Of a stretch of DNA of 64,000 nucleotides, positions 1 to 64,000 are shown piece by piece. How positions within the stretch are numbered: position 1 is the stretch's first letter; each line of letters starts with the position of its first letter. The notes beneath the pieces were generated by a model. The model saw only the letters and a program-made list of their open reading frames with translations, did no database searches and was not told the DNA's origin. The position numbers and the translations under genes were made by a program. Source of the DNA: Methanothrix sp. (GTDB lineage: Archaea; Halobacteriota; Methanosarcinia; Methanotrichales; Methanotrichaceae). The DNA lies in contig OY821645.1 of NCBI GenBank assembly GCA_963682135.1, forward strand, positions 2,784,001 to 2,848,000, read 5' to 3'.

Positions 1-331
1 CCTTCTTTCCCATCTTCAGGCACTCCACCGGGCACTCGTCCACGCACAGACCGCAGAACATGCATCTTCCAAAATCGATCTGGGGAAACTGCATCTTCTT
101 GTTTTTGAGAGGATTTCCGAACTTGAAATTGACCATCTCAATGCAGCTGTTGGGACAAATCCTGGCACAGGTTCCACAGCCTATGCATGTTGTGGCATCC
201 AGCTCGTGAATACCTCTTTCCGCGGCAGGAAGCTCCATCATCACTTCAGGATAGAGCCTGGTGACCTCTATTTCCCGCGTGGCGATCTTCAAAGGCCAGG
301 TGAAGTTCTTTATCATCTTTCTCTTCAACAT
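1..331 (-). CDS. fpoI: Fpo complex subunit I (2x[4Fe-4S], NuoI-like), 3' end runs off the window
   Basis: Manual translation from ATG at 331: MLKRKMIKNF...RLYPE...CIGCGTCARICP...CMFCGLCVDECP; directly downstream of fpoH. Confidence 0.9.
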   Translation of the reverse strand, partial: MLKRKMIKNFTWPLKIATREIEVTRLYPEVMMELPAAERGIHELDATTCIGCGTCARICPNSCIEMVNFKFGNPLKNKKMQFPQIDFGRCMFCGLCVDECPVECLKMGKK

Positions 332-343
332 CTCAACGCCACC

Positions 344-1396
344 TCATGCAAAGTAGGACCCAATTATGACTGCCCATCCCAAATTTACCAGGGAGAGAGG
401 CAGCATCCACTTCCAACCCAGGTCGGTTACCTGATCGATTCTCAATCTGAAGAGTGCGGCCCGGATCAATATGATGAACCAAATAACGATTATCACCTTC
501 ATGAGCAACCAGATCATGGGCGAGATTATATCCAGAATTGGTATGGGTATGATCGGGCCATGCCAGCCACCCAGGAATAGCAGCGACAACAGAATGGATC
601 CCAGAAGGAAGTTATTGTACTCCTGGAAATAAAGCAAGCCCCATCTGATTCCACTGTATTCGGTACTGTAACCGCATATGATTTCTTCTTCTGCCTCGCT
701 CTGATCGAATGGAACCCTTCCTAAGTCTGTGACCAGGGCAATTACAAAGATGATAAATCCGAGTGGTTGGGCAAAGGCATACCAGACCGTCTGACTCTCC
801 ACAATCTCCACCAGATTGAGGCTATGGGCCATAACGGCTACAGATATGACGCAGACACCCATGGGGACCTCGTAGGCAATCATTCTTGCGACGCCTCGGA
901 AGCCTCCCAGAATGGAGTACTTATTGTTGGAGCTGTATCCGGCCATGAAGACCGCGATGGACATGATGCTAAGAGCTGCTTCCACATAAAATGCGCTGAT
1001 ATCCATGTTGGCCACAACGAGCGGATAATCCTTACCGCCTATATGCAGTGCTCCAAATGGTATCGCCGCAGCCACCAGCATGGTACCGGCGGAGGCGATG
1101 ATAGGGGCCCATACATAGACGCCCTTATCAACGTCTTTGGGAATGACATCTTCTTTGGTGAATAGCTTAATGGCATCGGCACCAAGCTGAAGTATACCCC
1201 ATCTTCCGCCCACGCGATTGGGACCAAATCGGTTGCAGAAATCGCTCATAACTTTTCTGTCTGCCCAGATCACCAGCATGGCACCGACGTTGACCACAGC
1301 AGAGAGCACCAATGCACCTATTATGCCTATGATCAGGGCGAATATCGCAGGCTCCTGGGCGACAAATTGAGTTATGATCTCTATTATTTCGTCCAA
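344..1396 (-). CDS. fpoH: Fpo complex subunit H (NuoH/ND1-like)
   Basis: Hydrophobic; RFGPNRVG, DAIKLFTKED, RVPFDQSEAEEE, RLRIDQ motifs; operon context. Confidence 0.95.
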   Translation of the reverse strand: MDEIIEIITQFVAQEPAIFALIIGIIGALVLSAVVNVGAMLVIWADRKVMSDFCNRFGPNRVGGRWGILQLGADAIKLFTKEDVIPKDVDKGVYVWAPIIASAGTMLVAAAIPFGALHIGGKDYPLVVANMDISAFYVEAALSIMSIAVFMAGYSSNNKYSILGGFRGVARMIAYEVPMGVCVISVAVMAHSLNLVEIVESQTVWYAFAQPLGFIIFVIALVTDLGRVPFDQSEAEEEIICGYSTEYSGIRWGLLYFQEYNNFLLGSILLSLLFLGGWHGPIIPIPILDIISPMIWLLMKVIIVIWFIILIRAALFRLRIDQVTDLGWKWMLPLSLVNLGWAVIIGSYFA

Positions 1397-1408
1397 ATTC
1401 TCTCCCTC

Positions 1409-3121
1409 CTACCTATCCGACTCCGATGGGCAACCGTCCATGCTTCCGGCTATTGCCACCGCATCTGCAATATAGACTCCTTCCAGAAGTGGAGTCAAGG
1501 TCTGGAATGTAGCGTAGAATGGCCCTCTTACCTTAACGCGGTACGGCTTATCGCCACCGTCGCTAATCACATACATTCCCATCTCGCCTCTTGGATCCTC
1601 AACCCGATAGTAAGCCTCCCCAGCCGGAATCTTCTTTGGTATCTTGGTTTCCGTCCTAATAGGCCCGGAGGGAATCCTGTCCAGACATTGCTCGATGATG
1701 TGAATGCTCTCTAAAATCTCTCTTAGCCTGACATCAATTCTGTCCGCGGAGTCTCCTCTGGTTCCGGTTATGACTTTAAAGTCCAGTTCCGGATAGACCA
1801 GTATTGGATCCTCTTTTCGCATATCATAGGCTACACCTGTAGCTCTCAGAACCGGCCCAGAGCATCCCAGACGTTTACCTGTCTCGGGAGAGATGCTGCC
1901 GATATTCTCCATTCTGGCATGATAAATCGGATCCTGTGCAAAGAGCTCAAGGAACTCTTCCGTCCTGGACTTCATATATGGCAGGACCTTTTTGCATTGC
2001 TCTATGAAGCCTTCCGGCAAATCGTTTCGCACGCCTCCAAAGCGCACGAAGGTGTGAGTCAGCCTGGCGCCGGTAACGCTCTCAATCAACGAGATGACCT
2101 TCTCCCGGTCCATGATCATGTACTGCCAGGGAGCAAAGCCCACGCCAGCGATCAAAGTCAGAAACTCGCCTGTTCCGATCAAATGGCTTTGAATTCTGGA
2201 GAGCTCTTCCAGGATGACGCGGATATATTGCGCCCTCAAGGGAACTTCCAGTCCCAGGATCTTCTCCACGGCTCCACAGTAACATTCATTATTGGAGAGG
2301 CTGGCCACATAGCACATCCTGTCTGTATAGGTTATGCCCTGCAGCCAGGTCCTGTTCTCCATGATTTTCTCGATGCCCTTATGAATATATCCGATATCCA
2401 GGAAGGCCTTTTTTACCCTCTCACCCTCGACCAGGATATCAAGCAAGAAGGGACCGGGGACCATAGCATGTTGTGGCCCAAGATGCATAATCATCTCTGA
2501 GTCGGACTTAATCTCCCGTTCCTCGCGCTCCCGGAAGGTGGGATATTTGGGATGTTCTTTCACCACTGTTCCGGCTTCAATCTCGCCGGGCGTTGGTGGA
2601 AAATGATATTCCGTATAGCCTTCAGCAGTGGTGATTGCTACAGCCCTCTCTCCGGTGGTCAGGTCCGGATAGCCCTTATAATCCTTCCTCCAGGGCCAGG
2701 CTCCCACCAGCGGATCGGATAGAAGCAGAGGATACTGCTCAGGGTGACCCTCGAAGTTGATCCCTAGCATCTCCCAGATCTCACGCTCATACCAGTTGGC
2801 ATTCCAGTACAGCCCGGTCATGGATTTGATGGATGGGTTGTCTCGAGATGTCTTCACCTTGAGCATGGCCACAACCTGATGAGCTCCGTGGCTGGCCATG
2901 ATTTCTACGACTTCCATCTCCTTTTTGGCAATCCAGTCGATTCCTGCTGCACCTGAATAATGATCGAAATTGAGTTTGGTGGTCAGGTGTTTGCAGACAT
3001 CCAAGATCTTCTTGGAATCAATTGTGGCCCAAAGTCTCCGGTCCGATTCCACCCTGGAGTCCAAAACGGCTCCTGGAAATGCAGACTGCATGGAGCTTAG
3101 GACCTCGCTTGCTGTTGTCAA
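1409..3121 (-). CDS. fpoCD: Fused Fpo subunit C/D (NuoCD-like)
   Basis: N-terminal NuoC motif (ANWYEREIWEMLGINFEGHP) fused to a NuoD domain (GPQH, GYIHKGIEK, EDPRGEMG, DGCPSESDR). Confidence 0.92.
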   Translation of the reverse strand: MTTASEVLSSMQSAFPGAVLDSRVESDRRLWATIDSKKILDVCKHLTTKLNFDHYSGAAGIDWIAKKEMEVVEIMASHGAHQVVAMLKVKTSRDNPSIKSMTGLYWNANWYEREIWEMLGINFEGHPEQYPLLLSDPLVGAWPWRKDYKGYPDLTTGERAVAITTAEGYTEYHFPPTPGEIEAGTVVKEHPKYPTFREREEREIKSDSEMIMHLGPQHAMVPGPFLLDILVEGERVKKAFLDIGYIHKGIEKIMENRTWLQGITYTDRMCYVASLSNNECYCGAVEKILGLEVPLRAQYIRVILEELSRIQSHLIGTGEFLTLIAGVGFAPWQYMIMDREKVISLIESVTGARLTHTFVRFGGVRNDLPEGFIEQCKKVLPYMKSRTEEFLELFAQDPIYHARMENIGSISPETGKRLGCSGPVLRATGVAYDMRKEDPILVYPELDFKVITGTRGDSADRIDVRLREILESIHIIEQCLDRIPSGPIRTETKIPKKIPAGEAYYRVEDPRGEMGMYVISDGGDKPYRVKVRGPFYATFQTLTPLLEGVYIADAVAIAGSMDGCPSESDR

Positions 3122-3136
3122 GAAAAGATCCCTCCT

Positions 3137-3709
3137 CTAATAGTCCCGCAGGTCCTTACGCTGCTTGATCTTTTCCTGGAGATTGATGAGGCCCTCTAGG
3201 AACTGCTCGGGCCGGGGTGGACAGCCTGGGATGAAGACATCAATGGGGAAGTGGTCGCCTGTGTTTTGGATGATATTATAGGAATCATAGAAAGGTCCAC
3301 CCGAAATGGCGCACTCGCCTATAGCGATGCACCACTTGGGCTCAGGCATCTGCTCCCAGAGATTCTTGAATACCGGCAGGTACTTTCTGGTTAAGTAGCC
3401 GGAGATGATCATTACATCCGTTTGACGGGGTGTGTTTCTCGGAATGCACCCAAATCTGTCGCTGTCATAGGGCGCAGCTCCGAAAACGAACATCTCCACA
3501 CCACAGCACCCCATGGGCTGCATTAAAAAGTATACCGAATTTTTTCTGCCCCAATTGAAGATATTCTTAATGGGTCCCATCTCGATTATTTGATGGATCT
3601 TCTCCGTAGTTGTGAACCAAACTTCAGCCACAGGTTGGCCGAATATGGTCCACTTCTCAATCTCCTCATCGATTGCTACGGGCACGGGTATGACATCGCT
3701 TATACCCAA
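3137..3709 (-). CDS. fpoB: Fpo complex subunit B (NuoB-like)
   Basis: GCCGVEM, PRQTDVMIISG, GECAISGG, IPGCPPRPE motifs. Confidence 0.95.
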   Translation of the reverse strand: MGISDVIPVPVAIDEEIEKWTIFGQPVAEVWFTTTEKIHQIIEMGPIKNIFNWGRKNSVYFLMQPMGCCGVEMFVFGAAPYDSDRFGCIPRNTPRQTDVMIISGYLTRKYLPVFKNLWEQMPEPKWCIAIGECAISGGPFYDSYNIIQNTGDHFPIDVFIPGCPPRPEQFLEGLINLQEKIKQRKDLRDY

Positions 3710-4104
3710 CGCAAAGCCTCCTTCTTGATAGCATAGATAAGTCCTACCAGCAGTACAACGATGAATAGGAGCATCTCGAAGACGGCGTAGTTCATGAATC
3801 CAAAGACCATGAACTGCTGCATTGCTTTACTCGCGTACACATAGATCCAGGGATATAAGAATAAAACCTCAACATCGAATATAACGAAAACGATTGCGAA
3901 AAGGTAATATTGAACGCTATACTGGATCTTGGCGTCGCGGATAGGCTTCAGCCCACCTTCGTATATCGATAGCTTTTGGCGCTTTGGCCTGTTAGGTGCT
4001 ATTATCTTAATAGCTGCCAAAGCCGCAATGGGCACTATAGCTCCCATTATCAAAAATATAATAAGTGGTATATAATTAACCACTGCCATCGGTTCGCCGG
4101 CCAT
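3700..4104 (-). CDS. fpoA: Fpo complex subunit A (NuoA-like)
   Basis: YEGG, YYLFAIVFVIFDVEVLFLYPW; first gene of the operon; GGAGG SD upstream. Confidence 0.93.
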   Translation of the reverse strand: MAGEPMAVVNYIPLIIFLIMGAIVPIAALAAIKIIAPNRPKRQKLSIYEGGLKPIRDAKIQYSVQYYLFAIVFVIFDVEVLFLYPWIYVYASKAMQQFMVFGFMNYAVFEMLLFIVVLLVGLIYAIKKEALRWV

Positions 4105-4138
4105 TGTTTACCCTCCGTAAAAGCTAAACATAAGGCCT

Positions 4139-4153
4139 GGTATAAAAGGTTTA
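4139..4153 (-). promoter_or_regulatory. Putative archaeal TATA box for the fpo operon (divergent fpo/dys intergenic region)
   Basis: Minus strand AAACCTTTTATACC about 35-45 nt upstream of the fpoA start. Confidence 0.4.
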
Positions 4154-4236
4154 TGAGAAAAAATTTCGCGTTGCATAAGTTCAATCACAATTTTCATGGA
4201 CTATCTGAAGAATATTATCATTATTAAGGTGATTAA

Positions 4237-5181
4237 ATGGATGTAGTTCACCAACTGAATATAGAGCCGGGGATGAGCGTAAATGTCCTGGTAGAGAGAA
4301 TGAGCCATTGCGGCTTTGGCGCTAGAAGATTGGCGCAGGCTACGGCTATTTATGAAAAGATGCTTTCTGGAGATTTCACAAAATTCCTTGCCATCTCCGG
4401 CGCGATGGTTCCGGCGGGCATGAGGGATCTCATCTCCGATCTGATCAGAAGAGGGCATGTGGATGTGCTGGTAATCACGGGGGCCAATCTCGTCCACGAT
4501 ATAATCGAGTCCTTTGGCTGTCACTGTATGGGGACCGCCGAGTCTGATGATGCGGCTTTGCGAGCGGAAGGGAAAAGCCGCATTTATGATGTCTTCCTGA
4601 GGGACGAGGACTTTGTCGGATTTGAAGATCTCATGCAAAGAATCATGCCCGAGAGGGAAAAGACGCTCTCCGGAAGAGAGCTGATGAGCATTTTGGGAAG
4701 TCAAATCAATGATGGAAGATCCATACTGCGCTCGGCCTACGATATGTCGGTGCCCGTCTTCTGCCCCGCGCTTCCCGATTCTATGATCGGCCTTCAGGCC
4801 TGGATGTTCAGCCAGACCCATCGGCTGAATGTAGATGCTTTTGCCGATATCAAGGAGATTGTGGACATCTGCTATGGATGCGAGAGATCTGGAATAGTAA
4901 TAGTTGGCGGAGGCGCTCCCAAGAACTTTGCTCTGCAGTCCATGCTGGTCACCCCCAATAGCTTCGACCTCGCGATCCAGCTTACCACAGATACGCCTGA
5001 GAACGGCGGCCTATCCGGTGCCACCCTCTCCGAGGCCGTCTCCTGGGGCAAGATCTCGGAGCACGCGAAATTCGTCACCGTTTATGGGGATGCAACCATC
5101 ACCCTGCCTATGATGGTGGCGGCGACGCTAGAGAGGCTGAAGCTATCTGAGAAAAAGATGCCTGCAAAGCCGACCGGGTGA
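4237..5181 (+). CDS. dys: Deoxyhypusine synthase
   Basis: SGAMVPAGMR, TGANLVHD, RIYDV, GGGAPKNF, GGLSGATLSEAVSWGK, GDATITLP. Confidence 0.93.
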   Translation: MDVVHQLNIEPGMSVNVLVERMSHCGFGARRLAQATAIYEKMLSGDFTKFLAISGAMVPAGMRDLISDLIRRGHVDVLVITGANLVHDIIESFGCHCMGTAESDDAALRAEGKSRIYDVFLRDEDFVGFEDLMQRIMPEREKTLSGRELMSILGSQINDGRSILRSAYDMSVPVFCPALPDSMIGLQAWMFSQTHRLNVDAFADIKEIVDICYGCERSGIVIVGGGAPKNFALQSMLVTPNSFDLAIQLTTDTPENGGLSGATLSEAVSWGKISEHAKFVTVYGDATITLPMMVAATLERLKLSEKKMPAKPTG

Positions 5182-5888
5182 AAAAATTGCAGATAGGAAT
5201 TGATCTGTGGGAATTGGAGGAGATTGCCGACAACAGGATGAAGACCATCTTTATCAGCTGTGTCGGCTCGCACATGTGGGGCATGAATAGCCAGGAGAGC
5301 GATATCGACCTGGTGATGATCTATATCGCTCCCACCAGATCTCTTCTGCGAAGCGAGAAGATCATGCCCACGGTGCGCCAGCAGATAACTGCCCGGGGAG
5401 GAGAGGTTTATGATACCCTTGGTTGGGAAATAGGCCACCTCATAAATCAGCTCATCAAGGGAAACGTCAACGCCATATGGTACGCCACAAGCCCGCTCCT
5501 GGTCAAGCCTTCTATTCTCCAGGAGGAGCTATCAGCCCTGGTGCGGGCCAACCTTTGCCGCGAGACGTACCATTCCATCAAAGGGATGGCGGAAAGCCAG
5601 ATCAAATCTGAGGAGAAGCCTGCGGAAAATTCCAGGATTGCTGGCAAGGGTTACAGAACTGCTCTGAGGACCATTAATTTCGGAATAAAGCTACTCTCAG
5701 AGGGCAAAATATGTTTTACGCCAGTTCTGCATACTCTCGGTGCAGAGGAGGTCATGGAAAGGCTGCAACGATTGGATGACGCCTATACCTCCAGCCACCT
5801 GCCGGACCGACCGGACGAGGATGCGTTTCGTGAGTTCCTTCTCAGGCTGCGATTGGATGATCTGTCTCTCGCTGATCGGATAAATTAA
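5178..5888 (+). CDS. Pol-beta superfamily nucleotidyltransferase (RlaP/YcgL-like)
   Basis: GSHMWGMNSQESDIDL (GS-x10-DxD) motif; KGNVNA; overlaps the dys stop. Confidence 0.75.
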   Translation: MKKLQIGIDLWELEEIADNRMKTIFISCVGSHMWGMNSQESDIDLVMIYIAPTRSLLRSEKIMPTVRQQITARGGEVYDTLGWEIGHLINQLIKGNVNAIWYATSPLLVKPSILQEELSALVRANLCRETYHSIKGMAESQIKSEEKPAENSRIAGKGYRTALRTINFGIKLLSEGKICFTPVLHTLGAEEVMERLQRLDDAYTSSHLPDRPDEDAFREFLLRLRLDDLSLADRIN

Positions 5889-5924
5889 TAATCCATATAA
5901 CGAATAATTAGGCGAGGTATTTTA

Positions 5925-6500
5925 TTGGAGATCGTTGTGGGCATAAGCGGCGCATCCGGGGTACAGTACGCCATTCGGCTCTTGAGGGTATTGCGGGAGA
6001 AGGGCAACATGATTCATCTGGTAATAACCGATTCGGCGGCTAAAATCATTGAACTTGAAACCGATTTTCTGCAAAAGGATGTACGAGACCTTGCAGACCA
6101 TGTCTACGCTCCCCGCGACTTCGCCGCTCCCATAGCCAGTGGCTCACATCTCTTTGATGCCATGGTTGTCATCCCCTGCAGCATGGGAACGCTTTCCGCT
6201 ATTGCCTGCGGCTCCTCGGACACCCTCATCACCCGGGCAGCGGACGTCTGCCTCAAAGAGAAAAGGAGGCTGATAATAGTTCCAAGAGAGACTCCTTTGG
6301 GATTGGTGCAACTGCGCAACATGGTCGCAGCAGCCGAGGCGGGAGCGGTTGTTCTGCCGGCATGCCCTGCCTTCTACTCGAAGCCGCAAAGCCTGGATGA
6401 TCTGGTAGATGTGCTGGTGGGCCGGGTTCTCGATCTTCTCGGTGTGGAGAATGATCTCTACCGTCGATGGCAAGGAACGCTTGAAAGGAAATGCTTATAA
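5925..6500 (+). CDS. ubiX: Flavin prenyltransferase UbiX
   Basis: GISGASG, APIASGS, PCSMGTL, RAADVCLKE, VPRETP, PAFY. Confidence 0.93.
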   Translation: MEIVVGISGASGVQYAIRLLRVLREKGNMIHLVITDSAAKIIELETDFLQKDVRDLADHVYAPRDFAAPIASGSHLFDAMVVIPCSMGTLSAIACGSSDTLITRAADVCLKEKRRLIIVPRETPLGLVQLRNMVAAAEAGAVVLPACPAFYSKPQSLDDLVDVLVGRVLDLLGVENDLYRRWQGTLERKCL

Positions 6501-6535
6501 CCGTTCGAATCAGAGCGACTGGCAAGGTGAATTAA

Positions 6536-6754
6536 ATGAAGTGCGCGCTGTGTCTTGTTGAGAAGGAGACGGTCCCTGTCAAGCTTAATTTGGCCACTCT
6601 TAAAGGCCCCAAGGATGAAATGTTCAATCTATGCAAGGAGTGCCTGGACCTGGCACATCAAGCTTATATCGATAAGGATTTCCTGGCTGTCAAGGCGGGA
6701 TCCGATGCCGCGCCCCACGGCGCGCACGGGGATGCGCACGGAGCGCATCACTGA
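6536..6754 (+). CDS. Small hypothetical protein, CxxC...CxxC putative Zn-binding, His-rich tail
   Basis: CALC...CKEC; C-terminus HGAHGDAHGAHH; GGTGA SD upstream. Confidence 0.6.
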   Translation: MKCALCLVEKETVPVKLNLATLKGPKDEMFNLCKECLDLAHQAYIDKDFLAVKAGSDAAPHGAHGDAHGAHH

Positions 6755-6791
6755 AATCCTGAATTCAATTTTCTCATAAATCAATTCCCTC

Positions 6792-7118
6792 ATGAAAAAG
6801 ATCCTAAGTGAAGAGAAGGTTAGAGGCATCTTTTCCTCCTGCCAAAAAGAATGCGATGTACTCATTGCTCTCTTAAGAATGGTCATCCCCAACTGGGATG
6901 ATATAGAATATATTCTGGAGGGCAGGCCGCGCATGGGGGCAGAGGGATGGCATACCGTCTATGATCTCTTCTGTCGGTTCAATGAAGAGCACTCGGGAGA
7001 GAGCATCTTTCCGGGTGGGCTATGGCTTTCCATGGGCTTTATAAAAGACGAGAGTCTGGAGGCATGGCAAGTGGACAGCTCGGATATGAAATTCGCTTTT
7101 AAGAACGGTCGCGCTTGA
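6792..7118 (+). CDS. Hypothetical protein
   Basis: 108-aa ORF that fits between co-oriented genes. Confidence 0.6.
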   Translation: MKKILSEEKVRGIFSSCQKECDVLIALLRMVIPNWDDIEYILEGRPRMGAEGWHTVYDLFCRFNEEHSGESIFPGGLWLSMGFIKDESLEAWQVDSSDMKFAFKNGRA

Positions 7119-7127
7119 AATCCGAAT

Positions 7128-7922
7128 ATGGATAGAGAATACCTCTTTTTCTGCCGCGAATGGTTTGAGGAATATACCAGTCGGGTTCATTGTCAGGATG
7201 CAGAGATTGAAGCGAACATAATGCTTAAACTTGCGCATACCTATCGCGTCTGTGAGAACATCACAGTAATTGCCGGCTCCCTGGGCTTAAATGGAGAAGA
7301 TCTTGCCATGGCGCAGGCAATAGCCCTCTTGCACGATGTGGGTCGATTCGAGCAGCTGCGTGGTTTTGGCTCCTTCGATGACCGCATGACTCTTGATCAT
7401 GCTATGCTCGGCCTCAAGGTTATCAATCGCACGGGAGTTCTTTCCAGCTTGCCGAAAAGAGAGCGGAATCTGATCCGAAAGAGCATCTGGCATCACAACA
7501 AGTACATGATACCTGTTGCTGAAAAGGCCGAGGTTGCTTTTTTCTCTAAATTGATCAGGGATGCCGACAAGCTGGACATACTGGGAGTTGTCACTGAGCA
7601 TTTTGAGACTAGGGATCAGCATCCTAACCGGGCACTCGATTTCGGCCTGGCCGATGATTTGCGATTAACACAAGACGCAGTCTCCGACATAATGCAAGGA
7701 AAGATGGTGAGGATTAATGTGCTGAAAACTTTGGGCGACCTGCGTTTGCTGTATTCGAGCTGGGTCTTTGACATCAACTTTCCCATCACCCTTGCACGCT
7801 TAAAAGAGAAAGGCTACCTGAAGGGGCTCCTGGCTGATCTTTCTATGCAGCCGGAAATTAACCGGATAAGGGACTTCTTGCAGGCCTATCTGGAAAAGTA
7901 TAGTAATATGAACCAATCATAG
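7128..7922 (+). CDS. HD-domain metal-dependent phosphohydrolase
   Basis: KLAHTYRV, LLHDVGRFEQ, DHA, HHN, RDADKLDI. Confidence 0.85.
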   Translation: MDREYLFFCREWFEEYTSRVHCQDAEIEANIMLKLAHTYRVCENITVIAGSLGLNGEDLAMAQAIALLHDVGRFEQLRGFGSFDDRMTLDHAMLGLKVINRTGVLSSLPKRERNLIRKSIWHHNKYMIPVAEKAEVAFFSKLIRDADKLDILGVVTEHFETRDQHPNRALDFGLADDLRLTQDAVSDIMQGKMVRINVLKTLGDLRLLYSSWVFDINFPITLARLKEKGYLKGLLADLSMQPEINRIRDFLQAYLEKYSNMNQS

Positions 7923-8025
7923 GAGACAATCGCCTCCTGAACTGGAGTATCTCCTGCTGGAGAATTGGCGAAAAAATTTGCGAATGCAAATCGGATGCGA
8001 ATAAGAGCTAAGGGAGAAGTGTGGT

Positions 8026-8337
8026 ATGAGAAACTTGATAATTTCATCTTTGATCATTCTTGGGCTGGCATGCAGCTCTCAGTCACTGGAAGCTATTATG
8101 ATCAGCCAGGAAAACGGCATGACAATCCTGGCCAACTTCACAAACAATTCAGCTAATCAATCGGATATGAACGCCACCATCAATGAGACTGACAACAACC
8201 AGACGCCGACAAACAGCATAGCAAATGAAGCTGCTGCGAGCCTGTGGAGCTGGGGAAAAATTCCCAATGGCTATGAATTGAATAAGAACGGCACTTTAAC
8301 CAAATTGGCCGATGAACAATGGAAGCCAAGCATCTGA
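8026..8337 (+). CDS. Secreted hypothetical protein
   Basis: N-terminal signal peptide, N/T-rich linker with many NxS/T sequons, C-terminal LWSWGKIP motif. Confidence 0.65.
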   Translation: MRNLIISSLIILGLACSSQSLEAIMISQENGMTILANFTNNSANQSDMNATINETDNNQTPTNSIANEAAASLWSWGKIPNGYELNKNGTLTKLADEQWKPSI

Positions 8338-9265
8338 AGTGGCGGATCAGAAAATGTTGGAGCGCAGAACGGGCATTGGATTGATGCTTCTGGTGGGAGT
8401 CATCGCTCTGCTCTTAGGATGGCATTTCCTTTCGGATAGCTCATCTGCGGGGCAATGGACTGTATCCGGTGAGGGAATCTTGGATTATATCGTATCCATG
8501 CCCCAATATAATTTGAGCCCGCCCGAGGGCGACGGCAACAGCACCCTTTCTACAGTCCAGTTCCAGAGCCGTGACGCGAATGTAGCAGCACTCTTGAGAA
8601 TTCCATACGGTGATGAAGTGAACAGGAGCATTCCCGGCATCGTACTCCTGCCCGGCGCTACCGTCAGCAAAGAGAGAGAGCAGAAGCTGGCCAGACATCT
8701 GGCAGACCTGGGATTTGCCAGCATCACCCTTGACCAGAGAAATCTGGGGGGCATTGATCCAAAAGCCGATCTGCAGATGTTTTTAAAGGGCGAAGAGCCG
8801 ACGGAGTATAAGATGGTTTATGATGCTCTGGCGGCGGGAGATGTACTTCGCAGCCGACCTGAGATCGACCCAACGCGCATCATCTACGCCGGGGAGAGCA
8901 ACGGAGGGCGTTTTGCCATTATGGCCTGTGCACTGGACAAGAACGCGAAAGGTGTTTTGGCCATCAGCACATGTGGCTATGGAACGGATGCTGCTATTGC
9001 CTCGGCGGGAGTAGTCGATAAGAATCAGGTTCGCTTCTACCGGTCCATCGATCCCGAGACCTACCTGAGCAGGATCGCGCCTCGCCCGTTGGTCATGATC
9101 CATTCTCGCAATGATACTATCATACCTTACCAATTGGCAGAGCAGACCTATGATCGGGGAATGCAGCCCAAGAGAATGCACACCGTGGGCTGCAACGTGC
9201 ATGGCTACTGTGCACAGATGAATGAGGCAATCGAAGAAGAGCTGTTGGGCATGGCTATCAAATAG
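8312..9265 (+). CDS. Membrane-anchored alpha/beta hydrolase
   Basis: N-terminal TM helix; GESNGG nucleophile elbow; HSRND..IP; C-terminal His. Confidence 0.8.
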   Translation: MNNGSQASEVADQKMLERRTGIGLMLLVGVIALLLGWHFLSDSSSAGQWTVSGEGILDYIVSMPQYNLSPPEGDGNSTLSTVQFQSRDANVAALLRIPYGDEVNRSIPGIVLLPGATVSKEREQKLARHLADLGFASITLDQRNLGGIDPKADLQMFLKGEEPTEYKMVYDALAAGDVLRSRPEIDPTRIIYAGESNGGRFAIMACALDKNAKGVLAISTCGYGTDAAIASAGVVDKNQVRFYRSIDPETYLSRIAPRPLVMIHSRNDTIIPYQLAEQTYDRGMQPKRMHTVGCNVHGYCAQMNEAIEEELLGMAIK

Positions 9266-9490
9266 TGCAGGCAGCTATATTGAGAAAATGGGAGGGATAG
9301 GCAAGGTCGATAATGAAGCGGGTAGGAGGAAAAGATGGTCTCTGTCGACCTTGCCCATCTTATGCTCGTCGTTCAACGATATAAATGTGTGGTACATCGC
9401 CGACTAACGATATAATTCAAGCTTGAAGAGCTGCAATTGGCACCAGTCACCCTGCAATTGGTATGCGGGGTGTGCCTGTTGGTCAGGATC

Positions 9491-9997
9491 TCAAAGTGTA
9501 ACTTTTACATCCTTGCCGGCAAAAGCCTCTTTGAGATGCTCTTCCTGCTCCTTGGATAGGGATGTCTTCAATACCTTAACGTTCTTGTACTTCCTAAGCT
9601 CGTCCATTACTTTGTCCGGTGTGGACTCTCTAACCAGCAGGAACAATGCCGAGTTTCCAGGCTGTATGGTGTTTGCTACCTCTTTGATAAATTGTTCGTC
9701 CATACCCACATTTGTATATTTCCCTGCAATGGCTCCGGCGGCTGCACCGAGAACCAACCCGAATATCGGTACAAGGAAGATGAGACCGATCAGAAGTCCC
9801 CAGAAGGCTCCGCCCAGAGCCCCTGCTCCTACCATATCGACTTCTTGATTCACCTTAACCTTCCCATCCTTGTTTCTTATGACAACCGCGGCATCCTCCA
9901 ATCCTATGAGATGCTCTTTTTGAAGCTTTAGCAGGTCATCTCTCATCATCCCCGCACTAGTTTCCGTATCGAAGGCCAACACAACCAAATCACTCAT
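9491..9997 (-). CDS. DUF1269-family membrane protein
   Basis: LEDAAVV, GALGGAFWGLLIGLIF glycine zipper, PGNSALFLL, KTSLS. Confidence 0.85.
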   Translation of the reverse strand: MSDLVVLAFDTETSAGMMRDDLLKLQKEHLIGLEDAAVVIRNKDGKVKVNQEVDMVGAGALGGAFWGLLIGLIFLVPIFGLVLGAAAGAIAGKYTNVGMDEQFIKEVANTIQPGNSALFLLVRESTPDKVMDELRKYKNVKVLKTSLSKEQEEHLKEAFAGKDVKVTL

Positions 9998-10075
9998 TAT
10001 TAGAAACCTCCAGAATTACTTGTACCACTTGTTGCTTATAGACTTTTCCAAATATCTGGATCTATATTCGTCATA

Positions 10076-10777
10076 TTATTGGATCTGTTTTCCATTCCTC
10101 GGGATGGCAGTGATCATGGTTCGCCAGGTGGTATTGTCAAAATACAGAGCGTCAAACCACATCCAGTAAAAACGATTGGCATTAACGAAGGAGTAGCCGT
10201 CGCAGTAATCATCATACTTATCATAAGGATCTGCCAGAATCAAGACATCATCCCACGGATCGCTAACATTTTGATAGTCGTATCCAACCGCGATCGCCCA
10301 ATGTCCGCTCAGGTCTATCCATTCCACCAAGGTCGGAATGCCCTGCAAAATGTTGTCTCGCAGCCGCTCTAATGCAGTACCATCACCTTTGTCCTCAAAC
10401 TCAAGTAACACATCAAAACCATTCTTCTCAAGCCAGGCAATCATTTCCTGTGGTTTTGTTCCCGGCTGGGATGAATTCAAGTCTCTTGTGCCTAATTCTT
10501 GAGCAATTTTCATTTCAGTCTTTGCATCATTTTCAATATAAGGGCATCCATAAAATTTAGCCAGGGAGAGTAATACTGCTGGGCCGCATGTATAGTCGGT
10601 CGTTTGCTGGTAGCCTGTCAAACCCGGAATAAAATCAACATTCTGTGAGGTGGAGAGGATAGCCGTATCAATTTTTGGAAACCACGCAATCGTGCTATTT
10701 TCCCCATAAGAGCAAGCGCAGGAGACAAGAACAATCGAGATGATAACTAAGGGTGTAGCAATAGTAATTTTCTTCAT
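10076..10777 (-). CDS. Secreted C39-like (papain-fold) cysteine peptidase
   Basis: Signal peptide; QQTTDYTCGPA (Cys), GHW (His), LADP (Asp). Confidence 0.8.
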   Translation of the reverse strand: MKKITIATPLVIISIVLVSCACSYGENSTIAWFPKIDTAILSTSQNVDFIPGLTGYQQTTDYTCGPAVLLSLAKFYGCPYIENDAKTEMKIAQELGTRDLNSSQPGTKPQEMIAWLEKNGFDVLLEFEDKGDGTALERLRDNILQGIPTLVEWIDLSGHWAIAVGYDYQNVSDPWDDVLILADPYDKYDDYCDGYSFVNANRFYWMWFDALYFDNTTWRTMITAIPRNGKQIQ

Positions 10778-10886
10778 TTCGCTATTTGTGATGCGCTCTG
10801 ATAATATAAAGATTATTCGTCAGAATGTTTATGTGGATGAAGAGGTCTATGAAGATGATTGGAATGCTTTATGGAGATGAAGACCC

Positions 10887-11156
10887 ATGTTCAATACCAA
10901 AAAGAAGAATGAAAATGGGGAAGTTGTAGTAGCTATTTGCCCGCTATGCAATTTACGCGTTGAATTTATCGGCGCTCCGATGGTAAGATGCTATTCCATA
11001 GGAGACATGTATGAGCCGGAGAGAATTATTTGGGTTCTGGAATCAGATGTCCCGAAAGAAACCGGATACGATGTGGAGAATTCGAGGGGTGACAACAAGG
11101 AGCAAGATTTCTTGCCTAATGCGCACGTCACGGAAGATGAGAAAGAGGGACGATAG
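10887..11156 (+). CDS. Hypothetical protein (CPLC motif)
   Basis: 89-aa ORF with GGAG upstream; no recognised family. Confidence 0.45.
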   Translation: MFNTKKKNENGEVVVAICPLCNLRVEFIGAPMVRCYSIGDMYEPERIIWVLESDVPKETGYDVENSRGDNKEQDFLPNAHVTEDEKEGR

Positions 11157-11247
11157 AGAACGAGGTAATAATGTCTGCAGAATTGCTCCTCCTGTCCAGG
11201 GGATCGGGCCGGCCCGATGATATGAATTATCCTTTACCGAGGCTCGC

Positions 11248-12159
11248 ATGTACAGGGTAGTCAGACGCAGGGAGATGGCCGGTGGAGATATCATTCTCAA
11301 TGAGATTGAAGCGCCTAAGATCGCCCGAATTGCCCAGCCGGGACAGTTCGTGATTCTCAGGGCTAATGAGGTTGGAGAGCGTATCCCCATGACCATGGCA
11401 GACATAAATGCAGCAAATGGGACCATTACCATCATCTACCATGTGGTGGGCCGGTCCACGGCGCTATTCAAGATCCTGCAGGTGGGTGACTATTACCTGA
11501 ATGTGGCCGGACCACTGGGTCGGCCTACCGAAGTAGGAAATGTGGGAACAGCCATCTGCGTGGGCGGAGGAACGGGACTAGCCGTTCTCTATCCCATTGC
11601 CAAAAAACTAAAGAGCCTGGGAAATCGGGTGGTGAGCATCATCGGGGCTCGCACCAGGGAGCTTGTCATCCTTCAAGAGGAGATGGCTGCCGTCTCCGAT
11701 GTTCTCATGATCTGCACGGATGACGGTTCATTGGGGCGCAAAGCAGTGGTGACAGAGCTATTAGAAGAGGCCCTGAAAGAAGAGGTCCCGGGATTAGTAG
11801 TAGCCATCGGGCCTGTGCTAATGATGAAAATGGTCAGCGATGTCACGCGGCCCCGTCAGATTAAGACCATCGTCAGTCTCAACCCCATCATGATTGACGG
11901 CACTGGCATGTGTGGCAGTTGCAGAGTCGAAGTGGGTGGAGAGACGAAGCTGGCCTGCGTGGATGGGCCGGAGTTTGACGGCCACCAGGTGAACTACGAG
12001 CTGCTCATGGCTCGCCTCTCTGCCTTCCAGGAGGAGGAGACGCAGGCCCTGCGGGCGCATGGGGAAGAAGAGATGCATAGATGCCGCTTGAAAGAGGGGC
12101 ATTTGGATGATATGATGGGAAAAGCCAAATACATAAACGGGAAGATATCTAACCAATGA
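11248..12159 (+). CDS. Sulfide/dihydroorotate dehydrogenase-like FAD/NAD-binding subunit (NfnA/SudB-like)
   Basis: PGQFVILR, ERIPMT, GPLG, GGGTG, MIDGTGMCGSCRV, CVDGPEFD [2Fe-2S] motif. Confidence 0.88.
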   Translation: MYRVVRRREMAGGDIILNEIEAPKIARIAQPGQFVILRANEVGERIPMTMADINAANGTITIIYHVVGRSTALFKILQVGDYYLNVAGPLGRPTEVGNVGTAICVGGGTGLAVLYPIAKKLKSLGNRVVSIIGARTRELVILQEEMAAVSDVLMICTDDGSLGRKAVVTELLEEALKEEVPGLVVAIGPVLMMKMVSDVTRPRQIKTIVSLNPIMIDGTGMCGSCRVEVGGETKLACVDGPEFDGHQVNYELLMARLSAFQEEETQALRAHGEEEMHRCRLKEGHLDDMMGKAKYINGKISNQ

Positions 12160-12785
12160 AGCGGCTCACTGCATATGTCTCAGGCAAAGTCCAAAGGGTA
12201 GGCTATAGGGCTAGGGTTATCCAGTCAGCAAATGGCTTGGGTCTAAAAGGCATAATCGAGAACCTGAGCGATGGACGAGTTCGAATTATTGCTGAAGGCG
12301 ATGAAGAGAAGATGAAACTATTCGAGGGTGCAATAGACATAAAGAATACATTCATCCAGGTCACTTCTATTGAAAAGATATATTCTCAGCCTTATGGCGA
12401 ATTTGGCAGCTTTTATAAACTTGTCGGGACGGGCGAGACCGACTCCCGCCTTGATGAGGGAATTGGCGTACTGAAAGACATGAGAGATCTGCTCATTGCA
12501 ATTTGCGGTAAGCAGGATAATATGCTCGGCAAGCAAGACCAAATGCTCGGCAAGCAAGACCAAATGCTCGGCAAGCAAGACCAAATGCTCGGCAAGCAAG
12601 ACCAAATGCTTGGCAAGCAAGACCAAATGCTCGGCAAACAGGATGAAATCCTTTTCGAGATCAAGGATATGAACAGTAGCCTCAACGATAAAATGGATAA
12701 GCTTCTGGATAAGAGCGACATTATTGAATTGAAGGGTGATGTGGCCGAGATGAGGTCTGCTCTGAGGGCAAAGGGTATTATTTAG
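12156..12785 (+). CDS. Acylphosphatase-domain protein with heptad-repeat coiled coil (copy 1)
   Basis: VSGKVQRVGYR, GIIENLSDGRV; (GKQDQML)n; C-terminus ALRAKGII. Confidence 0.85.
   Translation: MKRLTAYVSGKVQRVGYRARVIQSANGLGLKGIIENLSDGRVRIIAEGDEEKMKLFEGAIDIKNTFIQVTSIEKIYSQPYGEFGSFYKLVGTGETDSRLDEGIGVLKDMRDLLIAICGKQDNMLGKQDQMLGKQDQMLGKQDQMLGKQDQMLGKQDQMLGKQDEILFEIKDMNSSLNDKMDKLLDKSDIIELKGDVAEMRSALRAKGII
12507..12653 (+). repeat. In-frame 21-bp tandem repeat, 7 units (GGCAAGCAAGACCAAATGCTC)
   Basis: Directly visible; five near-perfect internal units flanked by two variant units. Confidence 0.95.
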
Positions 12786-12976
12786 CATGAGGGCCTAATT
12801 TGAGCCAAGCAGTACACTGCCGGTGATTACTGCAACGTCTCTGTGCAAAAGTGGATGAGTGGTCATTCTTCCGGATGGCGGCCCAGGGCGAATGGCGCAT
12901 CTCCGGTGGGATTTCTAAACCAATAACATGCAAATATTTATAGCTATGTTAAACTCATTACTCTTGGAGGTTTTGC

Positions 12977-13867
12977 ATGAAAAATATTCTAACAATAATT
13001 GCTTTCATTTCCCTGCTATATCTGCCTGTTGTCCTTGCAGAGGATGTAAGCGTTGATCAGCTCAAGCAGATGACAACTGCATCCGCGGACAATCTCACAA
13101 CCTATACCTACTCCCGCTCCGCAGAAAGCACTATCATCTACAGCAATGAATCGCTCCAAGATAAATTTGCTGCAGTCAAGGCCACCGAGGGTAAAGTGAA
13201 CCTGACAGCACAGTCCGGTTGGTGGAGCCATCAGCTTACAGATATTGGAACCGGGCAAGTCCTCTACTGGCAAGGATACTTCCTAAATGGCACGGAAATA
13301 TGGAAAGAGGGAGATAACTGGACCCAATTTGTCATCGACGATCCGGATCTGGTTATGGCGGACTATAACGAGCTTTCCAGTCAAGTGGCGCTCCTATACT
13401 ACAGCAACCTATCGATCAAAGGAACGGAGACCATTGACGGTGAAGACTGCTACGTGATTGCGGCAGAACCGATCCCATTGATCAAGAAGACCATCTTGGG
13501 CACGCAGATCTATGCCGCCTATCTCTCTTCGCCTTTCCCAATGCCCGATGAATTCGACAACAAGAACCTTGACTTGGATAATACCTCAATTCAGGGTAAC
13601 AGCAATGTCTCAGTAACAGCCTGGATTTCCAAGCAGTCCTCTCTGCTAAAGAGAATTGAGATTGATTCCAGCTTAACCCTGACGCCCTCGATTCTCAAGA
13701 TAGTGGAGCAAAACTTTACCATACAGTCGACTCTGCAGGAAAGGACCGATTATGGCAATTTTGGTGAGAGCGTGCAAATTGTGCTTCCCGAAGAAAGCCA
13801 AAATCAATCACCCCGCATAAAGGGCGCAGATTGGAGATGGGCAATCTTTGGACTGGTGGAGCCCTAA
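12977..13867 (+). CDS. Secreted hypothetical protein (possible LolA/LppX-like fold)
   Basis: Signal peptide; GTETIDGEDCYVI; WISKQSSLLKRI; DYGNFGESVQIVLP. Confidence 0.65.
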   Translation: MKNILTIIAFISLLYLPVVLAEDVSVDQLKQMTTASADNLTTYTYSRSAESTIIYSNESLQDKFAAVKATEGKVNLTAQSGWWSHQLTDIGTGQVLYWQGYFLNGTEIWKEGDNWTQFVIDDPDLVMADYNELSSQVALLYYSNLSIKGTETIDGEDCYVIAAEPIPLIKKTILGTQIYAAYLSSPFPMPDEFDNKNLDLDNTSIQGNSNVSVTAWISKQSSLLKRIEIDSSLTLTPSILKIVEQNFTIQSTLQERTDYGNFGESVQIVLPEESQNQSPRIKGADWRWAIFGLVEP

Positions 13868-13883
13868 TTGGAGGGATAAATAG

Positions 13884-14357
13884 ATGAAATTTTTCAAGAA
13901 TATTCTCTTGAGCTTTTGCATACTGGCATTTCTGTCCTCAGGTATGCTTGCGGCCATGGCACAAGATCCAGCCGATCAGGCACGCTCTTACTGTGTTAAG
14001 TCAGGCTATCTTTACAGTTCATCTCCCGGTGTCAATGGTGGTCAAGGAATGTGTGTGTTCCCTGATAAGAGTTGGTGCGATTCCCAGGCATTTTTCCAGG
14101 GAACCTGCAATCGCAGCCTAAAGCCAAATATCATTCCGGGATATGTCTCAGAATCGGATGGCATGTGGGTACAATCGGTTGAATCGATCTGCCGGGGCAG
14201 GGGAGGCAGTCTGAGGAGCGTCCATACGCCTTATGGTGATATTACTATGTGCGCGTTTGCTGATGGAAGGACCTGTGATCTGAAATCTCTGGCAGAGGGA
14301 AGATGCGGCGGGGATATGTGGCTGGCATATGCTCGTTCCTGGCTTGATGCGCCGTAA
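13884..14357 (+). CDS. Secreted protein with tandem DUF333-like Cys-rich domains
   Basis: Signal peptide; YCVKSG...GMCVFPD..WC..FFQGTC and CRGRGG...MCAFADGRTC. Confidence 0.75.
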   Translation: MKFFKNILLSFCILAFLSSGMLAAMAQDPADQARSYCVKSGYLYSSSPGVNGGQGMCVFPDKSWCDSQAFFQGTCNRSLKPNIIPGYVSESDGMWVQSVESICRGRGGSLRSVHTPYGDITMCAFADGRTCDLKSLAEGRCGGDMWLAYARSWLDAP

Positions 14358-14466
14358 ACTACTTATATTTTCTTCTATCTTTTAATAAAAATTTTTACAT
14401 ATAAAATTGAGCGACCAAACTGTTATATTTGAGCAAAAATATCCATAAACGGTAGGATGATCGCCA

Positions 14467-15573
14467 ATGAATTCTGATGAAGTTTGGTTTTCTCATAGAG
14501 AAAAAATCTTCCAAATCGAAGATGGAAAGGTCGAATGGACAGATGAGCCGAAGGTATGGAACTGGGATCACTGCACAATAACGCTCGTAAAATCCCCAAA
14601 GAAAAGGCTCAGAGTAGTGGTAAGGAGCAACGCCAACCGAAACCAGACATCGTTTAAGGTCAACCGGCCAATGACCCTGAGATATATGCTGGGTTTCGAT
14701 ATTGATCAGGTTTATCCGCTGAAATGCGAGAGTCCGAATTCGAAAAAAGACTCTGAAAATAGTAACCTATCATGGACCGGTCCGGGGGATAGATGGGTAT
14801 TTCAACTGGATGAAGATTATTGGATATGGGAGTACAAAGGAGACGGATCGGACGTCACTTCCTCGAATGTCTATAAGATCTATCAGGAGATAATGGGAAA
14901 TCTATCAGGCACTCACCAGGACGGCTTTGATCAGGTCTTCGATTTGCAGCCGAAAAGCCTGAGCGATAAGATGGTCATAGATCATCTCCAATCTCCACCC
15001 GGCAAAATGTTGGATCGCATTATTCCCGCAATATACCAGCCGGCAGTAGATGGCTTAAAGAACTATCTTCGAGAGGTACATTGTGCTCAAAAAGATCTTG
15101 ATGGTGGAATTTCTGAGGTAGAGGTTACCCTGATCTTTAATAACGAAGAATTAAGGAAACATCGCCTCCTGGACATACCATATCGGGAGCTTCGCCGCTT
15201 GATGTATAATCGAGACAGCGATGTGGAGAGCTTTAAAATACGTATCGACAGAAACAATATGCAAAACAATCGTTTCATCTTCAAAAACATCCACAGCATA
15301 ATCGATGGTAGAAACAATGATTTGAATGAGGATTCGATACATGGTGATCCGGACGGTATTGGAAATGCTATCAGCTACTACTTAATTGACTACGGTCATC
15401 CGGTAGTGTTTGTGAACACATCCAATCATGCCATGGCCGAGCATGATGCCAACCAGAAGCTATGGAAATGGGAGTATGTGCCTGGCGTAATGGATTCGCC
15501 GCTGATTCTGGGAAGCAAGACTCGTAAAGAAATAGATGCTGAATTTGATCGAGGGCAGGTAAACAAAACATGA
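14467..15573 (+). CDS. Hypothetical protein
   Basis: 368-aa ORF; no recognised family; ATGA overlap with the next gene. Confidence 0.7.
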   Translation: MNSDEVWFSHREKIFQIEDGKVEWTDEPKVWNWDHCTITLVKSPKKRLRVVVRSNANRNQTSFKVNRPMTLRYMLGFDIDQVYPLKCESPNSKKDSENSNLSWTGPGDRWVFQLDEDYWIWEYKGDGSDVTSSNVYKIYQEIMGNLSGTHQDGFDQVFDLQPKSLSDKMVIDHLQSPPGKMLDRIIPAIYQPAVDGLKNYLREVHCAQKDLDGGISEVEVTLIFNNEELRKHRLLDIPYRELRRLMYNRDSDVESFKIRIDRNNMQNNRFIFKNIHSIIDGRNNDLNEDSIHGDPDGIGNAISYYLIDYGHPVVFVNTSNHAMAEHDANQKLWKWEYVPGVMDSPLILGSKTRKEIDAEFDRGQVNKT

Positions 15574-16319
15574 GAAAGATCATCAAGATAGACCCGCAGC
15601 TATGTAATGGCTGCGGTGAATGCATCACCGCCTGTGCGGAAGGCGCCATCGAGCTTAAGGACGGAAAAGCCCGGGTGGTGAGCGACAGCTTCTGCGACGG
15701 CCTGGGCGCATGTCTGGCCGTTTGCCCCCAGGGTGCTCTCACCATCGAGGAGCGCGAAGCCACGCAGTTTGACGAGAAGGGAGCCAAAGAGCATAAAAGT
15801 TCGGCCCACAATCATGGGCGAATAAATCCTGCAAGATGTGCGGACCCTTCTTCCGTTGTCACGCCTTGCTCGGCTCCCATTACCCTGAAGCCTAATCAGG
15901 AGGTTCATGCAGATTTTTCCCGCGAAAAGATAAAACCCGGCGAAGATCATGCCAATGAATTGTGCGGTTGGCCCATCCAGATGAGGCTGGTGCGCCCCTG
16001 GGCCCCTTACCTGCAGGGCGCTCGCCTGCTGGTAGCCGGAGACTGCACTGCTTTTGCCTATCCTGCCATACAGCAGGACTTCATAAAGGGCCGCGTGGCC
16101 CTGGTAGGTTGCCCCAAGCTCGATGAAACCGGGCCCTTTGTGGAAAAGCTGGCCGAGATTCTCAAGCAAAACGAGATCAAGGACATTGCTGTGCTGCACA
16201 TGACTGTGCCCTGCTGCTCTCAGCTTGCCCAGCTGGTTTCACAAGCCGTGCACCGATCTGGGAAAGATGTGCCTGTGAAGAGCTATGTGGTGGGAATCGA
16301 AGGAAAGCTAATTACTTAA
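15570..16319 (+). CDS. 4Fe-4S dicluster ferredoxin-domain protein with C-terminal Cys-rich domain
   Basis: CNGCGECITAC, CDGLGACLAVCP; WPIQ, GDCTAF, GCPKLD, VPCC. Confidence 0.85.
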   Translation: MRKIIKIDPQLCNGCGECITACAEGAIELKDGKARVVSDSFCDGLGACLAVCPQGALTIEEREATQFDEKGAKEHKSSAHNHGRINPARCADPSSVVTPCSAPITLKPNQEVHADFSREKIKPGEDHANELCGWPIQMRLVRPWAPYLQGARLLVAGDCTAFAYPAIQQDFIKGRVALVGCPKLDETGPFVEKLAEILKQNEIKDIAVLHMTVPCCSQLAQLVSQAVHRSGKDVPVKSYVVGIEGKLIT

Positions 16320-16362
16320 CTGACAATTTGATTCTTCAGCAGCAGAATCTAAATAGCTGAAT

Positions 16363-17457
16363 TTGGAAACGAATACATGGGTGAATCAGGTTATGGATTT
16401 CAGCCGTCGTTTTGACATGGCAGCAGGCTCTCTGGTCTTCCTGGTCTTTCTCGCCACAGTTTACCTGACCAAGGACTTCCTTACCACTATTTTGCTGAGC
16501 ATAGTCATGGTATTTCTCCTCAAGCCGCTTTTTGCCGCTTTCTTTCGTCTGACCCGGCAGAGACAGATATCCTCCTTATTCTCCATATTGATTGTCTTCA
16601 TCTTTATTCTGGCCATCCTGCTCGGCATCACCACTGTGCTCCTGGTGGAGATATCCAATCTGGAAAGGTCTGGGGCCCTGTCAGGCATCCAATTCACGGT
16701 CATAACCCAGGAGATCGACAGATGGGCCATGAGCGCCCTTCCTGTTTGGGTTTATAATTATGTGAATGTCATAATACTTAAAAACGTACAGGAGATAAGC
16801 GACATCCCTGTGACCATTGCCACCTGGCTCTTTCCCATTGTGCAGCGAGAGCTAACCTCATTTGCCTCCAATCTGCCCGTGCTTTTTGCTCAATTGATTG
16901 TAGTGGTGTTCTTCACCTACTACATCCTCATCGACGGCAAAGAGTTCCTGGCCAAGGCTGTGGACCTGGTTCCCAGGCAGAAACGGGCAATTGTTCTGGA
17001 TTTTCTGCAGGAGCTTAGCGGCATCTATAACACCCTTTTTACAGTCTACTTCACCACATCTATGTTAAGCGGTGTTTTGGCTGCGATCGGCTTTTCCATG
17101 CTGGGCATGCCCTATCCCTATTTGATGGGGGTTGTTGTGGGCATCTTTACGCTCGTTCCCATGCTGGGTCCGCCTTTTGTATTCATTCCACTGGCGCTCT
17201 ATTATCTATTCATGGGGGATGTGATCCGTTTCTTGATAATCATGATATTCGGAACGGTGGTTCTCATGGTGATCCCTGAAAATGTAATCCGTCCTCATCT
17301 AGCCATGAAAAGCTCCAGGATTCATCCTATAGTCACATTGCTCGCGTACACCGCCCCCATATTCGTAGTAGGAATCATAGGCGTGATTATCGGCCCCACT
17401 CTCTACGGCTTTCTCCTGGCGGCCTACCGAGCAGCTATCAATAACCGGGAGACTTGA
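16363..17457 (+). CDS. AI-2E family (PerM-like) transporter
   Basis: Multi-TM; YYILIDG, ENVIRP, IHP, GVIIGP. Confidence 0.87.
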   Translation: METNTWVNQVMDFSRRFDMAAGSLVFLVFLATVYLTKDFLTTILLSIVMVFLLKPLFAAFFRLTRQRQISSLFSILIVFIFILAILLGITTVLLVEISNLERSGALSGIQFTVITQEIDRWAMSALPVWVYNYVNVIILKNVQEISDIPVTIATWLFPIVQRELTSFASNLPVLFAQLIVVVFFTYYILIDGKEFLAKAVDLVPRQKRAIVLDFLQELSGIYNTLFTVYFTTSMLSGVLAAIGFSMLGMPYPYLMGVVVGIFTLVPMLGPPFVFIPLALYYLFMGDVIRFLIIMIFGTVVLMVIPENVIRPHLAMKSSRIHPIVTLLAYTAPIFVVGIIGVIIGPTLYGFLLAAYRAAINNRET

Positions 17458-17522
17458 CGAATGGAAAGCTTTATCTCTTTTTATAGGTCACTAGTTTAGT
17501 TCAGTTCCATGGAGCTTTAAAG

Positions 17523-18815
17523 ATGGGCGTAGAGAATGGCTTGGAGAAGTTTGGTGCTATTGATATTGCAGAGCTGCTGCTGACTGCAGATATTTATAAC
17601 CGCACAGAGAATTTGACTGAAGACGACCTACCTCCCAATATTCGCAAGCATTACTTCGATGGGCAGACTAGAAGCGTCAAGAGGCCGATTTATGTAACCA
17701 GTGCCGATGCACAGAAGATTTATGGCATTGAGAATGTCAAAGCGGTTATAAAAGATCTCACTTTTGTGGCTTTTGAGGAATTTGGCTCCCAGCTCCGGCT
17801 GACCGTATTCGATGTGGCGGCCAAGTGGTTTGCCAATCAAAAGGATCTGGCAAGGATTAAATCGAATCCCACATTGGCCTACTTCTATGAGAACTATGAT
17901 TCTCTGGATGTGAGCTATGCTCAGGCCAGGAGCGCCAATAAGCCTCTTTCAGCCGACCGGGAATGGATAGACGCTAAGATTAAGGAGCTTTGCAAAGATT
18001 CCAAGGAGGCGGAAGATCTTCTTAAGCTGGCCTACATCAAGGCCCCTGAGGATGTTAGGGATAAAATTGCCGGTCTGATTTTGACAGAGGATCAGAAGTC
18101 TGAGATAGAAAAGATGGGCAAGGCTCTGAAAAATCGGCTATATCTGCGAGAGATCGGGCTCTACGAAATAGGCAAACTTCTTTTCGTCGGCCCGCCGGGA
18201 ACCGGCAAGACCTCTACCGCCCGGGCTCTTTCCAGTTGGTTTTCTCTACCCATTGTGGAAGTTCGCCTCTCCATGATCACCAGCCAGTATTTGGGGGAGA
18301 CGTCCAAGAACATAGACAAGGTCTTTGAGCTGGCCAAGAGGCTATCCCCCTGCATACTGCTCATTGATGAGTTCGATTTTGTGGCCAAGACCAGGACCTC
18401 AGATGAGCACGGCGCCATGAAGAGGGCCGTCAACTCGCTCCTTAAAGCCATAGATGAGATCAGCCTGGTGGAGCATGGCGTTTTGCTCCTGGCGGCCACC
18501 AACCACCCCCAGCTTCTGGATTACGCGGCCTGGCGGAGGTTTGACAAAGTATTGAGCTTTCCCCTGCCGGACAAGGATATGAGGCGCAAGATCCTGGACA
18601 AGGTGATCTCCCGCATTGATGCAGATGTCGATACGGCTGCTCTTGCAGAAGCGACGGAGGGCTACTCGGGCTCGGACCTGCGGTTGGTTATCAGGGAAGC
18701 GGTGCTCAATGCTCTCCTGGAGGATCGCAAACATTTGAGCCAGGAAGATCTGGATATTTCTATTGAGGAGTTCCGGCGCAGGATCTCTGATTACAAGCGG
18801 AGCGTTACGGCATGA
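17523..18815 (+). CDS. AAA+ ATPase
   Basis: Walker A GPPGTGKT, Walker B LLIDEFD, ATNHPQLLDYAAWRRFD. Confidence 0.92.
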   Translation: MGVENGLEKFGAIDIAELLLTADIYNRTENLTEDDLPPNIRKHYFDGQTRSVKRPIYVTSADAQKIYGIENVKAVIKDLTFVAFEEFGSQLRLTVFDVAAKWFANQKDLARIKSNPTLAYFYENYDSLDVSYAQARSANKPLSADREWIDAKIKELCKDSKEAEDLLKLAYIKAPEDVRDKIAGLILTEDQKSEIEKMGKALKNRLYLREIGLYEIGKLLFVGPPGTGKTSTARALSSWFSLPIVEVRLSMITSQYLGETSKNIDKVFELAKRLSPCILLIDEFDFVAKTRTSDEHGAMKRAVNSLLKAIDEISLVEHGVLLLAATNHPQLLDYAAWRRFDKVLSFPLPDKDMRRKILDKVISRIDADVDTAALAEATEGYSGSDLRLVIREAVLNALLEDRKHLSQEDLDISIEEFRRRISDYKRSVTA

Positions 18816-18843
18816 GTTGCGCCATATGGGCCATGAGGAGCGC

Positions 18844-19587
18844 ATGAAGGTCACTCTCCTGGGTACGGGCGATGCCATTGGTACGCCCAAGATCGGCTGC
18901 AAGTGTCCCGCATGTATGGATGCCCTGCGTGGTGGCAGAAGCCGCAGGATGAGGTTTTCCGTTCTCATCGAGTCGGATGAGGATGACGGAAGGGTCTTGG
19001 TGGACAGCAGCCCTGATCTGCGCTGGCAGCTATTAAAGAAGGATATATCCAGCGTGGACGGCGTTATCTGGACGCATGCCCATTATGATCACTATGCCGG
19101 CTTTGGGGATTTTCACCGGGTGCAAAGTCATGTGGATGTTTATGCCCTCAAGGAGACTATGGACTATATCTTAAACTATCTCTATTTCCTCAATCCCGTG
19201 CGCCACGACGCTGTAGCCTATCAGCCTTTCGATATTGCAGGCATGCAGTTCACCCTATTTCCCGTCAACCATCCACCCACAGAGACGGTGGGGGTGCGCA
19301 TAGACGACGGCAATAAAGTGGTGGTGATCACCAGCGACACCAAGATGGAGATTGCGGCAGAAAGCCTGGAGCTGATGAAGGATGCTGATTTGATGCTGGC
19401 GGATGCCATTACCCCGCCCGGCTACACCATCAGCAAGCACATGACGGCAGACGAAGCCATTGCTCTGGGGGAGCGATTGGGGGCGAAAAGACTGCTGCTA
19501 ACGCATCTCAGCCACCTCTATCCGCCCCATGAGATTGCTCTCAAGGAGTGGCCGCTGGGCCATGACATGATGGAGATTGTGCTGTAA
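18844..19587 (+). CDS. Metallo-beta-lactamase fold hydrolase (PhnP-like)
   Basis: LLGTGDAIGTPKIGCKCPAC, THAHYDH, THLSH; start placed at ATG 18844. Confidence 0.88.
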   Translation: MKVTLLGTGDAIGTPKIGCKCPACMDALRGGRSRRMRFSVLIESDEDDGRVLVDSSPDLRWQLLKKDISSVDGVIWTHAHYDHYAGFGDFHRVQSHVDVYALKETMDYILNYLYFLNPVRHDAVAYQPFDIAGMQFTLFPVNHPPTETVGVRIDDGNKVVVITSDTKMEIAAESLELMKDADLMLADAITPPGYTISKHMTADEAIALGERLGAKRLLLTHLSHLYPPHEIALKEWPLGHDMMEIVL

Positions 19588-19657
19588 AATCCTGCAAAAC
19601 TATTCTTTCGCTGAAATATAGCGTTAAAGACATATACAAAGAGCTAAAGACAGTTAG

Positions 19658-20329
19658 ATGATGAAAAGGCTTACCGCTTATGTCTCGGGAAGTGTTCAGA
19701 AGACAGGATACCGAGCAAAAGTTGCCGATTTTGCCAGAATGCTGGGACTAAGAGGTACTGTGGAGAACCTTGATGACAGCCGAGTGAAAATATTGGCAGA
19801 AGGCAATGAGGATAAGCTGAAGTGGTTCGAAGAGGCCCTTATTATTAATGATAATTTGATACAAGTCTCCTCTATAGAAAGAGAATATTCTGAACCCATG
19901 GGTGATTTTAGCAGGTTCTACAAGCTTGTGGATAAGGGAGAGACAGACTCTCGGCTGGATACTGCCGCATCTCATCTAAATAATCTCATTGGTGCAGTGA
20001 ATAATTTGAATGATAATCTTGGCCGAAAGATGGATGTTATGATTGGTTTGAATGATAATATGGGCAATAAGATGGATGTTATAATTGATTTGAATGATAA
20101 TCTTGGCCGAAAGATGGATGTTATAATTGATTTGAATGATAATCTTGGCCGAAAGATGGATGTTATGATTGATCTGCAAAGAGAGGCCCTCGATTCCCAG
20201 GAAAACCTGCTGGAAGAGGTTCATGAGTCCAGAAAAGATCTTAAGGGATATCTCGAACAGAGATTTGAAAAGCTGGAATCGGAAGTAACTGAGATGCGAG
20301 CTGCTCTCAGGGAAAAAGGGATTATTTAG
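19658..20329 (+). CDS. Acylphosphatase-domain protein with 14-aa repeat coiled coil (copy 2)
   Basis: VSGSVQKTGYR, GTVENLDDSRV; (LNDNLGRKMDVIID)x4; C-terminus ALREKGII. Confidence 0.85.
   Translation: MMKRLTAYVSGSVQKTGYRAKVADFARMLGLRGTVENLDDSRVKILAEGNEDKLKWFEEALIINDNLIQVSSIEREYSEPMGDFSRFYKLVDKGETDSRLDTAASHLNNLIGAVNNLNDNLGRKMDVMIGLNDNMGNKMDVIIDLNDNLGRKMDVIIDLNDNLGRKMDVMIDLQREALDSQENLLEEVHESRKDLKGYLEQRFEKLESEVTEMRAALREKGII
20006..20173 (+). repeat. In-frame 42-bp tandem repeat, 4 units
   Basis: TTGAATGATAATCTTGGCCGAAAGATGGATGTTATAATTGAT and variants, directly visible. Confidence 0.93.
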
Positions 20330-20340
20330 TTCCCAATGTT

Positions 20341-21678
20341 TTGATTCTTACATTAGAGATATCCATGAGAATAATGATTATTTTGTTCCTTCTAATGCTT
20401 CTGCCACTCGCGGTGACGGCCACTGCAGAAACGCCTACTGTCCCTGAAAAGGATACAGAAAAAGATTTGTCCATAATTGCTCCAAATGATTTTAACGCCG
20501 CCCTGAATTGCAGTTATGATGAAATCGACCGTCACGCACTGACTGCGCCTTCTTCGGCCGAAGCTACGGTAGAAAGCCTGGCTGCCTACTTGATCGAGCC
20601 GGCAAAGAATGATCGCGAGAAGACCCGGGCCATCTTCCGCTGGATCACAGAGAACGTTGACTACAACGTTGAGGTTTTTTTCCAGGGCGGCACCGGGGCT
20701 ACGATATCTGAGGATGTCCTAAAAAGCAGAAAATCGGTCTGCTACGGCTATTCCGATCTCTTCCTCTCTTTAGCCAGGGAAGCGGGCCTGGAGGCAGTGA
20801 GGATCAGAGGCTACGGAAAGGGGTACGGATATGTGCCGGGCAAGAGCTTCACCGGCCCCTTAAATCATGCCTGGAATGCCGTTAAAATAAACGGATACTG
20901 GTATTTAATGGACTGCACCTGGGGGGCGGGGTATGTGAGTGGGGAAGGAAAGTACGTGCGCAAATTCGACGATCACTATTTTATGACGCCGCCTTCCCAG
21001 TTCATCTTCAGCCACCTCCCGGAGGATGTCCGCTGGCAGCTTCTCGATCTGCCTCTCTCAAAAGAGGGGTTTGAGAATCTGGTCTATCTGGAATCGGACT
21101 TTTTCAACCTGGGTCTGAAGCTCGGGCAGAGGAACGGGACGATAAGCGCGGCAGGCCAGGTCAACGTCTCCATATTTGCACCAGAGGATGTGTTGATGAT
21201 GGCAAAGCTGGAGTACGCCGACGGCGCAGCTGCTGGAGATGGCCGCACATTTTGCCAGAGAGATGGGGAGCGGTATGATATTTATGCTCAATTTCCAGGC
21301 GCAGGGAGTTTTATCTTGAAGGCCTATGCCAAGCGAAGAGACGATCCAGGAAAGTACGATTCTGTGCTGGAATACGGCATCAATGCCTCCTCAGGTGGGG
21401 GCTCCGGCTTTCCCATGACGTTTAAAACGTTCAGCGAAACAGGGGCCTATCTCTACGGGCCGCTGGAGGGCAGGCTGCAGGCCGGGTCGAGCTACCTGTT
21501 CCGGATCAGGGTTCCAGGTGCCAGGAATGTGTCTGTGGTGTGCGGGGATAAATGGACAACTCTTGCGTCGCGAGGGGATCTTTTTGAGGGGAATGCGACT
21601 GCCGGGAAGGAGGATGTGGGTGTCTTCGGGAAGTTTCAGGGAGAGGGGTGGGATGGGCTGGTGAGATATAGTTTATAG
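20341..21678 (+). CDS. Secreted transglutaminase-like (kyphoscoliosis peptidase-like) protein
   Basis: Signal peptide (likely start ATG 20365); SVCYGYS, HAWNAV, MDCTWGAG Cys-His-Asp triad. Confidence 0.85.
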   Translation: MILTLEISMRIMIILFLLMLLPLAVTATAETPTVPEKDTEKDLSIIAPNDFNAALNCSYDEIDRHALTAPSSAEATVESLAAYLIEPAKNDREKTRAIFRWITENVDYNVEVFFQGGTGATISEDVLKSRKSVCYGYSDLFLSLAREAGLEAVRIRGYGKGYGYVPGKSFTGPLNHAWNAVKINGYWYLMDCTWGAGYVSGEGKYVRKFDDHYFMTPPSQFIFSHLPEDVRWQLLDLPLSKEGFENLVYLESDFFNLGLKLGQRNGTISAAGQVNVSIFAPEDVLMMAKLEYADGAAAGDGRTFCQRDGERYDIYAQFPGAGSFILKAYAKRRDDPGKYDSVLEYGINASSGGGSGFPMTFKTFSETGAYLYGPLEGRLQAGSSYLFRIRVPGARNVSVVCGDKWTTLASRGDLFEGNATAGKEDVGVFGKFQGEGWDGLVRYSL

Positions 21679-21715
21679 CATCTATTTAGTTTACAGTTTA
21701 AAAAAATAATACTTG

Positions 21716-21802
21716 TTTAGCTTAGGCTTGGTTCCATCTTTATGCGGCGGCGCCTCGCATGCCCCGTCTGCTTGCAGCGGGGTGCGCCGTCGCCGTTTGA
21801 CT
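21716..21802 (-). repeat. Dispersed GC-rich palindromic repeat (family B)
   Basis: Reverse complement resembles 60602-60695 (..GCGCACCC..GCAAGC..GCAT.CGAGGCG.CGCCGC..AAA.ATGGAACCA). Confidence 0.75.
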
Positions 21803-21830
21803 CTAAGCAGCACCGTAATTATCACTAAAT

Positions 21831-23195
21831 TTAACTCCTTATTTTTATAATTAAATTCCTCATTAATTCTTCACATTCATCCAATTTATTAGTTTTTATA
21901 TTATTTAAAAGAATCTCCTGGTTTCTTTCTACTCTATATATCCAAAATCCTTCAGGAGAAGCTACTACAAAGCTTTTCATCCCTAGCAAGAGCGAATAGG
22001 ATTTGGCTTGTAGAACTGCTTTCTTAAGTTGAGATTCATTGACTATTTCTAATTTATCCTCAAATAAAGTCAAGTCTCCTTTCTCATCTTGAATAATAAA
22101 ATCTACGTAGCATGTGTGATATTGGCTTCCTACTGTAAAATAACATGGATATTGCCTTTTAAATTTTAATCTCCAATGCTTTAACAAAGGCTCAATGATT
22201 TTATCCTCAAATTCTTCTTCTGAGGAGTAGGTCCCAGAGGTCGCTTCTTGGCCTATAGATTCAGGAGATAATCCTAATCTTTCATAGACCTCTTTTCCTA
22301 TTTTCTCTAATAATCTATTATATATTGAATATGGAATTGTTCCTGCTGTTACTCCCTGTGATTGAGCTTTGACAAAACTCCAATTATTTAATACTAAATC
22401 ATGTTTCATCTCTATCATTGTAATATCTCTAATCGAAGTAATTTTTCTTAGAGGAACATAAAAACCACCCCACCCCAAATACGCATCAAAATAAGGTTTT
22501 CCAGACACTTTATATATTTCTGTGATTGCTTTTCTTGGACTCTGCCTATACATAAATACTAAATCACCAATCTGCATTTCTTTTCTACCAGACCATGTAG
22601 TTTCAATTTCGTTATCTAAGCTACTAAAATCTTTAGGACTTGATACTAATATCCAGTATCTGTTATAATTGTTTTTATCGAAAAATAATGGTGCTAAAAC
22701 ATCAAATAGAAAGTAATTAATCCTTTTCTGAATAGACTTAGGGTCTTCCAGATTTGGCCATGTATCATGTGAAAACGAAAGTAGAGCTTCATTTAAGATC
22801 AGGTAATTTTCAAAACTATTTTTGTTATGTCCAATTTTGGAAAATGAAAACTGAAATTTCTCATAGATTTGACTGAAAAATTTGAATCCTGCAAAGATTT
22901 CATTTTCTAAAAAAGATACTCTATAAAATAAATATTTTTGTGGATATAAATAATTTAGTGTTAAAGATATATTCGATATGTTATTTTTAAAAGTCTCCTT
23001 TAGGATTGATATAACAGCCCCCTCGTCTACTATGTCTTTTGAGGTGACAACAAGTGGTAAAGAAATATCTCTTCCAGAATTAATCCCTGAAAGCAAAACC
23101 TTTAGATCTCTCTTCCACACATCAACATCATAGCATCTCTCTGCATTTCGTTTTACATCTTCTATCAGCCAATTCAATATCAATTCATCATTCAT
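21831..23195 (-). CDS. EVE-domain + PD-(D/E)xK (HsdR_N-like) nuclease; putative modification-dependent restriction enzyme
   Basis: YWIL..W..MQIGDLVFMYR EVE/PUA-like motif; C-terminal SEEEF..VDFII..LFEDK..QAKSY; very AT-rich. Confidence 0.7.
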   Translation of the reverse strand: MNDELILNWLIEDVKRNAERCYDVDVWKRDLKVLLSGINSGRDISLPLVVTSKDIVDEGAVISILKETFKNNISNISLTLNYLYPQKYLFYRVSFLENEIFAGFKFFSQIYEKFQFSFSKIGHNKNSFENYLILNEALLSFSHDTWPNLEDPKSIQKRINYFLFDVLAPLFFDKNNYNRYWILVSSPKDFSSLDNEIETTWSGRKEMQIGDLVFMYRQSPRKAITEIYKVSGKPYFDAYLGWGGFYVPLRKITSIRDITMIEMKHDLVLNNWSFVKAQSQGVTAGTIPYSIYNRLLEKIGKEVYERLGLSPESIGQEATSGTYSSEEEFEDKIIEPLLKHWRLKFKRQYPCYFTVGSQYHTCYVDFIIQDEKGDLTLFEDKLEIVNESQLKKAVLQAKSYSLLLGMKSFVVASPEGFWIYRVERNQEILLNNIKTNKLDECEELMRNLIIKIRS

Positions 23196-23356
23196 ATATT
23201 ATTCTTCCGTTAAGCCCATAGCTTCATTTTTAACATGGATGGCAATGAGTTCTCTTCAAAGCATTTTCTATTATTAGATTGCCCTTAGTCAGAGCGTTTG
23301 CACTATTGCATCACTGAAAAACTCTCAATAAAAAAATACATAGAGCCAAAATCCGG

Positions 23357-24222
23357 TCACAGCATCAGGAATTGTTCATATTTCTGGCGTTTGGTCTGGT
23401 CGCTGATATGTGAATACCTGAGTGTTGTTCTTATATCACTATGGCCTAGAATTTCCTTCACTCTGCTTATATCACAACCGGCTACTATCATCATGGTTGC
23501 CGTCGTATGCCTCGCGAATACATGTACACCCACGGCCTTTTCAATTCCTGCCTTTGCTTATACCGGGTAAATAAACGGTGTATTTCAGTTCGTTGCCATC
23601 TTTTTCCATATTCCGTAAAGAATAGAGGTTCTCTATCATCAAGGAAAATAAAGGTTTTAATTCAAGATAACGGCGAAGTGTCGCGGCACATTCGTTGTTA
23701 ATAATTAATAAGTGCAATTCTATCTTTACCACGTTTAACGTTACCGATTCTAATTGTCAGGCGCTTTAAATCAATATCCGGGACATCAATATTGCATAAT
23801 TCGCTTGCCTGTAGGCAGGCATAAAATACAGTTTGTAATATCGCGAGATGTTTAAGGTTCTGGATTACACTGAATATTTTAATAACATCGTCTTTATCGA
23901 AATAGTGAGGTATTTGGTTATTAGGTTCAAGTCGTTTGACTTCTATTTTCTCTCCTATCATCGCGTGGTAAGCTCGTATGGAATATTTGTATTGGTTCTT
24001 GGTAGACCTCGATGCTTTCCTTTCGGCTAAAATGTCTCTAAAGAGTTCTAAGTCTTGGTTCGATGGCCTATCGCTTTGCGCGAATTTGAGATATCTTCGC
24101 ACGTTTCCTAAATAACCGGTTACAGTGGCTTTCCTCATCCCCTGGCCTTCAAGATATCGCCGGAATCTCTTCAAAGCCGGTTCAAAATCAGTTGTAATTT
24201 TTATATCAAAATTTATATTCAT
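23357..24222 (-). pseudogene. Tyrosine recombinase/integrase, multiply frameshifted
   Basis: SAM-like N-domain; CLQASEL (catalytic R replaced by Q); KRGKDR; in other frames RHTTAT, LGHSDIRTTLRY; lies directly 3' of the tRNA. Confidence 0.85.
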
Positions 24223-24319
24223 TATCTGCAAATATAAATCTCCTGGGAGAAAAGGACACAATCCTGTAACACATAGAGAATCATCCGAAACAAAAATCGC
24301 TACCAAAAGAGCACTTTTA

Positions 24320-24392
24320 TGGGGCCACGGCGATTTGAACGCCGGTCACAGGACCCCCAGTCCTGTAGGATACCAGGCTACCCTATGGCCCC
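24320..24392 (-). tRNA. tRNA-Pro (GGG)
   Basis: GGGGCCATAGGGTAGCCTGGTATCCTACAGGACTGGGGGTCCTGTGACCGGCGTTCAAATCGCCGTGGCCCCA; cloverleaf; anticodon stem CAGGA/TCCTG with loop CTGGGGG. Confidence 0.95.
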
Positions 24393-24521
24393 GCACAGCG
24401 AACTGTAGGAAGCAGAGGTGGCATATAAGCATTTCCCATGGTTTTTGACTCCACACCTGGGTTCGTGACAAGGCTCTCGATCAAATAGTTTAATAATCCC
24501 TATCTCTCCAAGTGAGAGCCC

Positions 24522-24848
24522 GTGAGACGGAGAAAGGACAGCCACAGGACCAGAGATCTGGCCTTACAGCGCATGGAGAGGCTATTTATGCTGGCGGCAG
24601 CAGTTCACGCGGCCAACCCGGAGAGGAGCGACAGATATGTGCAGATCGCCAGGAAGATTTGCACCCGCACCAGAGTCAGAATGCCCCGACAGCAAAAAAG
24701 GCTCTTTTGCAGAAACTGCGGCAGCTTTCTTGCTCCGGCAGCAACCAGGGTGAGGCTAAGTGAAGGCGTCCTTATCACCACCTGTCTGCTGTGCGGCCGG
24801 CAGATGAGGCGCCCTTACCGGTCTTCAGGAAATGGATCGTCGAGATAG
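24522..24848 (+). CDS. rnp4: Ribonuclease P protein component 4 (Rpp21)
   Basis: RMERLF, RYVQIARKI, FCRNCGSFLAP, TCLLCG zinc ribbon. Confidence 0.9.
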   Translation: MRRRKDSHRTRDLALQRMERLFMLAAAVHAANPERSDRYVQIARKICTRTRVRMPRQQKRLFCRNCGSFLAPAATRVRLSEGVLITTCLLCGRQMRRPYRSSGNGSSR

Positions 24849-24911
24849 CACAAAGAGCCAAAGCTCGATAACCCTAACCAGGATGCCTAAATGGTTGATG
24901 AGCACCTCAGT

Positions 24912-25358
24912 CTAATCGACGCTATCGGATGAAGCCAGACCCAGTTGATCGTAGCCTATGTATTGCATTATGCGATCCTTCTTGTCTCCGATCAGCTCAT
25001 TCTCGCGATCGAGTATCTCTTTCACCAGATTTACGATGGGCACCTTTCCATCCCAATTTCGGGCCAGGATTTCTGTCGAGGACGATTCCTTTGCTACCTC
25101 ATTGGCGACAAACGCGCAAAGGTAGATATCGTCCACATAGCCGATTGGACCGTACTTCTCCTCGGGGATGATATCCTCAGGAAGGATAAAATATGCAATG
25201 GCGGCAATGACCAGCGGCGACATCGACCTGGGAAGAGCCTGGTCATCCAGGAGCCTGGTCATCATTTTGTAGAGGGCCGGCGCCTGTGCAATTAGCTGGG
25301 AAAATTCGCCATCATAACCGGAGATATCCTTTTCCAGTATGGCATCAAATCTCTTCAA
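24912..25358 (-). CDS. YkvA/DUF1232 family protein
   Basis: AIAYFILPEDIIPE..GPIGYVDD; start placed at TTG 25358 after GGAGAGG. Confidence 0.8.
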   Translation of the reverse strand: MKRFDAILEKDISGYDGEFSQLIAQAPALYKMMTRLLDDQALPRSMSPLVIAAIAYFILPEDIIPEEKYGPIGYVDDIYLCAFVANEVAKESSSTEILARNWDGKVPIVNLVKEILDRENELIGDKKDRIMQYIGYDQLGLASSDSVD

Positions 25359-25446
25359 ATCAAAAACCTCTCCACTTCTTATTTGTGGACGATTAGATAA
25401 CTTTTGTGCCCGAAAAACGTTTGAGGGAGACCACTGGCGATGATTT

Positions 25447-26241
25447 TTAAAGGAGGCGGGCAAGATCCGCCAGTGATTCAAGAACCATATCCGGCTTGAC
25501 GCCAGAGCTTTTTGCTATCTCTTCTCGATACTTTCCTGTTTTAACCAAAATTCCCCGCATGCCCATCTCCTGGGCCCCGTGCACATCGGTCAGGATATCG
25601 TCTCCTATCATAGCGGCGTCTTTTGGCTTTATTCCCAGGTCTGTTAGAGCCAGCTGGAAGAAATTGCGGGAGGGCTTTCCCATAAGCAATGCCTTCTTTC
25701 CCGTGGCATATTCAAGGGCGGCAACGAAGGGGCCGGTTGACAGGACCAATCCTTGCGGCTGGCTCCAGTATCGATCCATTTCCAGGGCAAGAATCTCCGC
25801 CCCGTCAAGGATTAGCCGCAGGGCCTGGTTTAGGCGTTCGAAGGTAAAGCTATCTCCGGCGTCACCGATTACAACACAGTCCACATTTTCTTTAGAGATG
25901 ATGATATCTGCCTGCTCAAAGTCCCTGTGCACGTCTCCGGTGGTGAGGAGGAAGCACCTTTCTTTTCCTGATTTCTTTATGTGCTCGATGGCGGCCAGGG
26001 GCGGGGTGTAGATCTGCCAGGCGGCAACATTGTATCCCAGACCCCGGAGGCGTTCTGCCACAGAGTCGCGAGCGCGGCGCGTGGAGTTGGAGACGAAGCG
26101 GTAGCTATATCCCAGCTCGTCCATGCGCTGCAGGCATTCCTTGACGCCTGGATAGGGATCTTTTCCCGTGTAGAGGACGCCATCCAGATCGATGAGAAAA
26201 GCCCGGACAACGGGTTCGATTTTCATTTGACTAGAAGACAC
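25447..26241 (-). CDS. HAD-superfamily class IIA hydrolase
   Basis: DLDGVLY, SNST, GKPS, GDDILTDV, KTGKY. Confidence 0.9.
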   Translation of the reverse strand: MSSSQMKIEPVVRAFLIDLDGVLYTGKDPYPGVKECLQRMDELGYSYRFVSNSTRRARDSVAERLRGLGYNVAAWQIYTPPLAAIEHIKKSGKERCFLLTTGDVHRDFEQADIIISKENVDCVVIGDAGDSFTFERLNQALRLILDGAEILALEMDRYWSQPQGLVLSTGPFVAALEYATGKKALLMGKPSRNFFQLALTDLGIKPKDAAMIGDDILTDVHGAQEMGMRGILVKTGKYREEIAKSSGVKPDMVLESLADLARLL

Positions 26242-26347
26242 AGCATTATTCTCCTAAAGCTAATGCAAGATAAATTTTGCGAAATTCAAATTTCCCGAAG
26301 GCCGGGCGCGCATTTGATAAAGCTGTAGCGCATATCAGCCGCAAACG

Positions 26348-27010
26348 ATGTGCGATTATCTTCTCAAATTGGGCATCTGGGCCTTTCTCGCCCTGACCGC
26401 CATCTGCATGATCTCTTCAGGTGCTCAGTTTAACGGCACTACATATCATCTGGGTGAGAAAGAGGCGCTGGTCTCTGTGCCTGTCAATGCCAGCCATCTG
26501 AATATCACACTCTCCGATAAGACGGAGAATATGACGCTCGTTGACGAAGTGGGCATGAATGTAACCTTCAACAGCAGCAATCGCTTCTTGCGGGGAGACT
26601 ACATCTACAACCTGACCTTTGCCAGGCACGTCACAGGAAGGCTGAATTACACCATGTCTTTGCAGGGCCAGCAGCTAATTCTTCCCATTCGGGATCATGG
26701 GCGGCTGCAAATAATTCTGCCGGAGGGCTTCACCACGGGAGAGCGCAGCCTGGGCATAGCCAGGCCGGCGCCGGACGAATTCGTTGAGGATGATTCCGGC
26801 AGCATTCTAACCTGGAACAACACAACGCAAATTTCCTACATCGAGGTCAATTATTACCGGAGGAGCGCTCCCCAGGCATTGATGATCATTATGGGCATCC
26901 TGGGCCTGACGGGTTTGGTTCTGCTGGCTCAATACTACATCAGCATCCGAAAACTGAAAGAGGCCGGGATGGAAATGGAACGCGAAGTGAATGGGAAAGA
27001 TCGCCAATAG
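26348..27010 (+). CDS. Secreted, C-terminally membrane-anchored protein (DUF5803-like)
   Basis: Signal peptide, NxT sequons, ILPEGF..G, C-terminal TM helix. Confidence 0.65.
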   Translation: MCDYLLKLGIWAFLALTAICMISSGAQFNGTTYHLGEKEALVSVPVNASHLNITLSDKTENMTLVDEVGMNVTFNSSNRFLRGDYIYNLTFARHVTGRLNYTMSLQGQQLILPIRDHGRLQIILPEGFTTGERSLGIARPAPDEFVEDDSGSILTWNNTTQISYIEVNYYRRSAPQALMIIMGILGLTGLVLLAQYYISIRKLKEAGMEMEREVNGKDRQ

Positions 27011-27024
27011 AGAAATCCATTCAT

Positions 27025-27528
27025 TCAAGAATAGCAGGCTTTTTTTCTGAGGTGGTGATCGATCCAGGCCGAGATCTGTCTTCTTCTGGTATAGCCGAAG
27101 AATACGAGATAAGCCAGGCCTGCCGTTTCCGGTATCCAAACGGCGGGATTTTTCAGGCCGCAAAGAAGCATCTCCAGGTAGCTCATGGTATCCAGAAGCG
27201 GCGCGCTGGGAAATGGCCCCAGGATGGGCCAGAGCAATATCTCCGGGGAATTCCACATAAAGTCCAGAGAGAGGTGGACCAGCACTCCCCAGGCCAGGGA
27301 GAAGAGCCTGATATCCTGGAAATGCCAGCATAAGGCAGAAAGGATCATGAGGAAGAGGAGCGTGTGGGCGAAGGTGCGGCCCATATTGGGGCTGCCGAAT
27401 ACTATCAGGCCCAGGGGTTTATCGATGATGTCGGGCAGCATGGAGCCCAATGCCAGAAAGGCCAGGCTCACGCGGCTAAAAAAGCGGGCTGTTGCTAGAG
27501 CAAGGCCTACATGGGCAAAGAGAAGCAT
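27025..27528 (-). CDS. Membrane-bound metal-dependent hydrolase (YdjM-like)
   Basis: FAHVG, GSMLPDIIDKPLG, GRTFAHTL, HLSLD. Confidence 0.85.
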   Translation of the reverse strand: MLLFAHVGLALATARFFSRVSLAFLALGSMLPDIIDKPLGLIVFGSPNMGRTFAHTLLFLMILSALCWHFQDIRLFSLAWGVLVHLSLDFMWNSPEILLWPILGPFPSAPLLDTMSYLEMLLCGLKNPAVWIPETAGLAYLVFFGYTRRRQISAWIDHHLRKKACYS

Positions 27529-27764
27529 TGGGCAGAGAATCGTTCGCTTAGATATTTAGCTATTTTGCGGGGTCTCTACTTTTTGAAAAAATTATGCCCA
27601 TGGACAGAAGCAGGCTGATGGATCGCGATTTTTGGCAGCGTAATCTGTCTCACTGGCCGCTATGGTGAGCGAGGATGATTGTTGCGATTTTAATAGAAGT
27701 GAGCCAACCACAACCTTTTTAATGTATCTAGCGGCACTCAATACTAATCTCAATTACTACGATA

Positions 27765-28036
27765 GTGGGAGATGATACGGAAAGGAGTACCAGATCCTTA
27801 ATAGCAGAGGGTCAGGGAGGGCTTCGCCGGACACTCACACCTCGCAAAGTGAATCCAAGCGGGTTGCTGAATTGATGCAGCCTTGATCCATTCGAGGCTG
27901 ATGATGGCGAAAGTCATCAATGGTGATAAGAGGCGCCCAGGCTTAGCAGCCAGGGCTGTAGATTTTGCTCCTCTGGGGCGGAAAGCGGATTACTATCAAA
28001 TGGCTGCGCTACCCTGCGGAAAGCATCGGGTATCTT
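27765..28036 (+). ncRNA. Candidate structured non-coding RNA (unassigned)
   Basis: ORF-free GC-rich block with many hairpins, including TGATGGC-GAAA-GTCATCA, and three CGGAAAG motifs; T-rich TATA-like box at about 27716. Confidence 0.45.
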
Positions 28037-28064
28037 TATCATGTTTATAAAGCCTGAGGGGGGC

Positions 28065-28916
28065 ATGTTGTGCTTGAAGTGGGTACTGATTCTCATTTAT
28101 ATTCTCATGGCTGCATTGTTGATTGGAATCACTCAGAGCGCGGAAAATTATTATGAAACGACAGAGGATGAAGGCCTCCGGTTCAGTTCCAATCAGACGG
28201 TGGAAGGGTTTGGAATTGCCAGCTCATACATGTGCATGGATTCAGCAAATCGGGTGCTTCATTCTCATAGTAGTGGTAGCGGTGTCTTCAGCAGTGAATC
28301 CAAAGCCATGGTCCGGGAAGGAGTAGTCACAAAATTGAATCCTGGTTCGTTCTCATCAAACACAGGTGTTGGATTTCAAGAGAATGCCAGCAAAGCCTAT
28401 TCCCCAACGAGACTTGATTTTCCCGGAAGCTTTCATTCCAGTCCAATCAGCTCTTTATGGAGCGATTCCACAATTCTCTATGCCGGGGGCGATAAAGTCA
28501 CGGCTCTTGAAGCAAACTTTGATCAGGTGCAGGCTCTGAACAAAGAGATGAAAACAACTACTTCCGGAAACGGGGCCTATGAAGATACGTCGTCATCCAC
28601 TTCTTTTGCGGGAAGCATGGACCTTAATGTCGTATTCAATGGCACGGGGCAGATCGGTGCGTATGTAGGACCGCTTGACGGGAATAATCCGGATGTTTTG
28701 ACGGACAGGTACTACTTAGTCGATAATTACTATCGAGGCGCTTTCACCATAAGCAACAAGATGAAGATTGGATATAAAGCAACTCTCCGACAAGAGGAAG
28801 CTGAGTGGATGCCGTGCTGCTCGGGCGGCTGGGCAAGCATGAATTACAAAGAAAAAGAGAGTTTTCCGGTCGATGTGAACAGGGTATTCAATTGCACTTG
28901 CTTCTCAGTGCCTTAA
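28065..28916 (+). CDS. Secreted hypothetical protein with C-terminal WMPCC...CTC motif
   Basis: Signal peptide after a GAGGGGG SD; Ser/Gly-rich, beta-type sequence. Confidence 0.7.
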   Translation: MLCLKWVLILIYILMAALLIGITQSAENYYETTEDEGLRFSSNQTVEGFGIASSYMCMDSANRVLHSHSSGSGVFSSESKAMVREGVVTKLNPGSFSSNTGVGFQENASKAYSPTRLDFPGSFHSSPISSLWSDSTILYAGGDKVTALEANFDQVQALNKEMKTTTSGNGAYEDTSSSTSFAGSMDLNVVFNGTGQIGAYVGPLDGNNPDVLTDRYYLVDNYYRGAFTISNKMKIGYKATLRQEEAEWMPCCSGGWASMNYKEKESFPVDVNRVFNCTCFSVP

Positions 28917-29002
28917 CTGTACCGACTTCATCAGAAGAGCACAGAGGATGCACGAGAGCAAAACGTAGATAATATCAAATACAAAAAGCATGGAATTTCG
29001 AT

Positions 29003-29410
29003 ATGATGAAGCTCACAGCATTTGTATCCGGCAAAGTCCAGGAGGTAGGCTATCGAGACAGGATAGTCGATATAGCCAATGCGTTTGGCCTCAAGGGTAT
29101 GGTGGAGAATTTAAAGGATGGCCGGGTGAAGATAATAGCTGAGGGCGAGGATGAAAAGCTCAAATGGTTTGAGAGTGCCATTGATATAAAGAATACCTTA
29201 ATCTATGTCTCGTCCATAGAAAAGCAATAATCTCCTGACGCAATGAGTTCGACAGTTTCGGGAAGTTGGTGCTCAAAGGTGAGGTAGAAACCTGGCTGGA
29301 CATAGCTCCCATCTATCTTAAAGAGATAGTCTTTACGCTCAAAAAGATGAATGATAACCTTGGGCGGCAAGCGTAATCAGATGATCTGCAAGCAGGATGA
29401 ACTATTATTA
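29003..29410 (+). pseudogene. Acylphosphatase/coiled-coil gene (copy 3), premature stop, frameshifts, truncated
   Basis: Near-identical to copy 4 up to TAA at 29228 (TAT in copy 4); degraded homology continues to KQDELL. Confidence 0.85.
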
Positions 29411-29566
29411 ACCACAGAGGTAACAGAACCATTGCGTTCCTCACTCGAAAATAGCGGAGAACGATAATTAAAGCGTTAGAATAAATGATCATGTGCTCTT
29501 TCGATGCCGTTATCCCTCAACTATATAATGGATAAGGTCATCAGTATAAGCAGGAGTGTACTCTAA

Positions 29567-29815
29567 TTGTCTGAATACCTTATACCCATTAAGATCGAAA
29601 AACTGGAAGAAGGAGTTTATCTAGCCACAAGCGATACTCTGCAAGGGCTGGTGGCTCAAGGCAGGACAATTGCAGAGACGATGGAAATAGCACAAGATGT
29701 AGCCAGGAAACTTATTGAATCATATATTGAACATGGCGATCCCCTTCCAGATAAGATGACTCCTGCGGCAAGGATTGTCCGGAATATCAAGATACCAGTT
29801 GCAATTACTGTATGA
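29567..29815 (+). CDS. hicB: HicB-family antitoxin
   Basis: YLATSDTLQGLVAQGRTIAETMEIAQDVA..IESYIEHGDPLP. Confidence 0.85.
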   Translation: MSEYLIPIKIEKLEEGVYLATSDTLQGLVAQGRTIAETMEIAQDVARKLIESYIEHGDPLPDKMTPAARIVRNIKIPVAITV

Positions 29816-30027
29816 CGAAAATTCCGGTTCTTACCGCAAGAGATGTCATCAGGGGATTAAAAAGAGCTGGATTTGAATTTGACCGTCAAGCGAAAGGAAG
29901 CCACGAGATCTGGTATAATCCAGACACTAAAAGAAGGACGACAATTCCCAATCATCCTGGCATTGAAATAAAAAAAGGAACGCTCAAGGCAATACTTGAG
30001 CAAGCAGGTCTTTCATTAGAAAATTAA
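29812..30027 (+). CDS. hicA: HicA-family toxin (mRNA interferase)
   Basis: GFEFDRQAKGSHEIW, TIPNHPG.EIKKGTLKAILEQAG; ATGA overlap with hicB. Confidence 0.88.
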   Translation: MTKIPVLTARDVIRGLKRAGFEFDRQAKGSHEIWYNPDTKRRTTIPNHPGIEIKKGTLKAILEQAGLSLEN

Positions 30028-30043
30028 AAACATTTCTGCGGTC

Positions 30044-30160
30044 TACGACTTTCACACAAAGGCACCAAGCCACAAAGAACGCACAAAGAGATAGTCTAAT
30101 CGTTTAGTCCGTCGTCTTTGTGCCTTTGTTTCTTTGTGGTGAGCGTTCGTTGCCACTGGT
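30044..30160. repeat. REP/MITE-like palindromic element (family A, CACAAAG/CTTTGTG)
   Basis: CACAAAGGCACCAAGCCACAAAG ... CTTTGTGCCTTTGTTTCTTTGTGGTGA inverted arms; homologous to 33268-33373. Confidence 0.8.
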
Positions 30161-30235
30161 TATAATTATCAATCTTCAAAGAGAAAGGCTTTCCATTCAT
30201 AATATTATCACTATATCAAATCACTACGAGGCTCT

Positions 30236-31219
30236 ATGTCCCTAACCATCGCCGCCATGCCCGCCTACAACGAGGAGCGCTCCATCGCCAGAATGGTCCT
30301 CGGCTGCCAGAAGTACGTCGACCGCGTGATCGTGGTCGATGACGGTAGCTCTGATGCTACGGCGGAGCTTGCATCCTCTGCAGGAGCCCATGTCGTTCGG
30401 CACGAGTGGAATGCAGGCTACGGGGCGGCTCTTCGCTCCTGTTTTGAGGCGGCCAGAGATTTGGGCGCGGACAGGATGGTTATCATCGACGCTGATGGGC
30501 AGCATGATCCCGATGAGATACCCAAGCTTCTCTCGCCTCTGGACAGGGGAGTGGATCTGGTTATTGGCTCGCGGTTTTGCAGAGGGAACGGCCAGGAGGT
30601 TCCCACCTATCGCAAGGTCGGCATGAAGGTTCTTGATATCACCACCAACTTACTGGGGGGCCTTTCCGTCACCGACACCCAGAGCGGCTTTCGCGCCTAC
30701 GGAAAGAGGGCGATAGACTGTATTTGCATTGACGATGACGGCATGTCAGCCGGCTCGGAGATACTTCTTCAGGCCAAGGATAACCGGCTGAAGGTAGAAG
30801 AGGTGGAGATTCATTGCAGCTACGCTGTGGAGAAGGCCTCGAAGCAGAACCCGGTGAGCCACGGTGTCAAAGTGCTCTTGATCTTGCTGCAGGATATGGA
30901 GCTAAGAAGGCCGCTTTACTATTTCACCTTGCCGGGGATGATATTTGCAGCGGTGGGGATCGGGATCGGGCTTGAGCTGCTCAGGGTCTTCTATCATGGC
31001 GGGCAGCTCAGCTATGGTCTCACCATTCTGATGATACTGACGACTCTGGTGGGATCATTCATGGCTTTTACGGGGATTATTCTGCATGCCATCTCCAAGC
31101 TGATCGATCAATCCATGAAGCGGATGGATGCTTCTCGGAGGGTGAGGACGGAGCCTAGCTCGGGTGGGGTGGCACATGAGAATCGCAGTGGTATTAAGAA
31201 CGCGGCCAGAGATAATTAA
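30236..31219 (+). CDS. GT2 glycosyltransferase (DPM1/AglD-like) with C-terminal TM helices
   Basis: MPAYNEE, VVDDGSSD, IDADGQH, GSRF, DTQSGFRAY. Confidence 0.9.
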   Translation: MSLTIAAMPAYNEERSIARMVLGCQKYVDRVIVVDDGSSDATAELASSAGAHVVRHEWNAGYGAALRSCFEAARDLGADRMVIIDADGQHDPDEIPKLLSPLDRGVDLVIGSRFCRGNGQEVPTYRKVGMKVLDITTNLLGGLSVTDTQSGFRAYGKRAIDCICIDDDGMSAGSEILLQAKDNRLKVEEVEIHCSYAVEKASKQNPVSHGVKVLLILLQDMELRRPLYYFTLPGMIFAAVGIGIGLELLRVFYHGGQLSYGLTILMILTTLVGSFMAFTGIILHAISKLIDQSMKRMDASRRVRTEPSSGGVAHENRSGIKNAARDN

Positions 31220-31384
31220 GATGGCACCGGTGATCCGGGACTGCCGGCGGGAGTGAGCTCCATTGAGATGCTCAACGCGACCAAGCAAATGATATCGCAG
31301 GGCGATGGTTGGAATAACCCTTTTGGTGATGGCAAGGCAAGCAATTTAATCCTAGATTTACTTAAGATATTATATGGTGAGTAA
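31176..31384 (+). pseudogene. Internally deleted UDP-GlcNAc 2-epimerase (wecB) remnant
   Basis: MRIAVVLRTRPEIIKMAPVIR joined to C-terminal ...WNNPFGDGKAS...; roughly 0.9 kb missing relative to 34116-35201. Confidence 0.8.
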
Positions 31385-31386
31385 AC

Positions 31387-31569
31387 ATGGATGAGATTGA
31401 GGTAGTTTATGAGAAAGGTATTTTCAAACCCTTGGGGTTTATCGACCTTAAAGACGGTACTAAAGCAGTTGTAGTAGTGAGACCTAAAGGGATAGCAGAT
31501 GTGCTGGAGAAATTCAGCAGAAAAGTTGACAAGGATGTTCTAAAAGAGTTCCTGGAGGAGAGAAGGTGA
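31387..31569 (+). CDS. AF2212/DUF104-like antitoxin
   Basis: [19 protein letters not shown]; overlaps the PIN gene. Confidence 0.82.
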
Positions 31570-32015
31570 TAGTTGTTGACACTTCTGTTTTTCTTGATGA
31601 ACTCTTCAAATTTGATCAGAAAAGGCATGACAAAGCCAGAATCTTATTCCGACTTATTGAGGAGAAAGACGTTCTAATTGTGGAGCCCGAGATATTTAGA
31701 GTAGAGCTGATTGGGCAGCTTGTTAGAAGGATGAAAAAGGATGAGGCCACTGTATTGTATGAATCCATTGTTGAGCGGCTTGATTTTATCAAAGCAAACG
31801 ATTTAGGAGGGGTTGCTTTTTCAATAGCCTTTGAGACCGGCTCAAGGGCAATCGATGCTTCTTTTATAGCTGCTGCTAAAATAGGGGGTTCTCATTTGAT
31901 ATCAAACGATAAAACGCAGGTAGAAAGTGCAAGAAAGTTCGGAGTTGAAGCCTATTATCTACTTGACGAATTTGAAAATGTTAAAGAAATGATGAAATGC
32001 AGTATAATTTCATAA
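31566..32015 (+). CDS. vapC: PIN-domain (VapC) toxin
   Basis: VVDTSV, conserved [17 protein letters not shown]. Confidence 0.87.
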
Positions 32016-32299
32016 AACCACCAGCATCTCATGGTCGGATAACATGCCCAGGCTGACAGAAAGTGCATCTAACGCGCATTCAATGAGCTCTTCTGAGGCG
32101 GATGAGATGGACCAGATGCGAGACAAAAAGCTTTTTAAATCACTACTGAAATTAGGAAAGTACGTAAGAAATCAGTTGCTTGTTGACGGCTAAATCGGTC
32201 ATCGTCTGAATTGAGGCTATGATAAGAGGGGATGACTGGATAGCCGGGGCTTTAGAGATTCTATTTTGATATAACCAAGACAACGAGTTTGATCATATC

Positions 32300-32612
32300 G
32301 GTTTACGATTTTCACCACAAAGCTCACAAAGAATGCACAAAGTTTATTTAGCCGATTCGCAAGCAGAAGTTTTAATTATCAAGCTACTATTTTTACCGCA
32401 GAAACGCAGAGTTAGCCGAGCCACGTAACTTCCCCTAATTAGCACCACTTGAAAAAGGATAGCTCACAACTTTTGAGTAGTAGTCGTCTCCGTCGTTCGT
32501 CCTCCGCGTGCTCTGCGCCTCTGTGGTTTTATTCTCGTTAACCCCTGGTTATAATCATCGATCATGTGGACTAAAACCAACGGCTTACGACGATCACCAC
32601 AAAGCCACAAAT
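32300..32612. repeat. Cluster of family A REP-like half-sites and inverted arms
   Basis: GGTTTACGATTTTCACCACAAAG (32300); ACCGCAGAAACGCAGAG (about 32394) paired with CTCTGCGCCTCTGTGGT (about 32511); GGCTTACGACGATCACCACAAAGCCACAAA (32582). Confidence 0.7.
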
Positions 32613-32658
32613 AACTCTAAAAACATGAGTATTTATACAAAGAGTGTGGAATTTCTGT

Positions 32659-33222
32659 ATGATGAAGCTCATTGCATTTGTATCCGGCAAAGTCCAGGAG
32701 GTTGGCTATCGAGCCAGGATAGTCGATATAGCCAATGCAATTGGCCTCAAGGGCATGGTCGAGAATCAAAAGGATGGCCGGGTGAAGATAATCGCTGAGG
32801 GCGAGGATGAAAAGCTCAAATGGTTTGAGAGTGCCATAGATATAAAGAATACCTTGATCTATGTCTCGTCCATTGAAACGGTATATTCTCCTGCATGCAA
32901 TGAGTTCGACAATTTCGGCAAGCTGGTGGTTAAAGGCGAGACCGACAGTAGGCTAGACACGGCTGCAGTCTATCTAAAAGAGCTCGTTTCTGTGGTCAAG
33001 AATATGAATGATAACCTGGGCGGCAAGATGGACCAAATGCTCGGCAAGCAGGATCAAATGATCGATAAACAGGATCAGATGCTCGGCAAGCAGGACGAAC
33101 TTCTGGATGAAGTCAGGGATATAAACGGGAAGTTCGACAGGGTGCTGGAAAATGATATCGTTGAATTGAAGAACGATATGGCCGAGGTAAAAGCCGCTCT
33201 GAGAGAAAAAGGAATAATCTAA
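32659..33222 (+). CDS. Acylphosphatase-domain protein with heptad coiled coil (copy 4)
   Basis: VSGKVQEVGYR, GMVENQKDGRV; 4 GKxDQM[LI]-type heptads; ALREKGII; TTTATA about 27 nt before the ATG (possibly leaderless). Confidence 0.85.
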   Translation: MMKLIAFVSGKVQEVGYRARIVDIANAIGLKGMVENQKDGRVKIIAEGEDEKLKWFESAIDIKNTLIYVSSIETVYSPACNEFDNFGKLVVKGETDSRLDTAAVYLKELVSVVKNMNDNLGGKMDQMLGKQDQMIDKQDQMLGKQDELLDEVRDINGKFDRVLENDIVELKNDMAEVKAALREKGII

Positions 33223-33267
33223 TAGAGACTGCATGACTTAGTTTCCTTCCGCTTTTTGAGAATACTA

Positions 33268-33373
33268 TGGTTTACGACTTTCACCACAAAGGCACAAAGC
33301 CACAGAGGACGCACAAAGGGATTAAAATGGTTTTAGTCGTTTATGTGCCTTTGTGGTGATCGTCCGTAACCAC
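33268..33373. repeat. REP/MITE-like palindromic element (family A), best-preserved copy
   Basis: TGGTTTACGAC..TCACCACAAAGGCAC ... GTGCCTTTGTGGTGA..GTCCGTAACCA terminal inverted arms. Confidence 0.85.
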
Positions 33374-33469
33374 TGAATATAATCCCCAATTCTCAAATCC
33401 TAAAGAAAGGTTACTTCCCATGCATACTATTAATCCCTCCCAAATACCAAACCGCAGCGAGGCTATATC

Positions 33470-34159
33470 TTGTCTGCTCTGGATCGGGGCATTGACCTGG
33501 TCATAGGCTCGCGGTTCTTCAGAGGGAACGGCCAGGAGGTTCCCACCTATCGCAAGGTTGGCATGAAGGTTCTGGATACCACCATCAACTTCCTGGGGGG
33601 CCTTTCTGTCACCGACACCCAGAGCGGCTTTCGCGCCTACGGAAAGCGGGCGATAGACTGCATTTGCATTGATGACGACGGCATGTCTGCCGGCTCGGAG
33701 ATACTTCTTCAGGCCAAGGATAACCGGCTGAAGGTAGAAGTGGTGGAGATTCATTGCAGCTACGCTGTGGAGAAGGCCTCGAAGCAGAATCCGGTGAGCC
33801 ACGGTGTCAAAGTGCTCTTGATCTTGCTGCAGGATATGGAACTGAGAAGGCCGCTGTACTATTTCACGCTGCCGGGGATGATATTTGCGGCGGTGGGAAT
33901 TGGCATAGGTCTGGAGCTGCTCAGGGTCTTTTATCATGGCGGGCAGCTCAGCTATGGTCTCACCATTCTGATGATACTGACGACTCTGGTGGGGTCATTC
34001 ATGGCTTTTACGGGGATTATTCTGCATGCCATCTCCAAGCTGATCGATCAATCCATGAAGCGGATGGATGCTTCTCGGAGGGTGAGGACGGAGCTTAGCT
34101 CGGGCGGGGTGACACATGAGAATCGCAGTGATATTGGGAACGCGGCCGGAGATAATTAA
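33470..34159 (+). pseudogene. GT2 glycosyltransferase duplicate lacking the N-terminal catalytic ~98 aa
   Basis: Near-identical to the 3' part of 30236-31219; upstream homology (CGAGGCT.TAT) jumps directly to LSALDRG, so the DxD region is deleted. Confidence 0.85.
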
Positions 34160-35201
34160 GATGGCACCGGTGATCAGGGAGTGCCGACGAAGGGGGCTGG
34201 ATCATTTCGTGCTGCATACCGGGCAGCACTACTCCTACGAGATGGACCGGGTATTCTTTGAGCAGCTTGAGATTCCTCCGGCGGAGTTCAATCTGGATGC
34301 AGGATCCGGCACTCATGCCGATCAGACAGGCCGGATCATGACGGGCATCGAGAAGGTGCTGATGAAGACCGAGCCGGATGTGGTCCTGGTGCAGGGGGAT
34401 ACGAATACGGTTCTGGCCGGTGCACTGGCGGCCTCGAAGCTGCATATCAAGGTTGGGCACGTGGAGGCTGGGCTGTGCAGCTACGACCGGAACATGCCTG
34501 AGGAGATCAACCGGATTGTAGCAGATCATATTTCTGATTACCTGTTTGCTCCAACGGAAAATTCCAAATCGAATCTGATAAAAGAGGGAATCGCTGAAGA
34601 GAAGATATCCGTCACGGGAAACACCATTGTTGATTCAGTCTACCAGAATAGAGAGATAGCTGAGAGAAAGGTCAATGTGCTCAAGGATCTGGGGCTGAAG
34701 CCAAAGGAATATTTTCTGGTAACAGCTCACCGGGCGGAGAATGTTGATAATAGAGCCAGGCTGAAAGAGATTCTCAAAGGTTTGGAGCTGATTAGGTGCG
34801 AGTTTGGTTTGCCTGTTATCTTTCCCATGCATCCTCGGACTCGAAAGATGGTAAATGAATTCGGGCTGGGCCTTGACGGCATCAGGGCAATAGAGCCAAT
34901 GGGTTTTCTGGAGTTTCTGCAACTGGAGGCCAATGCCAGGCTGGCTTTGACCGACTCGGGAGGGGTGCAGGAGGAGACATGCATCTTGGGTGTGCCGTGC
35001 GTGACGCTGCGGGAGAATACGGAGAGGCCGGAGACAGTGGATGTTAAATCTAATATCCTTGCTGGGGCTGATGGTGGGACGATTCTGGAAAAGGCAAAGC
35101 AAATCCTGCAGCAAAGCAATAGCTGGAAGAACCCATTCGGAGATGGCAATGCGGGGAGAACAATTATAAGGCATATCGTGCCGCATGAACTCAGCAATTA
35201 G
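34116..35201 (+). CDS. wecB: UDP-N-acetylglucosamine 2-epimerase (non-hydrolysing)
   Basis: GTRPEIIK, HTGQHY, QGDTNT, HVEAGL, HRAEN, TDSGGVQEE, TERPE, NPFGDG. Confidence 0.93.
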   Translation: MRIAVILGTRPEIIKMAPVIRECRRRGLDHFVLHTGQHYSYEMDRVFFEQLEIPPAEFNLDAGSGTHADQTGRIMTGIEKVLMKTEPDVVLVQGDTNTVLAGALAASKLHIKVGHVEAGLCSYDRNMPEEINRIVADHISDYLFAPTENSKSNLIKEGIAEEKISVTGNTIVDSVYQNREIAERKVNVLKDLGLKPKEYFLVTAHRAENVDNRARLKEILKGLELIRCEFGLPVIFPMHPRTRKMVNEFGLGLDGIRAIEPMGFLEFLQLEANARLALTDSGGVQEETCILGVPCVTLRENTERPETVDVKSNILAGADGGTILEKAKQILQQSNSWKNPFGDGNAGRTIIRHIVPHELSN

Positions 35202-35240
35202 TTAGAATAATTATACTATTATTATACGGAGTTTTATTTC

Positions 35241-36224
35241 ATGAATATATTAGATGAAAAAAAAATTTTGATAACTGGCGGCACAGGTTCATTCGGCAAT
35301 GCTTTCATAGATTTTGCTCAGGATTATGATACAAAATTTGTCGTCTTCAGCCGGGATGAAAAGAAGCAGCATGATATGTATATTGAGCGGATGAATGATA
35401 ATATCGCCTATGTAGTCGGAGATATACGCGACAAGGGCAAGTTATTGAAGTATTTCAAGGACGTTGATTACATTCTGCATGCTGCTGCTTTAAAGCATGT
35501 TCCAACCGGAGAAAATTTCCCCGAAGAAGTCATAAAGACAAATATTCTCGGCACGCAAAATGTCATAGACGCCGCGGAAGAATGCGGCGTCGAAAAAATC
35601 GTGAATCTTAGCACAGATAAGGCAGTGTATCCTATAAATGCTTATGGAATGAGCAAAGCATTGGCTGAAAAATTGATCAGTGCTCACAATGGCAACACCA
35701 CATGCATGAGCTTAAGATATGGAAATGTTTTGGGCTCGAGAGGGTCTGTCATTCCCTTGTTCCTGGGCCAAATTAATAATAATAAGCCAATGACTATCAC
35801 AAATTATGACATGACCCGTTTTTTATTACCATTAAACAATGCGGTTTCCCTGGCGCTCAAATGCCTTGAAGTAGGGAATAAGGGCGATCTTTTTGTAATC
35901 AAGCCCCCAGCATCTAGCGTGCGCGCGCTAGTGGATGCATTTGAACTGCATTTCCATAAGCAATTGGAGCAGAAACTTATTGGGGTCAGACCTGGCGAAA
36001 AGATGGATGAGACGCTATTGACCCCCGAAGAGATAATCCGATCTTCAACCATAAAGCAGAATGGAATTATTTATGCCAGGATATCCAGACTGGAAGCGAA
36101 TATTGGGGACTATTTCTACAAGGGCGATGACTTTAAGCCATCTGAGCCATTTACTTCTGCCAATACAATTCAATTGGATGCTGCACAGGTTTTGGATACC
36201 ATTCGTCAGGCGGGCTTGCTATAA
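35241..36224 (+). CDS. UDP-GlcNAc 4,6-dehydratase/5-epimerase (FnlA/CapE/WbjB-like)
   Basis: TGGTGSFG, SRDEKKQ, HAAALKHVP, STDKAVYPINAYGMSK, RYGNVLGSRGSV, GVRPGEK. Confidence 0.88.
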   Translation: MNILDEKKILITGGTGSFGNAFIDFAQDYDTKFVVFSRDEKKQHDMYIERMNDNIAYVVGDIRDKGKLLKYFKDVDYILHAAALKHVPTGENFPEEVIKTNILGTQNVIDAAEECGVEKIVNLSTDKAVYPINAYGMSKALAEKLISAHNGNTTCMSLRYGNVLGSRGSVIPLFLGQINNNKPMTITNYDMTRFLLPLNNAVSLALKCLEVGNKGDLFVIKPPASSVRALVDAFELHFHKQLEQKLIGVRPGEKMDETLLTPEEIIRSSTIKQNGIIYARISRLEANIGDYFYKGDDFKPSEPFTSANTIQLDAAQVLDTIRQAGLL

Positions 36225-36880
36225 AGACTGGAATAACCGGCAGCAAAGGGTTTATAGGCAGTCATCTGACCAAGCATTTGCATGATCCATTATTATTCAA
36301 AGGGGATCTGACAAATATAAGAGATGTCTGTGAGTTCGTCAGCGGCTGTGACAGAATTTACCATCTTGCTGGAAAGAATAGAGAGCAACCTGGAGAAATA
36401 CTCAAGAATAATATCGTATCAACATCCAATTTGATTCTTGCTTGCAAGATCAAGAGAGTAGATCCCGAGATAATTTTTGCATCATCTCAACAGGTTATTT
36501 GGAACAGCGACTCTGAATATGGATTTGTGAAGAGCGTTGAAGAAGAGATCGTAAAAAAGGCTAATAAATGGTGCATATTCAGAATTCCCAATGTTTATGG
36601 ACCGGGATGCAAGCCGTTTTACAATTCCGTGATTGCGACGTTCTGCTATCAGATTTCAAAAGGGGAAAGCGTTACCATCCACGATTCATCAGTAAAGCGT
36701 GAATTCATATTCGTTGATGATTTGGTGGAGCGACTTCTCGATCCGGGATTTAATTCGTTGAAATTGATAAATGGCGAGACCATAACCGTTGGAGAAATTC
36801 ATTCCTTTTTGACGGATAAATTAGGTAGACACAAAAAGCTGGAGAAATGCTTGCAGTCATATAAGCAATTGGCGGATTAG
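36221..36880 (+). CDS. FnlB/CapF-like reductase domain; apparent ATA start
   Basis: In-frame GITGSKGFIGSHL upstream of the first TTG (36278); HLAG.NR, PNVYGP.CKPFYNSVIATFC. Confidence 0.75.
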   Translation: MKTGITGSKGFIGSHLTKHLHDPLLFKGDLTNIRDVCEFVSGCDRIYHLAGKNREQPGEILKNNIVSTSNLILACKIKRVDPEIIFASSQQVIWNSDSEYGFVKSVEEEIVKKANKWCIFRIPNVYGPGCKPFYNSVIATFCYQISKGESVTIHDSSVKREFIFVDDLVERLLDPGFNSLKLINGETITVGEIHSFLTDKLGRHKKLEKCLQSYKQLAD

Positions 36881-37246
36881 ATGTATCCAATTCATAAAAA
36901 TAAAACGGGATTATTTCAGGAGCTGGCCAGAACCAAAGATGTGAAATTCGGCCAGATCAGTCTGCTGGTTATCAAATCAGGATGCTCACGAGGCGGTCAC
37001 TACCACACCAGAAAAGAGGAATGGTTTTGCTGTATCCGGGGACAATGCAGAATGGACTTGCAGAATATTCATTCGCTGGCAACTAAGGACATATTATTTG
37101 ATGAGGCGACAAGAGAGTTCATTAAAGTCGAGCCTTTTTGGAGTCACACTTTGACCAACATAAGTGATGAAAAAGCATGTGACATTATCATAATCATAAG
37201 TGAAGAATATAATGAATTCGACCCAGATACTTTCAAATTTGAGTGA
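36881..37246 (+). CDS. Cupin domain (FnlB/CapF C-terminal 3-epimerase-like) encoded as a separate gene
   Basis: FQELA, FGQIS, RGGHYHTRKEEWF, WSHTLTN, DPDT. Confidence 0.8.
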   Translation: MYPIHKNKTGLFQELARTKDVKFGQISLLVIKSGCSRGGHYHTRKEEWFCCIRGQCRMDLQNIHSLATKDILFDEATREFIKVEPFWSHTLTNISDEKACDIIIIISEEYNEFDPDTFKFE

Positions 37247-38400
37247 TTAGGGGATTGATGTCCGAACTAAAGGTAATGACCATAATGGGCACCAGGCCCG
37301 AGATCATCCGCTTATCGGAAACTATTAAGCGATTAGATAAATATACAAACCATATTCTGGTACACACCAATCAGAACTATGATTATGAGTTGAACAAAGT
37401 CTTTTTTGAGGAGCTCAATTTAAGAAATCCGGATTATCTTCTGGATGTCAAGTCCGCTACAATCGGAGAACAGATAGGAAAGATACTGACCCAAACAGAG
37501 AAGGTCATGATAGATGAAAAGCCGGATGCAATTCTTATTCTGGGAGACACAAATAGTGCATTATCCTGCATAGTAGCTAAGAGATTGAAGATACCAATTT
37601 TTCATATGGAAGCCGGGAACAGATGCTTCGACGATAGAGTCCCGGAAGAGATCAACCGGAGAATAGTTGATCATACATCCGACATTAACATGCCTTATAC
37701 TGAGCATGCTCGCAGAAATCTCTTGCGGGAAGGATTGAGCCCGGAAATCATTTTTGTAACCGGCTCGCCGATGGCAGAAGTACTCAAAGTAAATATGGAA
37801 AAAATTGAAGGATCATCAATATTACAAAAACTTAATTTGGAAAAGGATAGGTATTTCTTAATTAGTATACATCGAGAGGAAAATGTTGATACTATAAGTA
37901 ATCTAAAAATAATATTAGATACTCTAAATTTAATAGCAAATAAATATGGTTATCCTCTAATAATATCTACGCATCCTAGAACTCAAAAACGTATCGATGA
38001 GTTAAAGATTATAAAGAACGACCTGATGCATTTTCACAAGCCATTCGGCATGTTTGATTTCATCAAGTTACAGAAAAATGCCTACTGTACGATATCTGAT
38101 AGCGGGACTATTCATGAGGATGCCGGTATTATGGGGATCCCTGCATTGGTAATTAGAGAAAGCTCTGAACGACCGGAGGCTTTCGATATGGGTAATGTCA
38201 TCCTCACAGGAATTAATTCTCAACAAATCCTTCAATCAATTTATGTTGTAAGAAATCAGTACGACGAGGGCATTAGATTTTCAATACCAGATGATTATCA
38301 GGATATTAATGTCTCTAATAAGGTGATACGTTTAATAATCGGATTGAACAAAATATTACTAAATAAAAAATATTATATTGAACTGCACTCAATCAGATAG
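37243..38400 (+). CDS. UDP-2-acetamido-2,6-dideoxy-L-talose 2-epimerase (FnlC/CapG/WbjD-like)
   Basis: GTRPEIIRLS, QNYDYELN, HMEAGNRCFD.RVPEEINR, HREENVD, SDSGTI; context after fnlA/B-like genes. Confidence 0.87.
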   Translation: MIRGLMSELKVMTIMGTRPEIIRLSETIKRLDKYTNHILVHTNQNYDYELNKVFFEELNLRNPDYLLDVKSATIGEQIGKILTQTEKVMIDEKPDAILILGDTNSALSCIVAKRLKIPIFHMEAGNRCFDDRVPEEINRRIVDHTSDINMPYTEHARRNLLREGLSPEIIFVTGSPMAEVLKVNMEKIEGSSILQKLNLEKDRYFLISIHREENVDTISNLKIILDTLNLIANKYGYPLIISTHPRTQKRIDELKIIKNDLMHFHKPFGMFDFIKLQKNAYCTISDSGTIHEDAGIMGIPALVIRESSERPEAFDMGNVILTGINSQQILQSIYVVRNQYDEGIRFSIPDDYQDINVSNKVIRLIIGLNKILLNKKYYIELHSIR

Positions 38401-38438
38401 CTATACGCCAAAATTGCATAAGTAGTGAGCTGCTAAAT

Positions 38439-39830
38439 ATGTCTCTAAATACGATTCTAATTAACCCTTCCTGGGATACAAAATATCCTCAACCTCCACT
38501 GGGACTTGCAAGCTTAGCTGCGGTCTTAGAGACGAATGGTTATTCAGTTAAAGTTATAGATGCAAATGCATTGCGGCTCTCAGAACAGGGTGTTATAGAG
38601 CTTGTGGAGGACGCAGACGTTATTGGGATCACGGCAATGACCCCCATAATCAATTCAGCGATTAAGATTGCAAAGGGAATTAAGCAAGCCAACCCAAACA
38701 CGACAATAATCCTTGGCGGACCTCATGCAACTATATATTCAAAGGATATTTTAAAGAATATACCCGAGATAGATATAATCGTGAATGGGGAAGGCGAAGA
38801 TACAATTGTCGAGCTTTGTGAGGGACTGGAAGATAATAGCTTGGATGGAATTTATGGAATTACTTATCGAAAAGGAAATCAAGTTATAGAAAATCAATCC
38901 AGACCTCTAATAAACGACTTAGACACATTACCCTTTCTGGCATATCATCTTTTACCTATCAATAAATACAAATTGCATCCGCCGCATGGTAGAAAGTCCC
39001 CTTTGATGGCAATGCTTACAAGCAGAGGATGTCCCTATAATTGTATCTTCTGTTCTAAGTCTGTTTTTGGGAGCACATGGAGGGGCCAAAGTCCAAAAAG
39101 GATAGTAGATGAAATTGAGTTTCTCAGGGAAAAATTCAATATCAGGGAGATTGCCTTTTATGATGATTCATTTACGCTTAAAAGTAAAAAAATATTCCAA
39201 TTTACTGAAGAGCTAAAAAAACGGGATATTGATATTATTTGGACCTGTGAAACAAGAGTGAACTTAATTAATGAGGAAATGCTCAAGGCAATGAAAAATG
39301 CTGGTTGTTATATGATCGCATATGGGATCGAATCCGGGAACCAGTCGATTCTGTCTACCTTGAGAAAGAACATAACAACTGAACAAGTGCGATCTACAGT
39401 AGAGACGACACAAAAAGTTGGCATACGGACGGTTGGGTATTTCATGATAGGCTCGCCAGGAGAAACTACGGCAACTATACGTCAGACAATCAATTTTGCA
39501 AAGAGTCTTCCATTGGATTTTGCTCAGTTCTCTGTAACAATACCTTTTCCTGGCTCTGATCTTTATGATATATATTTTAGCAAATTCGATAAAGATCTCT
39601 GCTGGGATGATTTTATTTATGCACGTACTGACTCATTCGCACCACCCGTATTTGAAACTAGTAGGCTCTCTAAAAACGACCTAAGAAATTGGAATACAAC
39701 AGCATATAGCGAGTTTTATTTAAGGGCATCATATATATGGAATAGGTTCATTGGAATGAGGTCCGTAGGAGACCTCAAGACAAACATGACCGGCCTTCAA
39801 TTGTTCTTCGAAATGCGAGGCAGAAAGTAA
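38439..39830 (+). CDS. Cobalamin-binding radical SAM protein
   Basis: PPLGLASLAA, GGPHAT, GEGE, SRGCPYNCIFC, YGIESG. Confidence 0.9.
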   Translation: MSLNTILINPSWDTKYPQPPLGLASLAAVLETNGYSVKVIDANALRLSEQGVIELVEDADVIGITAMTPIINSAIKIAKGIKQANPNTTIILGGPHATIYSKDILKNIPEIDIIVNGEGEDTIVELCEGLEDNSLDGIYGITYRKGNQVIENQSRPLINDLDTLPFLAYHLLPINKYKLHPPHGRKSPLMAMLTSRGCPYNCIFCSKSVFGSTWRGQSPKRIVDEIEFLREKFNIREIAFYDDSFTLKSKKIFQFTEELKKRDIDIIWTCETRVNLINEEMLKAMKNAGCYMIAYGIESGNQSILSTLRKNITTEQVRSTVETTQKVGIRTVGYFMIGSPGETTATIRQTINFAKSLPLDFAQFSVTIPFPGSDLYDIYFSKFDKDLCWDDFIYARTDSFAPPVFETSRLSKNDLRNWNTTAYSEFYLRASYIWNRFIGMRSVGDLKTNMTGLQLFFEMRGRK

Positions 39831-41059
39831 TGAACGTGCTTTTTGTTCATGAAGTTGATTGGCTAAAGAAAGTAGTATTTGAAATACATGAGCTAGCCGA
39901 GTCGTTGTCCAAGCTAGGGCATAATGTTTATGCGATCGATTTTGAGGATTCCTGGAGGCGTAAAGGTAATTTGGATTTTGGATCCCTTAAGACTATTGAA
40001 TTTCGAGGAGTACATAGGGTTTATGATGATGCAGCGGTAACTCTAAGAAGACCTGGGTTTATTAAATTGCCAATTCTAGATCGTGTATCTGCTGCATTTA
40101 CTCATTATTACGAAATAGACAGAGTGGTAAGAGAAAAAAAGATTGATGTCATTGTTCTGTATTCAGCTCCTACGAACGGGCTACAGACAATAAAAATTGC
40201 AAAGAATCATAAAATTCCTGTAATTTTTAGGTCGGTGGATATCTTACACATGCTCGTACCTATAAAAGTTTTAAGGCCTTTAACATTTTATATCGAAAAG
40301 CTTGTTTATAGGAATGTAGATAAAATTTTAGCTATAACCCCAACGCTTGCGGAGTATGTTATTGATAATGGTGCCGACCTCGAGATTGTAGATCTACTTT
40401 TAATTGGAGTGAATATCGACAATTTTAGGCAGGATCTCGATGTTAGTGCTCTTAAAGAGCAATTAGGCATAACCGAACGAGACCGAGTTATTATCTTCAT
40501 CGGTACTTTTTTTGAGTTTTCAGGACTTGATCGATATATTGATCAATTTCCAGCCATTCTGCAGGCGGTCCCAGAGGCAAAATTGCTACTTGTCGGCGGA
40601 GGACACATTTTTGAAAAAATAAAAAATCAAGTCGATAAATTAGGGCTTAATGATAAAATTATATTGACAGATTTTCAACCATATAATTTGATGCCACTAT
40701 ATATAAATCTCGCAAGTATTTGCATAAATCCGTTTTTGATTAATAACACAACACGAGATATAATACCTGGAAAGATATATCAATACATTGCATGCGGCAA
40801 ACCTGTTATTGCCACACCATTAGACGGATTGAAATCTCTAATTCCAGATGAGAATTCGGGTGTAGTTTATTCCGATATAAAGGATTTTGGACAAAATACG
40901 ATCATTCTTTTAAAAAACAGCGGATACGCAAAATGTATCGGAAATAATGGCTATCACTATTGCTTAAAAAATAATGATCAATTGGTCGTGACTCATAAAT
41001 TGGAAACCTTCTTATTGGGTATAGTTAGAGATTTAGCAACGAGCATGCAGGACACTTAG
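39830..41059 (+). CDS. GT4 glycosyltransferase
   Basis: GT-B pattern; PGKIYQYIACGKPVIAT. Confidence 0.85.
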   Translation: MNVLFVHEVDWLKKVVFEIHELAESLSKLGHNVYAIDFEDSWRRKGNLDFGSLKTIEFRGVHRVYDDAAVTLRRPGFIKLPILDRVSAAFTHYYEIDRVVREKKIDVIVLYSAPTNGLQTIKIAKNHKIPVIFRSVDILHMLVPIKVLRPLTFYIEKLVYRNVDKILAITPTLAEYVIDNGADLEIVDLLLIGVNIDNFRQDLDVSALKEQLGITERDRVIIFIGTFFEFSGLDRYIDQFPAILQAVPEAKLLLVGGGHIFEKIKNQVDKLGLNDKIILTDFQPYNLMPLYINLASICINPFLINNTTRDIIPGKIYQYIACGKPVIATPLDGLKSLIPDENSGVVYSDIKDFGQNTIILLKNSGYAKCIGNNGYHYCLKNNDQLVVTHKLETFLLGIVRDLATSMQDT

Positions 41060-41220
41060 TCTCAATCAGGTTTGTCTTGTTATAGTTACAAATTATAGTG
41101 AAAACATGCAAAATTAGAACATTAGGCTAATGGGAAATAGCGGCCTTGTACATGCTCAATAGAGCTACCAATTTGCCAGAACGATGATTATAAATAGATA
41201 TTGTTTAAATAACATTCATT

Positions 41221-43547
41221 GTGGTAGAAATTATACAAAAAGATCTTATCGGCCTTGACGTTAATAAGATCAACTTCGATGATAAAGAATCAGTTAAGTC
41301 CCTCATCATCACACTGCTCAACGTAGTTGAACAATTACTTCAGGAGAATCGGCAACTTCGAGTAGAGGTTCAGCAATTGAGAGATGAGAACGCTCGATTT
41401 AAAGGAGAGAAAGGCAAGCCGAAAATTGCACCAAATGTCCCTCCACGCGAGCCACAACTCCCACCCGCGGAGAAGTCTAAAAAGTGGTCGAAAGACTCGA
41501 AGAAGCCCAAGATAAAGATTGATCGGATGGTATCATTAAAGATAAATCCTGAGACATTGCCACCAGATGCTGTTTTCAAAGGGTTTAGCTCCATTGTTAT
41601 CCAAAACATACGGCTGCAAACTGATAATGTTGAATATCGGCGAGAACATTATTATTCCCCGTCAATGAATATGAACTATTATGCAGAGCTCCCGAAGGAT
41701 ATTCAAAGCACACAATTTGGCAGCGATCTGAAAGCACTCGTTGCTGTCCTTTATTACGTTGGCAGAGTGACCGAAAACAAGATCCATAGTATCCTGACTA
41801 ATTTTGGTACCATTATCTCGGAAGGCGAGATTTCTAACATGCTCAAAGAGCTTTACGAGATACTAACCGAGGCTTTGGAGAACGATCCACCGCCAAAAGT
41901 CAGAAAGACTTTAAGGAAATTGGCGCAAGAGGCGCTTCGGCACGGGATCGGGAAAGAGTACTCGGTTCCTCGCTATTTCAAGTGGGTAGATTGAACTGCA
42001 ATTTTCCCCTTCTTAGATATATAATTAGTATTAGATTCTTCGTTGTTCTGAAGCCTCTTGCACAGCTCTTCGCCGATTGAACCATGCTATTTATCCCTTC
42101 CAAAACGCCGTTCGAGATTTTGGTTTCTGCGTAATTTACTATTCCATTCCAATGAGACTTAATGGTTTTAGCAGCATCAATAATCGGTTCTATTTGGCTA
42201 TGTGTTGCCCAATAATACCATTTCTTGAGGAAATCCTCAGCAAGGTTCTTATCATTAAAAGTCCAGAAGTTTTTCAGACTAAGCTTGAAATTATATGCTT
42301 TTGTTGTCATCAAATTCATGTCTTTAAGAGATCCAAGCTTTTCTTTTTGAGCTAATGAGAGGCCGGTTGGGTTTTTAAGCCATACATATCGAGCATTCTT
42401 TAGCTCTTCATTATGGTGTTGCTACTCGCGGCGTACTTGATCTATTGCCTCATTGACCATCTTTATGACGTGAAATTTATCAAAAGTTAGGGACGATCTG
42501 GCAAACTGTTCCGTTATCCCTGATATGAATGCAGGAGACATATCCGAACACAACATCTCAATATTTTCCGATGCGCCATTGTGATCCTCAAGGTCTTTCT
42601 TGAATGAACCGATAACACTCGCGTCCTTGCCCTCGCATACGTATAGAACTTTATTATTATCGAGATCAACGAATAGCGATACATATTTATGAAATTTAGC
42701 ACAGAATGTTTCATCTACGCCTACTATTTTTACTTGCGAATAATCATTCTTAGACCACGAATCAGGAATATAATATGACAAAACCCTCCAAATCCTTGTA
42801 TCATGTTAATCTATTATTTCAGCTACGGCACTAATTGGCATATTCTGGGCAAGAAGCAGTATTAGAGCATCCATTAGCAATGTGAAACCGGTGCTCCTCC
42901 TGGCCCAAGGAACATCAATCAATCTGATTGATCCGCATTTCTGGCAAATTGTGCGCGGCACTCTGGCATGGATATACGCCTTAAATTGGAAAAAATTGAG
43001 GTGCCGCCATACTCGTTCCTTTGTGTCATGAATGCAATTATTCGGGGATCTGCAATTTGAGCATTCAATTCGACTGCCCGGAATGAAATCGATATGAATA
43101 TCTATCTGTTTCTTAGCACCACTAAATTCTATAGATTTAATATACCACGGGTCTTGGAGAGTCAACGCAAGCTTGAAAGGTCTTCCTGAGATAGAGTCAC
43201 GCATAATAATTCAGGAAATGAGATTATTAAACCTTACCCCATACCCACTTAGAACAGCGAGGAACCGAGTACTCTATCGAGGAAGTCCGGAAATATATCG
43301 GGAAAATCAACAACGGGTTTGACTACTGGTTCACGTTTATCATTAATCCTGGTGTAGAGCCGACCAATAATCGAGCAGAGAGAGCTTTGCGGCCACATGT
43401 GGTTTTGAGAAAGATCTTGGGCACGCTTCGCAATGATAAAGGAACATCGATTCATGAGCGAATCATGACGACACTGGCAACCTGGGGACAGAGAGGATTG
43501 AATTGTCTCCAAATGCCAACCGAGAAGCTGGCCAGCTAAACACATAC
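41221..43547 (+). pseudogene. IS66-like transposase remnant interrupted by an ISL3 element
   Basis: N-terminal coiled coil 41221-41963; removing ISL3 restores ...GKEYSIEE...EPTNNRAERALRPHVVLRKI..., stop at 43539; end AGCTAAACACATAC. Confidence 0.8.
41964..43266 (-). mobile_element. ISL3-family insertion sequence (about 1.3 kb) with 8-bp target duplication; transposase has two nonsense codons
   Basis: IRs GGTTCCTCGCTATTTCAAGTGGGTA / GGTTCCTCGCTGTTCTAAGTGGGTA; TSD GAGTACTC at 41956-41963 and 43267-43274; motifs WRHLNF, VPWA, GVDET, SDMSPAF, FDKFHV, EGINS, ARGFR. Confidence 0.93.
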
Positions 43548-43754
43548 GATTCTTCTAATACCTGCAAGCGTCCTCTGCAAGAAAGGCCCATATCCCAATA
43601 CTAAGACCCAGAAAAAGACTTTAGGAGAGATCCTTCGTTCTCTTTTGATAAATCCAGTTCTCTTTGCAGCTTCTCGAAGCCATTTTACAGAAAACATGAT
43701 GCACAGACTTTTCACAAAAATATCTACATTATCGCATACTTTTTCCTTTGTCAT
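43548..43754 (-). pseudogene. IS4-family transposase N-terminal fragment
   Basis: WLREAAKRTGFIKRERRISPKVFFWVLVLG; truncated at the IS66 end. Confidence 0.7.
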
Positions 43755-43934
43755 GATAGCTAATTCCTCTCAGAAAATAAGATTATAGTAGTAATATAAA
43801 AAACTTATCCTGACAAATTTTCTTTCGAGAATAATATGCATCTAATTTTAAAAATAGGCCTTAACCGATGACCAATGAACTTACACATATATGCTATGAG
43901 GAAATGAAACTATGGACATCTATTTTAAACGCAA

Positions 43935-43982
43935 TACTACGCAGCTTGCCGCGCGTGGGGTGCACCGCAGCAGTTTCACTCT
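43935..43982 (-). repeat. Family B palindromic repeat, degenerate
   Basis: Reverse complement GTGAAACTGCTGCGGTGCACCCCACGCGCGGCAAGCTGCGTAG. Confidence 0.65.
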
Positions 43983-44003
43983 GAGTCATGTGAGGAATAG
44001 GTT

Positions 44004-45185
44004 ATGAAAATTCTGCAAGTTACTAATTTTTTTAAACCCTCGTGGGAATCGGGCGGCCCCGCAAGGATGGCTTATGAACTATCTATTAAATTTATTAAAA
44101 GGGGACATGAAGTAACCGTATATACTACAGATGGATATAAATCGAAATTAAATGTCGAGACGAATAAGCAAGTTAACGTTGATGGTATTAGAACATACTA
44201 TTTTCGTAGTCTTTCGGATATCATAACGCAAAAATTGAATCTTCCTATTTCGTATTATTCTCCGTTTGTTGCAATGAAAGAAATTAATGGTTATGATATT
44301 ATTTTTATTTATGATTTTCGTACAATATTATCACTAGTTGTCACCTATTATGCAAATAAATTTAACGTACCGTATGTTCTATTACCCTATGGTTCGCTTC
44401 CCAAAACAATGGGATTTAAAGGATTATGTAAAGCGATTTATGATATTCCGTTCGGTTACAATATGCTAAAAAAATGTCGCAAAATAATCGCCCAAAATAA
44501 TCATGAAAAGCTGGTATGTAGAAATTATGGAATAGACGAAGGAAAAATTGTTCTTATTCCATTAGGGGTAAATCTTTCAGATTTTAATGAATTGCCTGCT
44601 AAAGGTTATTTTAGGGCCAGCTATTCGATTTCCCCAGATGAAAAAATCATATTATTTCTCGGAAGAATTCATCCGAATAAAGGTATTGCTATATTAATAA
44701 ACGCTATTTCTCAAATCCTTAAGCAAGGCTGGAAACTTAGACTGATAATTGTAGGAAATGACGATGGATTTCTAGCTGATGCTATGAATTTAGTAGACGC
44801 CCTTGGGATTAGCGATAGAGTCTTATTCCCAGGCCCTATATATGATAAGACCAGAATACGAGCGTATATCGATGCAGACGTCTTTGTTTTAACGCCTTCT
44901 TTTTACGAAGAGACCTCATTAGCAGTCTTGGAAGCATGCGCTGCTGGTATACCTGTAATAATCACTGCGCAAAATGAAATTCCACAATTTAAATCATATA
45001 ATGCGGGAATTATGATTAATTATGATCAGCTTGAATTACAGGCCGCACTCATAAAGCTAATTACCGACGATGTTTTGCGGACAACTATGGGCAAAAATGC
45101 TCGAAAAATGATCCAAGAACTGTTTAATTTGGATTCCGTTGCAGATGAAATGGAAAATATACTTACAATTAGAGATGATGAATAA
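44004..45185 (+). CDS. GT4 glycosyltransferase
   Basis: GGPAR, FLGRIHPNKG, DVFVL..YEETSLAVLEACAAGIPVI. Confidence 0.9.
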   Translation: MKILQVTNFFKPSWESGGPARMAYELSIKFIKRGHEVTVYTTDGYKSKLNVETNKQVNVDGIRTYYFRSLSDIITQKLNLPISYYSPFVAMKEINGYDIIFIYDFRTILSLVVTYYANKFNVPYVLLPYGSLPKTMGFKGLCKAIYDIPFGYNMLKKCRKIIAQNNHEKLVCRNYGIDEGKIVLIPLGVNLSDFNELPAKGYFRASYSISPDEKIILFLGRIHPNKGIAILINAISQILKQGWKLRLIIVGNDDGFLADAMNLVDALGISDRVLFPGPIYDKTRIRAYIDADVFVLTPSFYEETSLAVLEACAAGIPVIITAQNEIPQFKSYNAGIMINYDQLELQAALIKLITDDVLRTTMGKNARKMIQELFNLDSVADEMENILTIRDDE

Positions 45186-45211
45186 ACATTTAGAGGATAT
45201 AGGGAAATGAA

Positions 45212-46207
45212 ATGATAGAATTAAAACAATTCTTTAAGAACAAAAATGTTCTCATAACTGGTGGCTTAGGATTCATTGGCTCAAACTTGGCTCATAGTCT
45301 AGTTGATCTTGGAGCCAACATACTTCTTGTAGATAGTCTTATTCCAGAATATGGTGGAAATACTTATAATGTTGAACATATCAATGATGCCGTCAGAATT
45401 AATGTTTCGGATATCCGCGATGAATATAGTATGCGTTATCTTATTCAAGGCCAAGATTATTTATTTAACCTTGCAGGGCAAACTAGCCATATAGATTCGA
45501 TGCAAAACCCCTATGCAGATCTAGAAATTAATTGCCATGCACAGCTTTCGCTACTTGAATCATGTAGGAAATATAACTCTAATATTAAAATCGTATTTGC
45601 GAGTACCAGACAGATTTATGGAAAGCCTAATTATCTTCCGGTTGATGAAAGACATATCCTTCAGCCAACTGATGTAAATGGAATAAATAAAATGGCAGGG
45701 GAATGGTACCATGTACTTTATAATAATGTTTACGGAATTAAAGCTTGCGTTCTAAGGCTTACAAACACCTACGGGCCACGCATGAGAATAATGGATGCTC
45801 GGCAGACATTTCTGGGTATTTGGATTCGCTTATTAGTTGAGAATAAACCATTTGATGTTTATGGTGATGGTACTCAAATTCGTGATTTTAATTATGTAGA
45901 TGATGTTGTTAATGCATTATTATTGGCTGCGTCTTGCAACACCGCAAATGGTGACGTATTCAACTTAGGATCTAGTGAAAAAATATCACTCAAAGAACTT
46001 GCACAAATGCTAATTAAAATCAACGGTCAGGGCATCTATCGAGTTATTCCATTTCCTCTGGATCGCAAGGTCATAGATATTGGCAATTATTATGCAGATT
46101 ACAGCAAGATTACCTCGATAATGGGCTGGGCACCAAAGATATCCTTATCTCAAGGGCTTGCAAATACTCTACATTATTATCAAAAATATTACAAGTATTA
46201 TGTTTGA
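45212..46207 (+). CDS. NAD-dependent epimerase/dehydratase
   Basis: TGGLGFIGSNL, ASTRQIYG, NGINK, RLTNTYGPR, GDGTQIRDF. Confidence 0.9.
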   Translation: MIELKQFFKNKNVLITGGLGFIGSNLAHSLVDLGANILLVDSLIPEYGGNTYNVEHINDAVRINVSDIRDEYSMRYLIQGQDYLFNLAGQTSHIDSMQNPYADLEINCHAQLSLLESCRKYNSNIKIVFASTRQIYGKPNYLPVDERHILQPTDVNGINKMAGEWYHVLYNNVYGIKACVLRLTNTYGPRMRIMDARQTFLGIWIRLLVENKPFDVYGDGTQIRDFNYVDDVVNALLLAASCNTANGDVFNLGSSEKISLKELAQMLIKINGQGIYRVIPFPLDRKVIDIGNYYADYSKITSIMGWAPKISLSQGLANTLHYYQKYYKYYV

Positions 46208-46364
46208 TATATTATTATAATATGTAGTTAGCATAATATTTATATAATGAGCACAAAATGCGAATTTTGCTCTAAGACTATTTCATTGCCACATCATTTT
46301 GGAAGCCATATACTAATACTAAATCATTGATCCACAATATCGTGTTCTTTGGAGGAATGATTTT

Positions 46365-47459
46365 ATGATACCAATGATAGATTTGCGAAAGCAATACGAT
46401 TCTATTAAAGAAGATATTGATAAAGCTATTAACAGTGTCATTGAAAACGGCCAGTTTATACTGGGTGAAAATGTAAGCCTATTTGAAACCGAATTTGCTA
46501 ATTATTGTAATGTAAATTACGGGGTAGGAGTGTCATCAGGTACTGATGCGATCCATTTAGCTTTGCTTGCATGCGACGTAAAAAAAGGCGATGAAGTAAT
46601 AACCGTTTCTAACACTGCAACACCTACGGTTTTGGCAATATCCTATACAGGAGCTAAACCTGTATTTATTGATATAGACCCACTTACACACAATATGGAT
46701 ATATCCCTGGTGGAGAAAGCCATAACAGAAAGGACTAAAGCCATCATCCCAATTCATTTATTTGGGCAGCCCGTAAATATGGGCCCTATAATGGACCTAA
46801 AAAACAAATATAATTTAAAAATTATTGAAGATGCGTGCCAAGCTCATGGTGCTGAGTATCATGGTAAAAAAGTAGGTAGTATCGGAGACGCGGGATGTTT
46901 TAGTTTTTATCCTACAAAAAATTTGGGCGCGTATGGAGATGGGGGAATGGTTGTCACAAACGACGAAGAATTTACTGAATCGATCAGACTAATGAGGAAT
47001 TATGGCCAGCAAAAAATGTATAATAGTCTAATCAAAGGTTATAATAATCGACTTGACGAGATTCAAGCAGCAATACTTCGAGTAAAGTTGAAAAAATTAG
47101 ATCGTTGGAACGAACAGAGAAGAAGTAATGCAAAGATATATAACAATATTTTACGAGATTCCAATGTGATTACGCCTGTTGAAAAAGTCTGTTCGAAACA
47201 TGTATACCATTTATATGTCATTAGGGTCAAAGATAGGGACAAATTACAAAATATGCTAAATGCCAATGAGATATTTACGAATATTCACTATCCAATTCCC
47301 GTCCATTTACAAAAAGCATTCAGTGATCTTATGATCGGGCAGGGATCTCTTCCTATTACTGAAGAATATGCTAAACAGGTGTTGTCTCTTCCTATGTTCC
47401 CAGAATTAAACCATGAAGAAATAGAGAAAATTTCGTATTTAATATCTAATTTTCGATAG
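46365..47459 (+). CDS. DegT/DnrJ/EryC1/StrS family sugar aminotransferase
   Basis: [46 protein letters not shown]. Confidence 0.93.
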
Positions 47460-47476
47460 TTTGCATTTGGTGTGCA

Positions 47477-48667
47477 ATGAAAATAGTTCACGTTATGAAT
47501 TGGTACATCCCAGGAATGGGATATCAAGAAAATTCTTTACCATTTGAGCAAAAGATGCATGGGTACGATGTAGAGATTATAACTTCGGATAGGTTTCCCG
47601 CATTGGAAGGTTATGATAGACATATCGGACGAATCAGAGGAAATAGAATAATTGGTCCTGGGATCTACGAAGACAATGGCATGACCATTCATAGGTTACC
47701 AGCAATTCTTGAAATCAAGGATGGGGGTCAAATATTATTAAAAGGACTAAAGAATAAATTAAAAAGCTTAAAACCAGATATAGTGCAGGCACATGGAGCT
47801 TTTTGTCCTCTGACTTTACAATCTGTGTTTTATAGTAGGGAATTAGGTTATAAGATTTTTGTAGATGATCATACAAACAAAGACAATTTTCGATTAGATT
47901 CTTTAATTAAAAAAATATACATTTATATGGTAATCAAGTTCTACTCAAAATATAGTGAACGTGTTAGTTATTGGATGCCCGTTACTTTCGGCTCAATCGA
48001 AGTATTAGATGCCTTTTTAAGGATTGAAAGATCAAAGATCAAATTAACGCCGTTGGGCGTTGACTCAACACGTTTCTATGAATCTAATGATTTAAGATGT
48101 CTAGGAAGGACAGAATTGGGCATAGAAAATGAAATATTAATTGTTTCCGCGGGTAAATTTAACGAACATAAGGATATAGATGTTCTAATTAAAGCTTTTA
48201 ATGAAGTCGCCGAAAAACATCCCACGGTTAAACTTCTTCTTATAGGCGATGGGCCAATGGATTACATGAGAAAACTTAAAAGCGTAATAGACTTATATTT
48301 ATTAAATGATAAAATTCTATTTAAAGATTTTGTTGAGAATTCAGAATTGCCTAAATATTACAATGCTGCAGATATTGGAGTGTGGCCGGGAGATGCTTCA
48401 ATTACTGTAATAGAAGCACTTGCAACCGGATTGCCTATATTGTTACCACAACAGGATTCCAATTATGGAATTATTTTTAACTGCAGTGCAGCACAAGGAT
48501 TCAAAAGAGGAGATTTTAGTTCTCTCGCGCTCATGATTATGGAACTAATTGAAAATGAGAATTTCAGAAAATATATCAGCAGTAATGGCAAAGAACTTAT
48601 ATCGAAAAAGCTTTCGTGGGAAAAAATCGCTGAGCATACTATCTCGTTGTATTTTAATAATTTTTAA
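47477..48667 (+). CDS. GT4 glycosyltransferase
   Basis: AGKFNEHK, YNAADIGVWP, IEALATGLP, SWEKIA. Confidence 0.88.
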   Translation: MKIVHVMNWYIPGMGYQENSLPFEQKMHGYDVEIITSDRFPALEGYDRHIGRIRGNRIIGPGIYEDNGMTIHRLPAILEIKDGGQILLKGLKNKLKSLKPDIVQAHGAFCPLTLQSVFYSRELGYKIFVDDHTNKDNFRLDSLIKKIYIYMVIKFYSKYSERVSYWMPVTFGSIEVLDAFLRIERSKIKLTPLGVDSTRFYESNDLRCLGRTELGIENEILIVSAGKFNEHKDIDVLIKAFNEVAEKHPTVKLLLIGDGPMDYMRKLKSVIDLYLLNDKILFKDFVENSELPKYYNAADIGVWPGDASITVIEALATGLPILLPQQDSNYGIIFNCSAAQGFKRGDFSSLALMIMELIENENFRKYISSNGKELISKKLSWEKIAEHTISLYFNNF

Positions 48668-48782
48668 TAAGATATCTAATCTTGGAGCGGGAGCGTTAAT
48701 ATAATGCTCAAATGGTCTGCTTAATTAAACTAAATTGTATATTTAATATTCCATCTATTAAACTAGATACCATCGGAAATAT

Positions 48783-50420
48783 TTGCAGTTGCTAGCTCTA
48801 ATCCAAAATGTGGGATATATGAACTCATACATTATATATATATTTGTAGTTTGTTTGCTTCTATCCTCAGTATTACTGCTAATTAGGGATTTCGAATATA
48901 AGTATTATGTTTTATCCTTATTGGTATATATATCGTTTTTAATCATATATCCGCAATTACTTTCTCCGTATATAATTGGTGTAGATTCTCATTTTGAACG
49001 AGCAATGGTTGAATTAACTTTAACTAAAGGCCAATGGTATAGTGATCTTCCTGAAAATTTAGTCAATGCAGCGTTGTCGATCTGCATATTTGCCCCTATT
49101 ATTTCGCTTGTAAGCGGGCTTTCCGTTGACATAGTATTAAAGTTTATCTTATCGATTTATCCAATAATTTCAATTGCAATTATATGGTTATTCAACAAAA
49201 AAATATTCAGTTTTACAAATAAAGAGGCATTCATTTCGCTTCTATTTCTCATAGGCTCTAGCCAATATATGCAATTATCTATTTATGGTCGTCAAGAGGT
49301 TGCGTTTTTTCCTGCATTATTATTTATCTATTTAATATCTATAAAGAATCATTTTGCGCGATTCAAAATAGTATGCTTATTATTGCTGATTGGCTTAGTA
49401 ATCTCTCATTATGCCTCTTCTTTATTTTTGATTACTATTTTTATTACTAGCAGCCTGATAACGAGTTTGGTAGCGAAATCACATGGGCGATATAATGCCT
49501 GTTTAGAATTTGCTCTTATTAGCTTAGTTCTGGTGATCTTTTGGCTTCTATTCGTAGTCAATGTGACTAAAGTGAGTATTATAGTTTCTGCCCATAATGC
49601 CTTACTTGGTGTGATAGAATTTAATACCGGAAATATATCACCAGGAGCAGCGGATTCACTGAATCCTTCGTTCGTAGATATATTCTTTAAAATAAATTAC
49701 GTTATTAATATTATGACTTCTATATTAATATCATTGGGTATATTATTTACTATATATAGAACTGTATTAAATGAAAAAGTTGAATCGTATGTAATAACAA
49801 AATATCTATTTTTTTCAGCTTTATTAGTTTTTTTTGTTTTCAGCACTTTTTTACCTACCGTCTCTCTTTTTTATTGGCCTGAGCGCTCCTATATTTTATT
49901 ATTATTATTTTGCAATGGATTTTTAATTATTGGATTTCGAAATATCGTAGGAATTGTGTGGTCACACTCTGCAACAATTGATAGAAATCACAGCTTATAT
50001 GTTGGCAATATTATTATTATGTTAATTTCTATAATAGTTTTATCACATTTAGTTCTTCAGATTGGACTGCCTACTCAGCTCGTATACGGGCATGTGGATA
50101 GTAAATATTTTACAGATATTAAAAATAACCATTATACATTAGCCGAAGAGGTGGATGCAGTCGATTGGCTAAATGACTATAAAGCTGAAAACAGTACAGT
50201 ATTTACGAGTTTATATGGCAGAGGCATCTTGCCTTTAACAAGCTATGGAATGCTCAAATCCAGCAATATTATTACATTTAATTCGATTGAGAATATACCA
50301 AGATCTTCACAAAGAAATCACATATATATGCAGAAAGAAGGATTTATTAGATATGGAACAGATATTGTTAAAGAGTCAAATATATATAATTCGTATACAG
50401 CAAAAATATTCCTCGCCTAA
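48783..50420 (+). CDS. Multi-pass membrane protein (DUF2206-like; possible GT-C/polymerase)
   Basis: Many TM helices; IGVDSHFE, RQEVA, SHY; very AT-rich; true start uncertain. Confidence 0.7.
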   Translation: MQLLALIQNVGYMNSYIIYIFVVCLLLSSVLLLIRDFEYKYYVLSLLVYISFLIIYPQLLSPYIIGVDSHFERAMVELTLTKGQWYSDLPENLVNAALSICIFAPIISLVSGLSVDIVLKFILSIYPIISIAIIWLFNKKIFSFTNKEAFISLLFLIGSSQYMQLSIYGRQEVAFFPALLFIYLISIKNHFARFKIVCLLLLIGLVISHYASSLFLITIFITSSLITSLVAKSHGRYNACLEFALISLVLVIFWLLFVVNVTKVSIIVSAHNALLGVIEFNTGNISPGAADSLNPSFVDIFFKINYVINIMTSILISLGILFTIYRTVLNEKVESYVITKYLFFSALLVFFVFSTFLPTVSLFYWPERSYILLLLFCNGFLIIGFRNIVGIVWSHSATIDRNHSLYVGNIIIMLISIIVLSHLVLQIGLPTQLVYGHVDSKYFTDIKNNHYTLAEEVDAVDWLNDYKAENSTVFTSLYGRGILPLTSYGMLKSSNIITFNSIENIPRSSQRNHIYMQKEGFIRYGTDIVKESNIYNSYTAKIFLA

Positions 50421-50529
50421 TTTTTAGTTCCGAGAATGAGCATAACAATAAACAATATCTTCGATCATAGTTGATTGATTCGCCCTAGAAACCTTCAAAT
50501 TTCGTCCTCTCTTTTTATACCTAATCTAA

Positions 50530-50855
50530 AGAGGATGACAAAATCAGAGGTTAACATGAATCCTCGATTGGCTAATGGTCTCATAAACGAAAACCAATGG
50601 ATCTGGACATCAAGCTCGGATATGAAACGCCCATGCGCCCCAGGCAGAGGCTCACACGTGACGGATGGAAAACCACATATTGTAATCCGTTCACGTTAAA
50701 TGTGGTTATGGGCAGTGAAGGCTGACAAGTTTATGGGACGGCTGATCCCGCGATTGAAACGAGCCAAGATCCCCCGAATACGGGACTGCGTCATAGAACG
50801 CGTATGGGAAATTATCTCATATCAGGGAAACATCATCTGCCCATACCAGGCAGAA
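50530..50855 (+). ncRNA. Candidate IS110 bridge RNA region (strand inferred)
   Basis: Upstream non-coding region with hairpins; 50665-50679 is the perfect reverse complement of the element right end 52202-52216. Confidence 0.55.
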
Positions 50856-50861
50856 ATGTAT

Positions 50862-52181
50862 ATGAAAAAACGAAGAGATAGAGTTTGCGGTGCAGATGTC
50901 CATAAAGATTTGATCGTGGCAACAATAACAGGCGATGATTTTCAACCGATTCGAATGGATTTTGGGACAACGAAAACTGAACTTAGGAAATTTCGCAAAT
51001 GGCTGGTAGCCAACAAATGCGAACAGGTGGCATTTGAGGCTACTGGAGTCTATTGGATACCGATCTATGATGCATTGAGCAAAACCATAGATACAATCGT
51101 TGCCAATCCGTTGCAGATAAAGACTATTCCCAACGACAAATCTGATTCAAAAGACTCAAAGCGGATTGCATCTCTTTGCCTGAACAATCAAATCAAGCGC
51201 TCTAGGGTATTTACCAATGAAGACCGAGATCTCAGGACTCTAACTCGAGCCAGGTCCGGATATGTCAAGACACGAACTCAGTTCCGGAATCGGATACACA
51301 AATACCTTTCATCATGCGGGATCAAACTCAGTTCTTGCATGGACGACATATTCTGCAAATCCGGCAGATATATTTTGGACGGTCTGGCAAAAAAGAAGTC
51401 CATCGAGAAGATCTTGAAAGGCATCCCATCCGGAAAAATAAGGAAAAAGCAAGACGAAATTAGGGTAGCACTTGAAAGAAGTCTTGATGATACAAACAGA
51501 ATGCTCTTAATAGATGCCCTGGAATTCATTGATAATCTCGAATCCAAAATAGAAAAGCTGAGCCATGAGGTCCTGAAAAAGATTCAGCAGAAGAGCAAAG
51601 ACCTGGCCATCGTCATGTCAATTCCAGGAATTGGATTCGTATCCGCATCGGCCATATTGTCTGAAATTGGAAATTACCGTGATTTTCAGACACCTGACCA
51701 ACTCGCTAAATGGTGCGGCCTCAATCCTGGAGAAAGCGAATCTGCGGGCAAAAAGAAAAAATGCGGAATTACAAAGAAGGGTTCCAAGTACATTAGAGTT
51801 ATGCTGGTTCAGGCTGCAAAGACCATCGGAAGAATGAAAAATACACGGCTTTCCAGGTTCTTCCAGAGGTTGGTCAAAAAGAAGGAGCCAAATGTAGCCA
51901 CTATTGCTGTAGCCAGGAAGCTTATCTGTCTCATTCATCATCTTCTTATCAACCAGGAGCTGTATCAGGAAGGTGAATGCAGATCGAGAGGAGCAAGTCA
52001 GGATAAGTCCTGCCAGGCACCTTCATTTCAGGATGAGCAATTGACGGATAGAGTAGCTGCAATTGTGGACGCCTTTTATCACCTGAAAGAGGGCAGCAGG
52101 AAGAATGCTCTTATGCGTGAGCTTGGAGCCATTTCTATAACAAAACCCGGCCAGAAAAGGCCATCCGGGGGAGGTGAATAG
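50862..52181 (+). CDS. IS110-family transposase/recombinase
   Basis: GADVHKD, FEATGVYW, KSDSKDS (DEDD); SIPGIG, GLNPGESESAGK (catalytic Ser region), AVARKL. Confidence 0.93.
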   Translation: MKKRRDRVCGADVHKDLIVATITGDDFQPIRMDFGTTKTELRKFRKWLVANKCEQVAFEATGVYWIPIYDALSKTIDTIVANPLQIKTIPNDKSDSKDSKRIASLCLNNQIKRSRVFTNEDRDLRTLTRARSGYVKTRTQFRNRIHKYLSSCGIKLSSCMDDIFCKSGRYILDGLAKKKSIEKILKGIPSGKIRKKQDEIRVALERSLDDTNRMLLIDALEFIDNLESKIEKLSHEVLKKIQQKSKDLAIVMSIPGIGFVSASAILSEIGNYRDFQTPDQLAKWCGLNPGESESAGKKKKCGITKKGSKYIRVMLVQAAKTIGRMKNTRLSRFFQRLVKKKEPNVATIAVARKLICLIHHLLINQELYQEGECRSRGASQDKSCQAPSFQDEQLTDRVAAIVDAFYHLKEGSRKNALMRELGAISITKPGQKRPSGGGE

Positions 52182-52261
52182 GTCGCCTCCTGATTATGAT
52201 TTATGTGGTTTTCCATGGGAAATCTAATTCACTACCCGCAATACGATATATGGAGAAAACG

Positions 52262-53467
52262 ATGTATTCATTTAGTGATATGAAATTATTAGTTATAACA
52301 GAAAGGTATCCTCATAAAATGGATTCCGTAAGTGCATCTTTTGTAAAACATCAGATCAAATATATAAAGAATTATATTGATACAGTATATGTAATATCGC
52401 TAACGGCATTCATCCCTAAATTTTTAGCTAAATGCTCTTTCATGCATCCGTTATGGCGGATGGATGCGTATGCAGAAAATTATAATTATGATAATGTATA
52501 TGTGTACTATGCGAAACATTTTAATCTTCCTTTATCTTTTTGCATGAAACATAAAGCAGAAATAACTTTAAATGTAGTTAAAAATATAATAAATAGAAAA
52601 AAGTTGGATTTTGATTTGATTCATGCTCATTTTATCGATCCTGCGGGCTATGTAGCAGTGAAACTTAAATATTTATATAGAAAACCAGTTATATTGACTG
52701 TTCATGAAAATAGAGAATGGTACTTAAAATTAATCTCTTCTCCGAGTAAGAAGACGTCCTATACTCTGCAAAATGCAGATAAAATAATTCGGGTCAATAA
52801 GAATGATATAGAAAATTTAAAACGTCTGGTAAAAAATGATTCTAAATTGATATATATGCCTAACGGATATAATTCTGAACTATTTAAGCCGTTGAATATG
52901 CTAAATTGCCGCTTGACACTTGGGTTAAGGCATGACAAAAAAATAATTTTAAATATTGCAAGTTTAGAGACTAAGAAGGGACACGTATTTTTGATAGATG
53001 CAATGGAGAACGTTTTTAAAATTAGAAAAGATGTATTGCTTTATATTATTGGGCAAGGATCTCTGGAAAAGGAACTTAAGCAATTGGTTGCTGAGAAATG
53101 TCTTCAAGATTGTGTCATCTTCGCGGGTGGCAATAAACCTCAAGAGGAGTTACCGATTTGGATAAATGCCTGCGATATATTTATTGTGTCAAGCTTAAGC
53201 GAAAGCTTTGGGATTGTCCAGATTGAGGCCCTAGCTTGCGGAAAACCAGTGGTAGCCACTTATAATGGTGGGAGCGAAGAGGTCATAATAAATGAGAAAT
53301 TGGGTGTCCTAGTTGCATCAAAGGACTCCCAGGGATTGGCATGTGCAATATTACAGGCTCTTGATGCCAAATGGGATGAGGAATTTATAATAGATTACGC
53401 CAATAATTATGCATTGAATCATACAACTAAAAATTTAATTCAGGTATACGAATCTACTCTGGCTTAA
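52262..53467 (+). CDS. GT4 glycosyltransferase (TuaC-like)
   Basis: IHAHF, KKGH, SLSESFGIVQIEALACGKPVV; start after GGAG. Confidence 0.88.
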   Translation: MYSFSDMKLLVITERYPHKMDSVSASFVKHQIKYIKNYIDTVYVISLTAFIPKFLAKCSFMHPLWRMDAYAENYNYDNVYVYYAKHFNLPLSFCMKHKAEITLNVVKNIINRKKLDFDLIHAHFIDPAGYVAVKLKYLYRKPVILTVHENREWYLKLISSPSKKTSYTLQNADKIIRVNKNDIENLKRLVKNDSKLIYMPNGYNSELFKPLNMLNCRLTLGLRHDKKIILNIASLETKKGHVFLIDAMENVFKIRKDVLLYIIGQGSLEKELKQLVAEKCLQDCVIFAGGNKPQEELPIWINACDIFIVSSLSESFGIVQIEALACGKPVVATYNGGSEEVIINEKLGVLVASKDSQGLACAILQALDAKWDEEFIIDYANNYALNHTTKNLIQVYESTLA

Positions 53468-54497
53468 GGATGACTTTAATGGTGGGGCGAGTATATTCTT
53501 CGTAATTCAAGAGATGTTTTCCCATTATTTTAGCAAATCCTTCCATATCAATTTTTATCAAACTGCATAGGATGCAAAGCAACGCAATTAGTTTTAAATA
53601 ATATGTTCCCTTGGCAAAAGCTTCTGTAAAGTCAATTCTAGCGATATTCCAATTACCTTTAATTAAATTAATTCTGCCAGAATATAAATATCCACAGGCA
53701 ATCCCCACATGATATGTCTTATAAAGAGCATTTTCTGTGATTCCCTGCATTTTTAGCGAATGAACTAAATCTCGCGGTAGTTTATCATAAAAATCTATTA
53801 TAAACTTGTAGGACGTGGCCATCTCTAAAACCATTGATGTGGTTACTTGTCTATTGTGTCTTCTCCAATACCCCAGTGTATCATTAATGGGCAGAAAATC
53901 TCCAATCAAAATAAGCTCCAACCATGTCGGATAATCTACATATGGGCATCCAGTCGGTTGCCTAAACCCACCGATCGAGAGTAGTCTATCCTTTCGACAT
54001 ATCACAGTGCAGGCAGTAATGAAATCTCTGTAAATCAATTCTCCTATAAGTCTCGATTTGGGCATAGTCTCATATTTTTCGATGTTTTCTGGGGTCGAAA
54101 ACATATGAGTTCCTTCGATATTTACATTGACAGCTTTTCCAAAGCAAAGTACGATTTCTGGATTGATAAACGCAGGTATTTGCTTTTCTAATTTGTTTGC
54201 AGGCCAAAAATCGTCTCCTTCCAAGACCGCTATGAGTTCTCCTCTTGAAATACTAAGAACCTTATTATATGTTTCTCCAAGTTTAAATATACCTGCATTT
54301 TTTTGCTGTATATATTTTATGCGTTCGTCTTTGTAGCGTTCAACTACCTCTGCTGTACCATCGATGGACCCATCATCGATGATTATTAGCTCCCAATAGG
54401 GATATGTCTGTGCTAAGACGCTCTCAATACATTGCCCGATAAACATCTCATGATTATATGTAGGCGTTATAATGGATACAAAAGGTCTATATATCAT
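53454..54497 (-). CDS. GT2 glycosyltransferase
   Basis: VSIITPTYN, IIDDGSIDGT, LEGDDFW..KLEKQ, VDYPTWL. Confidence 0.9.
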   Translation of the reverse strand: MIYRPFVSIITPTYNHEMFIGQCIESVLAQTYPYWELIIIDDGSIDGTAEVVERYKDERIKYIQQKNAGIFKLGETYNKVLSISRGELIAVLEGDDFWPANKLEKQIPAFINPEIVLCFGKAVNVNIEGTHMFSTPENIEKYETMPKSRLIGELIYRDFITACTVICRKDRLLSIGGFRQPTGCPYVDYPTWLELILIGDFLPINDTLGYWRRHNRQVTTSMVLEMATSYKFIIDFYDKLPRDLVHSLKMQGITENALYKTYHVGIACGYLYSGRINLIKGNWNIARIDFTEAFAKGTYYLKLIALLCILCSLIKIDMEGFAKIMGKHLLNYEEYTRPTIKVILKPE

Positions 54498-54708
54498 AGA
54501 ATCACTCTCAACGATGTGATTGACACATGATCCATTTGGTTATTTGTTGGTTCATGCGGTTTAATCAAATGCGAGTTTTCTCATTAATTATACAAGTAAT
54601 AATCATCAAAATTTTTGTTAAACTTCAGGCTCCTACGCAAACTCCATGTCGAGGGATTCTTGAATTTATATGTCATATATAATAGTTAACTAGACGATTT
54701 CGCTACCA

Positions 54709-55458
54709 TTACCTAGCTATCGACCGAATATGCTCAAAAAAATTTATTATTATTTTTGCATAATAGTTTATTCTAATTTTTTTTATAGTTATAGGATTTT
54801 GAGCGTCCCAATTTCCATTAGTAGTATATATATAATTATAGCTATATTTATGTTTTTGGAGCAATTTTTCCAAAGAAAAAAAATATCTTTCAGAAAAGGA
54901 ATATCCACTTGACCTATGATATAAGTAGCATGGTAGAACATAAGCATATAGACCCAGAAGCTTTGCACTCAGACAATAATCTACTGCATATAAGTGCCAA
55001 TCATCACAAACTAGCTCATCGAATTGCAGTTTATCGAATATTTTTTTTGGTATGATTACGAGACATTCATCTAACGTTTGTACATTTTCAGGGCCTTCTA
55101 TCTGGGTGTTCCCTGCTAATGTAGGTGGATTGCCATGCTTAATGTTTGTAATCACACCAGTACTATTTTTTGCACCGGCTACTCCGGCAATTCCAAGACT
55201 CGGTAAGGAATCTAATGTTTTTTCTGCATTCTCTAACCAATATTCCGAAGATAAATTAACGTCTTGATGTATAAACATAATATATTTAGAATTTGCCTGC
55301 CTACCTCCTCTGTTCAGAGCTTTTGCCGCAGAATTAAATTCTGCCTTAGTATTGTCTATCATTATCAAATTGTATTCTGCGGTTTGTTTTTGGAGACCAT
55401 TTAATAGATATTTCTCCAAAATTTGCCTATTATTATATGCGCAGACAATGGATATCAA
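54709..55458 (-). CDS. GT2-like glycosyltransferase
   Basis: ISIVCAYN, ALNRG, FIHQDV, GVAG, TLDECL, WHLYAVDYCL. Confidence 0.85.
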   Translation of the reverse strand: MISIVCAYNNRQILEKYLLNGLQKQTAEYNLIMIDNTKAEFNSAAKALNRGGRQANSKYIMFIHQDVNLSSEYWLENAEKTLDSLPSLGIAGVAGAKNSTGVITNIKHGNPPTLAGNTQIEGPENVQTLDECLVIIPKKIFDKLQFDELVCDDWHLYAVDYCLSAKLLGLYAYVLPCYLYHRSSGYSFSERYFFSLEKLLQKHKYSYNYIYTTNGNWDAQNPITIKKIRINYYAKIIINFFEHIRSIAR

Positions 55459-55515
55459 TTTAACAACCCCTCTATCTAGACAGTGTTAACATCAAGCCTC
55501 GGAATTTTGAAGAAA

Positions 55516-55858
55516 TCAAACTGCGCGCGGCCACCCCACCCTAAACGCCCATGTGCCTCAGCATAATTGCACATACGAGGCGAATGAAAAACAAGATCTA
55601 TCGACATCTTAAGTCTCGTTTTTCATGGGAAAGGGATGGGTATGCTTCGGCCCGCGCGCCAGGGTTAGCCGGATTTCAGAAACATCCGAACCTTCGGTTT
55701 CCTGGATCTGCTTATCAGAATAATTGCGTATTTGCGTTCGGTTGCATGATCGCCTTGTTAAATCAATCTCAGAAAACATGAAATCAGGGCGAGGGTTCAC
55801 TTCATCCCCAACCTTAAGGATGGGGAATTCGTGACCCTCCGCACTCCCGTTGTTTTAA
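55516..55858 (-). mobile_element. Non-autonomous IS200/IS605-type element with omegaRNA/HEARO-like features, no ORF
   Basis: Terminal hairpin CCCCATCCTTAAGGTTGGGG inside an extended stem; internal CGGATGTTTCTGAAATCCG..CCCTGG..GCCGAAG; opposite end TTTAGGGTGGGGTGGCCGCGCGCAGTTTGA. Confidence 0.55.
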
Positions 55859-56089
55859 TATGACTCTTCTTCTGATTAATCCGGAAGCCAGCCCGGTCAC
55901 TTCATCATCATCATATGCTTGCAGCGATTTCGGAGATCATAGGTAGGATTTGGTTGGGACCTCTATGTCGCACCAGCGATGACCTAGCAAGCACTGCATC
56001 AACTCTACCCTTATCGCCGTAATACATACCAAATTATAGAATTCGCTTTTGTGGGAGCATCCCCATAGGGCGTATTTTTTGTAGTCTTT

Positions 56090-57007
56090 CTAATTTTTAT
56101 CTAAGGGCCGAATTATACGTTTCAGCCTGACAACATTAGCATAAGCATTCTCACCAAATAACCATGAAAGAGCGACTACCAAGTATTTTATGTTAAATGG
56201 ATTTGACCTCAGCGCCCGCAGAAGGTACATTCTTCCTTCACGCTTGCTTCCAGCTTGGCACAAATGAAATCCAATCGAATACTGCCAGCTCGCCAATGAA
56301 TATTTATTCCTCTTGAAAGTACGAATGTGTTTCTCAATTATTAGCTTACTTGCTTTAAAGAATGCATCCTGATTAGCAGAGATACTATCTTGCGAATAAA
56401 ACGCATTTAGTAACGGCTCGTCAATGCAATCAAATATATAATATTTTGATATTCTAATGAATAGTTCCCAATCTTGGAGGCGAGGAAGACTTTCGTCAAA
56501 AACGCCTACTTTTTCGAAGCATTCCTTTCTTATGACTACCGCATCGGCTGCCACAAAATTTCCATTAAGAAGCTCTTCATGTAAATTACCTTTCTTTATT
56601 TTTATATTTTGGCCAGGCATATACATTCTACTATCGTCTTTTATTAAATAGAATCCAGTATAAACTACTCCAACCTGGGTTGAAGCCTTTTCAAAGATTC
56701 TCATCTGTTTTTCTAATTTTTCTGGCAACCATTCATCATCGCTATCTTGAAATGCTATGTATTCCCCATGCGCTGCATTTATTCCTGTATTCCTGGCTGC
56801 CGAGCCGCCTCTGTTCAACTCGTGGCGGATGTATCGGATGCGCGGATCGTTGAAGCCCATGATCACCTCTTTGGTATTGTCCATGGACGCGTCGTCCACT
56901 ACAATGAGTTCGAAGTCATGGTAGGTCTGGTCCAGCACGCTACGAATCGCCCTAGCTATCAAATGCGCACGATTGTAGGTCGGGAGGATTACACTTACGA
57001 TTGACAT
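56090..57007 (-). CDS. GT2 glycosyltransferase
   Basis: VSVILPTYNR, VDDAS.DNT, ARNTGI, FQDSDDEW, QDWEL. Confidence 0.92.
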   Translation of the reverse strand: MSIVSVILPTYNRAHLIARAIRSVLDQTYHDFELIVVDDASMDNTKEVIMGFNDPRIRYIRHELNRGGSAARNTGINAAHGEYIAFQDSDDEWLPEKLEKQMRIFEKASTQVGVVYTGFYLIKDDSRMYMPGQNIKIKKGNLHEELLNGNFVAADAVVIRKECFEKVGVFDESLPRLQDWELFIRISKYYIFDCIDEPLLNAFYSQDSISANQDAFFKASKLIIEKHIRTFKRNKYSLASWQYSIGFHLCQAGSKREGRMYLLRALRSNPFNIKYLVVALSWLFGENAYANVVRLKRIIRPLDKN

Positions 57008-57290
57008 CTCGCTCTCCTTTATTTACGATAAACGGATTCTTAGTCTGTGAATGCCTTCCCTATGTAGGTCTATTCTAATGGCTTCGCCATTTTAGGTTGA
57101 ATTGCTCAATAGACTTCGTCTAATGATATTGTTTAACAATCTGGCGATAGTCACTGGTGAGCTCTTATTCGTCATCAAATGGCATCGACATGCGCCCAAT
57201 TCAGGAGAGCTAAGCATTTACAATAAAAGCAAACACCAGAATTTAAACTAATATGTGAGCTCAATCAATAACCAATGTTGAGCAATTTGA

Positions 57291-58595
57291 TTATGCTTTC
57301 ACTATTTTATCACTTCTAATATGACATGTCGCATTTCTTGTATCTACAATTAGTTTGCTATTTTTTACTATAGATTCGTAATTATAAGAGGAATGATCTG
57401 TCAATATAACTACGCAGTCGTATTCCCACAAATCCGTTTCTAAAATTGGAACTGATCTCATCTGGAAATTATACTTTCTAATTTTTGGCATCTTTGGAAC
57501 ATAAGGGTCATTGTATTTCACTTTTGCTCCATGGGTAATAAATAGGTCCATCACCTTCAAAGATGGTGATTCCCTTGTATCTCCAACATCTTTTTTATAG
57601 GCTAGACCAAGGATTAGTATTTTCGAATCCTTTACTGATATATTTCGGTCATTGAGAGCTTGTATGGTCTTTTCTACCACATAGTAAGGCATATGGGTGT
57701 TGACCATTCCTGCAAGTTCTATGAACCTAGTCTCAAAGTCGTACTCTCTAGCCTTCCAGGTCAAGTAAAATGGATCTATGGGAATACAATGTCCGCCCAA
57801 GCCAGGACCAGGATAGAATGCCTGGAAGCCAAAGGGTTTGGTCTTGGCAGCATCTATTACTTCCCAGATATCTATGCCCATACGGTCAAATAGAATCTTG
57901 AGCTCGTTAACAAGCGCAATATTTACTGCACGGTAGATATTTTCGAGAAGCTTGGTTGCTTCCGCCGCTCTAGTAGAAGATACGGAAATGGTCTCGATCA
58001 AAATGGATTCATAAAGAGCCTTTGTAGCCTCTAGGCATTGTTCAGTGAATCCGCCTATCACTTTAGGTGTGTTGACAAGGCTGAATGCTTTGTTGTTTGG
58101 ATCCTCTCTTTCAGGAGAATATGCCAGGTAGAAGTCTTCTCCTGCCCTCAAACCAGTTGCTTCAAGTATTGCCCTCATTTCTTCGTCGGTTGTACCAGGG
58201 TATGTTGTAGACTCCAGTATGATTAGCTGGCCTTTGCGCAAATGCTTAGCGATTGTTCGACTGGTGTCAAAGACATATGATAAATCAGGCTCTCGGTTTC
58301 TATTGAGGGGAGTAGGAACGCAGATTATTATGCAATCAGTCACCTCCAGGAGATTAAAATCTGTGATTGGCTTGAGCTTGCCTTTTTCCATGACCGCCAT
58401 TATTTTTTTAAAATCGATGTGGTGAATGTAGCTTTTCCCATCCTGAAGAGCGTCTATCTTTTTTCCATCAATATCGAAGCCGTATACGTCAAAGCCAGAT
58501 TGTGAAAAAGCTAATGCAAGGGGGAGGCCTACGTATCCAAGGCCAATTATACCTACTTTAGCATTTCTATTTTTAATTTTATCGATCAATTCCAT
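57291..58595 (-). CDS. UDP-N-acetylhexosamine 6-dehydrogenase (WbpA/WbpO/WecC family)
   Basis: GLGYVGLP, ICVPTP, ESTTYPGTT, SPEREDP, GLGGHCIPIDP, YKKDVGDTRESP. Confidence 0.92.
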   Translation of the reverse strand: MELIDKIKNRNAKVGIIGLGYVGLPLALAFSQSGFDVYGFDIDGKKIDALQDGKSYIHHIDFKKIMAVMEKGKLKPITDFNLLEVTDCIIICVPTPLNRNREPDLSYVFDTSRTIAKHLRKGQLIILESTTYPGTTDEEMRAILEATGLRAGEDFYLAYSPEREDPNNKAFSLVNTPKVIGGFTEQCLEATKALYESILIETISVSSTRAAEATKLLENIYRAVNIALVNELKILFDRMGIDIWEVIDAAKTKPFGFQAFYPGPGLGGHCIPIDPFYLTWKAREYDFETRFIELAGMVNTHMPYYVVEKTIQALNDRNISVKDSKILILGLAYKKDVGDTRESPSLKVMDLFITHGAKVKYNDPYVPKMPKIRKYNFQMRSVPILETDLWEYDCVVILTDHSSYNYESIVKNSKLIVDTRNATCHIRSDKIVKA

Positions 58596-58726
58596 AAAGA
58601 ATCCTTGCCTTTGATGCTGTGTCGCATAATTTATATAGTAAAAATATAGTATGTGTTTAGCTCACACCCAGGTTTTTAAAATACAACTCTGGCAGAAATG
58701 ATTTAGACCAAAAAAAATTAAGTAAT

Positions 58727-58765
58727 GTGAAACGGCGGCGGCGCACCCGCGCAGCAAGCTGCATG
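58727..58765 (+). repeat. Family B palindromic repeat
   Basis: GTGAAACGGCGGCGGCGCACCCGCGCAGCAAGCTGC. Confidence 0.75.
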
Positions 58766-58914
58766 GTTTTCATTTTCGATAAATATTATTTTATCGAAGA
58801 TCAATATAAATGAGCGTTTTGAACCAAAAAGAGATCTCGGGCATTTAGCGACATAGGATGTCGCAAAATGGGCTTATGGATACTGGTTATGATGTGCTGA
58901 GCATATACAAAAAT

Positions 58915-60267
58915 TTATAAGAGATGAACATATTTCTTTAGTATTCTATTGAAATATGGTTTCGATCTTTTAATCTCTATCAAAGATTCCAGCTTAATCC
59001 CTTGACCGGTCCATTGCATTTCATTTATATCTTTGGCGCATAATTTTCCGCAAAATTCTGCTACGTCAAAAACATTCTCCAGACCAAATTCAGCCGCATC
59101 AAGCACTAGATCACTACCATTAAATCCCTTTTTGAAAGAATCATCACTGCAATATTCCTGAATATGGCAATCAAAAATCTTACCATAAATCTTTTTTATG
59201 AGATGATACCATCCAGGCATACCATCCTCATCTCTGGAATGGTCTTTGAATTTTTTGTCAAACCATAACTGCAAACCACGATCATCAGCTAGCGAATCTC
59301 GGATTTTGCCTAAATGCATTCTCCATTCCGTTTCTCCATCAATGCCTCTGAGAGATCTTTCTCGCAATTCATTCACGCAGTTGAAAGTAAGTCTTTTGCG
59401 GTTGATACAAATATTTTCATCATTAGGGAAAAGATTATCCTTCGCCCAAAGAAACGAGTCTCCAACATATGCAGAATTCACCGGAATATCTGGAATTCTC
59501 GGATGACGTATGCGATTAGCTTCAGCACTCAGGAGCCAAAACTCTTGAGCGATCAAATTATCTTTTGCATAAGTTGTGGCAAATCCGGTACTAAATGACG
59601 ATTTTCCAGCAATGCCTAATGGTAGTCCTATAGAGATGTAGTTCTTTGCGAGATGCGCGAACGCAAAGCCGGAATATACATCAGGACTCTCGGTAGGAAA
59701 TAGGCTTCCCGTTTTATTACGCAACAAATCTATAAGGGTTCGATGAATCGCTGAACGGTAGATCATTGGAAATCCATCGCCATAGCTAATTTCGAAATTG
59801 GCCATTTTTTGAATAACTTTTCGGGAATTAAGCATCTGATTTTTTCTGACAATAGGGATGACGAGTCGATTCTCAAATTCCGGAGCATTTGGCCAATTGT
59901 AGTAAATCCACTGCCAATGCAGGGCTTTAACATCGAATACCCTGAGTAATTGATTGATCATATCAAGTGCATTCAACAAAAGGCCATCGTCATCTCCTAT
60001 TACGATTACATATTCGCCTTCAGCATGAGAAATCGCTAGCTCCCAATTTTGGCTCATTGCAAGAGGTCGGTCTGATCGAATATATTTTATCTTTTCCGAC
60101 TCAAAGCTATCTACTGTTTCCCTGGTTCCAATGGAACTGCAATTGTCGCAGACTATGATCTCATAGTCATTAAAATTTTTTTGATTTAAGCAGGTTAATA
60201 AAGCATACTTCAATGTGGCATGCCTATTTCTGGTCGGTATCACAATGCTGAATCTAGGGGTTGACAT
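58915..60267 (-). CDS. GT2 glycosyltransferase
   Basis: FSIVIPTRNR, VCDNCS, MSQNWE, IGDDDG, SPDVYSG. Confidence 0.88.
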   Translation of the reverse strand: MSTPRFSIVIPTRNRHATLKYALLTCLNQKNFNDYEIIVCDNCSSIGTRETVDSFESEKIKYIRSDRPLAMSQNWELAISHAEGEYVIVIGDDDGLLLNALDMINQLLRVFDVKALHWQWIYYNWPNAPEFENRLVIPIVRKNQMLNSRKVIQKMANFEISYGDGFPMIYRSAIHRTLIDLLRNKTGSLFPTESPDVYSGFAFAHLAKNYISIGLPLGIAGKSSFSTGFATTYAKDNLIAQEFWLLSAEANRIRHPRIPDIPVNSAYVGDSFLWAKDNLFPNDENICINRKRLTFNCVNELRERSLRGIDGETEWRMHLGKIRDSLADDRGLQLWFDKKFKDHSRDEDGMPGWYHLIKKIYGKIFDCHIQEYCSDDSFKKGFNGSDLVLDAAEFGLENVFDVAEFCGKLCAKDINEMQWTGQGIKLESLIEIKRSKPYFNRILKKYVHLL

Positions 60268-60601
60268 TCTATCTCCTAATTATATCCTTATGTAATATAC
60301 GGCGTGTTGTTTTTTTATTCATACTTAATAGTTAATAAGAATAATAATTAATTATGGCTTCTGAGATCTGCTGTAATCGAGACATCCTTTCCTCTCACTG
60401 AGCCTTCGCAATATTCGGATAATAAATCTAAATTATTTGATAATATTACAGATATATGATTTATTGATATTAATTCATAGATACGTTTATAGGAATCCTC
60501 AATAATAAATTTAATCGATACCTCTTTCGATATAAGTGCCCAATAACACCGGATGCCAAAAGAGATCTATAAATGCCCTATATGCTTTAGTCGTTGACCC
60601 A

Positions 60602-60745
60602 AAGTGAAACAGCAGCGCACCCGCGCAGCAAGCTACGGAGCATCCGAGGCGTCGCCGCTTTAAAATGGAACCAGGTAGAGCTAATCAAAGCCTAAGATGA
60701 ATACGTATGCCCTTTATCCCAGTCGCAGCAAGCTGCGGGAATTGC
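60602..60745 (+). repeat. Family B palindromic repeats (full copy plus second half-copy)
   Basis: GTGAAACAGCAGCGCACCCGCGCAGCAAGCTACGGAGCATCCGAGGCGTCGCCGC... and TCGCAGCAAGCTGCGGGA. Confidence 0.75.
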
Positions 60746-60863
60746 GTTTTTAAAATCAGGGATTATTGAGTAAATTATTTTCCGTCAATACCTATAAGCT
60801 TTAAACTGCGAGTGATTCAGATGTGCTTGCACTGATGATTTCACACTATTTTCATCTGATTTG

Positions 60864-61766
60864 CTAAAGATGAGATTTCCACCAGAGAATTGTTTCATCC
60901 AATCCTCGGTCAAGTTCGTATTTGGGTGTCCAGCCCACTTCTTTTGTAATGCGACTAACATCAGCCACCAATAATGGTGGGTCGTCTGATGACATAGGAA
61001 CTGCGCCATACTCAATATGATCACTGTTATTGATCTTGTCCGAAATTTTTTGGATTATATTTTTTAAGACAACAGGCCTGCCCGATCCGATATTCACTGG
61101 CCCCTCAACACCGCTTTCCAATAGAGCTATAAATGCATCTGCGACATCCTTAACATATAAAAAATCTCGAATCTGATTTCCGTGAGAACAGCGTGCTTTT
61201 TCTCCCATCAGCAAAGAGCGAATAACAGATGATGTCAGTCGGTCTTGATGCTCATAAGGGCCATATAGGAAAAAAATGCGCCCCCATGCTGTACTGAGTC
61301 CGGTTTCTTTGGATAGACTATCAAGTATTATTTGCAGAGAATGCTTGCATGTTCCATAAAGTGTTGAAGGTAAAAGAGGAGTCACTCTTTCAGAACAATA
61401 TCCATATCTCCAATCATACTCCGCGCACGTGCCAGCCAGAACCGCTCTCTTTCCACCGTTAACAACGAACGCCTGCAAGAGCTCAAGGCTTGATTGAACC
61501 CAGCGGATGTTCTCCAGTGATGTCCAGCATTTTCCCGGCACAACGTACCAGGCAAAGTGTAATAAGTGCGATGGCATAACATCGGTCACTAAATCTTGTA
61601 GCTGCAAGGAATTCAATAGGTCGATTTTGTGCCAGTGAATAACTGAACTGCTATCCATGGGGCACCTTGTAGAAACGGCATGAACCTCATAACCCCTCGA
61701 AGACAAAAAAGGCAGGCAATGACGGCCTATAAATCCTGTAGCTCCCGTGAGCAATATTCTTTTCAT
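60864..61766 (-). CDS. NAD-dependent epimerase/reductase (NDP-4-keto sugar reductase-like)
   Basis: TGATGFIG, HFAW, GTCAEY, YGTCK, YGP, IRDFLYV.DVA. Confidence 0.88.
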   Translation of the reverse strand: MKRILLTGATGFIGRHCLPFLSSRGYEVHAVSTRCPMDSSSVIHWHKIDLLNSLQLQDLVTDVMPSHLLHFAWYVVPGKCWTSLENIRWVQSSLELLQAFVVNGGKRAVLAGTCAEYDWRYGYCSERVTPLLPSTLYGTCKHSLQIILDSLSKETGLSTAWGRIFFLYGPYEHQDRLTSSVIRSLLMGEKARCSHGNQIRDFLYVKDVADAFIALLESGVEGPVNIGSGRPVVLKNIIQKISDKINNSDHIEYGAVPMSSDDPPLLVADVSRITKEVGWTPKYELDRGLDETILWWKSHL

Positions 61767-61828
61767 AGATTGATGTCCGAATGCTTTTTATATTTGGCTG
61801 AGATAATTTGTTTTTGATATGAAAATGA

Positions 61829-62163
61829 GTGACTATTCAGCCCTTCCCTGTAAATCATTACGGTTTTAGGCTGAAACCAACGTTTTTCCGGGAATGAATG
61901 GATTGCCTTCAAAGACTCCTTGAATGGCGTCGATAACTGAAATGGAGTTCTTTTTGACCGTAGAGATATATCCTCTAATTCTGCAAAAGATTCTGGCCCC
62001 TTCCCAGCTCCTGAAGTTGCCTGAAATTTTCTGCTGAACTTTCACCATTCTCTGATCCCTCTCTGCCAGATTATTGTCAAATGGAACCTCAAAGTCATAC
62101 ATGAAAGCCAAAGCTTCTCTCCGATACTTGTCCATTCTCTCCAACAGATTTGAGGCCTTTGTC
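61829..62163 (-). pseudogene. IS66-family transposase 3' fragment with terminal end
   Basis: VPFDNNLAERDQRMVKVQQKISG; end sequence GTGACTATTCAG at about 61829. Confidence 0.8.
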
Positions 62164-62192
62164 TTTTTGATATGAAAATGATTCATATTTAC

Positions 62193-62750
62193 CTATGCAG
62201 TCGCCGCCTTTGTCACTGAAGATCCGGCCTTCTCAAGCGATCTAACCATCGATTGCTCTCTTCTTTTTGATGTTCTTTCATGAATGGCCTCTGCACCCAT
62301 ATCCTGATAAGGCTCAGATGTCTTGAGTACAAAGTAGATATCGATAAGCATACACGATGCGCCAAAGCAACAAGAGTCAAGAGTCTTCTTTTTGCCCTCC
62401 CTTCTGATGAAATTATGGTAGAAGGCATTATATGAGGTGTTCTTAGTTTTTGAAGCAGCCCATGCGGATTCAGTTAAGGCTCCCTTTAGAAAGGAATTGC
62501 CTTTCTGTGTTTTTCCGCTCTTCTTCTTTCCCGCACTCTCGTTATTGCCTGGGCATACGCCCGCCCAAGAGTAAAGATGTGCTTCATCTGGAAACTGAGA
62601 CATATCATTCCCAATTTCTGCCAATATTGCTGACGCATTAACTTCACTGATTCCTGGAATCGTTTGAATCAGCTTCGATTCCTTCTGAAAAGGGATCATC
62701 TTTTTCTCGATCTCCTCATCGTGTTTATTTATTTGCTTGGTAAGATCGTC
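62193..62750 (-). pseudogene. Second IS110-family transposase, 3' fragment
   Basis: TIPGIS, AEIG.DMSQF, GVCPGNNESAGKKKSG; degraded near the C-terminus. Confidence 0.82.
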
Positions 62751-63293
62751 GATACCAAGAAAGATGAACCACTGGAAACCCACTATTTTATCGAAGCGGT
62801 TGTCGAGCTTGATGCAGATTCTATTTTAAGAAAACGCCAGATGCTGGGTCAGTTTGTCCTTGCCACTAATAAAATGGATCTGGACGGGGAGACTATCCTT
62901 GCCAATTACAAAGGGCAACAGAAGGTTGAGCATGGATTCCGCTTCTTAAAGGATAAATGCTTTCATGTTGCGGAGATCTATCTCAAGAAAGAGGAGCGAA
63001 TAGAATCGCTAGCCATGATCGTGGTTCTCACTCTTCTCATCTATGCTTTTGGCGAATGGATCTTAAGGAAAAAACTAAGTGAAACCGGAATGACTGTACC
63101 CAATCAGCTCAAAAAACCGACCCAAAAACCAACTATGAGATGGGTGTTCCAGATTTTTATGAGGGTCACACACACGGTATTGATTGAAGACGGTCATGTG
63201 GTTAAAACAATAGTTCACCTAACCCAAGAACAGGTAACAATACTCAAGCTTCTTGGACCGGAATGTAAAAAATACTATGGGTTGGAGGGTTAA
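62751..63293 (+). pseudogene. IS1634-family transposase 3' fragment
   Basis: GQFVLATN, YKGQQKVEHGFRFLKD, YLKKEERIESL, PNQLKKPTQKPTMRWVF. Confidence 0.82.
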
Positions 63294-63498
63294 TGCGGAA
63301 ATCCTCATGAGCCAGGACTAAGGCTCACGCTCGAAGAATGAAAAAAACCGATATGCAGTTCGGTTCTTTCATAGGAATGTGGGATACATTCTGGCCAAAA
63401 GCCTCGTTGTGCACAGGTCTTTCCGGCTCATGATAATTGAATCTCTTAGTTTTGTATCGTTGAATTTCTCAGATACCACTCGTTGCGCCTTTTTTAGA

Positions 63499-64000
63499 TC
63501 AAATTACATTTACTTCCGGTATAGGAATTATGAACCGTCCCCCACGTCGGCGATATTCTGCTTGCTGAACTAGAATTTCGTCGGCAAAATTCCATGTTAG
63601 TAATAATATGTAATCCGGCATTGATACCAACAGTTTGTCTGGAGAATATATTGGCAAGTGCACTCCAGGCATATAATGGCCCTGTTTAAAGGTACTGCGA
63701 TCAACAACATAGTCCAAGAACTGCTGCCCAATTCCAAAGTAATTTAGAAGGGTACTGCCCTTGGCAGCAGCTCCATATGCTGCAATTGCCTTTCCATCCT
63801 GTTTCAAGTAAGCCAGGAGGCTGCAGAGGGATTCCTTTAGCTCCTCAACCCTTCGCGCAAAGTCATTATAATACTCAAATCGATCCATTCCCCAATTAGC
63901 CTCAGCCCTTAGCAGGTTTTGCACAGCATTAGAACGGCCAGAGGAGCTGGCTTTTGCCACCAAGAGTCGAAGCGTGCCTCCATGAATTAGCACTCTTTCT
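63499..64000 (-). CDS. NDP-sugar C-methyltransferase (class I SAM), C-terminal part; 5' end outside the window
   Basis: IHGGTLR, YGAAAKGSTLLNY, KQGHYMPG.HLPI, LLTWNFADEI, GGRFIIPIP. Confidence 0.88.
   Translation of the reverse strand, partial: ERVLIHGGTLRLLVAKASSSGRSNAVQNLLRAEANWGMDRFEYYNDFARRVEELKESLCSLLAYLKQDGKAIAAYGAAAKGSTLLNYFGIGQQFLDYVVDRSTFKQGHYMPGVHLPIYSPDKLLVSMPDYILLLTWNFADEILVQQAEYRRRGGRFIIPIPEVNVI

Follow-up and report, generated by a model that had tools for sequence, protein, structure and literature searches.

Comparative sequence analysis identifies positions 27704–27966 of the window (the whole stretch of Methanothrix DNA that was analysed, 64,000 nucleotides) as a conserved structured RNA that carries its own promoter and stands at the head of a glycan gene cluster. 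Its family is undescribed, spans several archaeal groups and is built around a predicted kink-turn. Direct observation covers the conservation of the block and of its promoter, its structure and strand, the distribution of the family and the genes associated with it. It is tentatively proposed, with rather less than full conviction, that the RNA is a cis-acting, protein-bound 5′ leader, probably recognised by L7Ae, for the co-directional glycan cluster at 28065–53467.

To our knowledge, very few archaeal cis-regulatory or structured non-coding RNA families have been described, and we know of nothing reported on the control of archaeal surface-glycan gene islands. The motif is small and sharply defined, spans methanogens, the methane-oxidising ANME-1 and Methanoperedens, Thermoplasmata and others, and is open to direct experiment: L7Ae binding can be assayed, transcript ends mapped and reporters used. 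A new Rfam family and better intergenic annotation in environmentally important archaea would follow, and a general role of kink-turn ribonucleoproteins in gene control could emerge. As the envelope of Methanothrix and ANME archaea matters for aggregation and electron-transfer partnerships, a regulator of such a cluster would also be of ecological interest.

Extent and fold of the conserved unit

The conserved unit consists of a BRE/TATA promoter (27704–27724), a variable 5′ domain, a core (27858–27962) and a T-run (27963–27966), rather than the interval 27765–28036 given in an earlier note on the same DNA. The setting described there was accurate: the site lies between divergent genes, a YdjM-like gene on the minus strand (27025–27528) and a secreted-protein gene on the plus strand, and the block contains nothing beyond ORFs of 40–59 amino acids. 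The block is not GC-rich, as had been stated, because its G+C content of ~50% equals the genome value. The locus comprises the following features.

27704–27724, plus strand: BRE and TATA box (TATA at 27716–27723); near-invariant in full-length orthologues
27744–27764, plus strand: A/U-rich 5′ leader of the RNA; kept in 11 of 11 full-length orthologues
27765–27845, plus strand: variable 5′ domain; predicted nested stems including GATCCTT/AGGGTC
27858–27863, plus strand: 5′ strand of P1, then a UU bulge at 27864–27865
27866–27868, plus strand: 5′ strand of the GCU helix extension; the region 27858–27868 pairs with 27932–27943
27869–27875, plus strand: GAAUUGA, 5′ strand of the predicted non-canonical helix; invariant in A2, A4 and A6
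27878–27900, plus strand: hairpin Pa, an apical-loop insert of the long form only; 8 pairs
27902–27919, plus strand: hairpin Pb, long form only; 6 pairs, GAAA loop in this copy
27922–27931, plus strand: putative kink-turn bulged strand; GGU (the 3 nt preceding the G·A pairs), then GAUAAGA
27932–27934, plus strand: 3′ strand of the helix extension, GGC, then G27935
27936–27938 and 27941–27943, plus strand: 3′ strand of P1, with an AG bulge (27939–27940) between
27946–27962, plus strand: 3′ hairpin Pc, GCAGC-CAGG-GCUGU, then AGA; the outer pair covaries
27963–27966, plus strand: T-run; a terminator scan flags Pc and the tail as terminator-like
27967–28064, plus strand: spacer to the start codon; holds the second and third CGGAAAG, the 28011–28032 hairpin and the Shine-Dalgarno sequence
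28065–28916, plus strand: first cluster gene; its 283-aa product begins with a hydrophobic, signal-like stretch
32191–32264, plus strand: second, short (K-loop) copy of the module, 74 nt; TATA near 32130–32139, T-run after

The T-rich, TATA-like box recognised in the earlier note proved to be an archaeal TATA box, conserved together with a BRE, and sequence 5′ of this promoter is not conserved among full-length orthologues. From the promoter spacing, transcription is predicted to start near 27745–27750 (~27746). Comparable TATA boxes lie 60–110 nt upstream of most other module copies. The A/U-rich leader carries a 4-nt deletion in two of the 11 full-length orthologues and is also present in genome G024, which is without the 5′ domain. 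For the 5′ domain itself, RNAalifold predicted 19 pairs from 11 sequences, with compensatory change in only two. The domain is deleted or replaced at four loci (L006, L019, L021 and L008), and is evidently dispensable for the family.

The core comprises the covarying stem P1, the invariant strands CUGAAUUGA and UGAUAAGAGG, and a short 3′ hairpin with invariant AGC/GCU. Its defining feature, which the earlier note overlooked, is the predicted kink-turn helix formed by the two invariant strands and closed by the covarying stem. These strands would form a non-canonical helix with two tandem G·A pairs and an apical kink-turn or K-loop, the predicted pairing scheme being G·A, A·G, A·A, U-A, U·U, G·A, A·G. 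Across several orders the module amounts to ~75 nt with 19 invariant nucleotides.

Three alignments served to measure covariation; two were MAFFT alignments made blind to structure. The proposed structure is 85–93% paired in the three, against 27–51% for slid controls, and the observed covariation score was reached by none of 500 shuffles in each. P1 and its extension are 93.4% paired in long forms (27–40% in slid controls), with double changes in 9 pairs against 1.9 in shuffles. Short forms, aligned with MAFFT, are 92.6% paired with 46 double-change cells against 14.4, and 30 sequences from several orders are 85.3% paired with 42 such cells against 16.1. The U·G pair of the helix extension is invariant in 30 of 30 sequences, and the fold is therefore specific to the plus strand. 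Homologue and covariation checks, of the kind recommended in the earlier note, find the block conserved and the covariation strong. Folding energy, another of its checks, gave a z-score of −1.16 on the plus strand, with 27 of 200 shuffles as good, and −0.74 on the minus strand; minimum free energy is uninformative either way as evidence for structure in this block.

The UUGA at 27872–27875 is D-box-like and supplies the non-bulged strand of the kink-turn, while the bulged strand with its preceding purine reads RUGAUAA and is C-box-like. UGAUAAGAGG is invariant or almost so in A2, A4 and A6, and the GA of UUGA and the GA of UGAUAA are invariant in the same three. The tandem G·A and A·G pairs are expected to adopt a sheared geometry. 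In 45 of 97 distinct modules the apex, UUGA ... RUGAUAA, is a K-loop of 5–9 nt. In relatives with a hairpin insert, the stem begins directly after UUGA, and 1–4 nt, never 0, are unpaired before GA. The helix or loop abuts the non-bulged strand, and the size of the bulge is ambiguous owing to G-rich slippage. The copy at 27858–27962 is a long form: its apical loop holds two extra hairpins, and a three-way junction takes the place of a simple hairpin or K-loop at the apex. In one orthologue (G042), A replaces the outer G of CUGA, a point against L7Ae binding. The outer G·A pair has no bulge, and the neighbouring position pairs as UA 14 times, GC 7, UG 5, CG 2 and GU 1. A model with an outer kink-turn, its GCU bulge at 27866–27868, was considered and rejected, as the position beside CU/GG covaries as a base pair.

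Three of the nine stems drawn in the earlier note hold, and the remaining ones were not confirmed. CAGCCT/AGGCTG (27879–27899) pairs in 93.4% of cells, with compensatory change in two pairs; Pa is missing from short forms. TGATGGC-GAAA-GTCATCA survives as a stem, with compensatory change in three pairs, but not as a conserved GNRA loop, since other species carry GATT, AAGT or AGGT in the loop of Pb. The third, GATCCT/AGGGTC in the 5′ domain, holds weakly. TCAC/GTGA, GGTTGC/GCAGCC, TGGTGAT/ATTACTA, the CGCCCAG...CTGGGGCG junction and the 28011–28032 hairpin clash with covarying pairs or lie in unconserved sequence. The three-way junction drawn there, like a local GCUG/CAGC hairpin, was rejected for its clash with covarying pairs.

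Downstream of the kink-turn helix, the AGC/GCU pairs of Pc are invariant in 17 long forms and kept in 26–27 of 30 diverse sequences. The T-run at 27963–27966 is likely to be a partial archaeal terminator. Among 48 Methanotrichaceae copies, 33 have a T≥4 run within ~40 nt after Pc and 9 have an A≥4 run; in other lineages, where there is no enrichment, the T-run is present in 7 of 18 copies. The spacer beyond it is partly conserved and is lost at L004, L005 and L015–L017. CGGAAAG occurs at 27778, 27979 and 28017, as had been reported, but the three copies are not kept in orthologues, and the whole window holds 13 occurrences against 7.9 ± 3.0 expected.

The RNA data consist of assembled contigs of two low-depth metatranscriptomes. 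One contig (27890–28084) bridges the T-run and the start codon and a second spans 27973–28176, at depths of 2.6–3.5 that could also arise from DNA carry-over. These contigs leave 27500–27889 uncovered and are uninformative on the 5′ part, start, end and strand of the RNA.

Copies, distribution and downstream genes

The genome holds four copies of the module, two in the window and two elsewhere. The short copy at 32191–32264 scored 24.7 bits with covariance model R1 (E = 6.5e-4, filters off) and E = 6.7e-11 with model R2; its P1 is GUCAUC/GAUGAC. Within the genus, 18 of 59 genomes match by BLASTN and 33 of 59 by R1. The module was found in Methanotrichaceae, ANME-1, Methanoperedens, Methanocellales, Thermoplasmata and Hydrothermarchaeota, often in several copies, with as many as nine in two genomes (G177 and G183) and tandem copies 300–370 nt apart. 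The forward pattern matched 1–9 times per genome, against 0 for the reversed-pattern control in 15 of 15 genomes. R1, a long-form model, matched in 0 of 76 genomes of the class's other families, but a family restricted to Methanotrichaceae was rejected: the zero is a sensitivity artefact, because the pattern scan and R2 detect the module in other orders. A pattern scan of wider genome contigs returned at least 125 loci, none of which entered any count; many are bacterial without P1 or a 3′ hairpin and were taken as chance, ~270 chance matches being estimated. A search of openly accessible full texts, covering the main articles, yielded no description of the motif.

The secreted-protein gene is likely to start at ATG 28065, which follows the Shine-Dalgarno sequence GAGGGGGG at 28056–28063. 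Its 283-aa product matched no Pfam or NCBIfam family. Homologues of this protein follow the RNA at 9 of 19 orthologous loci, and at the other 10 the RNA is retained without the gene, so the RNA is not tied to that secreted protein. The cluster that the module heads (28065–53467) extends over 25 kb, entirely on the plus strand, with GC dropping from 0.50 to 0.31–0.40. It encodes GT1, GT2 and GT4 enzymes, epimerases, a DegT aminotransferase and Polysacc_synt_2. Sense-strand T≥6 runs occur in it at 0.35 per kb, against 0.39 per kb genome-wide, so a special need for read-through control is not indicated.

Counts of gene context, which include paralogues and close relatives and are thus not independent, gave 50 co-directional and 7 opposite neighbours among modules with a next gene within 600 nt downstream (50 of 57; 12 were without a gene). 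Outside Methanotrichaceae, 42 of 56 distinct modules have a same-strand ORF starting within 420 nt, and 10 of these 42 are glycan genes (GT2 five times, GT4, UDP-sugar dehydrogenase twice, ABC-2 and DUF1616). For comparison, GT2 has 14 matches in the entire 3.04-Mb genome. Neighbours in Methanotrichaceae include GT2 three times and UDP-GlcNAc 2-epimerase twice. The usual arrangement places the module 5′ of glycosyltransferase, UDP-sugar and export genes, or of small toxin-antitoxin cassettes, on the same strand.

Among the same 42 downstream genes, 12 are toxin-antitoxin or other selfish small genes and 13 are without a Pfam family, and these were counted against a leader specific to glycan genes. 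On the upstream side, the module begins 1–13 nt after the stop codon of the preceding gene at eight loci in other lineages, and in several lineages a 120-aa zinc-ribbon gene ends 1–13 nt before it. Two candidate neighbours were rejected. An acylphosphatase-like coiled-coil protein (32662–33222) is not a constant partner, as it is present within 1.5 kb at only 15 of 89 loci, in most cases by virtue of Methanothrix synteny; the homologue of the zinc-ribbon protein in this genome adjoins no module.

Candidate functions of the module

Of the three proposals in the earlier note, a structured leader fits best, given the co-orientation of 50 of 57 neighbours and the contig that bridges the T-run; its assignment to the secreted protein was not sustained. 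A protein sponge with repeated GGA motifs is unsupported because the CGGAAAG copies are not conserved. For the L7Ae-bound leader favoured here, the start of transcription, L7Ae binding, cis action and regulatory output are all inferred. Transcription would begin near 27746 from the block's own BRE/TATA promoter. P1 would close the kink-turn-capped non-canonical helix, to be followed by the 3′ hairpin and, in these methanogens, by the T-run. The helix would be bound by protein, in all probability L7Ae and perhaps an additional factor as well, and protein occupancy would set the share of transcript that passes the T-run, is translated, or both. The genome holds two L7Ae-family genes, one of them at C1:2315623–2315892. 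L7Ae is abundant and constitutive and so offers no obvious signal to be sensed, which counts against a leader controlled by it.

A promoter for each copy, the T-run in Methanotrichaceae and a variable 5′ part fit a stand-alone small RNA equally well. Such an RNA would act in trans, its constant 3′ scaffold of P1, kink-turn helix, hairpin and U-tract binding protein and its variable 5′ region of 35–110 nt pairing with targets; we consider this unlikely, though worth serious attention. It would explain why most copies have their own BRE/TATA box, why most copies in Methanotrichaceae (33 of 48) have a T≥4 run behind them, why the 5′ regions of paralogues diverge around a constant module, and why genomes hold several copies (four here, up to nine elsewhere). 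The long form is also kept where the downstream gene differs. Co-orientation with 50 of 57 neighbours and recurrent glycan genes are not required by it, however, the T-run is unenriched outside Methanotrichaceae (7 of 18) and one RNA-library contig passes through it. The eight loci at which the module begins 1–13 nt after a stop codon leave no room for a promoter of its own or a 5′ guide.

It is also conceivable, but distinctly doubtful, that the module supplies the RNA component of an archaeal system not yet recognised, which would tag the 5′ ends of horizontally mobile envelope-glycan operons, and of the toxin-antitoxin cassettes that travel with them, and license their expression. A kink-turn ribonucleoprotein of L7Ae and a dedicated partner would form on the nascent leader and act on the polymerase or the message. 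Candidates for this partner might be the acylphosphatase-like coiled-coil protein that recurs near the module and the zinc-ribbon protein of 120 aa. Such a system would be an archaeal counterpart of RfaH/ops or of EAR RNA.

An improbable reading is that of a riboswitch, in which the internal helix and 3′ hairpin form an aptamer for an envelope-glycan metabolite, for example a nucleotide sugar, and the hairpin and T-run form the expression platform. Kink-turns are present in several bacterial riboswitches, and the 5′ position, the coherent neighbours (GT2, GT4, UDP-sugar dehydrogenase and UDP-GlcNAc 2-epimerase), the hairpin and T-run after the module and the invariant nucleotides between covarying stems would all suit one. 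Those invariant nucleotides are, however, accounted for by the kink-turn and tandem G·A pairs, a protein-type site. Loops and linkers are variable (the apical loop may be as short as 5 nt or hold two hairpins), and a conserved multi-way junction is lacking. Moreover, toxin-antitoxin genes come after many of the copies (12 of 42), the T-run is specific to one lineage, and an unsystematic look revealed no alternative, switching pairing.

Integron attC sites are imperfect inverted repeats with R″/R′ core sites that stand beside an integrase and bound promoterless cassettes. By analogy, the module could act at the DNA level, as a recombination or cassette-boundary site of glycan islands that folds as single-stranded DNA; this is highly improbable. 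The variable low-GC islands near toxin-antitoxin cassettes and PD-(D/E)XK genes, the integrase fragment (23698–24306) and IS110 transposase (50700–52181) in the vicinity, the varying gene content downstream of the orthologous site between species, and tandem copies 300–370 nt apart are in keeping with such a site. A conserved promoter at a fixed upstream distance and a consistent orientation to genes are not, and the invariant sequence fits the rules of C/D-box-like RNA kink-turns. The sequence of P1 varies freely, which better suits a structural stem than a crossover site, no recombinase or integrase gene was consistently linked in the loci examined, and the R′/R″ consensus of attC sites is apparently missing.

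That the block has no function of its own, being conserved promoter or untranslated sequence or an unrecognised small protein gene, is very unlikely: the z-score of only −1.16 and the overlapping ORFs of 40–59 amino acids are outweighed by compensatory changes across orders, by 1–2-nt indels between orthologues in the core that would break any reading frame, by the module being the only part common to paralogues, and by the empty reversed-pattern control.

Relation to known RNAs

In line with the earlier note, the 64-kb window gave no match to Rfam 15. With E values of up to 10 allowed, the sole hits in the region 27500–28200 were a pair of matches to C/D families, both at chance level, that reached 11.7 and 12.5 bits, where the gathering score is 38. 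The RNA is also distinct from RNase P and SRP RNA, as that note had held: the archaeal models match elsewhere in the genome (216 and 193.5 bits, respectively) and not the block. Box C/D sRNAs have terminal C (RUGAUGA) and D (CUGA) boxes and internal D′/C′ boxes, with guides of ~12 nt between. This class was rejected, as the module has only an internal D′/C′-like pair, no guide spacers and sub-threshold Rfam scores. In H/ACA sRNAs, a pseudouridylation pocket separates the lower from the upper stem of a hairpin, which carries a K-turn or K-loop above the pocket and is followed by an ACA/ANA box. This class too was rejected: there is no internal pocket, P1 entering the non-canonical helix with a bulge of only 1–2 nt, and the AGA after the 3′ hairpin is not conserved outside Methanotrichaceae.

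In bacteria, polysaccharide operons carry leader elements such as ops/JUMPStart with RfaH and the EAR RNA of the Bacillus eps operon. The module shares their position: like them, it lies in the 5′ leader of surface-glycan operons that are long, low in GC and horizontally variable. It has no sequence or structural likeness to them, and no NusG/Spt5-type partner was identified for it; the analogy is one of position only.

The order UUGA, 5–9 nt, RUGAUAA is shared with the C′/D′ K-loop of archaeal box C/D sRNAs. The part of PMC5539422 drawn on here gives the C/D consensus as RUGAUGA / CUGA, and the G·A, A·G and U·U pairs of the module are as in the C/D motifs described there. Unlike box C/D sRNAs, the module lacks terminal C/D boxes and 12-nt guide spacers; A-U (UGAUAA / UUGA) stands where the C/D motif has its G-C pair, and the helix runs into a stem rather than into guides.

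Kink-turns are defined, in the excerpt of PMC5499556 used here, by a 3-nt bulge, a C helix and tandem G·A pairs. The same excerpt describes the double kink-turn of euryarchaeal RNase P P12, which binds two copies of L7Ae and, like the module, has two tandem G·A motifs with a three-pair helix between them. In P12 a 3-nt bulge belongs to each turn, and successive turns share a helix, which is NC for one and C for the next (PMC5499556, same part); the outer G·A pair of the module, by contrast, is unbulged.

In position and motif the module resembles the L7Ae-binding elements of archaeal mRNA leaders, which also place a C-box-like/D-box-like kink-turn within the 5′ untranslated region (portions of PMC5539422 and PMC6298567). 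Binding of L7Ae to such kink-turns lowers reporter expression, and one target in leaders from Sulfolobus RIP-seq is the mRNA of a hypothetical glycosyltransferase (PMC5539422, in the sections cited). The l7ae gene is itself autoregulated via an L7Ae-binding leader element (passages of PMC5539422 and PMC6298567). Known elements of this kind are short, show little sequence conservation and are gene- or lineage-specific, with links to l7ae or nop5, whereas the module, for which L7Ae binding is only predicted, is discrete, conserved across orders, multi-copy and linked to glycan and toxin-antitoxin genes. To the simple leader kink-turn, the module adds a second tandem G·A, a closing stem and an obligatory 3′ hairpin.

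Structure, extent and conservation of the RNA

The intergenic block at 27765-28036 belongs to a real RNA element, structured, specific to one strand and containing a kink-turn; its family is absent from Rfam 15. It lies between two genes, and ORFs overlapping it reach 40–59 aa only.

27025-27528, minus strand: YdjM-like membrane-protein gene, the divergent upstream neighbour
28065 (likely ATG start), plus strand: gene whose 283-aa product has a hydrophobic N-terminus, preceded by a GAGGGGGG Shine–Dalgarno sequence

By BLASTN the block is single-copy in its own genome and is matched in 18 of 59 genus genomes, its own included (E ≤ 1e-5; identity 73–84% in other species). Alignments place the start of conservation at a BRE/TATA box (27704-27724), with none further upstream. 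Next come a leader rich in A/U, a 5′ domain (27765-27845) that varies and in some species is lost or substituted, and the highly conserved core; in several species conservation ends directly after a T-run at 27963-27966. The boundaries drawn by the earlier note are accordingly shifted. Residues 27967-28036, which contain its terminal hairpin and two of its three CGGAAAG motifs, are conserved only in part; no CGGAAAG copy is kept as such among the aligned relatives, and the recurrence is incidental.

The fold tested comprises a closing stem P1, inner hairpins Pa and Pb, and a 3′ hairpin Pc. Among 17 aligned long forms, standard pairs occupy 93.4% of cells, compared with 27–40% when partners are slid, and both-side changes occur at nine pairs, where shuffles give 1.9 ± 1.2. 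For 23 short forms, copies without Pa and Pb, aligned by MAFFT blind to structure, the paired fraction of cells is 92.6% (slid controls ≤50%), with 46 double-change cells against 14.4 ± 3.0. For 30 sequences from several orders, the corresponding values are 85.3% and 42 against 16.1 ± 3.5. In each of the three alignments, 0/500 shuffles scored as high, bearing out the earlier proposal of a novel structured RNA. The fold it drew was mostly wrong: of its nine stems, three hold. In the 30 sequences, the position adjoining the CU/GG pairs covaries (UA 14, GC 7, UG 5, CG 2, GU 1). The U.G pair is invariant (30/30), and the fold is therefore specific to the plus strand.

Across 56 hits, a module of ~75 nt is constant. 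P1, free in sequence, encloses two strands that do not vary, CUGAAUUGA and UGAUAAGAGG; after a linker of a few bases comes a small hairpin in which AGC/GCU is invariant. The window's copy carries Pa and Pb as apical-loop insertions. The feature that defines the RNA family was missed in the earlier note.

Rfam 15 gave no match at gathering thresholds across the whole 64-kb window, and at E up to 10 the interval 27500-28200 gave only two chance-level box C/D matches (11.7 and 12.5 bits, where the gathering score is 38). RNase P RNA (216 bits) and SRP RNA (193.5 bits) map to other sites of the genome; the earlier note likewise saw no signature of either in the block. A full-text literature search, with subscription journals and supplements outside its coverage, found no description of the motif. 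The minimum free energy of 27765-28036 gave z = −1.16 on the plus strand (27/200 shuffles as good) and z = −0.74 on the minus strand, so that the candidate fails the folding-energy comparison that the earlier note had named as refuting it. The comparative evidence reverses this verdict.

Copies and phylogenetic distribution

R1, a covariance model built from the alignment of 17 long forms, finds the element in 33/59 genus genomes. A motif regex identifies four module copies in the genome itself, all recovered by R2, the covariance model of the minimal module. Besides the long form, within the conserved unit 27704-27966, these are:

32191-32264, plus strand: second, short copy, found by R1, with its own TATA box (feature span 32130-32270) and a T-run after it
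2862387-2862458 and 2862698-2862764 of the genome contig, minus strand: two further short copies outside the window, ~300 nt apart

The copy at 32191-32264 lies just 3′ of a PIN-domain gene (31566-32015) and ahead of an acylphosphatase-like gene. The copy at contig 2862387-2862458 has the same promoter and 5′ region as this one; downstream of the copy at 2862698-2862764 is a gene whose start resembles a signal peptide.

Across the class, R1 matched 27/74 genomes of the same family and 0/76 in other families. Restriction to the family was rejected, as an exact-pattern scan and R2 found modules beyond it; the null result is a sensitivity artefact because R1 is a long-form model. In the scan, which took one genome per species and accepted as true modules patterns with P1 and Pc, those among the matches listed came from records labelled Methanothrix/Methanotrichaceae, Methanophagales (ANME-1), Methanoperedens, Methanocellales, Methanosarcinales, Thermoplasmata, Hydrothermarchaeota and others. 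Many bacterial matches among those listed lack the stems and are treated as chance matches. The pattern occurs 1–9 times in each of 15 module-bearing genomes, and the reversed-pattern control 0 times in all 15. R2 matched 10 of 150 other genomes sampled evenly across the phylum; these fall patchily in five families.

Four species have, ~1 kb 3′ of the long form, a copy of a third, degenerate kind, which the covariance model did not detect in the window:

L022:545-647
L023:2480-2582
L025:2522-2625
L028:2357-2460

It has an altered, GAUGUAAAUAGA-like 5′ strand and a long loop, and a UPF0175 antitoxin-like gene follows. In several genomes, including ANME-1 and Methanosarcinales MAG loci L200, L203 and L198, an extra conserved hairpin of ACAAACCUUU-loop-AAGGUUUG type sits ~10–45 nt 3′ of the module.

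Genomic setting and transcription

The divergent YdjM gene is kept in 16/19 orthologous loci and the downstream secreted-protein gene in only 9/19; the RNA is therefore not dependent on the latter. In the window, the long copy stands at the head of a gene run:

28065-53467, plus strand: gene run across which G+C falls from ~0.50 to 0.31–0.40

Its products include GT2, GT1 and GT4 transferases, two UDP-GlcNAc 2-epimerases, Polysacc_synt_2, other epimerases/dehydratases, a DegT aminotransferase, a B12-radical SAM enzyme and membrane proteins, together with a PIN protein and an IS110-family transposase (50700-52181, plus strand). The sense strand of this low-GC cluster (28041-53467) carries 33 runs of A≥6 versus nine of T≥6, consistent with selection against oligo-T terminator signals inside archaeal operons. 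Upstream, within 22001-24306, G+C dips sharply to 0.337 beside an integrase fragment, which resembles a scar of integration ~4 kb upstream of the RNA.

23698-24306: the 202-aa fragment, matching the N-terminal and catalytic domains of phage integrases

Outside Methanotrichaceae, 56 distinct modules with 1.5-kb flanks were sampled, and in 42 an ORF of ≥60 aa on the same strand begins within 420 nt.

Downstream genes of the 42 modules
Glycan-related, 10/42: GT2 ×5, GT4, UDP-glucose/GDP-mannose dehydrogenase ×2, ABC-2 permease, DUF1616
Toxin–antitoxin and other small selfish genes, 12/42: MazE, PIN, HicB-like, MNT, HEPN, DUF433/DUF5615, DUF5678, DUF4258, SatD, PD-(D/E)XK ×3
Remaining: acylphosphatase-like 1; TrmO + L18Ae 2; without Pfam family 13; too short, left unscanned 4

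As GT2 matches number only 14 in the whole 3.04-Mb genome, five GT2 neighbours represent a strong excess, although a pair of them are paralogous loci within a single genome and relatives do not count independently. Scanned Methanotrichaceae neighbours include GT2 ×3, Epimerase_2 ×2, TPR proteins ×2, acylphosphatase-like proteins ×2 and a UPF0175 antitoxin-like gene. For the closest downstream ORF of ≥100 aa, sought over 600 nt, 50 cases are co-directional and seven opposite, and 12 have no such ORF. Two neighbouring proteins recur:

32662-33222, plus strand: 186-aa protein, its N-domain acylphosphatase-like but diverged, its tail a coiled coil with DQM repeats
L211:1101-1490, with equivalents in L197, L212, L229, L231, L233, L237 and L240: uncharacterised ~120-aa zinc-ribbon protein

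The 186-aa protein, whose active-site-type motif reads KVQEVGYR, has homologues within 1.5 kb of the module at 15/89 loci, including Hydrothermarchaeota and Thermoplasmata, and is a possible partner of the module. The zinc-ribbon protein has no Pfam family, and 103/103 database relatives are ‘hypothetical’; its gene's copy in the window's own genome (contig 402307-402651) adjoins an acetyl-CoA synthetase gene, with no module near.

A BRE/TATA box stands 60–110 nt upstream of P1 in most copies. At eight loci of other lineages, the module starts 1–13 nt past the stop codon of the zinc-ribbon gene. Within ~40 nt past the 3′ hairpin there is a T≥4 run in 33/48 Methanotrichaceae copies (controls: A≥4 after the hairpin, 9/48; T≥4 in the upstream 51 nt, 8/48) and in only 7/18 from other families. 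RNA-library contigs from two wetland studies cover 27890-28084 and 27973-28176 at a depth of 2.6–3.5, where DNA carry-over is possible; the first extends across both the T-run and the start codon.

Function and comparison with known RNAs

The most likely function, put forward tentatively, is that of a cis-acting, protein-bound leader of envelope-glycan clusters and hitch-hiking cassettes, and the earlier note's suggestion of a leader was well placed. A stand-alone, trans-acting RNA is a serious if less probable alternative. A riboswitch is unlikely, a DNA-level cassette boundary very unlikely, and an element with no function of its own least probable of all.

An analogy with RfaH/ops or EAR RNA is attractive by position, the only respect in which these resemble the module; T-runs show no enrichment on the cluster's sense strand (T≥6: 0.35 per kb versus 0.39 genome-wide). 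For the cis-acting leader, a precedent is described in PMC5539422: archaeal mRNA-leader kink-turns, including one in a hypothetical glycosyltransferase message, are bound by L7Ae and expression is lowered. The genome encodes two L7Ae-family proteins, and the module RNA is an obvious putative target.

From their sequences, the two invariant strands would pair as C-G, U.G, G.A, A.G, A.A, U-A, U.U, G.A and A.G. The apical part reads UUGA, loop, RUGAUAA. In modules with a simple hairpin insert, the stem starts directly after UUGA and 1–4 nt, never none, are unpaired before GA, the same geometry as the kink-turn defined in PMC5499556; the window's copy has a three-way junction in place of the canonical helix. 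In 45/97 distinct modules, the loop is 5–9 nt and always ends in AU or GU ahead of GA. The module apex has the same order and spelling as a box D′/C′ K-loop (consensus RUGAUGA/CUGA in PMC5539422), except that A-U stands in for the boxes' G-C pair.

Follow-up and report, generated by a model that had tools for sequence, protein, structure and literature searches.

A predicted bridge RNA of an archaeal IS110 element carries a hairpin loop complementary to the element's own right end

If the non-coding DNA ahead of a recombinase gene contains a hairpin whose loop is an exact complement of the far end of the same element, what does that loop recognize? The question is raised by an IS110 element in the window, a stretch of 64,000 nucleotides from a Methanothrix-type genome, from the first letter of which all positions below are counted. 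Bridge recombinases are intensely studied as genome-writing tools, and this lineage bears on the role of the 5' hairpins of bridge RNAs, on that of subterminal repeats and on the range of natural architectures.

Where does the element begin and end? The features on which the answer depends are these:

50628..52222, + strand: IS110 element, 1595 bp with the right-hand AAA core counted once (from copies and relatives)
50618..50627, + strand: left target flank GGATATGAAA (from comparison of the flanks of three genomic copies and relatives)
50625..50627, + strand: left-hand shared core AAA (from the same flank comparison)
50862..52181, + strand: IS110-family RNA-guided recombinase, 439 aa (Pfam, NCBIfam, alignment to IS621)
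52169..52191, + strand: terminator-like hairpin over the stop codon, then a T-rich tract (from a consensus scan only; conserved in the downstream alignment by eye)
52215..52222, + strand: left donor arm and core ATGGGAAA, the right-hand core AAA being 52220..52222

The sequence-only reading of this locus had recognized an intact IS110 element with the marks of a bridge RNA in its non-coding left end, and this is supported. It had also placed the start at 50478, with about 380 bp of non-coding sequence ahead of the recombinase, and here the copies disagree with it. The genome carries three identical copies (100%), the other two matching the window over 50618-52222, and their flanks differ outside GAAA(C). 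Since the start falls at 50624-50629 in these three copies and in every relative, 50478-50623 belongs to the host flank, and of the non-coding sequence ahead of the gene just 234 nt are the element's own; the ends of the relatives fall at the same places as those of the window copy. We conclude that 50628-52222 is almost certainly an intact IS110-group insertion sequence, the 234-nt left end of which encodes a bridge RNA.

The layout is that of the IS110 group: a long non-coding left end of 234 nt (50628-50861) precedes the gene, and a short right end of 41 nt (52182-52222) follows it. So is the manner of insertion, which is site-specific, makes no target duplication and uses a short core common to target and donor: GAAA(C) is found at each junction, most of 76 records have (A)TTGAAAC as their target, and the window copy together with relative L004 allows the crossover to be placed within AAA. 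In the IS110 group the RNA is expressed from a promoter at the junction of a circular intermediate; here a single head-to-tail tandem junction, CCATGGGAAAC joined to GCCCATG, was found, in L039. A joint in an RNA run that might have passed for a circle junction was rejected, being a copy nested in another copy (in assembled contigs that cover a small share of the element).

The recombinase is an intact DEDD/Ser enzyme, as had been read from the sequence. It matches Pfam DEDD_Tnp_IS110 (PF01548, E 2.3e-21) and Transposase_20 (PF02371, E 3e-24), and NCBIfam NF033542 with 254 bits, the cut-off being 140. The latter match covers residues 8-366 of 439 and leaves a C-terminal tail of 73 aa, the extension that had been estimated at about 70 aa; its motif (an acidic pair, a hydrophobic run and A-G/F-Y) is retained in relatives at 39-47% identity. 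D12, E59, D95, D98 and S294 align to D11, E60, D102, D105 and S241 of IS621, allowing for a 2-residue offset of the PDB chain (8wt6), and all five are invariant in five relatives. Both the N-terminal DEDD (RuvC-like) domain and the C-terminal Tnp domain with its catalytic serine, as expected of the IS110 group, are present.

How might the left end fold? The structural elements predicted from the alignment of relatives are:

50634..50654, + strand: first 5' hairpin, SL1 (RNAalifold consensus)
50656..50696, + strand: second hairpin, SL2, its stem formed by 50656-50666 with 50685-50696 (folds)
50707..50715, + strand: 5' strand of a long-range stem, TATGGGCAG, pairing with 50837-50845 (RNAalifold)
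50782..50818, + strand: donor-binding loop (RNAalifold and pair counts)
50837..50845, + strand: 3' strand of the long-range stem, CTGCCCATA (RNAalifold, pair counts)

These models give the left end (234 nt) the fold of a bridge RNA whose guides are of the usual short kind. Over the whole fold pairing extends to 97% of 2108 cells, where shuffles give 95.2%, and two-sided changes number 59 cells against 24, a count that none of 500 shuffles equalled; slid registers of the structure leave only 21-51% paired. In SL1, 95% of cells are paired and two of the six pairs change on both sides. The SL2 stem, 11 pairs with one bulged T, had been described correctly and occurs in both the MFE and the centroid fold; its outer part is 89% paired across relatives, with one pair passing from A:U (29) to G:C (24) and two pairs alternating between G:C and G:U. 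The long-range stem surrounds both guide loops and is 99% paired, and because it is almost invariant it gives little evidence of covariation. An invariant GGC/GCC stem closes the target loop. The donor loop comprises a stem (GGGA 50782-50785 with TCTC 50815-50818), one pair of which passes from A:U to G:C in 14 of 62 sequences, an inner hairpin (50788-50801) and the donor guide (50804-50811). An Rfam search of 50300-52400 returned nothing relevant, the one match being a snoRNA at chance level outside the element (E 0.93). The loop of SL2 had also been proposed to form a pseudoknot with ATGTGGTT. That segment is present at 50700-50707; its complementarity to the loop is not conserved, the 8-nt complement occurring in one of 62 distinct left ends, a 6-nt one in another and 5 nt or fewer in the remaining 60. 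A conserved pseudoknot switch through 50700-50707 is not supported.

If the fold is that of a bridge RNA, where are its guides? Three candidate segments can be assigned:

50725..50734, + strand: right-target-guide candidate ACAAGTTTAT, in which GTTT (50729-50732) is complementary to AAAC
50752..50760, + strand: left target guide GATTGAAAC, identical in sequence to the left flank and to the end of the CRISPR repeat
50804..50812, + strand: left donor guide ATGGGAAA(T), equal to the last 8 nt of the right end

Covariation across about 90 relatives ties the target guide to the left flank and the donor guide to the right end. The left target guide equals the flank at positions -4 to -7 in 99, 98, 89 and 91% of 82 records, and the target-guide 8-mer has at most one mismatch in 66 of 76, with variants that include TAAAAAAA, TATATAAA, CCCTAAA and GGCTAAAA. 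In 61 of 62 records, over four variants (ATGGGAAA, ATGAGAAA, ATGCGAAA and ATGTGAAA), the donor 8-mer exactly reproduces the right end of its own element, and the donor guides of distant relatives also match their right ends (ATAGGAA, ATGCGAA, ATACGAAA, ATGGTAA); the identity in the window copy of ATGGGAAAT at 50804-50812 with 52215-52223, claimed earlier, is exact. The right target guide appears to be short and to covary only in part with the right flank. The AAAC that lies opposite it is the core plus the last base of the repeat; right flanks start with C in 31 of 38 cases in the window's subfamily, and in other subfamilies the segment tracks the right flank, CATCCTTT accompanying AAAGGATG in L093 and CACCCTTT accompanying AAAGGG in L092. 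The target loop would accordingly hold a left and a right target guide, as it does in the IS110 group.

Donor loops of the IS110 group hold a right donor guide as well as a left one. No right donor guide was found here by eye or by a column scan, in a set where 39 of 62 sequences have the same right-donor bases. On its 5' side the donor loop has only 2 nt, and no run of columns follows the right-donor bases. Three candidates, AUGGGC at 50709-50714, CGUU at 50694-50697 and the UAAGGUUU segment in L108, were dropped because none follows changes in those bases. Differences between subfamilies dominated a mutual-information scan that set all RNA columns against donor and target positions, and only its direct guide diagonals are usable.

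What, then, does the target guide read? The predicted target is ATTGAAAC, 8 nt that form the conserved 3' end of many CRISPR repeats; the left flank of the window copy, GGATATGAAA, resembles such an end (GGATTGAAA) with one additional base. The two other genomic copies lie inside a type I-B CRISPR array of 16 repeats that adjoins genes for Cas6b and Cas3. In the window's subfamily at least 25 of 47 distinct insertion sites are in arrays, an array being called where a second copy of the same 30-mer occurs at spacer distance (26 of 48 site rows, one of them a duplicate). At least five different repeat families have been targeted, every one of which ends in ATTGAAAC. Besides repeated insertion into arrays, the data contain tandems and insertions into the guide-coding DNA of sister copies. 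A CRISPR-repeat target does not figure in the sequence-only reading. In the literature searched, no paper was found that ties an IS110 guide to CRISPR repeat ends.

By analogy with IS621, insertion would proceed from a bridge RNA with two internal loops. In the target loop GAUUGAAA(C), which has the sequence of the left flank, could pair with the opposite strand of that flank, and GUUU on the 5' side of the loop could pair with AAAC. In the donor loop AUGGGAAA repeats the last 8 nt of the element, and recombination would cross within the shared AAA. The right flank, that is the spacer, would be read for about one base only. Because ATTGAAAC is read and the spacer hardly at all, the family lands at the border of repeat and spacer and is co-directional with transcription of the array. 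It would be an RNA-guided transposon tuned to a motif common to many CRISPR repeat families. Cas6 cuts 8 nt before the repeat end. Since the copies are co-directional with the array, pre-crRNA read-through and Cas6 cutting could in principle supply a ready-made 5' end for the bridge RNA, which is speculation.

We return to the loop of SL2. The two segments concerned are:

50665..50679, + strand: SL2 loop segment ATGGAAAACCACATA, an exact 15-nt complement of the right end
52202..52216, + strand: right-end copy TATGTGGTTTTCCAT, complementary to the SL2 loop and overlapping the donor-guide match by 2 nt

ATGGAAAACCACATA is the exact reverse complement of TATGTGGTTTTCCAT (15/15), as first noticed, and the match lies within the true boundaries of the element. 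Between the 41-nt right end and the 234-nt left end no exact inverted match is longer, and of 1000 mononucleotide shuffles, in which the best match was usually 6 and at most 13, none reached 15. In the fold 13 of its 15 bases in the loop are unpaired, and of 12 single-sequence folds 8 leave most of the segment unpaired. A complement of 7-18 nt persists, with compensating changes, in relatives down to 35% protein identity, and at 35-47% identity it is kept although the letters differ: L108 has a 14/15 complement (ACGTAAAACTTGTTA against TAATAAGTTTTACAT) and L110 has ATGAAAGCA against TGCTTTCAT. The 62 records contain 26 distinct combinations of loop and right end, in all of which positions 1-3 and 5-9 pair; position 4 is G:C in 8, A:T in 9 and, in one subfamily, an A:A mismatch in 9, and position 11, at which A:T switches to U:A, is paired in 24; the relatives share ancestry, so that these counts overstate the independent events, the signal being carried by roughly six to eight lineages. 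The invariant AUGAAAA/TTTTCAT core yields no covariation information.

The run of complement with an element's own right end exceeds the mean with those of other elements in 14 of 17 representatives (e.g. 17 against 8.1 and 15 against 9.1). In the other three, L107, L114 and L109, it is no longer than with the ends of other elements, because the core is common to all. Loop and right end therefore change together across homologues, which was the test that the sequence-only reading had proposed for itself. We conclude that the 15-nt complement is far beyond chance and, since it persists in distant relatives with compensating changes, that it is to all appearance selected. A near-palindrome at the right end, TTTTCCATGGGAAA, was considered as the cause of the likeness between loop and donor guide and rejected, being lost (by eye) in L108 and in the TTTTTCAT subfamily.

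The loop had been taken for the guide itself, a long match in place of short bipartite guides. Since short guides of the usual kind occur in other parts of this RNA, where they covary with the flank and the right end, the SL2 loop is instead an additional, third complementarity. What might it do? The reading that we favour, tentatively and at somewhat less than even odds, is that it contacts the DNA of the right end by base pairing next to the donor guide, in the manner of a long subterminal inverted repeat that is read by RNA. The loop would pair with the + strand at 52202-52216, directly inside the 8 nt of the donor guide, which would read the other strand with an overlap of 2 nt, so that the RNA would hold the right-end arm of the donor on both strands. 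The left copy of the inverted repeat would thereby act as RNA in a third, long guide-like contact, which may compensate for the right donor guide that was looked for without success. That the left copy is displayed as single-stranded RNA is argued from the compensating and G:U changes of the SL2 stem. The duplex would fall on the same arm as the donor guide and, at 10-18 nt, is far longer than known bridge-RNA guides, those of IS621 being 4-9 nt (PMC11208158); such a geometry is not among the solved IS621 complexes as that source describes them. A wider proposal, that subterminal inverted repeats of the IS110 and IS1111 groups are read by RNA and that we see here a three-guide bridge RNA with a dispensable right donor guide, is possible and somewhat more doubtful.

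Might both copies act as DNA instead? They would then form a long subterminal inverted repeat like that of IS1111, with the recombinase binding each copy or the copies pairing within one strand for excision or copy-out. The IS1111 group is defined by subterminal repeats of 11-13 bp with the right copy 3 bp from the end (PMC11187229), and here 3 nt (GGG) separate the right copy from the AAA core. An IS110-group version of 2-3 bp flanks the donor (PMC11208160), copy-out with top-strand transfer has been proposed for an IS110 element in a preprint (10.1101/2025.10.25.684509), and the same covariation of loop and right end would be predicted. However, the distance of the left copy from the end is 37 nt where IS1111 has 7, and the copy falls exactly in a hairpin loop. 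Compensating and G:U changes on the sense strand maintain the stem of that hairpin, for which a protein site in double-stranded DNA would have no need. The long non-coding region is moreover upstream, unlike that of nearly all IS1111 members (PMC11187229). We consider this explanation unlikely.

An RNA-RNA contact seems to us equally unlikely. The leader loop would find its partner at the 3' end of the mRNA for the recombinase, or in right-end sequence that forms the 5' end of transcripts started upstream of a circle or tandem junction, as a switch of the leader between bridge-RNA and mRNA folds or as a mark of junction-derived transcripts. Both segments are on the coding strand, so that a single transcript can contain both, RNA-RNA regulation typically uses duplexes of 10-18 nt, the right copy is closely preceded by a terminator-like hairpin and a T-rich tract, and the L039 tandem supplies a head-to-tail junction. 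On the other hand, if transcription ends at the hairpin and T tract (52169-52200) the mRNA would be without the right copy, and it is left unexplained why in every lineage that copy abuts the donor arm within 2 nt.

It is less probable still that the right-end segment belongs to a promoter, directed outward or placed at the junction, with a T/A-rich box some 30 nt before the end and a start near the junction, which the loop RNA and the recombinase would occlude in feedback control, a matter of cis-regulation and not of donor recognition. A conserved T-rich block (TTTGAT-like) does lie about 27-34 nt before the end in all subfamilies (by eye). The sole promoter scan used bacterial sigma-70 sites, however, and its result was set aside, that model being inapplicable to an archaeon. 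Finally, a complement without function, a by-product of the shared A-run/T-run core and common descent, is very improbable: the core is nearly invariant and non-cognate pairs already reach runs of 8-9, but the shuffles stop short of 15 and the flanking letters vary by lineage while complementarity stays (CCACAUA/TATGTGG, CCUCAC/GTGAGG, ACUUGUUA/TAATAAGT, GCA/TGC).

Were the loop indeed a third guide to right-end DNA, donor recognition would be much longer than the 14 nt of IS621, the purpose of subterminal repeats would be explained and there would be a natural way to lengthen the donor specificity of bridge editing. The element is a clean natural example: one copy of its long inverted repeat lies in an RNA loop on a conserved stem, and because that copy is so held, the question of RNA versus DNA is directly testable by compensating mutations.

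How does the element compare with known systems? With IS621 (IS110 group, E. coli; PDB 8wt6) it shares the recombinase family with its aligned catalytic D, E, D, D and S, a long left and a short right end, guides that carry left-flank and right-end sequence, and an order of 5' hairpins, target loop and donor loop (as the architecture is given in PMC11208158). It differs in its weak protein similarity (E 4.6e-6) and 73-aa tail, in a core of AAA instead of CT, in the flank-sense guide lying 3' of the inner hairpin instead of 5', in the right donor guide, of which none was found, and in an additional hairpin loop with complementarity over 10-18 nt to the right end. Since the host is an archaeon, a sigma-70 junction promoter cannot apply. 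The ISEc21 seekRNA (IS110 family) likewise comes from an upstream non-coding region, and its top-strand-matching segment lies 3' of the bottom-strand-matching one, the order found here; ISEc21 is bacterial and targets a conserved site in transposase genes of the IS3 family, and a complement of loop and right end is not in the description that PMC11187229 gives of it.

The IS1111 group (ISEc11, IS4321/IS5075) is alike in the length of the repeat, here 10-15 nt, and in the place of the right copy; its left copy is 7 bp from the left end, whereas here it is 37 nt in and in a hairpin loop (PMC11187229). IS1111 members have a long non-coding region (seekRNA) downstream, with a few exceptions such as ISMtsp17 (PMC11187229), whereas only 41 nt follow the gene here. 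Copies of IS110 in Thermoanaerobacter, among them a dimer, have also inserted repeatedly into CRISPR arrays; these are bacterial, and the account in PMC4852346, which predates bridge RNAs, reports no match of guide and repeat. The cyanobacterial Tn7-like transposons described in PMC11837452 are likewise specialized on CRISPR arrays, which are argued to be a safe and widespread target, but they reach them by protein targeting (TnsD-like), at a fixed place in the spacer and with a transposase of an unrelated family.

Where does the element begin and end? The genome, a single 3.04 Mb contig, holds two further copies, each 100% identical to window positions 50618-52222, and a fourth, L004, at 66% DNA identity. 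When flanks are compared, the copies become identical from GAAAC on the left and diverge again after GGGAAA on the right; the window element's end points are shared by 17 loci in genome bins of Methanothrix and Methanotrichaceae and by 79 metagenome loci. We conclude that the element occupies 50628-52222. The start at 50478 proposed in the sequence-only reading must be abandoned, since 50478-50623 is host DNA, the copies and relatives ending elsewhere. The junctions of L004 (CTCTAAAC/GCCC on the left, GGGAAA/GGGATGG on the right) and the right junction of the window copy (GGGAAA/T) place the crossover inside the shared AAA, so that the C after AAA belongs to the element. Its features are as follows.

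Features of the element (window positions)
50656-50696: SL2, the second 5' hairpin of the left-end RNA
50752-50760: left target guide GATTGAAAC, in the first loop, of the same sequence as the left flank
50804-50811: donor guide ATGGGAAA, in the second loop, equal to the element's last 8 nt
50862-52181, + strand: recombinase ORF, 439 aa

The left junction at L039:1601 is a head-to-tail tandem (right end, AAAC, left end), found also in the upstream flanks of L110 and L112; such junctions have been described in IS110 dimers. A short piece upstream of L112 has a loop-like ATGAAAATGGC, 3 nt further on its complement, and then a right end; this piece may be an internally deleted mini-element. Downstream of the window element, the mechanically called ORF of a GT4 glycosyltransferase (52196-53467) begins within the right end; its true start is probably about 40 nt or more past the element, and the gene lies in the path of any outward transcription off the right end. 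Lower-depth contigs of sequencing runs X2, X3 and X6 have 35 nt in common with the left end (50639-50673, up to GGATGGAAAAC), which there follow a CRISPR repeat end and give way to unrelated AGGATCTATCGAC. This form, absent from the window's genome, where all three matches of a 19-mer are known copies, may represent another element, or a truncated one, of a co-occurring strain.

The recombinase is, as first read, an intact DEDD/Ser IS110 enzyme. It carries the Pfam domains DEDD_Tnp_IS110 and Transposase_20, and matches the NCBIfam profile 'IS110 family RNA-guided transposase' over residues 8-366 (254 bits against a cut-off of 140). Alignment to IS621 (PDB 8wt6) puts D12, E59, D95, D98 and S294 at the catalytic positions, and all five are invariant in 5/5 relatives. 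The C-terminal extension noted earlier at about 70 aa is borne out as a 73-aa tail beyond the profile match (residues 367-439, 51962-52178), in which a short motif (acidic residues, a hydrophobic run, then A-G/F-Y) is kept across relatives L107-L118 at 39-47% identity. The tail co-occurs with the extra 5' hairpins.

What RNA does the left end encode? The consensus structure, from an alignment of 62 distinct left ends, has two 5' hairpins; in addition, 50707-50715 pairs with 50837-50845 in a long-range stem that encloses two internal loops of the same build: stem, 5' linker, inner hairpin, guide, stem. As written, 97% of its 2108 cells are paired, against 95.2% in shuffles. Changes on both sides occur in 59 cells, compared with 24 in shuffles, and 0/500 shuffles reach 59; slid registers give 21-51% paired. 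The SL2 hairpin (50656-50666 with 50685-50696; 11 pairs, one bulged T) recurs in the MFE and centroid folds of the left end, and its stem is kept through an A:U to G:C switch (29 versus 24 sequences) and many G:U pairs on the sense strand. The proposed pseudoknot partner of its loop, 50700-50707, exists in this copy but is not conserved, occurring in just 1/62 left ends.

Target-guide bases equal flank positions -4 to -7 in 99, 98, 89 and 91% of 82 records, and the 8-mer has at most one mismatch to the flank in 66/76, across variants such as TAAAAAAA, TATATAAA, CCCTAAA and GGCTAAAA. The first loop's 5' linker contains GTTT, the complement of AAAC. In the window's subfamily 31/38 right flanks begin with C and are otherwise unrelated to each other, which is what spacers would give; in subfamilies with other targets the linker tracks the right flank (L093, L092, L074, L089). 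The donor guide equals the element's own last 8 nt in 61/62 records, in four variants, and the match extends to relatives at 35-47% identity; in the window ATGGGAAAT at 50804-50812 repeats the right junction, 52215-52223, as the sequence-only reading had noticed.

What, then, is the target? Both of the other identical genomic copies lie within one array of 37-nt repeats ending in GGATTGAAAC, each exactly at a repeat/spacer border. This array (L102, G000:C1:2272000-2291900, at 11866-19696; 16 repeats) adjoins Cas6b and Cas3 genes, which lie upstream of it on the same strand, and has degenerate repeats at its far end; from this, the array is transcribed in the direction in which the copies point. 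Among 48 distinct sites of the window's subfamily we counted as arrays those in which the 30 nt preceding the insertion recur, with at most four mismatches, at spacer distance up- or downstream. These number 26/48, or 25/47 once a duplicate view of one copy is removed, and two further sites have a repeat family known from arrays elsewhere. Insertions have struck at least five distinct repeat families, every one ending in ATTGAAAC; (T)ATTGAAAC or a near miss closes the remaining sites, the window copy's GGATATGAAA being an example of the latter. The window's genome contains 132 ATTGAAAC sites, of which 52 form the ends of repeats from three CRISPR families and 3 fall within copies of the element itself. 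Besides the family of the array that was struck, two repeat families of this genome have the same ending (25 and 11 copies) and are without the element. The element's own DNA is also a target, because the target guide has the target's sequence: at L045 (left flank), L007 and L057 (right flanks) and an X1 contig (joint 52222/50771), a sister copy's guide-coding DNA holds the insertion, directly after GATTGAAAC. From these comparisons we regard it as secure that this is an IS110-group element with a bridge RNA predicted to target the conserved end of CRISPR repeats. The diverged subfamily (L004 at G000:C1:3001936-3003390, L082, L089-L098) inserts at CCACCCTAAA/GGGATGGGG within a longer imperfect palindrome (GCGTGCGGCC ... 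GGGCCGCACGC), which looks more like a REP-type repeat than a CRISPR one.

The SL2 loop presents ATGGAAAACCACATA (50665-50679), the exact reverse complement of TATGTGGTTTTCCAT (52202-52216), as originally observed. Between segments of 234 and 41 nt, an inverted match of 15 nt was reached by 0/1000 shuffles (usual value 6, largest 13). The 62 records of the close family reduce to 26 distinct loop/right-end combinations, and record counts overstate independence, because the relatives represent some six to eight lineages. Duplex positions 1-3 and 5-9 are paired in all 26 without variation; position 4 has G:C in 8 combinations and is split between A:T and A:A, 9 each, in the others; at position 11, which switches between A:T and U:A, 24/26 are paired; positions 12-15 pair mainly in the window's subfamily. 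The A:A-mismatch subfamily has 13-14 more pairs beyond the mismatch, with CCUCAC opposite GTGAGG where the window has CCACAU opposite ATGTGG. A wider search matched 41 of 401 genomes of the phylum; among the 29 new loci scanned (L107-L135), a profile built from the aligned left ends detected the RNA in 12. Wherever the right end is readable the complement is still present, in different letters.

Loop and right end in distant relatives
L108: ACGTAAAACTTGTTA versus TAATAAGTTTTACAT, 14/15, one wobble, one mismatch
L110: ATGAAAGCA versus TGCTTTCAT, complement
L109: 10 pairs, two of them wobbles
L107: 8 pairs
L112: 8 pairs
L114 group: 7/8 pairs

In an alignment-free test the cognate run exceeded the non-cognate mean in 14/17 representatives and had no advantage in the other three (L107, L114, L109). 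The loop segment is mostly unpaired in 8/12 single-sequence folds. Loop and right end thus covary across homologues, by the switch at position 11 and by complements in other letters, and the sequence comparisons indicate that the complement is very probably under selection.

How might it act? We favour, tentatively, pairing between RNA and DNA, in which the bridge-RNA loop would display the left copy and pair with right-end DNA. Three observations incline us to this: an RNA loop exposes the left copy; the right copy lies directly beside the 8 nt that the donor guide reads, on the other strand and with a 2-nt overlap; and neither the donor loop, whose 5' linker is just 2 nt, nor a scan of the RNA columns yielded a second donor guide of the usual kind. 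A subterminal inverted repeat acting as DNA, as in IS1111, is unlikely. Such repeats are of 11-13 bp and lie 7 and 3 bp from the ends, a definition that suits the right copy but not the left. Pairing of RNA with RNA, within one transcript or between transcripts, we also doubt. Occlusion of a promoter at the junction seems quite improbable, and a complement without function extremely so.

How does the proposed RNA–DNA pairing, and the element at large, compare with known systems? The literature has established both bridge and seek RNAs (PMC11208160, PMC11208158, PMC11187229, PMC13626964, 10.1101/2025.10.25.684509). IS110 copies in CRISPR arrays of Thermoanaerobacter were described in 2016, with no link to a guide in the text available (PMC4852346), and Tn7-like elements that target CRISPR repeats are already known (PMC11837452). 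Among the papers covered by our literature search, none linked an IS110 guide to repeat ends; titles and abstract openings on subterminal inverted repeats and seek or bridge RNAs yielded no repeat copy in a bridge-RNA loop. Here the flank-sense guide lies 3' of the inner hairpin. This is opposite to the guide order of IS621 (PMC11208158) and the same as that reported for ISEc21 (PMC11187229).
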